A stretch of DNA of 57,638 nt, counting the filler, from Sphacelaria rigidula (taxonomy: Eukaryota): the NCBI GenBank assembly GCA_964200075.2. It is 9 parts of 9 records of this genome, joined end to end, with 100 filler letters (N's around TTAATTAATTAA, not from the genome) between each part and the next. Parts side by side here need not be neighbours in the genome. Positions count along the whole stretch, not along the records: positions 44,909 to 51,223 come from CAXNAA020020827.1; positions 51,324 to 57,638 come from CAXNAA020020828.1; 7 more parts are not named here. One strand, given 5' to 3'. Shown one piece after another: positions 1 to 57,638 of the stretch (position 1 is the stretch's first letter; each line of letters starts with the position of its first letter). Under the pieces are notes generated by a model. It made no database searches and had not been told where the DNA came from. It saw only the letters and a program-made list of their open reading frames with translations. Both the position numbers and the translations under genes were made by a program.

Positions 1-1579
1 AGGCCGACAAAAACGTTATTGGGCACCATCGCTGAAAGTGTGGGGAAAGCGCTGTTGTAAGCTTGAACCTCATCTCGGAGATAAACCTCAATTCGCACAA
101 TTTGTTGTCAGGAAGTGACTTTGGTGGGAAAGTGGGGGAGTACAGGGGGTGCTCCATGGTCAAGGGACTGCAAAAGCCCATTCTGACTTCAACCAACACT
201 AGAGCAAAAAAGCCGTTTGAGCAAGTGTTCATGGAAGCGTCCGGATCAAAGTTAGTTGATAGTATGGGTGGTATGAAGTATTCGCTGCTAATCCGGGATG
301 ATGATTTTTGGATGTATTTCGGTAAACAACAAGTTTGACAACACGAGAGCATTCGAGCAGTACCTCGCAGATGAAGGAGCACACTGCATTCCCTTGGTGG
401 TGGAAACTGTGAGGTCGGACGGTGGTGGAGAGTTTGCTGGGTCTTGTAGGAACCTGTGTAGGACACGGGGTATTAGACAGGAGTATACCCCAGCAGACAG
501 CCCTGAGTATAGCGGCATAGTTGAGCAGACCGCTATGAGTGCACAAATTCAGGCGAAGGTACTGTACGATGTTGATGTTCCGGCAAGGATGTGGGCTGAA
601 TCATATCGTTGGGCAGCAGACGCAATAAATCGCTCTGCTGCCACGGCCAACCCTGGTAAGAAGTCCCCAGATGGACTGTTCTATGATGACGTACTCCAAG
701 TTAAGCTTCTATATTTCTTCAAGCCAGGATACGTTAAGTACAAGGGGACCTCGAAGTGTATGCCCACAGCACAAGAGCGTTTTTACTTGAGACCTGGTTA
801 CAACTACCCTCGAGACTCCGTGAGAAATGTAGACGAAGGGTAGATATGTCATCATCACCCGTTCACCCCCCTCAACCTCGCAAGCAGTGGTTCCATTTTC
901 TAGGCGAGGTGGGGAAATCTCGCAGGATGTACAGAGCCGGGAGGGCGATGTCGAGCACTCTGATTCAGGGGAGTGGGACCTCGGAGTGGGGAGGGAAATC
1001 ACGGATGGTGCGGTATCCGAGGGGCGTGAACGAGATGGCAAGGAGCGGTCGGAACCTAAGGAGGGACCACACAACAACGACGGCGAGAACACAGTGGAGC
1101 AGCCGCCTGCATCGTCTACATTGTTTACATCGTCTGCACCATCTTCCGATCTTGATTCGTCGGAGAGCTCATCTGTCGGTGGCGGAGATGCCGCGAACCA
1201 ACTAGATTCGGTTGAGCCGACGCTAGGTCGGACTAGGCAACAGACACGACTGCTACACCAAAAACGCCATGAACAGCGACCGCGTTAACACGTTCCTGAC
1301 CTACAACATCTGGAAGGCGATCATATTGCGTTGTGGGTGTCGACGGAGGGTTTGTGGGGCGCGGACAGGATACTGGCATTCCTGGGCGACATGGACGACC
1401 CCAGAAAAACGGGGCAGTCTGAGTTGGAGGCTATCCCATCTGTTACTGTTGATAATATTGAGTTAGCACCGAAGACGGTAAAGGATGTATACAACTATCA
1501 GTGCGAGAGAGTGTGGGTTGATGTACTAAACAGAGGGGTGGAAGGATTGGAACGTACCAACACGTGGACAGTTGTGGAC
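1..1579 (+). mobile_element. Ty1/copia LTR retrotransposon pol, 5' part (integrase core to start of RT), degenerate
   Basis: Frameshifted ORFs 63-338, 298-843 and 1331-1579 contain copia integrase motifs (VRSDGGGEF, GIRQEYTPADSPEYSGIVEQ, MWAE...AADAINR) and the pre-RT segment PKTVKD...WVDVLNRGVEGLERTNTWTVVD. Confidence 0.9.
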
Positions 1580-1827
1580 CATAGCCTCTGGCAGACGATC
1601 TGGACAAGAGGACTTCCAGCAAAGGTCTCCTCCGGCAGTATTTGGCCTCGCAGCTCGATGAGCCTTCTCAGAGCATTGTATCATTCATGGAGTAAACAAC
1701 TGCAGCCCGTACCGTCAGGCATGGGCTACACAGCAAGGGTCATCATCCACAGGATGCCCTTGTCTCCTGGTCATCATCCAGGGTCCTACATGCTACGTGT
1801 ACTACGCCTTGGTACATTTTGGCTACA
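1580..1827 (-). repeat. 3' LTR of the gypsy element
   Basis: catagcc...ggctaca, near-identical to 5518-5765; inferred consensus termini TGTAGCC...GGCTACA form an inverted pair. Confidence 0.92.
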
Positions 1828-4800
1828 GCACCCCCAAAGCGAGTTCAAGACAAACGAACGAGCTTGACAACCAACGAAAACCAAGGCGAATTCGCATGCT
1901 CCAAATCACAAAGAAATGCCATACTCCAACGCTACTTCACTCGTCAGCTCCCGAGTCAACCTCAGTTTACGCAATTCCTGCGCAACAAAATCAGGCGCAG
2001 AAAAAATTATCTTCCGAAGAGACTTTTACGTACTTTCTTCAGCACCGAACCCATCTCAATCGACCAAAACAATAACATGATCATTGCTTCAGAACCATTC
2101 GACCAATGGGTACACACAACATCAAATGGATGTTGCACCTCCAGCGCGTCGCTCTGCTGCGCGGTTCTTGTACTTGGTTCTTGAAGTGCGTGGTATCACT
2201 AACCCACACACGCCGCACCCCCAAAGTCTTGCACCCTTGCAACAAATACTTAGCCGTAACGTCGGTAGTGCAAGCCTCGGTTGGTTCCAACCAAACGAAA
2301 TTCGACAAATCATCCGGGATAACAAACATACAGCAAACCATCAGGCAGTTGGTACCGTCAAGCTGCTACTTCCGACCTACAAAAATCAAATTGAACAACC
2401 TCACCTGGCGCAATGCCTTGAACATTATCGCCAAAAACGTGTCACGGGCAAGGATCAGTTTCTCATACGTGCATCATTTCTTTGATCCTCAAACATACTA
2501 AAACTTGTGTGATCTCTGCTCACAGACAACGAGCCTACGCATTTCGTAGTGTTTCTCATTTTCATGCCAACAGCAGCAATCACCACCTCCTACAGGCAGT
2601 GCGTGGGAAAACCGCACAAGATAATTTATTACGAGCTTCATTTCATTCATCACTCAGCAGCATTTTCTAACTGCCTCACCCTGACGGTCATCAGACACCA
2701 TGCACATCAGTAGCATTCGAGCGAAAAATCCATACATGCATGGCAAGATCCCACTCAGCATACGAAAATTCGTACATGCATTCCTATTCCACTCAGCATA
2801 CGAAAATTCGTGCATGCATGCCAATATTTGAATCAGGACCTGCAATGCAACCGCGTTGCACAAACTATGCATCATGCATGCTATTCAGAGCAGCACAACA
2901 CACGAATACCAAAGTCCACGCGTACAGCGACATTTTCCAGTGAACGCAACCCGAGCACATCCGCTCTACTGTCATGCTTCATGTGCGAACAGCAACACAA
3001 ATATGACTCAAAACGCACATTACAACAAGCTTTAATCGTCAGAGAACGGTTCGGAGGTACCAGTCATAATGTGTGCCCTCATGCTCAACAAGCACCCTCA
3101 AAAGTACTTGCTCCTCAACAATGTTCAATTCGGCGCTCACCACTATATCACTCATCTAAGGTGATCCCCACTTTGTAGGTTTCCAGTCCGCTCCTGCGAG
3201 GTAGCAGCACTGGAACCACTACCTTCTGCACACCATAGAGCAAAAATTCCTCTCGTACGGTAGCTCCTAGCAGCCACATCTAGCACCCCCATGGTGCATC
3301 TCAGCATGCCACCAAACAGCATATCCTTACTGCGGAACCAATGCGACAAATACTCTGCCTCCACAGAAGCTTGCGCATCGACGATTTCTCCTGTTTCAGT
3401 CGCTTCTTTAGGCGAAACGAGAGATGGAACGGGAACAACCATACAGTCCCGCATAGCAACAGCTCTCGAGGGCACCACACCATCCTCATCAAGCTCCTGA
3501 CCTGACATCATGAGCAATATCACGCATCATTCGCTTACATTTACGATGGGACAATGGCGAATTGACCATCCGAAATCTACGAGCCATCAGCGCCTTATTA
3601 AACGCTCTCACCGCACAATTCTTCACATACCATCCCGTATCGCCGATCTATATCTCCGGCGACCCTATCCCTTTTACTTTTTGAACCCTGTCAGAAAATG
3701 TCCCACCTTCTTCGCCTCCACACTAGACTCCGCGGGCTCCAACCACACGAAGTTGCTCACATCGTTTTTGATCACCAAATTATCTTGGATCGGATCTCCG
3801 TCGTCCAACCCACCATTTTCGAGCTGATCACTCGCTCCATCGCTAAGGAAAATGGAATTTCACCACCTCCTCCGGGCGAGCACCATGCACCTTATCCCCA
3901 CCATGCACCATATACTCGTGAGGAGGGGGAATGTGCGCCCCCGCCTTGGATTCGCTCACCCGTCAGGAGCAGAAATTTTCCGGCATTTCCATCGCCGCTC
4001 TCTCCAAGCTTAACTGCAAACTGCAGTATAGTAACCCAAACGCCATCAAAACTACAATGCACGAAGCTAGCCACCCGGCCTTCACCGGATCGTTGCAATG
4101 GGGCTGGGCCTTCGTAGCCGTCGCCTGTGACTGGGGCTGCACCCTCATAGGCTGTCCGGCTTCACTCTCAGGAGCCTCCTCTTCCTTTTCACCTGTATCC
4201 TTCTTGCTGTCACTTTGAAACGACCACGCCGGGACGGTCACCCGCCTAGCCGAGAGATAGTTAGGGTTGTTCACCCCGGTCTGCACCGGCACAGCACGCG
4301 GGCGTAACTCTTCCAAAGCCAGCGGATACGAATCTACCCCGAGTTCCTTCATAGTCGCCATGCCAAACAACACCACGTCATCGTTGTCAGGCATGACCGC
4401 GAAAGTGATTGACGAAATCTCCACAGTGCCCCACGGCGTTCGCACCCTCACAGCAATAGCCACCGTTTTATGAGAAACAGTCACGGGCGCACCCATGGCG
4501 CTCTGTGCCATTTGCGGTCCATTTGAAAATGGTAGCTGTAGCTGGGCGCATCCAAACTGGGAAGACATCTGTTTGTAGCAACCCTATACTTATTGATTAT
4601 AGAGCTGATCCAGAGTCGGGAAAAACGCGAGCCATAAATGAACGAAGAGAACCGGGTATAGATAGATCGGCGCGCAAGCATTCTGCGCTACGGTCGATAG
4701 GCACCACACCTGCCGAAGAAATACTCCGGTTAGTTCCTAGAGTCACTCGACGCCAAGGCAGCGCTCCAGCACTTGATATCGATGATTTTGCATTCGTCGC

Positions 4801-5517
4801 AACAGTGGAAGATACACCAGACACGAATCCTGTCGGGCCTATGGGTTGCGAGCTTTCCGCTCCAGCACTCCCCACCGAAGTATTACCTCCTCCCACATAT
4901 GTTAGCCGCCCCGACACAGACGAACTTAGAGATCTAGAGTCATCACTTGAGAACGCACTTGAGGATACAGTAAATTTAACGGCGGAATTACAATTCTCCG
5001 TCGCTTTATTCCTTTTTGGCCCCTGCCTCTGCACCCGTATCTCTGGTTGCTCCGACCTTGTCCGCCATAGCGACCGCCTCGAGATCCTGACAAATCTCGC
5101 GCATTTCCTTGTGCAGCGCCTTTAGCGCGAGGCTTGGGGCAACGTCTTAAATATGCCCATGGTCTCAACAATTGTAATATCGGCGAGTGAACAACGCTCG
5201 CGAAGTCGGCAGCTGTTCCTGTTGCTTGCGCTCGTCATACTTTGACGTTTCTAACGGTTTATCCCAGACCAGCGGCATCGTTGCCGCTTGAGCCATGTTC
5301 TCTATGATGATTCAAAAATCACGGATAGACTTTTGCCTTACTTGACCGCCCCTCCAGCGGAGTGTGTCCCTCCAAACGCTGTGCGCTGTAAGCTGTCTTC
5401 CGTCTAAGAACCAGGTGCTTTCCGCAGCTTCAACAGGATCCGAAAAACCGTACAGCTTCGATCCTTTCTCCAGTTCCTCCAGGCCTTCCAACAGAGTGCC
5501 GAGAAATATCTCGATAT

Positions 5518-5765
5518 TATAGCCTCTGGCAGACGATCTGGACAAGAGGACTTCCAGCGAAGGTCTCCTCCGGCAGTATTTGGCCTCGCAGCTCGATGAG
5601 CCTTCTCAGAGCATTGTATCATTCATGGAGTGAACAGTTGCAGCCCGTACCGTCAGGCATGGGCTACACAGTAAGGATCATCATCCACAGGATGCCCTTG
5701 TCCCCTGGTCATCATCCAGGGTCCTACATGCTTCGTGTACTACGCCTTGGTATATTTTGGCCGCA
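5518..5765 (-). repeat. 5' LTR of the gypsy element
   Basis: tatagcc...ggccgca, 248 bp, direct repeat of 1580-1827. Confidence 0.92.
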
Positions 5766-5769
5766 AGAC

Positions 5770-6316
5770 TCACCGCCAGTGGGAGAAAAAGCAATAGATT
5801 CTACGTCGGTTTTTTATCGGAAGACTGATGAGCATGGTTATGTGATAAAGGCAAAATCTCGACTGGTTTTTAGGGGGGAATAGTCGAGAAATTGGCGATA
5901 TTTAAACGTTTTTACCTACCCCTTCCTCAACAACCAACAGAGTAGCTGTGGCGGTAGCTTACGCTGAGGGAAACATAATTTTTCACTTTGATGTAGAGCA
6001 AGTTTTCGTATAATCTGAGCTGAATGATGAAGTATGCATGCGATTGCCACCAGGTCTAGGTCAACGCTTAGGTACTGTCGTATACCTGAGCAAACGTTTC
6101 ACGCCTCGGACGAATCAGAGTTCACACGGGTTGACTCCCAATGTTCGAGTGCGAATCATGTACCAATGAGTCATCCGATACGAATCACGAATGGTGAAGT
6201 TGTATATTCAAGGTCATGCCGACTAATGCCGAGATAGCCCCTCCACAAAAAGTGCAACGGCACCATCCAACGAACCGGCTGCGATCCCACGATTGGGCTC
6301 GTTTGCAGCAACTTCG
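5770..6316 (+). mobile_element. Ty1/copia reverse transcriptase, continuation, degenerate
   Basis: SPPVGEKAIDSTSVFYRKTDEHGYVIKAKSRLVFRG matches the copia RT start (KARLVAxG); FHFDVEQ near 5980 resembles the QxDVxxAF motif. Confidence 0.88.
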
Positions 6317-6416
6317 NNNNNNNNNNNNNNNNNNNNNNNNNNNNNNNNNNNNNNNNNNNNTTAATTAATTAANNNNNNNNNNNNNNNNNNNNNNNNNNNN
6401 NNNNNNNNNNNNNNNN
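6317..6416. other. Artificial contig linker (also at 12733-12832, 19149-19248, 25564-25663, 31979-32078, 38394-38493, 44809-44908, 51224-51323)
   Basis: 44 N + TTAATTAATTAA (stops in all six frames) + 44 N, separating contigs of 6316, 6316, 6316 and then 6315 bp, i.e. length-sorted. Confidence 0.99.
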
Positions 6417-6807
6417 ATTCGTTTCCGGTGATGAGATATTGCTCTGCCAGGTTAAATCCGTTTCTGGGCTGGCCCAGCTCGTACACAAAAGGCGCACATT
6501 TCGTAAAGAGAAGGAGGAGGGGAGGCGGGGAGGTCGCCACCCACGTTGTTTCAGAAGAAAGCATTCAGAGCCCCATACACATGATGCGTTGGTATGTCTG
6601 CATACACGGCCTATTCCCGCACAAAATACTTGTGCAACTTCATCAACCCCTCCCTCGTGAAACTGTGACTCAAGGCCCGCTGGTTGGTCGCCTTATTCTC
6701 GTACCGAACTCTCATCCTGTTCAGGGAGGGACGGCGGGGGGGGGGGGGGGGGGGGGGCCCCCTCGCGGAAAGCGTGGGGGGTGGTGTGGNNNNNNNNNNC
6801 GTTCGGG

Positions 6808-6864
<57 letters not shown>

Positions 6865-7167
6865 CGGGGGCACCTGTACCATGAATGGTATGTGCGATTT
6901 TGTGTAGGGAAGTCTACGGCAACTTGTCAAGCCTTGTCCTTTTACGCCCGGACGTTGAGTTTTGTTGAAAAAAGGTATATGAAGGCAAGAGTCAGAGGGT
7001 ACAGGCAAAACGCACTGACAGAAGAACCGGTGGGCCGATAACAGGGTACTACTGCGCAAAACCTTAGTGCGGCATTCTGAATTAAACTTGACACGAATCT
7101 TGCCCACGATCCCACGATCTGGCTGTCGTTGTCGCCGTTGACATCCAACACCTAACGCCCACCTCAG

Positions 7168-10100
7168 CGATCCTGGACAACGCCGAGTTGTTTGCTGGCA
7201 AGACGGTGCTCGACGTTGGTACGGGCAGCGGCATTTTGGCTCTGTGGGCGGCACAGGCCGGTGCTGCCAAGGTAGGAGCTGTTGTGCGGTGCATCAAGTA
7301 CTCACTGATGATGCATGTGGTGTAGCCCGGTGTTGCAGACACAATCTCAGGAGGGGGTAGGGGGGGCGTACTCATTTGTTGCTTGCCTTAGTCATTTGAC
7401 AATTGACCACGCATCCCTTTCGAGACGGAGCAAGGGTAGGGGGGGGGAGCACAAGGCGAAATGCAGTATATTTCGCACTATGGTGAAGCAAGAGCGGTGG
7501 CAGAGTATATATCGATGCTCGTAGTCGACTGATGAAATCGCAATGATGCATCTTGTTATGTTGTCACTAACCTTCTCTTGTTTTATTTTATTTATCGCCC
7601 CGTATTTGTCTGGCGCGCGTGTGTACTGTAGTCGTTTTCATGTTTCGTCTTTTAAAGGGAAAATGGTGAGTACCTTGTTTTCTGTGCATGTTGTCGAATG
7701 AACCTTCGATGCTTATGCGCTCTGCTTTGCTCTCCCGAGGATATATTTCACGCTGCGGTTGGTATTGGCCAAATTCGCTTCCTATACTTGTAAGATTGAT
7801 GCACTGGTTAATGACGGCACGTTTGCTTCCCTTGCCTGTCCCCCCGATCTCTCGTTGGTGGCAACACGTGGCGCAAGGTATACGCGGTGGAATTCACCGA
7901 CATGGCCAACCACGCCAAACGTTTGGTGGCGAAAAATGGGATGCAGGACGTGGTAGAGGTGATTCAGACCAGCGTCGAGGACCTGGAACTACCCGGAAAG
8001 GTATTTGATTTTTGACCCCGCATGACTACAGGAAAAGCTAGAAATTATCCATGTGCGAGATTGAACCTACTGTGCTGTACTTTACGGTGTGCTTACGGTG
8101 AGTGCTTTTACCCTGGTACTGAGCTTGCCCGGGGCAAATTCTTCTCTGCTATACGGTGTGGATACCACTAGGTAATCCGGCTCGCCACGCGGGTGAGAAA
8201 GCACGGCTTCCTGGGGGCTCACCCACCATTTTGGCTCTACGGTGTCATTTGTAGTTGGTATCATAGAGCTGGAGTAGATTGGGAGCATTACGTTCGAGCC
8301 TTAGACCGCGAGAGTAGTTCGTCTGGATCCTGCATACTTTTTTCCAAGTGAAATTGATGCTAATGCAACAGATGACCTACTCTCGCAGTGTAAGGGTTGA
8401 GATATTTTGTCGGGGGATATTCCTGACTCTGGTGGACATACACGGCAAGCCTTCTAACAAAACTTCAATTTCGTGCGAGAGCGGTAAGCCTAGGCAAATG
8501 AGTACGCCTCCCCTTCCCCTTTTCCTTTCCCTTCCCCTTCCCCTTCCTCGAGGTGGACATTATTATATCAGAGTGGATGGGTTACTTCTTGCTGCGAGAG
8601 AGCATGCTGGATTCCCTAGTTCGGGCGAGGGATCGATTCCTCATCTCTGGGGGACTCATGTTCCCGTCTCGATGTACCATGATGTGGGGACTTATCAGCG
8701 ATGAGCAGGTATCGACAACACAAGAATGAGTAGTTGACTTGATTCGTCGATTGGTCGATTCGCTTGTCTCATATTTTACTGATTTGATACGATTTGGAGC
8801 CGCGGTTGGTGGTGAGGATAAGACGACCCAAGGTCAGTAAAGGACGAATAAACGCTCCCGGAAGGAAAGTCGGCTCGAGAATGATTTTTAGGAAAGAAAA
8901 TAGCAAGTCAAATCAAGACATGTCAGAGGAAGAGAAACGCACATGATGACCTGATAAAAAGACTCCAGACGATAAATAGCAAGGTATGTGTGTGGGTGCA
9001 AAGTAGATACACCGTATTTTCCGCAAGTATAATTAAACGCGCGTTTCCATCTCCTGCCGTCAGCCGTGTTTTGACGGTATTTGTACATGTGATGTGAACC
9101 GCTTGTCTTTTTTTGTGTATGCTCTATGTTGCTGGGGTAGCAGTGGGGGCCTCGTGAGCGACGTTGTTGCATGGGCTGCACTTGAGTAACAACACCGAGC
9201 GCGTTGTGATGAAATGCGTCTGTAATACTTATGCTGTGATGTCCAACCCTTGTGAAGAGGTGGAGGGGGGACGGGGGGCAGGTTCTTGGTCATAGCCCAA
9301 AGTGTTGGCGTCTAAAATACAAACGTTGATTATGTTTTCGCGTCCCGTTGAGCCCGGAAGTTGGTATGTTCAGCATTGCATTGTACGGCGTGTGTCGAGA
9401 TGCCATCTATCACGCAATTTAGATGCGGTTTTGCCCTGTGTGGAGCCCGCGTGTTTGTGTACATAAGATCATATTCCAGTGTATGTCATACTCCAGTTTG
9501 TCATACTTCAGGGTGTGTGTGTTGTGTGTGACGCGCGATCTCGCCGTGTGCACTCCAATCCCATCAACCGCCCCGCCTCTCGTGTGTGTCTGTGTCTGTG
9601 TGTCTGTGTGTCTGTGCCTGTGTATGTGCGCTCCTTCGTATATTGTACTCTGCCAAATGATTTGTGTCATGGTGACGTATGAGTGATGAACGTATACGCG
9701 AATACCACAGAAGAGAATGCTCGAGAGTGTTCTGTCGCTTCACAGGAGTAACGATGTTCCGAAAGAAATCATAATTATAATAAACACGCGTCACGCCGGC
9801 AAGCTGTGTGTCGTCAATCCTTTTCTGGGGAAGCACCCCACGTTTCATTTATGGATGGTTTGTACGTGTTGTGACACGTGTGGATACAAATCGGTGAAAA
9901 AAAGGACCGTCTGAGCAAGCAGCAGGAGTACATCCGCAGCATGCAGGACTGGTACAGCTTTAAGGGGGAGACGAAGGAGTTCTACAACATCGACATGAGC
10001 GTCCTCGAGGTGATGTCCGCTTTTGCTCGACAATGTTCTGAATGTCGTTTCGCTATTGGTGTGGATGCCGGTGCTCTCGCCTTGCTGCTGCTGGTGCCGT

Positions 10101-10978
10101 GTGCGAGTAGTGGGTGGGCCGGGACGCTCAAAACCAATATACTGTACACGACTGTTGTGTGCGACAATCAATCCACCAACCAATCAATCGATCGGTTCCT
10201 GCAAGTGTGCTTCTCATGTGCTGCTTGAGATGGGGCGGGTCGGGGCGTGTAGTGCGGTGATAAGATTCGTCATGCAACTAGTCAGGTGTGGAGGACTTTG
10301 GCTGTCTCAAGTCTCGACAGCCGCAGACGGGCTGAGCTTTTGATGACTGAAGGGATCGCAACGTTTCTCCTCCCTCCTTTTTTTGGTGAATAAGTATATA
10401 TATATATCTTTTGCCATCAGCAGCTGTGCGCCTCAAAATAATGTGCTCGTTTCTGTGGTCCGTCTAAGATACACGTCGCACCGCACCGCACCGCATTGCA
10501 CCGCAAACTTGCCCATCCGTGAAGAACGGGTTGGAGATTCAACTCGGGTTATCGGGGCGTGTCTCTGCGCTGATGTTTTTCCGGTCCTTGGGGTATGTAT
10601 GCCTTTTGCCCCCCTCTCCCTCCCCTCCCCTTGCTCGCCCCCATGCCCCCGTGGTTGATGCTTTCAATACGCTTGCGTATGTACGTGTTTTGTGTACCGC
10701 CTGGCGTGTGTATTATGTTACTTGTGATGAAAGAAACATTATTGGTCTTGAGTTATAAAATGTGCGTCTGTTGTCGTGTTTGTGGTGGTGGTGACGACCG
10801 ATGGCGCTCATGATCGATGTCAATGGTGATTCATGACAAGGCGGTGTACGAGGAGGAACAGCGGAATTACTACATCCTTTCCAGCTTCTGGGCGGAGCTG
10901 GACAAAGACCAGGTGTTGGGAGAGCCCGTGGCAGTGCAGTCGTTCGATATGCACACCTGCACCCTCCAGGACGTACAG
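7168..10978 (+). CDS. PRMT10: Type I protein arginine N-methyltransferase, PRMT10-like (partial; exons 7168-7271, 7878-8000, 8553-8708, 9905-10009, 10841-10978)
   Basis: GT-AG exons splice in frame to [44 protein letters not shown]...[30 protein letters not shown]...-DRLSKQQEY...YNIDMSVLE-AVYEEEQRNYYILSSFWAEL. This has SAM motif I and the double-E loop. FLLRESM and the EEQ.YY segment resemble plant PRMT10 from recall. First and last exons were not found on this contig. Confidence 0.9.
7367..7431 (-). mobile_element. ~65-bp LINE-3'-end element (copy 1), in PRMT intron
   Basis: Reverse complement matches the LINE end at ~39815-39875; flanked by direct repeat gggtaggggggg (7355-7366 / 7434-7445). 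Confidence 0.85.
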
Positions 10979-11286
10979 GTAAGGGGTAGAGAAGAAGGGA
11001 CGGAGCTTGGGCTGCGCAGCATCTGAGGCCTGAAGGCACGGCTTTTTTTTTCTCCTCTTAGAAAACGCCTGAGAATATCAATACTACTGTTGACGTGGAT
11101 TTTGTTTGCGCGGGGACAATTTGTTCAGTCGGTCATGGTCCAGTATATATCTGATGGGTGTGACGCTGCTTTCTTTGCCTGTTGAGTGGTTCACTTGGAT
11201 TAGGTCGGGATTTACGACATTATAATCAATTTTTCAAGGGGCTTTGGGTTGAAAGAGCATGAGGGCACCGGAGGCGGAGGGGGGCG

Positions 11287-11355
11287 GGGGGCATCACTCA
11301 TTTGTTGCTTTCCTTAGTCGCTTGACCATTAACTATGCATCCTTTCGAAACGGAG
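11287..11355 (-). mobile_element. ~65-bp LINE-3'-end element (copy 2)
   Basis: Same core (actcatttgttgctt..ttagtcg..tgaccatt..catccttt.gaaacggag); direct repeat cggaggggggcg at 11275-11286 / 11351-11362, overlapping the element end by microhomology. Confidence 0.8.
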
Positions 11356-14155
11356 GGGGGCGCCAAGCGCTGGTTTTGGCGGATCAACCCTTGGACTGAC
11401 AAGTGTCTGACAAGTCTTGTATTGTCTGCTGCAGGGGGTATATATATATATATATATACATGAATATATATATATATATATATATAAAGAGTTTCGGCGT
11501 CTTCGCCGCCACGATCAGTGGATTGACAACCAAAATACATGAGCACCGGTGATAGCTGTGTGCGTTGCGTAAAAATGATGCTGGTTCCACAAATGACGAT
11601 TTATCACAGGTGAACCTAGAAAACGCATTGCCATCGCAAGAACAAAAACAGACAGCTCGAGTCGTAGCTGCTTATCACCTACCCTGTGCGTGCCCTTGCA
11701 TTAATCTGATCAGAATTCAACGAGAAACGACGTTCTGCGTAAGACGCGCACGAACCGATAGTAATTGCGTGCGTTGCGTAGTGGCACAGTTCATACTTGG
11801 AAGAAAACGCCGTAGCTGCCCATCGGCTGAGCACCTTGTTCGTCGTCCTTGCACCCCTCTCTTTAGAATCCAGTGAGAAACAATCCGAAAAACGCCCCGA
11901 CGCCATGCAGAGCACAGTGTTGAGGGCACTTGTACTCCAGACCCAAGGAGACGCAGAACGCATTCGTTGTGCCCAGCGAAAGGCAAGCAAAGAGGTATCA
12001 GCGAAAGCGTGTACTCTAAAATCAAGCACAGACCCACGCATCAAAGCACGCTCGAGGCGTTCGATGCAAAGCGGTGTCATGATTAACGTCGTGTTCTGAT
12101 CGTCAAATAATAATGATGCCGATTCCACCGATGAGCGGTCAAGATCGATGACGTTCCCCCTGACGGTCGAAAAGTTCACTGAGACGTGAAGACAGGAAGC
12201 TCATGGCAGCGCAAGCCCTGATGCCATGTAAAACACAGCTCCAAGGGCATGTAGGACACAGTGTAGGAAGTAAATGTAGTCTATACCCAAGCAGAAACAG
12301 AACGCACCCTAATGTCCAGCGAAAAAGTGTAGTCTCGAATCAATTGAAGAAGAAATGCTGGCTTCTCAGAGCTTCATAAAACGAAATCACCACAAAACGT
12401 ATGTACTCTAAAACCAAGTGAAATAATACAGCAAAAGTGTACCTGTCTGCAGGGATCGAATATCAGAACAGTTGTAACCGACACAATTTTCATCTCTATA
12501 TTTATGTGGGTCACAAGTAAGTCGCGAAATATTCGCCTTGATTAGAACACTAATGTGGATGGAAAATAACCGGTGCTACGGTACTATGCTGTACTCTATT
12601 GTAGTGTGCCTTCGGAGTAAAAAGAAGGGTGACTTGAAGTTGTCTATTTTTTTTTTTTTTTACATCCTACGCAACCACTCTACCGTGTTCTGTCTTTCTT
12701 TTCTCTTTGTATTTTGCTCTTCGGTACGTTGTNNNNNNNNNNNNNNNNNNNNNNNNNNNNNNNNNNNNNNNNNNNNTTAATTAATTAANNNNNNNNNNNN
12801 NNNNNNNNNNNNNNNNNNNNNNNNNNNNNNNNTTTGATTTGAGTGATGCACAAGGTTTGTGTTAACAAGTACCGAAGCTCTTGAAAGAGTAGGGCGGCGC
12901 GTGCACTGCGCCCAGTTGATACGGGGTTCCAGTGGGCTCAGCTCCCACACTACCTCGGGCAAGGCCTTCCGAACACTCGAGGTGCCTACCCCACATAACT
13001 GCCACGCACGCGGTGGTCTCGCCGAACCTCCGGGTAATCGGCCCACGAACCCTTTCGCGAGATAGAGTGTTGGGTGAGGTTTCCTCCTTCCCTCAAGGTG
13101 AGAAACAAGGCTTATGGACAAGGGAGTGGCCTTCTTCGGGTGACAGAGTCGAGCACGTGCAAGCCAGCGAGCTTGGGCCATTGTCCGAAACAAAAGGCAG
13201 ACATGGTGTATACTGTACATTATATCCTCGTGCTATCCACATGTGAGACTTGCTCGGCACGAGGATTTGCCGCGAAAGTTACCTCGCACTTGCTCGCCTC
13301 ATTGTGCTGAAGATTCCTATGTAGCGTTCGAGCTCTGTGACGTTGCCACGTGACGTGATTCGCTCGCAGGAAATCAACCCTTGAGCAGCCTTGTCCTACC
13401 AATGATAAAGAAGCGCGTCCGAGGGTAGTCGTTGGCCGATATCACCCACGCCATCAGGAAATAATATTACATATTACACTTAGAAAGTCCGTGTCACTTG
13501 ATGGCGCTGTACGTTATCCATCCTCACCCACGGTCAAGCGGATATTGGTTGCTAGCCCAGTACGGTTTGTGGGACAAATCACCGTTTTGGGTACAAATGG
13601 CAGCTTCAAATCACCGGTCCTGACCCGGACCTACCAGGGGGCAAGCCAGTGCACAGAATCACCGCACGAACGACCGGAATAAACGAAAAACAAAGAGCTT
13701 CACAACAAACTCTCGAGTTATGTATGAAGGATCCATATCTTTGGTCGAAAGGGAAGCTTTCCCACCGTCTTTCCAGCCAATGTTGAAACATACAACGGCG
13801 TTTGCCATTTCGTTTTGCTTCCTTCTGTTTTTGCACGGTCTCGCTCCATAGAACCATGCGAAAGGGGCATGCAGTTTATTCCGTCGGCATTGTTGTGGAG
13901 CCGCTATGATACTATGAATAGTTGTCAGCAGCCTGGTGTTTTTCGTTTCTCCTCTCTCTTGTTCTCTTTTGTTTCGTGTTTGCTCTACGGTTTCCTCTTT
14001 ATGTTCTTTTTCTCTTTGTTATTCCCCCATTCCCCCATTTCTTGAGTTCTCTTCAGCAGGTGTTTACGTTTATTCATCCTGGGCATATCTATCGTGTGAC
14101 CACAGCTGGAGTCATTGCAGATCATTTATGAAAAAACAAGTCGAGTGAACGGGGG

Positions 14156-14231
14156 GGGGGGAGGGGGGTACTCATTTGTTGCTTGACTCAGCCGTTTGAC
14201 CATTAACCACGCATCCCTTTTGAGACGGAGC
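14156..14231 (-). mobile_element. ~65-bp LINE-3'-end element (copy 3) with extra G-run
   Basis: Same core; direct repeat gaacggggg at 14147-14155 / 14233-14241, plus ~13 extra G-rich bases at the element's 3' end. Confidence 0.83.
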
Positions 14232-14303
14232 AGAACGGGGGCGAGACGAATGCGTACGAATAACGGCGACAAAAAGCATCGTCCCGGCGTGGGAGAAACA
14301 TGG

Positions 14304-14341
<38 letters not shown>

Positions 14342-14349
14342 GCATATGT

Positions 14350-17300
14350 CCCCCTCATCTACGCTACGCTACTCTGCGACGATACGTTGGAAGCGCGCCA
14401 GTTGGTCTTGCAAGTGGGAAGCGATAGATCGTCGCCATCCTCTCACAACCGTGTCCCGCCCCGGCTTTTCACGTTTCGGGATACCACAGAACCTGCCGGA
14501 ACGGGAGCGGACAAGACTGGCCTCCGGCACGTTCCTCTTCTGCACGCACACCCGGGAAATACTGAAGCGCGAGGGCGTGCAATTTTTGGCCGACGCCGCA
14601 AAGCTAGGAGATGACGTCGAGGTAGAAGAGTCGTGGATGATGGAACTTGGTGGCAGGGCGCAGGTATGCACAGCAGAGGTCAAGGTCATACAGTATCGTT
14701 TCATGACATACTGAGCGGAGTAAAACCGCATATCCTTTTCACCAGTGTATTTTCTGCAGCAAACGTTCTCATGTTTAGGAGTACGTTTGCCAAAGTTTGT
14801 GCATATTCCGGAAAGTCGTCGCTTTAACTGTGTGAGTTTACTTCGTCTGTCAGCGAATGATGACGCGTATATGAACCGCATGGCCAGGATGATGGTAACA
14901 CAACAACCAACACTCAATAATGCGCAGTTGGGCTCGAGTTATTCCCGATTGTCTCCTCCTTCAGCGTGCAGCTGTCGCAGTCAAGTCCCCCCAGGTTGTG
15001 ACTGAGCTGTGCACGCGAGAAGCGCAATCTTTGCATCATTGGAGACAACCGGTCCAATCTTTTCGGCATCATTGAATGGCCTGATGTATTCATTTGGGTA
15101 GGAATCTAGCAATGAAAGAGTGGCCATTTCGTGTGTGATGGGCCTTGTCCATGCCTTGTGAGTTCGAAAAGAATAAAGCACAAGCTACGCGAGCTTCGGG
15201 GGCTGTCCATTCCATCTTGGCGAGAGAATCGTGAGTAAGTCGGACGCTTGGTTTCATGTACGTATATGTTCAGCACTAGATCTATCCTCGGCGCAGCTAT
15301 TTCGGTCCGTATGTGTTGTTTACATGCCATGTACTGAAATTCCTGTAGAGCGCATTCATCGTTTCGGGCTTGTTTTTGCTTGCTTCGGTTTTGGTGCTCG
15401 TTTGCTTTCAAGGATTTTGCAACCGGAGGACAACTCATGCCCTTCGTGATCAGAGTCAATCTCAAAAGTACAGCACCAAAACACGCTTGGTGCACCGCCC
15501 ATCCTTTCGCCTTCGCCCGACATTTGCTGAATGATGACGTGCGCACAGTTCACCCGGATGATGTACGTCGATGCCACAAAGGACGAAAAGGTTCTCCGAC
15601 TGACGGAGAACAAAGGGTTACTCGTCAAGCAACTCAGAGATGTAGGCAGAATTTGTGTGCGTTTTAGCTGAAGGGTTCTCCGCCAAGCTCGTTGTATATG
15701 ACCGCAATTTTCAACTCTTCTCCTGCGATAAGTTTAACTGGTTCAAAGACGTTTCAGAGCTCGGCGTGGGGTTTAGTTTCCCTTTCTTCTGCCGCCGCTT
15801 CATCCTATATTTTTTTGTCTGGGTACTAGACCCTCGTGTAATCACCACCAGATTAGAGCTAGAGGACAAGAGGACTGGGGCTAGGGAATGCTCAAGATTT
15901 ATGCGCTTGAGTTTGCTTATGCTGGTCTTTGGTTTCACGTCCCGCGCTGTCGGATCCCTCTCCCGACCTCCCCAGCTCATTATCCCCGTACTATGTCCCT
16001 CCGGTCCGTACACTTCAGACCCGGCGGACGTGAAGCTTTCATTGTCAGCTTCGAGTATGAACATCAACTTGTACATGGTATAGGAGAATGGATTTCACGG
16101 ATCTCGATGGTCACATCGTTCCCGTACGTTCATGACCAGTCCAAACGTCCACAGTCACCAGTTAACAATTACATCTCCGGCCTGTGTCTGACATTCGTGC
16201 CCGGTGCCACATCACCCTCGCCGTGTTGCACTGCCGTTCAAAATCCTACCAGCGGACCGATGAGTTGGCGAATCAGCGCTTTGTCAACGAGATGAAGGCT
16301 TTCATCAAGTGAGTCGTGTACCCTTCTGCAACATGCACAGTACGGGTTTTGCTGTATCGCACAGGCGCGGTGATCCGTATTTCAACAGCGATATGTATTT
16401 CTCGAGGGAACACCGATTCTTCCCCACCAGATCTCACACCCCCGCCAGAGGCAAAAAGTGTAGACTTGATCGCTGTAAGCACTTCACTTGAAGAAGCGAA
16501 GTGGCCACCGCAATTTCGACAGAGAGGCGACGTGGAAACTCTTTGCCCACACCGCAACACGACTAGCCATATCCTTGAACGGATACTTCAGGCCTCACAC
16601 ATTTGAATTGTGACGCCCTTCCCCCCAGTTTCGGTATTTGCTGGTACTCAGGGGTGGTACGGTATTGCTGTAGTGCTGAACAGCTGCATATATGTTGCTG
16701 TACAGTATAGACCCCTCATGTAAAATGTTCCCAGCTTGTCGCGCGTGATGCTGGTCGCGTCAGAAGTTCGCTGAGTGGACCAAACATCTATGGCATGTAT
16801 ACAACTGGCGTGTGCGCTTCCACGAGATCGCTCACTGCTATTTCACAGACAGCTGTCAGTACATGGCGCCCCGGTACTTCCGTCCTCCTACCTTCCCCCC
16901 CCCTCCTCCCTATTTCTTCCACGTTCATCTTTTTTTTTGTCCTTGCGTGATGCCGCAGAATTAACAACGGGCACTTGAACATCATCCCCGTGTACTCCAT
17001 GGATCACTTGAGCCACACCATCGTCACGCATCGGGCCCACAGTACTCTTTACCTGAAGTTGAGAAATGGCATCTGGGATGTCGCGATGGCGCGTCGGATG
17101 AGGTGTGTTGATGGTGTATTCTTCGCATTCGTATCATAGCTTGGCTGTATAGCATAGCGCCAGGGCGTTCTTGGTAGTTCGTCCTGTTACAGCACATCGA
17201 ACTGTACCTAAAATATCGCCGCTCTCTGTTTCCATGTCGCTGTTGAAGTGTTGCACCTCGGTCTCTCAAGGTCTGCGAGACAGTACCAATACTTGCGCGT

Positions 17301-17915
17301 GAACTAGACATTCTGCTAGCAAGTGAGTTGTTCTCGGACTTCGAATGGTTGAAAGAGGGAGCTAGACGGTTGGGATTTTTTCGGAAGATGAAGAGTTGAT
17401 CAATGCTGCATGTTCATGCCGTCGTTGGCAGCAGCCTGCCTCTCCAAACCACCACGGGTACCGTACTCAAGTGCCCTTCTTTCCGACAACCCGGACCACC
17501 GACATAACATAATAAGCTCAGCGGGTGGACCGTTGTTCATCTGCGCGATCGTTGATACGTACTGTTTTACATCATCGTTGATTTGCTGAAAACGAACACA
17601 GAGGGGCTCTGTAGGGTCGGGCTGCCCGCCCTCCCTGGATCAGCTAATTAAAACAAGGGCCGAGCCAAACGTCAAAAGCATATTACGTGACTGCGCTTAC
17701 TCTAGTACATGACGGCGCTAGCAGCGATTTGTTCCTAACGGGATAGCATTTCGATCGGTGTTCGTTTGCTACCAGGCTGATGGCGCAGGGACTATCAGCC
17801 CTTAATTTCCTACACAAAGAAAGGCGGTTGGCGCACGGGGACTTCAAACCCCAAAATATCGCCATGAACGAAGCCATGTCGCTTATATGGCTACAGGATT
17901 TCCGGGCTGCAGGCG
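14350..17915 (+). pseudogene. Degenerate multi-exon gene ending in a protein kinase domain (possible Crinkler/FunK1-like architecture)
   Basis: Series of GT-donor-bounded coding-like segments with short gaps (e.g. 16253-16308 RTDELANQRFVNEMKAFI; ~17270-17322 PILARELDILLA), with stops and frameshifts, followed by a clear kinase exon. Confidence 0.45.
17776..17915 (+). CDS. Protein kinase exon, subdomains VIa-VII (non-RD; DFG altered to DFR)
   Basis: cag acceptor and gtgag donor; translation LMAQGLSALNFLHKERRLAHGDFKPQNIAMNEAMSLIWLQDFRAAG has the HxDxKPxN catalytic loop. Confidence 0.8.
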
Positions 17916-18049
17916 GTGAGCTCCTGCTTCGAGTTCCTCGAGTAGAGTAAGCCGTATATATGTGTGTATATTTGTGTACTGCCACGGAACACTGCTGACT
18001 CTTGCCCTTGTAAAATAGAGAACACTCTTCAAGCATAAAGTGATAGCAT

Positions 18050-18300
18050 GGCACTTTCTACGATAGCCCCCCCCCCAAAACCTGCTAAAAGTGTAACGAA
18101 AACAACGGCCATACAGCGCCTGATGTTCGGGTTCAGGCTGCATGAAGCGCCTTATAATGGCGACATTGGCTAGAATGAACCCAAGCGTGGGAATTCCCAG
18201 CTTCTCGGTTACTCCGGCTTTTTCCATTTCAATTTACGTGAAGATTTTGCCTCCCAAAACCATACACTTGTGTGTGGGGGGGGCTATCGTAGAAAGTGTC
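18050..18300. mobile_element. MITE, CGATAGC-C-run TIR family (copy A)
   Basis: TIR cactttctacgatagcccccccc / ggggggggctatcgtagaaagtg; 4-bp direct flanks gcat/gcat; interior homologous to 47915-48173. Confidence 0.85.
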
Positions 18301-21149
18301 GCATGCATTCGGTAACCGTCTGAGAGACCATGGACAAAAACAGAAATATCACTTTGGACAATGGACACAACAGTATTCCATTGCTTCGATAGTAGATGCG
18401 GAGGGTAAACCTATCGATATTTGTTGTCGAGCACAAAAGATCGTGGAGCACATCTGTTGATATGTATTGCGAGCGACAATAGATGCCCAAAGCGCCGATC
18501 AGTAGTGTATTGCAATTACAGTACATTTAGATCGCTGGCCATCGACGGACATCGTACACCGTAATAGATCCTGGTATGTATCTATCGATAGCCATTGCCG
18601 TCATCACTATATCTGGTGAACAGCGTAGCGATAGCCTTTGTCCCCAATAACAATGTATTTGGGGGTATCTATCGGTAGTCATTTCCGTCAGCAATGGGTT
18701 CTTGTAGGGAGCACGCATCGATGGCCCATGACGCCAACAAAAGATTTTGTACGTATATTGCTCACTGGAGTGGTCTTGCGGCATCAACGGCAATGATCCT
18801 TACACACGAACATGCAACTACCTGAGGCGATAGCTGGCGATAGCTCGTGTGGAATAAGGTGGAAACATCCACGGAGAAATTTGTATCGATAGATAGCTCT
18901 TGATCGACGCCATTCAGTTGCTATTGTGGGTACCACTATATATATATATATATTACTGACCGCGATTCGGATCGTAGTCGTGACCAGCGATAGACATTGG
19001 TGGGCGCGGTTCATGTTCCAATGTCACCAGCAATAGACATTGGTGGGAGCTTTTTGGATTCTATTCTAATCGGCAGAATATTATGTTGGTGCACACGTGG
19101 CCAATCGGCTCCCATCCAGCGTAATATAGTTTCAACCCTCAAAATATTNNNNNNNNNNNNNNNNNNNNNNNNNNNNNNNNNNNNNNNNNNNNTTAATTAA
19201 TTAANNNNNNNNNNNNNNNNNNNNNNNNNNNNNNNNNNNNNNNNNNNNGGCAGCTTCGCGGGTCGGGCGACGGAGGCTGGTGCCCCGGGAAAATGCATAG
19301 AGCCTCGTTTTATCCGCGGTCGACGTTTTTCCCCTCCTTCGAGCAATCAGGCCCCATAAACCGTAGATGTGGTGATTCGCGAGCCGATGCGATGGTTCTT
19401 TCAATCCTTGTAAGGTCGGGCGAACATCTTCCACGGCATTGCGTAGTCGGTGCTTTGGTTTTGATCGATTTGGTGTACGTATCTACGCATTTGATTGTTC
19501 GGTTGATGGTTTGGGTTTGGTTTGGTTTGGTTTGGTTTGGACTGGTCCGATCTGGCTTGACTTGCTTGATTTTGATTTTGATTTGATTTGGCACGAGTCT
19601 ATTTGATTGATCAATACTGTGAAACTGGTAGGATTGGTTGCCTCTGGTCTGTGTGCACTTGTGAGGTGTTTGATGTGGCCGTGGCGCGCTTCCCCGCAGT
19701 GCACCGTTTTATAGCGGAGCAAGGCAATTGTCGCGAGAGATCGTCATGGGTTGAGGAGACGACGTACCCGAGTGGGGTGCTGCATCGCCGTGCTTTTCAT
19801 TACTCATTCAGATGATTCCCGGACCGTTACTGTCGGTACTTTGTACTGACTCGTACTGGCTCCTACTGGCTCCTACCAGGCTAGTTGACTACATGCCGGA
19901 GAATCTACGTCTGAAATCTATGTTCAGCACACAATCTGCACATGGTCAACTGATCCGCTGCAAGTACGAGTTCCAGTCATTGTTGCGCAAGACGGACGTG
20001 ACCAGGGTAAAAAATACAGGAATAATAAAAAAAACTGCCCCAAGGAAACTCGAGTAGAAGCACTACATGACGTACAAACGGAAGATGACAGAAGGAAGCT
20101 GTATGTGATTGAACTTTGGACTTGATAACCCATATCTAGATACACATACATATATACACACATCACATAAATACGCATACTCACAGCATTCGTTTCCCGA
20201 CGTGAATCTGCGTGCGAGTCTCTCGCCATGTATTCAGCGCATCTAGCAGAACTACCGCGTCCCACCAGAGGGTATGGATCCGGTCATTTTCCAGAGTGGC
20301 CTACTTTGCAGACCCTGGACAAAATATGGCCCGACCATCGAAAAGGTACATACTGTGCGAGCCTACAATGCTGCTCACAGCATGTACGGCCAAGTCCTTC
20401 ACCGTCAACGCCACTCCGTGGTATGATGCGCACTGCTTATTTTCAACGCGCCGCTGTACTTGCTCTTGTCGCGCGTCTGTGGATCAAGCTGATTTACGTG
20501 CAAATGGCCGCACCCTGTATACGTCCAATAGATTACATCGTCACAAGTGTACAGCGTACAGAGAATTGATTATTGCGCATATTGTCTATAGACTCCATAC
20601 TTCACCCAGTACGTTTCTGACAACGTGATCCATTGTCCAGGGTGTGCAAATGGTCCTGGTGTCGGCGCTTGTTTTACACACTTTTGCACTATGCTGTGCC
20701 GGGAGCGACGGCCGTCAAAGAGGCTTGGTTATCTGCGGTCGATTTGTGCACGGTCAGTCTACGACGTCAAATTGATGCGGCGTGTAGGCTTGTCCGACTA
20801 TTTGGATATAGTGCGGTTTTTTTCGCTCGACGTTTGAGAGTTGAAAACTGGAATTTCGAGGAGAGGTGCACATCAACCATTCGAAGAACATGATTTCTTT
20901 CTTCTTTTTTCATCTTCGGGGCTAGGTCCATTTGACTGAATTTCCGAAAAGAAAATCCGCCCCCTTTGTTGAGACTCGAAAAGGGCTTTAGTCCAATGAT
21001 GACCTTTAAATTATCGATGTGCACCTCTCCACGAAATTTCAGATCTTATCTCTCAAAATCTCGTGGCGCAATGCCACAGATGGTGTAGATTCTCAAGCAC
21101 GTGGACACCCCATCCATTGTTTTTGTAGACATTTTTACTCACTGTTTGT

Positions 21150-21950
21150 TTCGGCCGTAAACCTTCGAACGGCAACGTGTGAAGAGCCGAAGCAGCTATC
21201 TTTGTTGTCACCTAGATGTCAGCTGCACATCCACCGTTTTTTCAGCTCAGTTAGACAAAAATTATGTGTACTGTATCTTGGCCACAAACGGGTACTGCTT
21301 GATACCAATGTTGTTAAAAAAGTGTGAAAGGATGAAAGTGCTGGGATGGTCGATGAAAGTGGCCAGATGACGGGATCAGAGCGCGCCGCCCACGCCAGGT
21401 TGGCTATACGGTTGCATGAATCCTACTTGTGTAATACTCTGCTGCTGTTCGTCCTATATGCGCCGGAGCCACTTTTTTGGGGGTGACTTAGTGGGGCCGG
21501 CCTGTATTTGTGAACGATTCGCGATTCCCCTGGAAAATCCAGATCAGTACTGGGAAACATGGACAGCGTTCGCGCTACATTGTTTCCGCAACTTGAATCC
21601 GCACCACTGGCAACCACTTGGTCGCGACCCCATCCCGACTATTATACTCGTAGCGACCCCACCTAGGTCGCAACACATCGCATCTCAACACGCAGGCACA
21701 GACAACGGGCTCCTATACCCGAACATCAGGTGGCCCCGTTAACCCTTAGACCGCCGAGGGTAGTCCATCTGGATCATGCATACTTTTTTCAAGTAGAATT
21801 GATGCCCATTCAACACACGGCCTATTCTCACCGTGTAAGAGATAAGGTCGCGGGGCTTCTGCTTGAAATTTCGAGTTCGGAGGCTGGCGTTGTCTTCGGA
21901 AGCGGTCTTGTAGGCGTCTTTCAATAGTTTCAGTTTCAAAAATAGTCCCA
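21150..21950 (-). mobile_element. Probable hAT transposase remnant
   Basis: Minus strand has PRWG (TRW-like, ~21660) and HFFNNIGIKQYPFVAKI (~21270-21325), resembling the hAT C-terminal dimerisation domain; many stops. Confidence 0.4.
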
Positions 21951-21964
21951 ACGCTGCAAAGATG

Positions 21965-22390
21965 CTCCCCGTATCCCGTGCGGCGCTAGTATCCAGTAAA
22001 GTATATCACCCGTACCCGTGTACTGGGCATGGCCAGTATCCACCCATATGCGACGGCAAAAATACCCAGTATACGTCAGTATCCATCACTATGAGGCTGT
22101 GAAATACCCAGTATCACAAGTATCCGCCAGTATCAGGGGGCGAAAATATCCAGTATCACAAGTATCCGCCAGTATGCGGATGCGAAATACGCAGTATCGC
22201 CAGTATCCACCAGTATTAGGAGGCAAAAATGCCCAGTATCCGCCAGTATGAGGCTGCAAAATACGCAGTATCACCAGTATCCATCAGTATGAGATGAGGA
22301 ATCATGGGGCACGTACGGATACGGGCCAGTACGGAAATTCATATGGGCCAGTTTGGAATCCGTACGGGCCATACGAGCTTGGCTAGTCTT
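21965..22390. repeat. CCAGTAT-rich subterminal repeat array of a DNA transposon/MITE (related arrays ~48650-48730 and ~49465-49620)
   Basis: Many imperfect ~38-bp units such as aaaatacccagtatcacaagtatccgccagtat. Confidence 0.7.
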
Positions 22391-23084
22391 CAATGGGTGG
22401 TTTTCTCGCTCAGGCGACGCACGGCGCGATATTTGAAGTTGGACGCTGAAATTTTGACAGCAGCTTTTTATGATCAACATGCAGAATATCACGTGAGCAG
22501 GAAAGAGGAGAAGAAAAAACAGGAAGTTATGGGATTTGAAAATTCAGAAAAAACAAGATGACGTCATAAATCCAGGAAAAATGAGAATCTGCAGCTGCTC
22601 ACGAGACGTATCATTTCCTTGGGTGCAGAAGGTCTTCGTGAGGTTTCAGCTCAAGAGTCGTCGAATTCGGCCGTGCGTGAAACGTTTTGCGTGACGCTGC
22701 TTGCTGCTCCGCACGAATACCCAGTGCGGGGTGATTGCCGAAGTGAACCCACCGCATTTAAAAAAAAACACTCCGACACGCTATTGCCCAACTATATGAG
22801 GCGCACCCCGTACTCTATGCAGTACAATAACGTCATCGGCAATACGACGCCAATCGAACAGCGACGCAGTCCTTTGTCATCAGGTGGGTCCGCACTTCAC
22901 AGTACAGTGATATGCTTACATCGGGTTCATGCGGGAAACTGGGAAAGCTGTGGTGTGAGCAACTTGTAGCCGCTTCTAAGCTCGCCTAGCCCGTACTGGT
23001 ACGGGTCATACAGGGAGTATCGTTGCAACGTCGTTGTCGAAGCCGACTTCAGTAGGATAATGCTTACGTCGAGCCCACACATCT

Positions 23085-23157
23085 GGGGGTATAGCTCAGG
23101 GGTTAGAGTGTTCGCTTTGCATGCGAAATGTCGGGGGTTCAAATCCCCCTTCCTCCA
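23085..23157 (+). tRNA. trnA-UGC: tRNA-Ala (anticodon UGC)
   Basis: 73-nt cloverleaf: acceptor GGGGGTA/TTCCTCC with G3:U70 and one T-T mismatch; D stem GCTC/GAGT; anticodon stem TTCGC/GCGAA with TGC; T arm GGGGG-TTCAAAT-CCCCC; followed by TTTTT. Confidence 0.88.
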
Positions 23158-23415
23158 TTTTTGCCCTCGAGCCCCTCTGGTTAAATTGATACGTGTTTAG
23201 CCCTAGTTGTTGGCAACTCCAGGGTTCAACTCCTGCCAAATACGTGTTTTTTTTTTCTTAGAACAAAATACTGGTGTCAGACACTGAATTCTGCACGGGT
23301 TGAACGACGAAGATTTTTTTTCGAGAGTCTCGAAGCGATGCGGGAGTGGTAGTTCGATTCTCGAAACCAAATTTCAGGCAGGTGCATGCCGGGAGAGGGA
23401 TGTGTTGACATCTTG

Positions 23416-23611
23416 CACACCCTGGTCAATAGATTACATTGCCAAAAAGTGTACTGCGTACTGTATACACTAATGAGTCTATCGCATTAGACAATAGATT
23501 CCACTCTGTATGTTGCGCACATTGGAGACAAATGCGTCTATTTCGATAGACAAAATTTCCACACTGTACGCGGTACACTTTTAGACACTGTAACCTTTTG
23601 TCCAGGATGTG
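23416..23611. mobile_element. MITE, CACACCCTGGACAAT TIR family (other members ~33403, 43760-44048, 44676-44804, 49653-50137, 50437-50584)
   Basis: cacaccctggtcaatag ... ttttgtccaggatgtg; members share gtactgcgta/caatag internal motifs. Confidence 0.75.
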
Positions 23612-26600
23612 ATGCCTTGAACCTCCGGATTCACCCTAAGCAAAACGTGCGAAGTTACCAGGTCTGGACGAAATATTTTTTTGTAAAAAAATATACTGTG
23701 TACAGTATGGAATATATTGTCTGCTGCCATAGGTGCAATAGTCGATACTGTACACAATACAGTTTTTGACCGTGTATTCTGTTGTCCAGGGCGGGGGAGT
23801 TACATGCGAAATCTCTTGGGTTCAAATCTCTCTCCCGCCAATGTCGCCGCCGCACTATTGTGGTCTAGCTGGGATGTGTGTAGTCCTCAGTAGTACCCAT
23901 ACGCTTGCACACATGCGCTTGGTGCTGACAACTTAAGGAGGGCAATATTGTGGCCGTTTTTGCGGTGCGAGCTGCTGGTTCATCAAGAAAGGAATAGTAA
24001 GTACAACGATTTAAAACCAGATTGGACATTCAATTTCAAGTGTTCCAAGTGTTGTTGCAACAGTTTTCATTTTCCATTTCAGGGATTTGACAGCTTGCTA
24101 CAGAGCACTTCACCCCCCCCCCTCCCCTCCCCTCCCCTGTCCTCATACTTTCACTACCACACGCACACCTCATGAATCACCAAAAATGAGCTAAGCGTTA
24201 TCACGCCCGTCTCTGCTAAACATGCTCGCAGTGCTCGCGGTAGCGTGCGTTACTGTCTTAAATTTTTAACATCACGCAACTAAAGGTTGGTGGAGAACTG
24301 GATCGATTTACTGAGTGGAATTTACAAAAATTCAGGAGTCGGGTGAATCATCCGCTTGTTCGAATGACCAAATCTGCGATTTTTATGAGGACTGGTTGCT
24401 CGAAAGAGGGAACAAAATACTGACAGCGGACAAAAAAAGTCTTGACGCATATTTTGCGCTTTTCCACGTGTGGCTGTGGTGCACGTACGTTGGGTGCAGT
24501 GCAACGCTGAAAGCAAAGCCCATGTGGGTTGATTTGTAGCGTACGAATAAATTACACCAAAATCATTCAATTTCGGACGAATCAATATTCGTCCGACCCT
24601 TGCAATATATTTCATTTTATTGCGTTTTGCTTCTTCGTTTCACTAGTTTCGGCCTGGAATTTCACATAACTGTGCACGTTCCCAATAAAAGAAAAAAAAA
24701 AGGTGTACCAGCTAGTTTGGTTTGCTAATTTGGTATGCTCAACTCTCGAACTGAGGTATTTCAACATTCGTAACGAAAAATGTTCCGAAATTACTGTGCT
24801 TTCCAAGTATGTTGATCCTGGAAGTAACATTGAAAATTAACGGTCATGTTTGTTTTTCGAATGCGCACTTGACCGAAGATTTTACTTCACAACTCTTGGT
24901 AACCATGGTGGAACGGTCCAATTAACAAGTTTACCCCCATATCCGGATTTCTCAAAGTTTCTCCCTCTTACCCCGTAATTTTCACGATTTACAAACTGAA
25001 ATGGTGCACACCTGTGCACATGCACAGTGGTGATGATTTTTCGCTCCTTTTTCATTCCAACTTACGCTTCGAGATATTTTCGATATTTAGAGGACACGAA
25101 AACTGTTCGTAGGTACAACGTGAAGGTGATAATTTTTCGCTCCTTTTTTATTTCAGTCTTCAATTCGAGATATTGTCGAAATTTAGAGGACACGAAAGCT
25201 GTTCCGAAAATGATTTTCCGAATACCATGACTTTTGTAGGTAAAATTAATGATGGGCGAATATCGTACTGTTCGTACTTCGAACGCGTACGTGATAGCTG
25301 CAAACTTTCACTCCGCAGTTCTTGGCGACCATGGGTTAACAGTCGAATCCGCAAAATTATTTTTTTGATAAGCCCGTGTTTCTCACGATTATCGCTTCCC
25401 CTCTCCCACAGTTTGTACTATCAATAGTTACAAACTGGAAATTTCGCTCACGTATAGCCAGGCACAACACAGAGACGGTGGCTGTTTCTTGTATTCGACT
25501 CCTATACAAATCAAGATATATGCCTGGTCCGGCGAGAACCCGGCGTGCTCCGTCCCGGCTTTGNNNNNNNNNNNNNNNNNNNNNNNNNNNNNNNNNNNNN
25601 NNNNNNNTTAATTAATTAANNNNNNNNNNNNNNNNNNNNNNNNNNNNNNNNNNNNNNNNNNNNGTTTCGGTCGCAAGCGAGGTAAGTGTTGGGTTGGGTT
25701 TCCTCCTTCCATCAAGGAAAAAAAGAAAAAAAGGTAGCGTGGCGGCCCTTCACCCCATGAAAACAGCAGAGGACAGTGTCGATGGCGAGTGGTGTGCAGT
25801 AACGAGTGGTGTGCAGACAGGACAGTCTTGGTTTGTAGTCCGTTCGATATTGTAGCTTCGTTCAAGTGTGTCCCAAGAATTGAAATCATGCCCACACGTC
25901 TTGAAGATAACAATGAACACTGCTTTTCCCATGAGCCACTTACAAAAATTCTGTTCATCAACGTGATGCCGATAACCGCTGCTTCGATGTCGGGTTTTCG
26001 ATACATGAGCAGCTTGATGGTGTGCTTTTTGGTTCCGTTTTGGAATTGGGGCGAGTAAAATGTTCAGAAATTAAACGACAAGAATTCAAAGGTCTTATTT
26101 GAGTTGCCCTTCCCTCAGCACAGCCGCGTTTCCCAAAAAAACATTTTCCATACTCGCACGAGCTGAGGCAGCCGAAAAGCGATTCTGTAGTTTGCAGGCC
26201 CGTCATGGGGCCAACGATTAGAGTTGGACCCTGAGATGTGGTTTGGACAATGACTAAGGCATACTTGGAAAAATTACTAGTGCATACGTTTTTTTTCTTT
26301 CCATGAGTAATCGGTATCTCACCGATATCTTGAAACTGATTCTTGAGGCATTTTACCAATGTCTTCCCGGGGGACTCACATCCGCCAAGGCCCGTTTTCC
26401 GCCAACAATCCGAGGTGAACAATTCAAAAGGGAAGTTCTCAGGCGGATTGTTTTTCAGGCTGTGAGAAGTGGCCCAACTCATGAAAGATATATTTTGAGC
26501 AGGAATAATTTTTTCATTATGCCCTTATGATTGTCCATACCAAATTTCCGGATCCAACTCGAAGTATTGGCAGTATAAAGGGCCGGTTAGTGACAGTGTC

Positions 26601-27184
26601 AAAAGTAATCGGGACAGTATTTTGCAGGCCATTTACCGGCTCACGTTTGGTGTTTGTATTGAAACTCTGTGTGGGGCGTAGTGGAGGCATAATCAACAAC
26701 ACACCGTAGATGAGGTCGTTTTTCTCATTGTATTCATCGGTCCCGGGCGTTGAGGTCTAGTGAAGACCATTTTTTCACGAGAACGCCTGAAACTCTTCAG
26801 AGAAAAAAAATGTAGGCCCATTTTTTTTTTTGCACACCTCTGCGGTCTTCCATGCTGAGTTTCAAATTGCAATTCTAAAAATCGAGCCCAACAATTGAGT
26901 TAAGGCCCCGAAGCATTGTTCATTTCTCCTCAAAACTGTTCCAAAAACCCGAAAAAAATGCCAAACAAACGAAAAGTCGAAAAAGCTGTGTTTCAGCAGC
27001 CGTTTTCCATACGAAAATTTATAGCATAACTTTCAAAAACCGAGACGCGATATCCAGGTTAAGCTAATTTAGCGCATCTGCTCATCATATAACGATTTTA
27101 GTATAGAAACTTATGTGCGCCATATCTCGAGATGGATAATGAATCAGGTGAACGTGAGGGTATCTATCGTCCCCTTGTGTTCAG

Positions 27185-29450
27185 GAAATGTCCACATCAA
27201 GAATCGTCGTTATCCGCTGAATGCATTGATCGGGGGTTCCATGGAGATTTGAGTATGTACACTATCTCCCTTGATAAAAATTACTACACATTAGATTTAT
27301 TCAACAAGAAAAATATATGGGCCCAAAGTTTTGAGCAGATGGGCACATTCCCCTTTGTTGAGCGATTAATACAATATGCGGATCACGGCCCAATTTGTCC
27401 GCGTCGACGAGATATTGCCTCGAGAGCTTGATTCCGTGTCCAGGGTGGCCCAGCTCGTATGGGAGCAGGCAAAGTTTTCTCTGAATGAACCCGACCCAGT
27501 ACTTCCCTCACAAGCGGGGGTTCGTGTGCCGATTGCACCTGCGCGAAAATCACTGGTGACTGGAAGTATCTTCACCTCGCATGATGGGTCAGTGTTCGTT
27601 GTACAAAAAGCAGCGTATCAGGAGCAAAAGCGTCCCGGCGGCAGGAGCGGATGCGACTTCAATCAAGACCTTTGGATGCATTGGCAGTTTCTCTCGCTAA
27701 TTGCGACTTCGACAGTCATGCATGCACCATTTGATCGCCCAATTGCCGATGTTCCGCCGCCCAGAGTAGAAAGCACGCTTCTGGTACGATGGTGAGAGCA
27801 CTGCGCGAGCCTACTGACATCGGTGGTAGACTTGCGCCAGAACAAAGAGTACTTGAATGCCAAGATACCCGCACGCAAGAATCGTACCCACTTCATATAT
27901 CCTTCGACGGTTCAAAACTGCACAAGTCGAGCGTTACGCTGCTTACGGATTTTTCTGCCGTTACTGGACGAACCGGCCTCAAACTTGACACAAGGGCATA
28001 CCACAACACAGACAGCTTTTCCCCAGGACCATAATGCAGACAGCTTTTCCCGGGTCGGCGGCGCGTTGTTTGTGGTGCGCGATACGGACGAAGCGATTGC
28101 GGGCAGAATATATGGATGAAGTACGGAGTGTGGGCAATGTCATCCATACGCCCTCCCTTCGGCCCAGCCTACGCGTGATGTCAGGGGGTGAACATGTTGA
28201 CACGTCGATGTGCTCACTTCCACGTATGACCTGTTGAGTGGCTTCTGCCACGAGAAATATTGATACGTATCGGGCACACTACGGATTATGTCAATCTACG
28301 CGGTACATATTATGGTTTCGCCTGTGAAGACGCTCACTTCAAGACGCACAGACATGCGAGCGTTGTCAGTGGTTTTACGCGCTCGAAGTTGGACTACATG
28401 TCACGTCGACAACATACAACAATTTCGTCTCGCAGGATCTGGTGTAGGGATGAAGAAACGTCGAATTTTGTTCTCTTTTTTTTTTTTCTTGTGGCGGAGG
28501 ACTGGTCGAAACAATTTTTTCATCACAGAAAATGCATCGAAACTCCGTCCATACCGCCGTAGATGAAACCAGTTCGTTGGACTGTGACGGGTTTAGACTT
28601 CGATCCACACCATGTATCGACACTCTGGAGTTGGTGAAACAGTGTGGGGAGACAAGAGCACGGCTTTGTACAGTGTGCGACGTGTAATGCTCGGTACCGA
28701 AGTGACTCGACAGCAAGGAAGCAGCTATGTACAGAGTGCGTATCATGTAAAATGGTGGGGTCATATCCTACGAGATTCACATCCCTGCTGACTGCAGTCG
28801 AAAGTCACGTGAAATTGTGTAGACCTCGAGCAAGACGTACATCACCGGTGGACTCTTGTTGACAGGGGGGCCATGTTGCGGGCCTACACCCGGGTTCAAT
28901 CACCCCTCAACCCTTGAACAGCGGAGATGGCCCGTGTGCATCATTCATACATTTCGTGAGTAAAATTTAGGCCGGCTCGACAGCTCACAATCTCCCGCAG
29001 ACCAAGTTCTCATGTGAGACACTATCAACGCAGTCGAGAAGGACGTACTTCCTCTTGTGAAGCCGAACGGTACTCGAGTATCGCGACCGCACCGTGCGAC
29101 ATCAAGATATCAGGGGAGATCACAACCCCGTTGCCGTAGGCCGGTACAGCACCGCAACCTCACAAGAAAAGATCTGTTGAAACAAGAGCATGAATGTTCA
29201 CTACCCCATCCACCCATCCTCAGGGGCATATGCTCACGTGAGATATGAAGGATCCCTCACACTCACCTCGTGGGATATAACGTCTGCAGTCACAGGTGCC
29301 GGCCAGAAATGAACGCTGAACATCGTACGCACTCACGTACTTCGCTGATTTTCAGTAATGGTTGTTGCTGCTGAGTGCGAAGAAAAAGTTATGTATTTGT
29401 GAGTACGAGGCCGCATCCCCGACCACGACACCCGCAATTTTACTCAAAAT
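27185..29450 (+). mobile_element. Probable KDZ (Kyakuja-Dileera-Zisupton) transposase remnant
   Basis: Motifs in the expected order but frameshifted: KCPH...GFHGDLSMYTISL.KNYYTLDLFN; WQFLSLI...FD(R)PI[C]...YDG (27730-27793); RCRPEMNAEHRTHS...CCC (~29295-29375). Pattern recall only. Confidence 0.45.
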
Positions 29451-32400
29451 GCACACCTGACACGTTGCACCAGTTTAACAACATTCCACTTCTCGCGGAG
29501 AGGCGAAGCACCTGTCACCGGGGCTGCCATCCAGTCCGCCACATGCCACGTACGTGGCCGACAGTAGACCCTGATTGACACTCCGAACTCACAGTTGTGC
29601 CCGTGGCCACTCGTTAGTCCTTAATCGATCCGGTGGCAACGACTGATGCGTGTTTGTTTCCGACGCCGACGTACTTGAGATTTCACAAGTCGTGCCGTTC
29701 CTACCCGATCCACCTCCCCGCCTTCTGCACGCTCTTCTCCGCCATCCCCTTTCTAAATACATGTTGACAGTAGTCGGTCATGGATCGTGCGGAAGTTGAT
29801 TCTCCGTGTCTCCCACGCCGGCGCGGGACTGGTGATATCAGCTAAATGTATACAGCTGTTCTTATTCAATGCCAACAGGGCAAAATCGCCAGCGGTCGCC
29901 GTTGGCATCGGATGGGGACGGGGCCCTGCCGATGGAGCACTGGTCGCCGTCAGCATGAGTTCATCGGCTAACTGCGGGGCGGCACCTGCACCAGGTGCTG
30001 CCGCTGGTAGATCAGTGGGGGTCGGCCACCGACATCACGCAAGCGACGCCGCCCCCAGCACCCGAACAACAACGGCGGCGGAGCGCCCACGTGGCCAACA
30101 CAGCGGCCATCACGAACCCGTGGACACAATCGTGGAGGGATTGAGAAAAGCCTGTGACGTCAGCAGTAAGGTAAAGGTGCACGCGCTAAAGGAGGATACT
30201 CCCGCCTTTCGAGCCGAATGATGGCGTACGTACGTGTGGTCATTTGCACTGCCGCGAAGGACATGTCAGGATCTGCCCTGTCCATCGCCACCACAAGGGG
30301 CACGAACGCGATTTAATCCGTAGCGAGGTCTGGGTGTCGACGCCAGCGCGTAGCCTCTGGCAGATTTCCAGGTTCAGATCATCGAGAAGCTCCATGCGGA
30401 CGTTGGACGTCGGGAAACAGACCTCGCTGCGGATGAGTACCCGGTCGCGTCCCTCGAGGCGGCGCTGGATGGCACAGATTTTTGACATTTTCGCAATGAA
30501 AGTTTTGCACCGGTCGTGTCGACATCGCAAGCCTCAATTTGCCCGTCCATGTAGTTGGCGTTGCACTCTGTTGTATCTGTCCCACCGATCGGGTCGTCCA
30601 CGCGGAGAGGTGAGTAGTGCGCTGTCCGATGTCGGCACTGGAGACGAGGCGGAGGAAGAGATTTTTTTTCATCTATACCCCGGGACAAGATCCGTTCGAG
30701 AGACGAATCTGGGTCTCGCATTGGGAAAACGAGATCGAAGGACAAATGAGTAAGGACCGGCTGCGAAGGCAGGAGAAAACAGCGGTACTGCAGTTAGTCC
30801 AGCAGCGCGGGAAGGAGCTGGGGATAGATTCGAGCCGAGTCTGCAATAAATCCCGCATCCGCTTCCCACACCATGAGTTCTCAAGGTCGCCACATAAGCG
30901 CGACTTGGGCATATCGCTGTAAACTGGCGACTTACCTGGTATGGTAACACACGGCACCGCCGCTAAAGCATGAAAAATATCAGGGAGGGATACGAGACAC
31001 AGTTTACACACTTGGAAAAAAACGAAGAAAACGCAACTTTGTGTCATTCAACACCACATGAGGTTTGAGTTTTTGGATGAAACATATGCAACGTGACGAT
31101 GTCACATGTGGACCTTGAAGCAGCGTCTTTTAGTGTTTCCCTTATTTTTAAAAAAGGCTGTTTTTGTGAATTTTTGACCTGACGCGTGACACGTAACATT
31201 TACGGGAACAAGCAGACTTTTCTTTACATTTGGAGAGTAAAACGCAATGTTGGGGTTGAGGCAAAGGACTACACGATGAATCACGGTACGTTGCCTATGC
31301 CCCATCCAAAAAACCAGACGTTACGTAGCGTTGGATGACCCAAAGTTGAGTGTTTTCGCATGTGCCACGTTCAAACGTCACGTGCCACGTACCCCCGAAA
31401 AATTTGCACTGCACAATGAAACTTCCATGATTAAAGACCCCTGTATCACTTGGGTCCAATGGGCGGGGTTGTGTGACACGAAATGTGTGATGTGGCGCAT
31501 ATATTTCAGGCCAAATATTGTGTGGGTCGCAGCCGGATTTATCAATATCTCACCGAATTGACGACGCATTTTTCTTGATATGCTGAAACTTGAAAACACG
31601 ATGCGCTCCAACTTCCTGTTTTGTCGTTTTTCCTTCCTCCACACCCTCTTACAGTATGGCCCCGGTTGATGATGAAAATGTAGTATCATAATTTTAGCGC
31701 TTAACGGTATTGATTTACCGTATATCACGAGGATAAATTCAAAAATTGTCGTCAGCTGGCCCACCTCCCATTAAAGAAGTGTTCAACTGGTTTTTGTGGG
31801 CAACGAACACGACATTGACGGACATTTAGCTTCGTGGCGAGGCGCTGCACGGGGGCCAAGTACGTCGAGAACTCGTGATAAGGTCTGACGCACGTGCCAG
31901 GAGCGGGTGAGCTCGCTGCGGAGAGCAGCCAGTGTACTGGGTTCTATCAGGGCGTAAATGTCGCGGCGAAGCCGCGTGNNNNNNNNNNNNNNNNNNNNNN
32001 NNNNNNNNNNNNNNNNNNNNNNTTAATTAATTAANNNNNNNNNNNNNNNNNNNNNNNNNNNNNNNNNNNNNNNNNNNNCCGGTACCGATTGCACGTCATC
32101 ATGACTGCGGATTCAGTCCTGTCACCTAATGCCCTTTACTGCCGGGAGTTCAGCCCCCCCCCCCCCCGCCTCACAATCCAAAACACTCGCTCTACTGACG
32201 CGGTTGATGTGTGTGTGTGTGTGTGTGCGTGTGTGTATCGTCGTCCCATTTATTCCGGGCGATGGCTGGAAAAATACAACATCCATCGCCACGAGATACC
32301 AACTGGGAAGCCTGGGTTTGTTGTTTCCCAAAACGATAGCAAACCGTACTCTGAGTGCGTGCCTGAGACCACGACCAAAAAGCTGTCCTTGTCGGACAGT

Positions 32401-33555
32401 AGGACCGCCATGACCTCGGGAGTTGGTTACAAAGGGGAGAACAGCAAGATGGAGATCCCCCTTTCAGTTACCTCAACCTCCCTGAGTTCCGCCGTAGTAC
32501 CTACACTGTTGATTCCTTCACCGCTCCTATCACTTATTATCACTTCTCACTGTTGCTGTGACAGATAGTCTCAGTCACATTTGTTTTCAACACGGTACAA
32601 GATATATACAAAAAAAAGTGGAACTTTTTGCTGGTCAGACCCGCAGCAAAATGGGAACACGAAACAAGACCATGGAAGTTTGCAGTAGTGAAGCCTGAAG
32701 CCTGTCGACCTGTCTGGTGACGAGTCACGGCACATGGAACACGTGCGGGTAGCTGGCTGAAGGAGGCGCATAAAAAATTATCGCAGCTTTATCCGCGTTT
32801 CAAGCATATTGAGCTTTACGATAAAAAAGCGTGGTCAAAATCAAAAACCCCAACATGAGCTCAACTTTATGCGAACCTCCGAAACTCAAGCCTAATCCAA
32901 ATAAGATTCGCCGACAACACGCTTCATGCCGGGATTTACGGACGTGCCGCATTTTCATAATTTCAGGCGGGGAGGTAGCAGAGAGAGAAGCCGGGACAGG
33001 AGCAGAGACAGGAGCCGGGACAGGAGCAGAGATAGGTACGTGCTTTCTCGAGGGAATGGTATGAACCCGTGATAGCCCACATGTAGACAATTCCGGCTCG
33101 CATTTATTTGCCCAATGAACGTGATGCCGATTCAACAGGGAGGCCCTCCCTGGCGATCGGGGTTAGCGTGAGTAGCTGTACGTCGCGTTTTATTCTTGAG
33201 TCATTTTTTTAACCCCTCCCCTTCCTCAAAACGAATCCGTGTAGTCAAGGGATGAACTCGCCTCCCCCCCCCCCTCGCGCATTGGATCATGACCAGCACT
33301 TTCGCACTGTGTCGACTGTTGTCACAAGCTTGGTCACATGGACTCTCTTTTCTCCTCACGTCACGATATCACCGGTGAAAATCGGTTACTCGTGAGAAAA
33401 CACACACCCTGAACAACAGATTACGTCGACACAAAGTGTACTGCGTGCAGTATCGCCTGTTGCATCTATTGCAATAGACAAGAGATTCCATGCTTGACCC
33501 AGGAGATCCTGGTAAAAATATGCGCAGCCGGGCACTTCTTGTGTGACACGACTGC

Positions 33556-33632
33556 GCGGCTGTGGTCAAATTGATACAATAGCCTCTAGTTATGCAGGTC
33601 ACGAGCTCGAATCCCGGCACGACCATTTTTTT
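33556..33632 (+). pseudogene. tRNA-like pseudogene or tRNA-derived SINE head
   Basis: A-box-like tggtcaaattgat, B-box-like gagctcgaatccc, ends acca + T-run; no sound anticodon arm. Related to 23175-23240. Confidence 0.55.
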
Positions 33633-36600
33633 CAATACATTATCTGATCGTTAGAGCTCGGAAATGGTACCAGTTATATCTGGTCATTATCATTATACTG
33701 GGGATAATGGTAATGGTTATATTTAAAAAAAATGGATATAGGTTTCAAACCATCATATGCCGTTACCGGCTTCATATGCTACATACAGCAGGCGGCTACA
33801 ACAGACAGTGCACAATATATTTGTAGCAGCGATCCTGGACTGTAGGACACACTCCAGCGCACACAGGGACGCAAAGGACACGCCAGAGCGCAAATCCCGC
33901 CCACCATGAATACCATTTGCGATGTACTCGGCGCAGAAAATCGCGGCAGCGACACTACGGATCACGCGGATGCACATCCACCCCATGGTGCTCTGCCACG
34001 TTGCCTGCCTCACGCTCGCGCGGCCAGCCTTCACCATCGATGGCTCGTACTTCAGTATCATGTTTTTCCATGAAAAATTCGAAAGACCAGCAAAGGTCCA
34101 TTTTTTTATAAAAATATCAAATGGGCTACTTTTCCTATCGGAATTCCGAGCCAAGTGCGCTACGGTTTTGCCCTTGAAAACTCTCCCAAATTCAACGTGT
34201 TTTTTTCCTCTAGTGAAAGCCAAATCGCCTAAAAACGTGCCTCTGGCACGGTGCCTCCAGCCAGGCCCTCCGGGGGTGCCTCCGGAGCACCCTCCTCTAC
34301 CGAGAGGGGCTGTTTGGCTTGTGGCTTCGCCGCTCGATAACTGAACCATTATCTGCCATTTAACTGGTTAATGAGTGCGCTACGCGTAACCATTCAACTG
34401 GTTAATGGTTAGACAAACCGTTTCCGAGCCTTACTGATCGTGCATGATTTCTGCTTCCTCCCGAGTTGCAAAGGGTCTCGATATTTTGGTGGCGGTCTTG
34501 CATTTCTTTCTTGGGGGTCTCGCGTCAAGTATGCCGCCATTTTGAATCGCCCCAACTTTTTTTCTTCTTTGCATCCCGAGAAATATTGTGCGTGTCGATG
34601 ATGAAAATGTGGTCAAAATTTTAGCGCCTAACTCTTGAAATTAAAAAAAAAAAATCACAGTTAGGCCCCGAAACATTTAAAAATCAGTCAACTGGCCCAG
34701 CTCGTGGTGCGATTGCTTCTTATCAGTTTGCCGGGTGGGACTTGTGACCAGTGCAGAGTGATTTTGACCGCACTGTGGTGAGAGGCGTATTGTACGTGCT
34801 ACGGTCATGGGGGTGAATGACGGCCGATCATGGGCACTAAATTTCGGGAAAGTGTGCATCGATACCTGTCTACAAAAGAAATGGGGCATAAACGAGCTAA
34901 TAAGTATCACTCACAAGCACACGCGTCACCTCAAAATAACCAGGGGTCTACACGTTACACGTGCCACAACGTTATAGGTCACGTTTTGGCCGCAACGTAA
35001 CGTTAAATTTCCCACTCGTTTTAAATACGATATTGATATTCAACGTGCCATCTGATGTGTTACACGTCACACGTTACATAAAACGCCATACACGTTACAT
35101 GAAGCGGTGCGCACTTCAAGTTTGCAATAAATTTTGAAATCCTAGGAGACAAGCAAGGTAACTACTATACAACGGTACCAGTACAGGCCGTGTATTTTGC
35201 CGACAGTACGAGGTTACTAGTGCAAGCTGTACTTTCAACCTTGTACTATCGTATTTCCGACTATAGGCTGTTCTCTGCAAGCACAGTAGTGCAAGTTTAC
35301 AAGTACAGGCTGTACTCGCCAACACAGCTGCGCTCGCAAAGACAGTATTGTGGTGGAAGGTTTTGATGACGGCAAAGTCATCAAATTGTCTCGCAGTAGA
35401 TCTATTTTTCATGTACCGAATCGATATTCTTCCCCACCCCCCCTCTCCCTCTCCCTTCGGTACCTTCTCAGGCGCAAGCGCAGTCGGAGCCGTGATACCG
35501 ATCGCCGCATATCGGAAGACAAACGCCGCCGTTAGTAGCTTTCACGTGGAGTGAGTGCCTCCTCTGCCATTACGACTCGCCCCGCGAGTGTGCGGTTTGA
35601 CTGGACGAGTGCTTGGTAACGCTGCTGTGTGTGAGGACTCGAGATGTGTGCCATGCTCATGGTGCTACCCGTTACTTCTGCATGTTGTTGACTAGTCTGT
35701 TGGGGAGGAAGTAACGGGCGAGCAGGCGAGATAGAGCGAAGAGGTTTATGTCCTTCCCCATCTCCCCAAGACCTGAGCGGTTTGAAACATGCCCATATTA
35801 GCTGGTAGAAAATGCACCTCGGATACAGGGTGTTTGTTGAAGGTCTGTGATCCACTGGCAAATTTAACGAAGACTCTCTATAGCGACGGGCGCCAAACGT
35901 AACAGCAGTAGAATCAACCGCATTTGCGAGGTGTTCATATGGCCTTGCCTTGCCTTTGAACGTGTCCGAGCATCTCGCGACAGAAAAAAAAAAATGGAAG
36001 ATTTCGTTTGGGATGGTTTGGGGCGCTCTGTGATGGAGGAAGGGGGGAAGAAACTGGAGAGATTTCGGTTTAAAGCATCGAGAGTGAGAAAAAAACGTGA
36101 TAAAAGATACAAAAACAAGCAAGAAATCAGAGGAAAGGAAAAGGAAACTCTGGGAAGCTGGATAAGGAATGCTGAAACTTCCGATGCCGAGAAATATAGG
36201 AGGAAAGGGTAAGTGCAAAAACGCACAGGTGAGGGGTGAGGGGGCAAGAGGGGAGACCAAGTCCGGGAAGATGCGACAAAGTCCGAGTAGCACTACGATT
36301 ATACTTCCCGGAAATTGGTTTTTCGTGTCATGGCGAACTAAACGTTCAGCAGGGCGCCCCTTGACGAAGTCTTGTTCTATCTTGCTGTTATGTTTTTTTT
36401 CCCCACGGGTGAGATCTTGAGCTCTCTTTTTTCGTTGTGCCATCGTGTTTTTTTCTTTTCTCGTTTTCATGGTACACGGGTAAGTTGGGTGAGCTAGAGC
36501 GGGTGAGTGTTAGTTTTTGTGTCGGTGCCATCCCCGCTCTATTGCATGTCTTGTTTTTGTTTTTTCGTTTACACGACTCTCTGCTATTGATTTCCGCGGC

Positions 36601-38594
36601 TTCTTGGTCTCCCACTTTCCACCCGAACCACATCAGAAGGGATAATGGTGGGAAAGTCCGCAAGAAGGCAGGGATTCACGAGGGAGAATGATCAACCTGC
36701 AGGAAGGTAGGTATCGAGGTATTTGGATGTATAGGGGTACTATTCGGCAACAAAAAGGTGGGTATAGTCGGCGGATTATAAAGAGGAATTCGTGGGAATA
36801 GGCCTATCGGCCAAGCGTTGATGCGGTGAGTTGATATTTTGTCAGGGGTTGGTTATGGCGTTCTCTCTTCAATCGTTAGTTGTGCATGGTTCGGATTCTC
36901 GACCAGTGAAAAACGGTCAATTTCGCCCCGTGGTAGCTTTTCCAGAGAAAATGCTTTGCTACATTGTCAATTCTCGAGCCATGAAAGGGCAAAATTGACT
37001 GTCTCATGAGCGGGAAGTCGAATTGTGCAAAATGACGGCACCAAGAGGGGCCGCACACGCGGCGGCGGGGGAGAGGGGTTGTCTGCGTTGAAGCGATGTG
37101 TATTGATCTTGGTCCGGGAAATCAAACGGTCTCTTCCCCGCCCTGGTGGTTGTTCAGTATGTTGGTGGGAGATCAGGTGAGTTTGTTGCGTGCATGCAGA
37201 CCAGCTACTGCTTTGACATCACACGCCTGGCTCCTAGCCGGACCGCTGAGGCGAATTCTGGAGTGTCGCCCACAAGGTTTGTTTGGCTGCCTGGCTGCAA
37301 AAAAGGTGAAGAATGCGGTGCCATTCATCTGTTCGTTGATACGGGACAAAAATAAAGTAGGATGGACATGTGTATGGTGGATTTAGGCATGTGCGACTGC
37401 TGTGGCCGGGTCGCTTGGGTGCAATCAGCAAGGATGGGGGGGGGATGATCGATAGACGAAAAATAAATGCTTGAGTTGAATCTTGGAGGTGAGGACAAAT
37501 CAAATCCACAATCAACGATCGGAAAAACGGAGTAAAACAAATGAAAGGTGTGCTGTGAGAAAGCATCAGAGTAAGTATATGGTGGGCGAACGTTTGCTCT
37601 TGGGCGCGGTAAGTGCATGTGGGTCTGCTGCGTTCTCCGCCGTGGACCACGGTGTGGTGTGTGCCGCGGCGCCGCGGAGCAGGGGCTGCTGAGGTTGAGC
37701 CTCGATGGACACATGTGCAGGGTAAGTACAAAGAGGTATGTACATCTCGTGTTCTGGGTGACCATCGATCTGTGATCAGCTGGGTTGTGATCTCGCGGTC
37801 ATTACACATGGCGAAATGGAAATGGCTTGGGGCAACCACCGGCGGGTATGCTGTCATGTGGTTGGGTGATCGGCTCATGTCAACCGTGACGGTATTGTTG
37901 TAGCCATTCTTGAACCTGTCGCCACCATCGGGTATCAATGCTCTGCATTTCGCAAGGCGGGTGCGGAAGCCGGGTTACATAATGGTAGACCCGTGCCACA
38001 CTTTTCACGGTCGTGTGTTGCAGGGGGCAAGGTAGGTGATGGATCACTTGTAGTCGGTGATCGACTAAGCTGAAGAACCATCCGTCCGTGTTTTGGTTGT
38101 TTCTTCGAAGAAGTGCCACGAGCACTTGATTCTCTCTTCTTTTTCTTCTCCTGTGAGGTTACAACTGTAGGGGCGTCATTCATCGTCTGTCGGTGTTGCA
38201 CTGCAGCCAGCCTTGGGGGAGACAGGCAGGATAGGGCGGCGCTATTTGGCAGCGAATCAGGACTTCTGCTCGAATACAGTTACTAACAGCCGATTCTCGA
38301 AAATGGGGTTGAAAAAAAAATGAGGTTCAACTCAAAAGCCGCGCTTTCCCTGATTTAAATTCAAGACCAATGACTTTCATATGGACCCCCCCANNNNNNN
38401 NNNNNNNNNNNNNNNNNNNNNNNNNNNNNNNNNNNNNTTAATTAATTAANNNNNNNNNNNNNNNNNNNNNNNNNNNNNNNNNNNNNNNNNNNNCCCCCCC
38501 CCCAAATAAACCCTCAGCGAAAATGAGGGGGGGAAAAGAAAAAAAAGAAAAAAAAAAAAAAAAAAAAAATGGCCCCCCCCCCCCCCCCCCCCCA

Positions 38595-39885
38595 CTAAGG
38601 CACAGATAGGAAGGATGGACGTGGTCCTCAGAGACTCGTACCTAGACACTAGGATTAAGAGATGTATCCTGATGGACGTGATCGTACCAAAGCTGGAATA
38701 TGCAGGTCAAGTATGGGAGGGGAACGTGAAATTGGTGAAACAGTCAGAAACAGTACAGATGGCAGCAGCTAAGAAGATAAATGAATGCTCGAAAACGACA
38801 AGTAATATAGTTTTGAGAGCAGAGTTGGGAATGTATTCCCTTACAACAAACAGAGACATGAAAATATTGATATGGTAATGTAGCGTAAAGAGCATGCAGA
38901 GGAAGAGATTGCCAGCTATAGTTGATAAGGCTGTATGGAAGAGAAGTACGAAAGGACATGCTATAAGGTGGGATGAAGAAGTCGAGAAAGTATGGAAGGA
39001 GAGACGAGGAAACCAAGACGAAATACTGTCCATAGTTGAAGGCACGGGGTGCAAGACAAAAGTAAGAGACATGATAGAAATAAGGGGAAAAGGAGCGCTC
39101 AGACGCAAGGTAGACGAGGAAGAACACCTGAAGATATACGGGTGGTTGAGAGAGGGGATCAGAATGAAAACATATCTGCATGGCGTCATGGACGCGGCAA
39201 AACAATTGATACTGCGATTTCGGGTGGAGGATCTGGACCTGCCAGAACCAAGAAAGAGATATGCCAGTAGTCGTGTGGAGGAGGAAGTAGAGGGACTGAA
39301 CTGCCTCTGTGACAAAGCAATAGAGAGCAGAAGTCATATAGATACAGAATGTGAACTATACAAGGAGGAACGGGACATGCTAGAGGGGGAAATTCGGGAC
39401 GTGAACGAAGGTGGCATGAAATCGTTTGATGCATTAGTCAGAAGCGAGAGAACGATGGTTATGGTAGGAGATAAATAGTGTCCGGATGTAATGCGTGAGA
39501 GGACCGCGTGCTTAGAGGACCGCACCGTAGCTCCAAACACCTCAGGATCGACATTTTCAAGACCATTCGGGCCAGTCCCTGCAGGGACCACGCCCTTGAC
39601 CCGAACTCCAACACTAACCCTATCCCTGATCCTAACCATAGGGATGTTCAACTTCCGACACGGTCCTCTAAGCACGCGGTCCTCTCACGCATTACAGCCG
39701 GAGACAGAAAAGCAGGACAGGGATAACATATGAACAAGGTTTTTGTGCAATGTGTGGAAGAAACGTAATGAGCGCCGGAATGTTGGAGGTGTCTCTATTA
39801 GGAGCAAGATCGGTGCTCCGGCTCGAAAGGGATGCGTGGTCAAGGTCAAACGACTAAGGCGAGCAACGAAATGCGGCTGCCCCCT
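38595..39885 (+). mobile_element. Non-LTR retrotransposon (LINE) 3' portion: post-RT region, C-terminal CCHC-like knuckle, short 3' end
   Basis: ORFs 38615-38878 and 38894-39478 read IVPKLEYAGQVW...VLRAELGM...RLP...CLCDKAIESRSHIDTECELY; coding resumes after a MITE (FLCNVWKKRNE). Confidence 0.88.
39486..39697. mobile_element. MITE with ~37-bp TIRs and CCGG TSD, inserted in the LINE
   Basis: tgtaatgcgtgagaggaccgcgtgcttagaggaccg is perfectly inverted at 39661-39696; ccgg on both sides; removal restores the LINE frame (CPETEKQ). Confidence 0.92.
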
Positions 39886-41712
39886 CCTTTTTGGGTTGGC
39901 GCCGGTTGGCAACTCGCTGCAAAACACGACATTGCGCAAGCTAGGCAACCAGGTTTCTTTCGCATGCGTTTTGTTTGCGGTAACCATGATGGTGGTGGAG
40001 CTGAATCATCTTGTGAGGCGTGAAGAACCTGAACTCCGCGAAAAATCAAACGATTGTCTTACGGAGTGTTCAAATGGTGAGACACCCATGAGGCAGTGTG
40101 TATCTCATGGCTATCTCTGGAAGCAGCAACACCAGAAAATGAAGCAACTCATTCGAGGCTGTCCTTCATGTGTAAGATAATCAGTACGCTTCGGGCCGAA
40201 CAATCTTATCAGAGTGAAGCTCACCCCTCATGTGGTTCGCCGAACACATCACGGCGCTTCGCGCTTGGTGATTGATTGCACGCCTGATCCGTCAAAACCC
40301 CGGCGTACTCCGTCCCGGCGTTATAGGAATGCAAAGTCAACGGTCGTATGACTACGGCATGTAGCACAATACGTATCCCCCCCACCCCACTCGCCCGGCT
40401 AGTTAGTGAGGAGACCTCGCCGGAGACCTCACCGGAGGCGCCGCCGGGGGCAAGACAATCGTCCTTTTGACTACCCTCTCTTTGAGATCAAGCTTATGCT
40501 TCACTGCCCGTGAGCACAATTTTGCGCGCACGGATTTTACCTGAAATACATTGGAGGCGAAGACGTCAAAAAGTACATCGTGTTCAGACTCGCTTGATGC
40601 TCACTGCAGTGGCGTCGACCTCCAGGGCCGTAACTGCTGGTTCTACTCCTGATCTCCCGCCTGACATACGTTGCTGCTACCTCCCCGCGCAATCGGCCAC
40701 GCAAATGCATACATGACAGAAGATATACAGGACAAGCTACTAAGCCACAGATACCAGGAAATCTAAAACCCTCTGTAGGACTGGGTAGACTAAAACTCTC
40801 AGGCTACCCACGCATCCCGTTACCGGAGTTTCCGATGGTTTCCGAGTGGTGATGGGGCATGGCTGAACCAAAGGAACGTCAAAGTTGAGTCGGAATCGAA
40901 AGCGAAACCTCTTGACCCGACCGTGTTGCGGTTTCATCTGGTATGGAATATGCTTCTTTAGCACCACGTTTGGGCCTGACACAACCAACCGTGGATAAAC
41001 CGCAGCCGATCGAAGAGATTCGAACGCTGATCACGAGAGTTACACCGCCCCCCGAATGATGCTCGACAGCCGTCACGATACCTTCCACATCACCAAACAT
41101 GCTGCTGTTGATCTCGATCCATTGAAAATGAGCTTACTAAGTTGACCGGTTTTCTACACGCCCATACAGCACAAGTGGTGTCAGTGTACACCTCAAGCAG
41201 GAATGACTACACACTGTTCGCACACCTCGTCACCGGTTTCCGCTGCGTCCAGAGTGAGACGGGACTGGAGACTCAAGAACATGTCGGGGCGGCACTATGC
41301 GGGACGGAACTTTGCGGGGCGGGCCTTCCAGTCTCGTCCCATCGAATATCTCCTGACACCGTTGCCCCGCGAAAATACCTGGACAGTTCTTGTAAAATAC
41401 CAACTTCTGTACCACCAGTAATGCAAGGTGTGCCCTAAAAGCACCGTGACAGCGCTACGAGAGGTCCATGAAACCCGTCACCATGCAGTTCCACTGCATC
41501 ATAATGATGACAAACGCTATTTTATTGTTATTTCGTGAGATAGGAGTGTTACCCTCAGGAGAGCACCACGAGCCCGCCATATGGTGTCCACACGGGACCC
41601 TCAAACGCCCTCATCAACGTACCATGCAATATCCGTCCGTGATAGTACTGACCACAGCAGGATCGAATTCTCAAGAGAAGGTAATGCCACATCTCTGATG
41701 GTCGGAACTCAC

Positions 41713-41907
41713 CGAGGATGCACGGTGCCGTGCCGGTTACTTCGCAGAACACGTCTGATTCTCCGATCCGTCCTGTGCAGCATTCGTCAGCTCCAAGTCC
41801 TTCCCTGTTGCCGCAACCTGCGCCTCCGCATGTCCCGCATCCTAGCGCGCAACAGACGCCACTCGACTCGACACCAACCGTGCCATCGCTGCAAGTAGCG
41901 ACCTCGG
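41713..41907 (-). CDS. Exon encoding a Cys-rich extracellular-type repeat module (brown-algal type)
   Basis: 195-nt phase 1-1 exon (aag acceptor, gtgagt donor): EVATCSDGTVGVESSGVCCALGCGTCGGAGCGNREGLGADECCTGRIGESDVFCEVTGTAPCIL, 10 Cys. Resembles modules in Ectocarpus cell-wall proteins from recall. Confidence 0.85.
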
Positions 41908-42873
41908 CTTGAAATTCGTGCAGAAACAAGCAGACGATCATCCGTGGACGGGACGTAGGCATGGCCGGGATATTGTCGGTTCAAGCTGCCGAGAGGGCCA
42001 AGGCGGGAACATAATCTTCCCAGAACTTTCGATATTATGGGCGTCGGACGCGCGCGACGATCGCGCGGCCATTTACACCGTCGCTTGGAATAGTTCTTCC
42101 GACGAAACCCCGCGACCAGCGAATATCGGAGTGACCGATCATCGCCGTAGTGCTTTGTGAGAGGAAAAATTCCAATGCTCTGCGGATCAATCATGAACTT
42201 ATGCGCTTCCACACTCCCTTACGTGTGTAACGTCAAAGTTGAGGCATCTTACCATGATAGTCATCAAGTTCACATCCTCTTGATTGGTGTGAGTTTGGAG
42301 AGAACACCAAGTTGTCCAAAGTTTTTGACGTGAACGATCGTCTTGGCCCGACTCGGTCAACTGCCTTCTCGAGCGCATATTGGAACTATAGCTGCGGGGA
42401 AGATATGGCGGGCTTTACTTTTCTCCAACTATGGTTTAGGCACACCGGAGAGATATCCCAATCCTCTCGCGACGGTAACGCTTCAACCCTCAGCCAGCGA
42501 GCGTAGCAGGTCATTTGCCAAATTAGCATCAATTACAGCTTTTAAAAGGTGTGCATGGTACAGATGGACTACCTTCCTCGTGGTCTCAAGGGTGAAGGAC
42601 AAGGCGAATTGCTTATAGGACTATTGTTTTCAATCTCGAAGCATTTGAGATCAAAGGTTGGGCAAAATTCAGTCGGGTGTGTACCGAATAGAAGGAAAAG
42701 CGGACAAAGTTGCTTGAACTGGTTCTAGCAAATCTGCGGCGAAACGGACAGCTACTCAGCGAGGATCGCGCGAGCAGCTCTCCTTCCTAATCGGAGGTTC
42801 AGATCCTTCACATCACGGTGAAGTAGTGGCAAAAGCCATCGCAGTGCAGTAGAGCGTCAATAATCGTACTCAC

Positions 42874-42912
42874 AGGTCGGCGTAGATGACGTCGTTGTTG
42901 TCGTTGTCGATC
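42874..42912 (-). CDS. 39-nt Ser/Thr linker micro-exon, probably the same gene as 41713-41907
   Basis: cag acceptor, gtgagt donor, phase 1-1, encodes STTTTTTSSTPT. Confidence 0.65.
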
Positions 42913-45226
42913 CTGTCATGTCCATAGATTGAATCCACCAAAAAGTTGAAAAACGAGCAGCGGTGGGGATGGGGCAGGGGATTGGGCGCGTCAAAATCAA
43001 ACGACCATAGGATGAGACAGATAGAACTATCCCGCGCCCGGGGTCGGTGGGGGATCCGTTACATCTCCTCGGAAGTGACACCTCCGGGTAATAACTTGGC
43101 ACTCGTGAACACCTACCCCTGCCGTGGGATATTTCTCTGCAACCACTTGCGTAGCCCAACGCTTATGGTCGACAGTGATATCGCACTGCGAACGTTTGAG
43201 GTGCTCTTCTTACTCTCCAGCGACAGGTTTTACCTTAGGGGCATAATATTTCATTCGCCTAGCATACATCGAGAGACATCGCTCATGTTTTCTAGACGCA
43301 AAGCAACAAACGGAACTAGTCAAGACGGACTAAATCGACGTGAGCAGGTCGCTCCTACTTCTTGCCGACCATCGTCCTACAGTCTCCCTTCTCCACTGCT
43401 GTAACGCTCGAGGTGGTTTCGCATGGCCACCCGTGCTGTGCCTATGACCGGTACCGACAACTCATAACCTGCCTGTGCTGCGCGCTTCGGCATAGTGTAC
43501 ATGTCACTAGAGGCGCCATGTACCAGCATACGTCCACATCTGATACAGCCCCGTCTGACACCGGTAGTATGCGCTACTCCATCGCATTGCCGTTAAGCGA
43601 CGATGGACGTCAACAACTAAGCAGGATGCATCCATACCCTGTCCGATATCATCGACAGTCATCACGTTCCAAGACCAAAACACTGTAACTGGCACATTAC
43701 ATCCTGATCAACGTTTTCTGAAGCATACGTGTTTTCAGCAAGGAATAATCTGCGTGGAGCACACCTTGGATGACATGTGATGCACTAGTAGCCGTAGGGG
43801 AAAAGAGTGTTGCGTAAAGTATCGAGCCTGTTGCCTATAACGAATAATACATGGTGCAGCATAACAGTTGCAATAAGAAAAACGTGTCCTGCGAGAACCT
43901 TCTGTCGACTCTATTGCCTATCGCCTATTGGCAATAGAGGGCTCGACTCTTTACCCAGCAAATATAAGTTTTAACAGGCTCGATACTACTATACGCAGCA
44001 CACGTTTTCCCTATTGCAACTGTCACACCACCGATTGTCCAAGGTGTACCACAGAGAACAAGTTACTTCGTCGTGCGCGATAGATGCAGACAAAACACAT
44101 CTGTGGTGGAATATCGGTACTTTTTACCTCTCGATCACCTGCTGTGCCCGACCAAACGCGTGGAATTTCATTTGCTCACACCCCGTGTTTGCGCCCCACA
44201 TAGCTCGTGGCGCTTTCGTGGCGCCACACTCCGACCGTATGCCTACATCGTATAGACAGTTTTCCCCACGTCGGCTTCACAACAACCTATTAGCTGAACA
44301 TTGCTGGTGCCAAACCTCCGAAGCTGACCATGACCACAATCCATCAGAGATAGACCGATAACCCCAAAGAAAGAGGGGGGACAGGGGGTGCCCTGGACGA
44401 AATGTCCGCTGCTTTCGGCTCTAACTGGTGCCGGTTCGGGTCAACGCACGTGCTGCGTTTTCAAGTTTTCCGAGTGGGTTATACGTGGGCGTGTGAAGCA
44501 ACAGGCTCAACAATTCATGTCAAGTATCAAGTTTTGGGCTCAGGAAGAATCACTCCCACCGATCGTCCTATTCGCTCACTCTTTGTAAGCACAGGTCGAT
44601 GTAAGGTGAAGCAAAGTCACTTCATCACGCAGAGTGTACACTAGCATATATATGTAAGAAAAAATATAACTATTTCACACTCTGGACAATAGAATATGAG
44701 ATATACATTGCCCGCTCAATATATTTTGGGCGAGCATCATCTCTGACTACTGCTCAAACTTCGGGATACACGCGACATCGTGGACGCAGGTTGCCCAAGA
44801 TGTGTCCGNNNNNNNNNNNNNNNNNNNNNNNNNNNNNNNNNNNNNNNNNNNNTTAATTAATTAANNNNNNNNNNNNNNNNNNNNNNNNNNNNNNNNNNNN
44901 NNNNNNNNACCTTCGACTTTCTACAAAAGAGTTGATTCATCACCCCCTGACCCTCCCGCATCCGCATGTTGCCCCCCCCCCTCCTACCCCCCCCGCGCAC
45001 TTCCAATACCAAAAGCACCCACGAAAATAGCCGAGGAAAACAGCTAAGGCAAGCAAGAAATGAGTACGCCAAAGCTTTGACTTTCTACAGAAGAGCTGAT
45101 TCATTACCCCCGACCCTGCCGCAGTCTCATGTTGCCCCCCCCGCCCCCTTCCCGCGGGCGCACTTACAATACAGCCGAGGATCTTCGGGCAAGCCCCCGT
45201 CCTCATCCACGTCATCCTCCACAAAG

Positions 45227-47507
45227 GATCACAATTTAGCGTCGATGCAGACAAGGGACGGCTACGGCAGCGTCCACGGTGATGACGGAGAAGGTTTGGC
45301 CTCCGATATAGACGGTGAGTTAACGAGGACATTCTCAGTCGCTGCAGCGGCAGCAGCGGCGGGTCAACGTCCTGGCCGTTACTCCGAAGACGGCGCTGAT
45401 TTCCGCACCGTCGATGGTTATGGAAACGGGGCTGGCAAGCGGGGTGGGAGGATAATGGATGGTGACGGTAATAGTGAGAGATACGACAGTCGCGCAGGAC
45501 ATCGGCCCGCTGCCGGCACGCTGGCGGCTGCCGTGGAGGAATCTCGCAAGATCTTGGGCCTGGAAGACGAAGACGAACATGACGACGACGGCAACCACAG
45601 CGACCAGCGTGGAGGGTTGTATCTGCGAGGTCCAGCGGTGGCCGGACGGTCAAGCGCGAGCGCCCGTGACGAAGATGATGAAGAAGGGACGGGTCCGGGT
45701 GTGTCTTCATCGAGCATGAGCCGCGTGGGTAGCGGTGCTGCCGGTGCTGGCCCCGGGGGTCGGGAAATGAACAGACAAGAGGTAGCAGGACGGGCGGTTG
45801 GATCGGGCAATAACTTGGGCATGATGCGGTACCCCGAAGGACACGGCGAGCAAGAGCGGGGAGAAGCAGGAATCTGGGGTCCCGTGGGCGGTCTCAGAAG
45901 GTCGCATTCTGTCGGGGGGGGCAGTAGTTCGCTGTGGCAGCAATGGACGCGGGCCGCGGTAGATGGTCATCTGACGAACATGTCTGCTGCTGCTATTGCT
46001 AATGCTTGGAGCGGTTCCGGAACTAGTTCTCGGAATGATACCAGCGCTGACTCTTGTAGCAATCACGACGCCGGTTCTCGTACTGCTTCCGGGACTAGAT
46101 CGAGTGTTGGTCGCGGCGTGAACTCGGAGTGGGCTAGGCCGAGCGGTGACGGATCCCAAAATGTTCTCGCAGACGGATCACCTATTGGGGTGACGGGACT
46201 TAAGAAGACAATCCGTTTGGGGTCCGATGGAGCGGCGGCTGCTACGGGAGGATCGTTAAATGGAACGGCTCATCAGGATGATGCAGTGCCTGAGGTAGGC
46301 ACCGATGCATCGGGGCGTGTCTGTGATAGCAGCAGCTGCGCCGTTACTGCCGCTGATGGGGTCGGGAGAAGCTGCGGCGGCAGCGGAAGCACCCACGAAG
46401 GAAACGGTAGTAAAGACAGCGAAATGAAGAACTGCGGTGTTGTGCGTAGCAAGGGGGCAGCAGAAGCGAAGGGTAGTCCCGGCATTAACGCAAGCGCACG
46501 TAAGCAATCCGACCACAGCCATCACAGCGGGGTGATGACGAGGAATACCAGCGACAGTGGCGAGGATGGTCTGGAATATGACCGCGGTCATGGTACCGGT
46601 TGTGTCGGGGACGGGAGCACCGCGGATCGTGATGCGGGTGTCGAAAAAAAACAGCACCCCCTCGACGTGTCGCAGCAGCACGAGGGGCAGCAGTACCGTT
46701 GGCCCCTCAACCAAACATTGTCGACATCTGTGGTCAACACATCCTCGTCGTCATCATCGCGATCCAGGTCGTCTTCGGCTCGAGGACTCCCGGCACCCCA
46801 AACCCAAGCCTCGGATGCGGCGCCTATATCTTCTTCCACGATTACTCTGCCGCCCCCTCCTTCTATCCCGCCATCGACTAATCTGCCGCGTGGAACCACA
46901 GTCGTCGACCCCAACACGAGCAGCACACACGGCGACACACGCAGCAACAACAGCGCTAACAAACCAACCACGACAACACTATCGTCCTCAGCAACAGAAG
47001 CATCGGGACTAAACCACCGTAGTACAGGAGATGATACAGTGATACCGTCAGAACACGCCGGCGAGATATGCGAGACTCATCCGCCTCCGGTCCCGCCGAC
47101 CCCCGCGGGTGCCAGCGATGATGTCCAACTTCCGGCGATGCCGACGAAGATCTACGGTAACAAGCAGCACCAACCGCGGTCGAGCAAGCGCAGAAAGCTG
47201 GCGGAGCTCTTGCACTTTCGGCGTCGTAGCAGCAACGGCGGGAGCAGCGGTAGCGCCGGAAGCATCGGAGGAGGTCGACGGACACCAACGCCACCACCGC
47301 CCCTACGGCAGGCGGAATCCGACACGAGTGCGGCAGCGTTGATGCCGAACCAAAGTATCGATAGTGCGAACTCGGCCGAGGGGGACAGTGTTGCCCGAAA
47401 CCGAAGAGCTGGATCTGCTCCCGCGGGAGAGCGGTTGTCGTCCGAGGCGACTGAAAAGGTGGCCGCAGTGCGGGAAGCGGCGAGCGGTTCGGGCAACGGT
47501 AGACTCG
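45227..47507 (+). CDS. Very large exon of an unknown Gly/Ser-rich, probably disordered protein (5' boundary uncertain)
   Basis: Part of the 860-codon open frame 44966-47548; GC-rich; phase-1 donor g|gtgagg at 47507; basic motifs such as SKRRK. Confidence 0.75.
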
Positions 47508-47914
47508 GTGAGGGATTTCGCTTGCAGTACGAAGGGGGGAAAAATTAGTCGGGTGGTGGTAGTGCATGTGCCCCTGCGGAGGACGACGTGCGTCATGCTT
47601 TCCTGTCCCTTGAAAATTATACGACCGCAAGGTTTACTTTGTCGAGTGTCTATTGATAACATTGATTGATTTGATTGATCGATTGATAGATTGTCGCACT
47701 TTAACTGATCCCCCAGGGGTCCAGCCGTGGTGTCATGATATGCGTGTGATTTTGGTGTTTTGACGTTTGCAGTTGGTTGGCTCGGAGGCGTCGGGGTCTG
47801 ACGAAGGACAACGCGTGGTGCTTGCTATTTATTTGCCGCATCTGTTTTTTTTTTCCTTCTTGTTACGGCTGGTATGGGCAAGTCGAACCGACCCGGAGAT
47901 AACCCCGAACCGAT

Positions 47915-48173
47915 GAGTGATGCCGCGATAGCTTTCCCCCCTCCCCCCCCAAAAAAAACTACCACGAAGAAAACGGTCATACAGCGCATGACGGGTGGTT
48001 GCGGACTGCATGAAGCGCCTCATACGGGGGCGACATCAGCGAAAACACTTCCAAGCGTGGGAGCCCCCAGCTGCTCGGTGTGCTCGGCGTTTGTCATTTT
48101 GATTTTGCGTGTAGATTTTTCCTCCTCAAAACAGCCACTTTACTGGGGGGGGGTGGCTATCGCGGCATCAGTC
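47915..48173. mobile_element. MITE, CGATAGC-C-run TIR family (copy B), intronic
   Basis: TIR tgatgccgcgatagc / gctatcgcggcatca; interior homologous to 18050-18300; flanks cgat/cgaa. Confidence 0.82.
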
Positions 48174-48374
48174 CGAAAACTGCGAAGGGGCTATGATGAT
48201 CTGCGTTGGGTTCTGATTTCTCTTTTTTGTTTATTTTTTGGTACGACAACGCTGGGATTGAGGTTAGGGGGAGGGGTTACATACAGCTTGTATCGCGAAA
48301 GTGGACGAGTTATTGAACAAAAATCAGACCAACATAAATGCACCCGACCTTGTAAATAATGAAATGTTTTGCAG

Positions 48375-48492
48375 CGGAGGTGCCTGCTGAGAATTCAGAG
48401 CCGGCGCCGGCGGTGACTGACACAGAGGCCGTGGGAGATGGACGCCGTGCGTCAGGTGGCGAAGGACGAGGCAAGCGAAGGCGCCGGTCTAG
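48375..48492 (+). CDS. Next exon of the low-complexity protein gene
   Basis: ttttgcag acceptor compatible with the phase-1 donor at 47507; encodes EVPAENSEPAPAVTDTEAVGDGRRASGGEGRGKRRRRS; gtgagg donor. Confidence 0.7.
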
Positions 48493-49700
48493 GTGAGGGG
48501 GCTCTCATTACATGGTTTATGATCGCTTAAAAGATCGTTTTACGGTGGGGTAATTCTGAGGCGTCCGCGCTCGACAGATACTGTGGAATTCTACTCAGTC
48601 CTGCCGGGAGTACTGTACCTCTTTTTTTTTTTCAAGGGTTTGGATGCTAAACTAGTACGTACTGCCAGTTCTTAGGAACTGGCCAGTTTCTAAGGACTGG
48701 GAAACGGGCAGCCAGTACCGCCAGTACATACACAACTTACGTACGTCCCACAAAACGCCTAAAAACAGCGGAAACCCATCCAAATTACGCCGCCACGCTG
48801 CCTCAAAGGAGAGAAGACCCACCACAGACACCACACGCAGCACACAGCAGGAGACAGACTGTTGGAACGGTGCAAAGGTTTTGTTCGTCTGGCAGTCCGC
48901 CGGCAGCAGACCCCGCCGGTGGTGGTACCGCGGGGTCTGCTGCGTCAGTAGATGCGGTGTCAATACACGTTCAGGGCTGTTGTGTCGTTCGGGTTTTTTT
49001 TTATTTGAGAGGCTGTCCTATGATCAGTCATGAAGGGTGCTCACGCCTTGTGCCGTCAAGGGCTACTATAGACCTGCTCTCTCCATTTTCTATATAGAAG
49101 TCCGAAGTACTCTGTACTTGTTTAGACTGAAGACACACCATACACTAAAATTGCAACAATTCATGTGTAAGCCTCCCCACGATGCTGGAGTTGGTGAGCA
49201 CCGCAACATTTGTGACACATTTATTATTTTTTATCTTCACATTTTCCTCGAGTTGAAAACAACTCATTTGGGCGTTGTACTAGACGTTGTCTACCGAAAT
49301 AGTGCCTCTTAGGTTGGTCAAAAACCACTCAGCTTTTAGGCTCTGGAGAAGCCAAATCGCGTAAAAAAGCGCCTCTGGCGGTGCGCCTCCCCGGCCGGGC
49401 CCCCTCAACAGCCGGGAGGGGGCGCTGGTCGCGGCGCAGTCGCGACCACGCGGCTTCGCCGCACCACCAGTGTACTGATCGGATCCAGTATACTGGCTGC
49501 TGTTCGCAGCCAGTATACCGGATACTGGCTGGCTGGGCCAGTACCCAACCCTATTTTTTTCAGAATTGGAGTTTCAGCCAGTACCATGTCCTGTCCATTT
49601 CAGCCATTTCGGCCAGTACCATGCCCTGTCCCTCACACGTTTGCAAGGGTTACACGCCCCGGGCAAAAAATGGCCAATAGTTGCAACATAATATTATTTT

Positions 49701-50128
49701 GGCTATTGCGACTACTGACCATATATTGTCGGACAGACGATAGGTGCAATAGACCTATACTTTACGCAGAACATTTTTTTGGCTATTGCGACTACTGACC
49801 ATATATTGTCGGACAAGCGATAGGTGCAGTAGACCAACACTTTACGCAATATATTTTTTTGTCTGTTGTGACTATTGATCATATATTGTCGGACATGCAA
49901 TAGGTGCAATAGTCCTACACTTTACGCAGTACATTTTTTGTCTATTGCAACTACTGACCACATATTGTCGGACAGGTGATAGATGCAATAGACCAACACT
50001 TTACGCAATACATTTCTTGTCTGTTGTGACTATTGATCATGTTTTGTCGGACAGGCAATAGGTGTAATAGACCTACACTTTACGCAGTACATTTCTTGTC
50101 TTATTGCAACTATGAACTATATATTGTC
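49701..50128 (+). repeat. ~80-bp tandem repeat (5+ units) inside a CAC-TIR MITE (49653-50137)
   Basis: Units begin near 49701, 49781, 49861, 49940, 50019 and 50098: ctattgcgactactgaccatatattgtcggaca...ctttacgca. Confidence 0.92.
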
Positions 50129-50436
50129 GAGGGCGTTCAAAGTTTGCACAGGTCGGACAGCCCATGAGCCACCTAAAACAACTCATCGAAGAGGACTCTG
50201 AGATTCCTTGTCGATAACACAGATCACGTGACAGGGGGGTTCAAGAAGCCAAAGCGGCACTTCGGCGCTACTCCGCATGGTCAGGCCCAATGAGCTACGG
50301 CAGCTCATGATCTGGATCAGTACACAAGTAAAAAGTAATAGTGAGATAGCTCGTTAGCTGTCCGACGTGTGAAAGGTTTGTACTCTTTCGGGATCGGAAC
50401 CAATACATACATTTTGAGGGTTCGATCTGCGAGTTT

Positions 50437-50584
50437 CACACACTGGATAATGGCTATATTACATTGTCGAAAATTGTACTGCGTACAGTATGGGATCTAG
50501 TGCCTGTTGTAGTAGACGTAATAGTCAATACTGTACGCAGTACAGTTTTCGACAGTGTAATTTAATGTCATTATCCCGGGCGTG
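50437..50584. mobile_element. CAC-TIR MITE with 8-bp TSD
   Basis: cacacactggataatggc ... gtcattatcccgggcgtg; flanks gcgagttt / gtgagttt. Confidence 0.8.
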
Positions 50585-50797
50585 GTGAGTTTGCCGCCGC
50601 GCCCCGATGACCTGAATTAAAATGGTACAAGTGAAGACACTAGGTCGGAAGATTGATATTTGATTTTGATTCGATCATCTCACTTTTTAAGTGATTCATT
50701 ACCCCAGGGATCCAGTCGTTGTCATTATCCACATGATGGACGTACCCCGAGAGACATAACAAAACCGAACCACTCGCTGAAAAGAAGTAAAGAAAAC

Positions 50798-51021
50798 CAT
50801 GGGCAGGTCCAGTAGAGTATACTCAATTGCGGGGAATTTGGGAGAAAATTCATACTTGAAGTACACACATTGAGGGTAGGATTTTAGGGATCGCTTTCCA
50901 TTTTTTTGGGGGGGTACGACTCTTATCCAACACTCTACCCTAATTTGAGTACTGTACCTCAAGTGCGTCTTTCAAAACACTATACCCCGCAATTGAGTAC
51001 ACCCTACTCGACCTGCCCTTG
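50798..51021. mobile_element. MITE with ~37-bp TIRs (CAWGGGCAGGTC...) and perfect 8-bp TSD; P- or hAT-like
   Basis: catgggcaggtccagtagagtatactcaattgcgggg / ccccgcaattgagtacaccctactcgacctgcccttg; aagaaaac on both sides. Confidence 0.9.
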
Positions 51022-52018
51022 AAGAAAACAGAGGGAAAAAGGGTACAAGAGACACACAGAGTAGCCTAAAATAAGTCAAGAAGAGAAACGAAAAGAAAAA
51101 ACGAGGAAAAAAGAAGCGAGAGAAAAAAAAAAATGGAAATAGAAATGGCCGGCCTCTGCCACATGGTTTCGTAGGAAAAAGGGGTTGCGCGGAAAAACCA
51201 CACTCATACGAGCTGGGCCAGCCNNNNNNNNNNNNNNNNNNNNNNNNNNNNNNNNNNNNNNNNNNNNTTAATTAATTAANNNNNNNNNNNNNNNNNNNNN
51301 NNNNNNNNNNNNNNNNNNNNNNNCCCCCCTCCCCCGCTCTCGTCAAGGGTTTACTGCTGCAGTGGCGTGTGAATGGGGCGTCGCGTCCGCTTCGTTAAGG
51401 GGTGTCCTAATGGCAGGGGGTGCTGCCACTTAGGGTAAAATGTGAAGTATACTCACATTTCAATCGTGCTTTGATCCGTAAAGGGCGATGCTGTTTCGCT
51501 CTTTCCGTGGCAATACAAAGATTAACTGTAAAAGTGTATGGTAGGGAGGTGATTTACCTTTGCTGGGCGTCTTGTTGCGTGAGGACCTTAATCTTCCGCC
51601 GCACATTCGTCGGAGTTGGAACCTGTTGCGCTCGAGCCTCATCGTGCGCGGCTTCTAGCCCCTCAAGTCTGCGCCGGGACTCTGCCAGACTCTCCTCCTA
51701 CGACGTCATCGATGGGGCTAGCGTTACATTATTGCCGTATGCCTTGAAGCCGATCACACACTAAAATAGCACCAGGTGCACCAATGCACTTCAAGATAAC
51801 GCATTGCAGGTTTCGTGACTTGCGATTATTGGCAGAGGCCGTGTGCCCCAAGAAGATGTGGCGCGCATGTTGCCCGCGGTGCTAACTACCGCTGGCCTAT
51901 GGGACGGTTTTTGAGCTCTGTCGCGTCGTGAAGGGAACTCCTCCCGACGATGATTCATGGTTAGATGGTGAGATCATTGAATCAACCAAGTACTAGAAAC
52001 CGCAGTTGCTCTGCGGGG

Positions 52019-52083
52019 CGTACTCATTTGTTGCTTGCCTTAGTCGGCTGACCATTGACCACGCATCCCTTTCGAGACGGAGC
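52019..52083 (-). mobile_element. 65-bp LINE-3'-end element (copy 4)
   Basis: Same core; perfect 11-bp TSD gctctgcgggg (52008-52018 / 52084-52094). Confidence 0.9.
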
Positions 52084-52149
52084 GCTCTGCGGGGAGGAAT
52101 CTACTTGGCGATGATAATATAATTGGAAGAGGTGAATTGAACGGAAGAT

Positions 52150-53400
52150 ACGAACAACAACTCTCACGTTGGCTCTGAGTTCATCTTCTGCAGCATCGGC
52201 CCTCCTCTTCATCGCTTCCGCTCTACTTTTTGAGTCCGCCTCCATACTGGCAGCACGCCTGGCACAGGCCTACACTCGAAAGGAAGAACGATAGGAACCA
52301 GAATAATTTTCTTGTTTGGAATGATGCACTCTGCAAATCGATACTTCCTTCCACCTTTTCAACGATTGCCGTAACTGCACTACCGGCGGTTGGGCCAGTC
52401 TCACTGTGTTTGTAGGAACAGGGGCGCAACAAGTGTGGTGGAACCAAGTGATGCGGATAGGTCCGTTGGTATCAATACCATTAGAGCACAAGAAACAAAA
52501 TACGTCCAATCTGAATGCCCTGCAGACATTCGCCCGTCGATAACTAGCTTCTCAGGGCTTTCAACCTTATCTGTTCCGACTCACCTCGCTCTCCATAACA
52601 TCTTCATGGCATACCCTCGCCGCCACTTTGGTCTTCTCTACAATCTGCGCCAACCCCTTTTGAAGGGCGCCGCTCTGAGCCTGGTATACAAAACAACGTG
52701 ATCGTAAGTTGAACCAAGTATATTCGAACATGTGCAACACTTTGTGCAGGAGAGGTATCGCTTGAAGAGCATGCGGCTTGCGATCTATGCACTGACAGAT
52801 ATGTAAGGGTATGATTGTTCTCATATTTAATCGGTCCTGGGGAGAGAACGACAAACACCGCAGCACGATGCTTAGATTCCGTATTCTGGAAGACCTGACT
52901 TTGAGACCACTCCATGTGTACTGTGGCCCTGTGTACCATGAGGAGGAAACCCCATGGAAACATTCCGGGCGTAGTAAATCGATGGGCAAAGTGTACTCAG
53001 GGGGCCTGCATGCTCATTGTAGGCTTGCATTTGCTTTGTACAGCTGAAAGTTGAAATGATCATGCACTTCATGTACCCCTTTTGCACAATACGTGGGAGC
53101 GGGCATGACATCGAAGTGTATATGAAGCTGGGGACTCTGTTTCCGTATCACATCCCCCTGGATGATCACCTTGTACCTTTGATAGACTAGTCAAAAGGCC
53201 TACTCCCACAGTCCCATCCGTCATGTAGGTCTTGTGAACACACAAGGGCGTATCCGCACTGCCCGATGCATCCTTGAGGTTTACTTGATAACGCAAATCA
53301 CCTACCCCTTTCTGGACTGTTTTTTCAAATTGAACCGTTCTTCCGAACACGTCAGGGGCTCGGGTGGAGAACTTCTGTCACGGCATTTGAACATTTGAGC
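52150..53400 (-). mobile_element. Probable Mutator/MULE transposase remnant with SWIM-like finger
   Basis: Minus-strand motifs in MULE order: YMTDGTVGVGLLTSLSKV...RCHARSH, then FQNTESKH (TNNxxESxH-like), then ICQCID...PLLH; frameshifted. Confidence 0.45.
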
Positions 53401-55649
53401 TTCGAAATCTTACCGCGGAAATACTCTGGATTCATTTGTCACTATCGGTTGATCTACAGACACCTGCAACTGCTTCGCCTCGAGAGATGTCTCCACAGCT
53501 AACTTATTACTCTTCAGCTCCTGCTTTTCCTTTTCAGCCCAAGCCACCTTCTTCCTCATGTTCTCAACTTGACGGTCGGCCGCCTTCAGTTCTTCCTGTA
53601 TTTCATGTGCAAATGATAACGGAAAAAAAAATACGGCTGTCCGGACTCCAAGCAGGTGATTCGGGGTTCGGTAGAGTTCATGTGAAGTTGCCGATCAACG
53701 ATTGGAACAAGTGCCCACGCGTATCCACGATGCGGCCCACATAGTCACCTCAGGGAGGTGACGAGGTATAAAAAATATTGCTGTGCTGGACGCAAAGCAA
53801 TTGAGAGGATTAGTGGTATACTGGGAATGTTCTGGGTAGTTCTTCAACACGAGAGCGTAGTGCCGTGGACATTGGTCCGTTGTGGGCCCTGAAAACGGAT
53901 GCGCTTGAAGGATACCAACGAATCGAAATCTTGGTTTCAAGTGCTCATTTATGAATCCCGACTGCTTTTGGGGTGTACATGGGTAGGCACATCGGAACGT
54001 TTCGTGATTTTCTGATTGTTGACGTACCACGAGGTGGCCGGTTCCATGCCACCGGGAGCTATCGTCGGTGCCGTAGAAGGTAGATAGCTCTCGTTTGACT
54101 CCCTTCTCCATGGTCTTCAGATGAAATATCTTACGGTTCATGCCGTCATAGAACTCTTGGTCGTTCGCGTCGAGGTAGGACTGCGTTATGCACCGGCAGT
54201 TAGTACAGAAGAAGCGAGGGAGACGTTAGACAGAGGGCAGAACGCGACTGATATATTTCAGATGGAGGAAATGACGCAGCCTGACACCCTTGCCAAGATG
54301 GACGCAGTGGCCGGCTGATATGACCAATACACCCCAACAACGTTGAATTACCCCTCCTTGTGATATGTTTTTGCATCATGATCGAGGTGATTACGCATGA
54401 CTTTTGCGCCAAGTTGAGCGAGTTGCGACTGTATCCCCATGCTCGCTTCATTTTGTGTGTGGCATCAAGGGTGCTCGTAGTTTGGAATGAGAGACGCCGA
54501 AGTCCCTAACATTGACGTTTGGACAGTTATTTTTCGGGGGCATGGTTAGCGTTTGGGGAATTTGATGGAAGCGAGAGTGATAACTAGCATCTCGCGATTG
54601 TTGTGCCCACCCTAGGGTTAAAGCCCATTATTTTCGACACTATTTTTCCGGAGATCTCTGAAAATCCCGTATTTGTCAGACTCTGCGTTTAGACTTCTCC
54701 GAAGACGAGGTGGCTCCATTTTTTCTCCGAAGCTTCATTCTTCGAGAAGTCCGAAAAATTCGGACTGCGACACAGCACTTCGGGGAGTTACCCTGTGTGT
54801 ACGCCGTGCCGCTCGCAAGCATTCGAGAGTCATCAGACATCCCCGAAAATAGAAAATACAGTGCGTAGAGTGGTTCCCCGAAGTTTGGCACCGAAGACCA
54901 TCAGGATTCAACGCTGCGTCAAAACCTTTCGTCTTCACTGTTTTGTGATGTGATGCAAAAAGTGCATAGCTTCAGGATGCTATCAAAACGTAGTTAGTTT
55001 CGGCATGGTATACATCAGCCCTTCGTTTCACGGCGATATCGTCACTAATTGATCTGAGCGCTCTCGTATCGCGGACTAGTTGCTTTAAGTTATCTGTTTT
55101 CGATGGTAAGACCAGCTTGATCTAGGCGTGGGCTCACTATTATTTCGATCTGGAGTCAGTACACTTAATTAGTTTTAGTGTTGCAGTCTACAAATGTTTG
55201 GAACACACATTAGGTCAAATTCCCCTCAAAAGGCGGTGGAGGCGATATGCGGAGTTCCGTCTACCGGTACCCTCGGCGACAGGTATTGCATGCGCCTTTC
55301 ACCCGCCCTCTTCTCGACCTGGATTGGAATTTCGGCCTGCCGCCGTTCGACGCCATACCTTGCGGATTTTCTTGGCCATCTTCGAGTATACTTGTTGGTC
55401 GGTCATCGTGGTGTCCTTGAGAATTTCACGAGGTGAATCCTGAGATGGCGACACGAACGTACAAGCGACGCACGGGACGAGTAGGCGCATGAGATACACG
55501 TTTGTCATCGCTGTACGGTGCTGACAGCGCCGATACATCCGTCAGGGCTGGGTGCTTGTGCATGCTGCTGTACTACCGACGCTATACTGTTGTTCAACTG
55601 ATACACAACCCAGACAGCTTTGTTTTCAAGTGTAACTATTGGTATCGTA

Positions 55650-56700
55650 AGCTGATCGCAGGTCTCCAGTCTCTGGCGTTGTTGCATGGCACCCAGCTGG
55701 GCATTCGCTTTCTATGCGTTTTTTTCCAAAATCATTATGCATCTCGTTCATAAGGGGTCATTTTGAAGCGGAGACCCCGCCGATGCGTTACAATTACTTG
55801 ATTCTTGTGTGGAAGACCGAAAAACAAGAAGCTATAGTTTATGCGAATTATATGCGCGCATAACAAGCAAAAGTCTGCACCCGCAGCACCCGACGACTCC
55901 CAGCGTGAGAAATCTTGGTACGCGAAAGGCACCTTCCAAAACTTTTAACAATTAGCCCTCCCACTTGTGATACTCGAAAGATACGCCCCCCCAGACGATC
56001 GAGTATTGGACAGCACTGACGATTCAAGCGAGAGAGATTCGGAATTGTTTTAAAAGGAACGGCCACCCAACCGCTGAAGGGCTACGTTTGGGGAGCTTGT
56101 TTAGATCAGTGTTCACTTGTGGACTCTCCTCTGGCTTCAATGACTCCTTGTTCTGACGTGGTGTTAAACCCATTTGGCTCTAGTATTGCGTGGCAGACTG
56201 TACGCATGATATCGGCGAAGGTGTACTGTCAGAGAAGATTCATCGCGACTGAATGAGCTGAATTGGGCTGAAAGCCACCAGGGTGCAAGCGAATGCGGTC
56301 CTCTGTGGTACACTCATCCCCTTGCGTAACCACTTTTTCCATCGCGCACAGGATGCCTTTACAGACAGGCACGAGCTGTCTAGCACCTCTAGCATCCGTC
56401 CGGTAAACATTTCAACAGTGCACAGAGGCAAAAGTACGGATTGAAATGCAACGACACCGACGGTGTTCATGAAACCGACCGATGGCCGTATCGGTGGAAG
56501 GATCAAATTGAAAAGTGTGCATACCATTAGATGCACCTGCTGCTTCGACAGTCTAGGCTCTTCATGTGTCTCGACAGAATCTAGTTTGAAAAGTGAGATC
56601 ATAAGGCACGTTGAGCACCAGGGTGGGCCATGTGAGCCTTGAGGACATTTTTCGAATGACTGATCCTGATTCATCAAATGGACATATCTGGCCGATCAAA
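55650..56700 (-). mobile_element. pogo/Tigger-like DDE_1 catalytic domain remnant
   Basis: ORF 56240-56677 has LDSVETH (LDGHxSH-like) and MLEVLDSSCLSVKASCARWKKW (LQxLD...K..W-like). Confidence 0.5.
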
Positions 56701-56834
56701 ATTTTGAAATGTTACAAGGTTAGTTTCCGAGTATATTGTATGTGGTTACGGATCTTTCTACGCGCTACTTTACTCTATCCCGTCCTTTCCGCGAGCGTGC
56801 TTGATTGATTGTTGCACAATGGACTGAGCCGCTA

Positions 56835-57540
56835 CAGTAAACGTTCCTGTTACGGAACAGTACCAATTAAGGAATCCTTTTTTCCCATCGTCTATAACTC
56901 CGCGAAATAGTTATCGTTTTCATTCTGTTTTTTGCTGCGTGTGCACAAAAGAACGACGCTTCTTTTGAGCTCCTGCACGTGCCTTTTACATCAATAAACA
57001 CACCCCCACAGCATTGCGAATAAGCGCGTGTGTGTGTTTTCTCCAAAATCAGCTTTTTGGTCGATCGGCTGCTTAGCAAGCAGAGAGTAAGTCTGGACTC
57101 AGAACGTGCAGCAGAGGCCGTAAAAGCGATACGCAGCGGTCGCATGACCTTCTATGCTGCTGCAAAGAACTTTAATATCTCCGTCGGTTCGCTGCAGAAA
57201 CGCGTCAGTGGTAGCGTGGGCATAGCTGGCAGGGTTGTACTGTCCTGTCGACGGAGGAAGAAAGTTCCATCAAAGACATGCTGAAATTTGCCGCAGCTCG
57301 TCAACGGGCCTGAATAGAGATGGCCTGAAACGGGCGGTTATGGCACTCTGCAGCGACAACCGACCGGTGCCATAGGACCCGACGGTAGGCTCAGGTCGAA
57401 AATGGCTCGACTTGTTCCTTCGAAGGTACCCGCGGCTAGGTGAGCGCAGCAACCGCATCTATAAGGCCGACGGGGTCGTGCGGCCGACGAAGAAGATCGC
57501 CTGTCGGAGTTTTATGCGGTCTGTGAGGAGTACTGTGCGT
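56835..57540 (+). mobile_element. pogo/Tigger-like element 5' end: TA|CAGT terminus, then psq HTH and CENP-B HTH, degenerate
   Basis: AAEAVKAIRSGRMTFYAAAKNFNISVGSLQKRVSG, followed with frameshifts by LSTEEESSIKDMLKFAA and GRKWLDLFLRRYPRL; ta-cagtaaacgttcc at 56833. Confidence 0.8.
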
Positions 57541-57638
57541 AACATCCGATACTCGACGTACTACTCTGTACCGTGCCCCTCCCCCCCCTCCCCCCCCCCA
57601 CCCGCCCATTTAGCCTGGTCCGGCGAGAACCCGGCGTG

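Follow-up and report, generated by a model that had tools for sequence, protein, structure and literature searches.

In L1 retrotransposition the poly(A) tail of the RNA pairs with a T-rich strand that has been nicked at TTTT^AA. For RTE elements, Malik and Eickbush reportedly noted in 1998 that the 3′ untranslated regions are unusually short and that truncated copies had once been called SINEs.

The closest described elements are those of Ectocarpus, where a table in PMC12477816 characterizes RTEX-1_Ec32 (5867 bp) by "single EN-RT ORF; (C)n 3'" and a "C-rich" duplication, with RTEX-4_NV as the best BLASTP match, and RTEX-2_Ec32 by "(C)n termini/TSD"; these (C)n-tailed EN-RT LINEs are called RTE-X according to their best BLASTP matches to RTEX-4_NV and RTEX-1_BF. 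The same table includes the non-autonomous RTEX-N1_Ec32 (607 bp), with a "60 bp 3' end 83% RTEX-1/RTEX-2" that "can be present in tandem", and RTEX-N2_Ec32 (188 bp), and with more than 6000 copies RTEX-N1_Ec32 is the most abundant family in the Ectocarpus genome (PMC12477816). In the available part of the main text of that paper the C-tail, the target choice and the mechanism are not discussed, and the term "C-rich" occurs 0 times.

In a study of RTE-related retroposons Nishiyama and Ohshima (2018; PMC6007223) found, according to the part of the paper considered here, a correlation between the nucleotide that opens the duplication and the microsatellite-like tail at the 3′ end, and proposed that the 3′ repeats of the RTE clade steer the cleavage site and/or prime by pairing. 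There the tails consist of repeats that contain T or A, for example (GGTTTT)n and (CAA)n, the microhomology spans 1-2 nt, and a stretch of T's lies upstream of the nick at a distance of one helical turn. A search for poly-C-tailed or G-run-targeting LINEs, RTE-X included, that left Repbase reports and subscription journals aside found no mechanistic account. The preliminary description of the present DNA had reckoned with an earlier record of insertion at G-runs, and one exists in part, since the table of PMC12477816, in the rows considered, gives "(C)n 3'" and "C-rich" for brown-algal RTE-X LINEs and their non-autonomous derivatives, with no mechanism. Since Ectocarpus already provides a record of this specificity for the same LINE family, the value of the present observations lies in mechanism and scale and not in the phenomenon itself.

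Short copies of a LINE tip and the LINE of the window

The window analysed is a stretch of 57,638 nucleotides from Sphacelaria rigidula, composed of nine pieces of about 6.3 kb joined via N-spacers. BLASTN of a full-length LINE relative (L017, sense strand) against the window gave matches at 7354-7432 (96% identity), 11279-11355 (86%), 14154-14232 (90%) and 52015-52083 (96%), which correspond to LINE positions 5087-5152, beginning in all four at positions 5087-5089 and extending to the 3′ end. The short copies themselves are 64-67 bp long (starting at 7367, 11287, 14156/14168 and 52019), match the last ~66 nt of the LINE present in the window, and are found twice in piece 2 and once each in pieces 3 and 9, the LINE being in piece 7.

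All four have their sense on the minus strand of the window. Copy 1 (7367-7433, 67 nt) is placed between 12-nt duplications at 7355-7366 and 7434-7445. Copy 2 (11287-11350) is composed of a 5-nt G tail (11287-11291) and the tip (11292-11350), with 12-nt duplications at 11275-11286 and 11351-11362 and a 5-nt microhomology, CTCCG in sense, at its 5′ junction. Copy 3 (14156-14232) comprises an interrupted G tail of 12 nt (14156-14167) and the tip (14168-14232) between 9-nt duplications at 14147-14155 and 14233-14241, and copy 4 (52019-52083, 65 nt, 96% identical to the L017 tip) is flanked by gctctgcgggg at 52008-52018, the 3′ junction, where the G-run abuts the element, and again at 52084-52094, the 5′ junction. 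A 19-nt tip pattern had 6 matches in the window versus 0.04 expected by chance; the sixth BLASTN match, absent from the preliminary description, is an extreme fragment of the LINE tip, 27 nt on the plus strand (45044-45070; BLASTN E = 1e-5), which is followed by CC only and sits within a local duplication of ~165 bp. Besides two MITE-like pairs and one local duplication, no other repeat families ending in C-runs were found in the window.

The LINE of the window (38596-39887, plus strand) is a 5′-truncated, decayed RTE-X-type element represented by its last ~1.07 kb. It is matched by L017 in two blocks, 38596-39483 and 39710-39887, is split by a MITE-like insert of 226 bp (39484-39709) with 45-nt inverted repeats at 39478-39522 and 39661-39705, and carries an in-frame stop. 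Its ORF piece matches P0001 (62% identical) and the 1328-aa P0002 (54%), the latter containing the domains Exo_endo_phos (PF03372, residues 142-383) and RVT_1 (PF00078, residues 710-959). In L017 a single open frame of 1382 aa, counted from stop to stop, ends 5 nt before a C13 run; in the ~1 kb upstream of this frame, where the contig may cut the 5′ end of the element, no other sense ORF of at least 100 aa was present, and neither a duplication nor a 5′ end was detected for this full-length LINE. The two ORF pieces of the window LINE gave no useful match in a domain search and the protein atlas returned generic EN/RT clusters only, while Pfam had no match for five long window ORFs and one sub-threshold chance match for 112 further ones.

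Among named proteins the closest relatives are those of Ectocarpus sp. CCAP 1310/34; one of them, P0005, shares 92% identity with P0002 across 76% of the query. Taken with the "algae metagenome" origin of one sequencing run (X4, below), these relatives point to a brown alga, or something near to one, as the probable host. One ORF that encodes an APE-type endonuclease at the N-terminus and then the RT, with no separate ORF1, is the arrangement of RTE-X. Moreover, the ~5.5-5.9 kb size of the element, the (C)n 3′ terminus with C-rich duplications, and the ~60-bp 3′ tail common to the LINE and to abundant non-autonomous, possibly tandem derivatives resemble RTEX-1/2_Ec32 and RTEX-N1/N2_Ec32 as the table of PMC12477816 describes them. 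Together with the BLAST labels of that paper and the 92% identity to an Ectocarpus protein, these matching features suggest that the LINE is an RTE-X of brown-alga type. The likeness to RTEX-N1_Ec32 and RTEX-N2_Ec32 is drawn from their table descriptions, and unlike these elements of 607 and 188 bp the units reported here are head-less and ~66 nt long; among the rows of the table that were examined there is no family as short as this (PMC12477816).

Duplications, C-runs and insertion at G-runs

The flanking duplications were located by a script as exact direct repeats. On the plus strand they read gggtaggggggg in copy 1 (12 nt), cggaggggggcg in copy 2 (12 nt), gaacggggg in copy 3 (9 nt) and gctctgcgggg in copy 4 (11 nt), and in sense orientation CCCCCCCTACCC (12 nt), CGCCCCCCTCCG (12 nt), CCCCCGTTC (9 nt) and CCCCGCAGAGC (11 nt), respectively. 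In all four copies a C-run (C4-C7, or CGC6) opens the duplication in sense, so that the first-strand nick would fall on the opposite strand, at the 3′ edge of a G-run. The short copies end in sense with ...AAATGAGTACG, copy 2 with ...GAGTGATG and copy 3 with ...GAGTAC, and none of the four has poly(A) or any A-run at the 3′ junction. Between element and duplication there is CCCCC in copy 2 and CCCCCTCCCCCC (12 nt, interrupted) in copy 3, whereas copies 1 and 4 need no tail past the duplicated target, which alone can account for the C's of their junctions.

The preliminary description had reported four copies matching the tip of the LINE, with duplications of 9-12 bp that contain G-runs and with no poly(A), and these statements were confirmed by BLASTN with L017 (86-96% identity), by the exact repeats of the script and by the lack of an A-run at the 3′ junction in 4/4 copies; the extra C's that it had noted beyond the duplication in copy 3 are indeed there, and copy 2 has them likewise. 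Its reading of the units as retro-copies of the LINE tip was also supported.

Longer LINE ends from outside the window provide a comparison. A scan of metagenomes with the tip pattern returned 11 loci, of which 3 were true (L003, L006 and L009) and 8 were chance matches in unrelated DNA, and a scan of a prokaryote genome collection returned one locus (L012, the whole contig being L017) on a contaminant-like 5.3-kb contig in MAG G001, which contains a single tip copy; viral contigs searched with two tip patterns gave 0 matches. All four outside matches are longer LINE ends, and in 4/4 (L003, L006, L009 and L012/L017) GAGTACG is directly followed by a C-run: C8, C10, CCTCCCCCCC... (interrupted, CCTC7...) and C13. 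The window LINE has C21 before it and CCCCCTCC after it. Interrupted genomic C-runs are seen at L009 and at window position 39877, where they resemble the tail of copy 3. The C-runs after the longer LINE ends are as expected of an encoded tail, and the view that in many copies the C-run exceeds the duplicated target or stands apart from it is supported.

The C-run might instead be no target-pairing RNA tail at all, having arisen when the RT added untemplated G's to the nicked DNA or to the cDNA, or by later slippage of the homopolymer, with the targeting performed by the endonuclease or by DNA binding only. C's past the duplication are present in only 2/4 copies, and the duplication runs of copy 1 are unequal, C9 versus C7, which indicates slippage; some LINE RTs, R2Bm for example, need no pairing of primer and template (cited in PMC6007223, in the part considered). 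Against this, a C-run of C7-C13, one of them interrupted, follows GAGTACG in longer copies on four unrelated contigs, "(C)n 3'" stands in the consensus notes of the Ectocarpus curators (table of PMC12477816), and the resemblance of the copy 3 tail to the interrupted genomic runs fits the copying of a template. According to these data an origin of the C-run by addition or slippage is judged quite unlikely, and pairing between a C-run in the RNA and a G-run primer is what we infer from the junction anatomy.

A different explanation treats the repeats as DNA-level elements, MITE-like or formed by recombination, or the G-runs as artefacts of poly-G sequencing or assembly. The window does contain MITE-like elements with C/G-runs in their inverted repeats, as well as a G22...G55 stretch broken by an assembly gap, and two-colour Illumina chemistry is a source of poly-G reads. 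The short units, however, lack terminal inverted repeats, and the length of their duplications is not constant (9-12 nt). They follow the LINE 3′ end collinearly and in strict polarity, the C-run being 3′ in every case, and their G-runs are part of the exact duplications at both flanks and are seen again in independent assemblies and in two studies. All this makes the explanation highly improbable.

Several known classes of element were rejected directly. A MITE or another cut-and-paste DNA transposon does not agree with the lack of inverted termini and with duplications of 9, 11, 12 and 12 nt. An L1-type, poly(A)-dependent retroposon was set aside as a 3′ A-run is found in 0/4 copies and the duplications start with C-runs in 4/4. 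The units do have a 3′ tail in common with their partner LINE, as SINEs have, but a classical SINE with a tRNA-, 7SL- or 5S-derived head and a pol III promoter was rejected because the whole unit is collinear with the end of the LINE ORF; Rfam and ARAGORN detected in the window one tRNA-Ala only (23084-23158), which is unrelated to the copies.

Abundance and tandem joints in sequencing runs

Four sequencing runs (X1-X4) contain piece 9. X1-X3 come from one organism and one study, X1 and X2 from the same sample, and X4 from a second study designated "algae metagenome"; X1-X3 may include the source sample of the window, and the four runs are not independent of it. Contigs of the runs were placed on positions 51960-52140 at a likeness of at least 82%, and 15,129-35,808 contigs per run fell on the unit. 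The summed word depth reached peaks of 4.0-19.9 million, whereas the unique right flank had 16-67, which corresponds to a ratio of 2.5-3.4 x 10^5. The unit is very abundant, with perhaps 10^4-10^5 copies or more, a depth ratio not being the same as a copy number.

The edges of the unit are sharp, at 52015 and 52083, with the depth going up over 52009-52022 and down over 52079-52092. Loose ends before 52015, at the 3′ junction, were seen in 691-938 contigs per run, and their consensus is a G-run of ~14-22 nt (position-wise agreement 0.44-0.48). This bears out beyond the window the association with G-runs that had been proposed from the four copies, as do the C-runs at 4/4 LINE ends from outside, and in these runs the bias is genome-wide. 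At the 5′ end a break behind 52083 was seen in 841-1185 contigs per run, with a consensus in which "A" plus a G-run is mixed with ACCGTTCCTACTCC..., that is, the LINE continuing, which indicates that short and longer copies are both common; in X3 and X4 the read-through into the LINE is itself the loose-end consensus.

A tandem joint from 52083 to 52015 occurs in 44-72 contigs per run versus 0-22 for each other listed joint, and the tandem joints cluster at 52080-52084. The letters between the tandem copies are AGGGG, AG, AAG, AGGGCGGG, ACCGTT or GCGA, the ACCGTT class representing 6 more letters of the LINE. Tandem arrays are as expected if new copies insert into the C-run of older ones.

These junctions bear on the question of whether the short units are anything more than ordinary, near-random 5′ truncations, their shared start being an effect of sampling or of a weak hotspot of truncation. 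Extreme truncation at the 5′ end is usual among LINEs, many copies are longer according to the loose ends of X3 and X4 behind 52083, a 1.07-kb copy and a 27-nt fragment coexist with the short ones in the window, and the outside matches are longer copies in 4/4. On the other side, the short copies of the window begin in 4/4 within LINE positions 5087-5094, where they are clustered and not unique, copy 2 starting 5-10 nt later with microhomology; one joint, 52083 to 52015, prevails over each other listed joint in every run, and the "A" plus G-run seen both in loose ends and in the letters of the joints fits one preferred start. Random truncation is therefore regarded as unlikely.

A candidate recognition module and its insertion

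The ORFs of intact relatives pass through the 66-nt unit and end with ...GAPSRKGCVVNGQMTKASNK. The TGA in AAATGAGTACG is the stop codon, after which only GTACG and the C-run follow, so that the stop is 5 nt from the element end and the unit consists of the last ~20 codons, the stop and GTACG. In five aligned LINE ends the last ~100 nt are, by eye, more conserved than the upstream coding sequence. The tail encodes G[C/R]VVNG, or a looser variant ([GCRSAE][VE][VAG][NYD]G), 4-10 residues before the stop in 24/121 relatives, 23 of these 24 being within the top 33 relatives, at ~38% identity or more, and Ectocarpus relatives end in the same tail-encoded peptide. This conservation suggests that the tail is a recognition module, with selection at the level of the RNA and of the peptide alike possible. 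What appears to be undescribed is a tail-only unit of ~66 nt with a clustered 5′ end and very high abundance, a coding tail with the stop 5 nt from the element end, and a tail-encoded motif of G[C/R]VVNG type before that stop.

The 66-nt RNA is predicted to fold with a terminal stem UGCUC/GAGUA, a hairpin of 5-6 bp with a GAAA loop and a second hairpin, and the shared start of the short copies falls on the opening base of this predicted stem. The fold energy of the L017 unit is not significant versus shuffles (z = -1.37), the z values of single copies range from -0.98 to +1.28, and no convincing covariation was found on 8 distinct sequences, where 63/500 shuffles reach the observed score; 94.7% of cells are paired across these 8 sequences, the structure having been derived from one of them. 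When the sites that vary in at least 5% of the depth are mapped onto the predicted fold, four of the five are loop positions of hairpin 2 (52046-52049) and the fifth (52042) changes a G-U pair to G-C, a placement that is suggestive. A ribozyme at the boundary of the 66 nt was also considered. Rfam had no ribozyme match in the window at the gathering threshold and, with L017 at E up to 10, an unrelated weak match only; an HDV-like fold of the unit was rejected by eye, a P1 partner being absent, and RNA processed by a known ribozyme (HDV-like, hammerhead or similar) was rejected on the Rfam result, which speaks to known ribozymes and not to novel ones.

According to the evidence above it is probable that the units are non-autonomous, head-less retro-copies of the 3′ recognition module of an RTE-X-type LINE, inserted at G-runs, presumably by C/G priming. 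The module would comprise the last ~20 ORF codons, the stop, GTACG and a genomically encoded (C)n tail, and it would be inserted by target-primed reverse transcription, of which the anatomy is observed (polarity, C-run-first duplications of variable length, extra C's in some copies, C-runs encoded behind the longer LINE ends, and tandem arrays) and the chemistry is a proposal. Firstly, the endonuclease would nick the G-rich strand where a G-run ends on its 3′ side, the putative nick sites of the four copies being GGGG^A, G7^G, GGGGGGCG^C and GGGGG^C. Then the freed 3′-OH of the G-run would anneal within the C-run of the RNA and prime the cDNA, a step suggested by the junction anatomy, and a second nick 9-12 nt away would produce the duplication with the C-run first in sense. 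A variable register of annealing could give the 0-12 extra C's, and each insertion would leave C-runs on both sides of the new copy, that is, fresh targets, which would explain the tandem arrays of unit-(C)n-unit form. The interpretation offered in the preliminary description is in outline largely upheld, with the pairing of primer and tail as a putative step. The 5′ end at ~66 nt coincides with the 5′ edge of the predicted closed three-way fold, and the likeliest basis of its clustering may be that a protein-bound module survives RNA decay or processing, or that the RT leaves its template there.

Such insertion would resemble that of L1 in the homopolymer RNA tail complementary to the nicked primer, in the variable duplications and in the frequent 5′ truncation, but with C/G in place of A/T and with a tail that is probably encoded in the genome and not added by polyadenylation; unlike the relaxed use by L1 of any poly(A) RNA, the common 3′ module implies stringent recognition. 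The very short 3′ UTR (5 nt plus the tail) and the high-copy, SINE-like LINE 3′ ends are shared with the RTE elements discussed by Malik and Eickbush, from which the unit differs in being far shorter, ~66 nt, and in being all coding sequence and stop with a C-run tail. Like the RTE-clade retroposons of PMC6007223, as far as they are considered here, the copies have duplications whose start matches the tail nucleotide and short forms that rely on the LINE 3′ end; the tail, however, is a C homopolymer in place of T- or A-containing repeats, and 4-7 C's open the duplication where the microhomology of those retroposons is 1-2 nt.

A more far-reaching picture is doubtful. In it the ~66-nt tip would be a self-sufficient minimal retroposon, among the shortest known, in which a three-way-junction RNA doubles as the last 20 codons and persists as a protected RNA remnant, with C/G priming, a runaway amplification to ~10^5 copies by the depth ratio and a spread of G/C tracts in brown-algal genomes. 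If this were true, a translation stop inside the recognition module of the RT would favour cis capture, decay or processing of LINE RNA would leave a protein-protected, insertion-competent RNA of 66 nt, and each insertion would regenerate its own target, with the homopolymer C/G pairing setting the primer.

The preliminary description had also suggested that the tip family could seed the G/C tracts of the genome. G/C runs of at least 7 nt number 28 in the window versus 4.5 expected (maximum 11 in 200 first-order simulations), and 4/28 (at 7360, 7439, 14151 and 38573) adjoin a tip copy or the LINE. The family accounts for a minority of the G/C tracts in the window, so that seeding has slight support as a contribution and was not upheld as the main source there; some of the excess of G/C homopolymers in the genome may be due to the family.

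In summary, the pairing of L1 poly(A) with T-tracts is the textbook case of complementarity between tail and target, and a LINE lineage that uses C/G would be a second system, one that would separate the choice made by the endonuclease from the choice made by the pairing of primer and tail. The head-less unit of ~66 nt points to a very small sequence as apparently sufficient for mobilisation, which makes it useful for defining the RNA element that is recognized by the RT.

Surroundings of the truncated LINE

In the 5'-truncated, RTE-X-type LINE (38596-39887, plus strand) the tail is separated from the ORF end by a MITE-like insert of 226 bp (39478-39705), the inverted repeats of which are 45 nt long and 96% complementary. 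The upstream region 38494-38593 contains C10, then G7 and an A-rich stretch including A22, followed by TGG and C21; the landing site of the truncated LINE appears to lie in or beside a compound homopolymer region.

Homopolymer runs and foldback elements elsewhere in the window

Two long G-runs, G22 and G55, are located at 6736-6864, and the ~50 bp between them contain an assembly gap of 10 N. Neither run is adjoined by a LINE tip, and the stretch is possibly a homopolymer assembly problem. A 27-nt fragment of the LINE tip (the last ~66 nt of the element) is found in the first unit of a C-run-rich (C10, C8, C8) local duplication of ~165 bp (44909-45200).

Two foldback or MITE-like elements of ~245-260 bp (18052-18298 and 47915-48173) possess inverted repeats of 26-27 nt, which end in a C8-C10/G8-G9 run (...CGATAG(C) plus the C-run). 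Their ~200-bp interiors are homologous when compared by eye, and the outer parts of the repeats are unlike between the two loci. The variant 3' end of the minus-strand LINE-tip copy at 11287-11350 (sense ATGAGTGATGCC; 11287-11300) has 12 nt in common with the second element's outer inverted repeat (47915-47935; E = 0.006), a match which may be due to chance.

Among other features, the plus-strand open frame of 865 aa (44951-47548), rich in Ser, Gly, and Ala, had no Pfam match; it could encode a low-complexity protein or have arisen by chance in GC-rich DNA. The sole Rfam or ARAGORN match in the window is a plus-strand tRNA-Ala (TGC) at 23084-23158.

Tail-encoded motif in related proteins

The peptide motif G[C/R]VVNG, encoded by the LINE tail just before the stop codon, or a looser variant of it, is kept 4-10 residues before the stop in relatives from the protein similarity search (P0001-P0034) down to ~38% identity. 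The C-termini of these proteins are otherwise very variable around the motif, and its retention is compatible with a conserved RNA tail that is read in frame.
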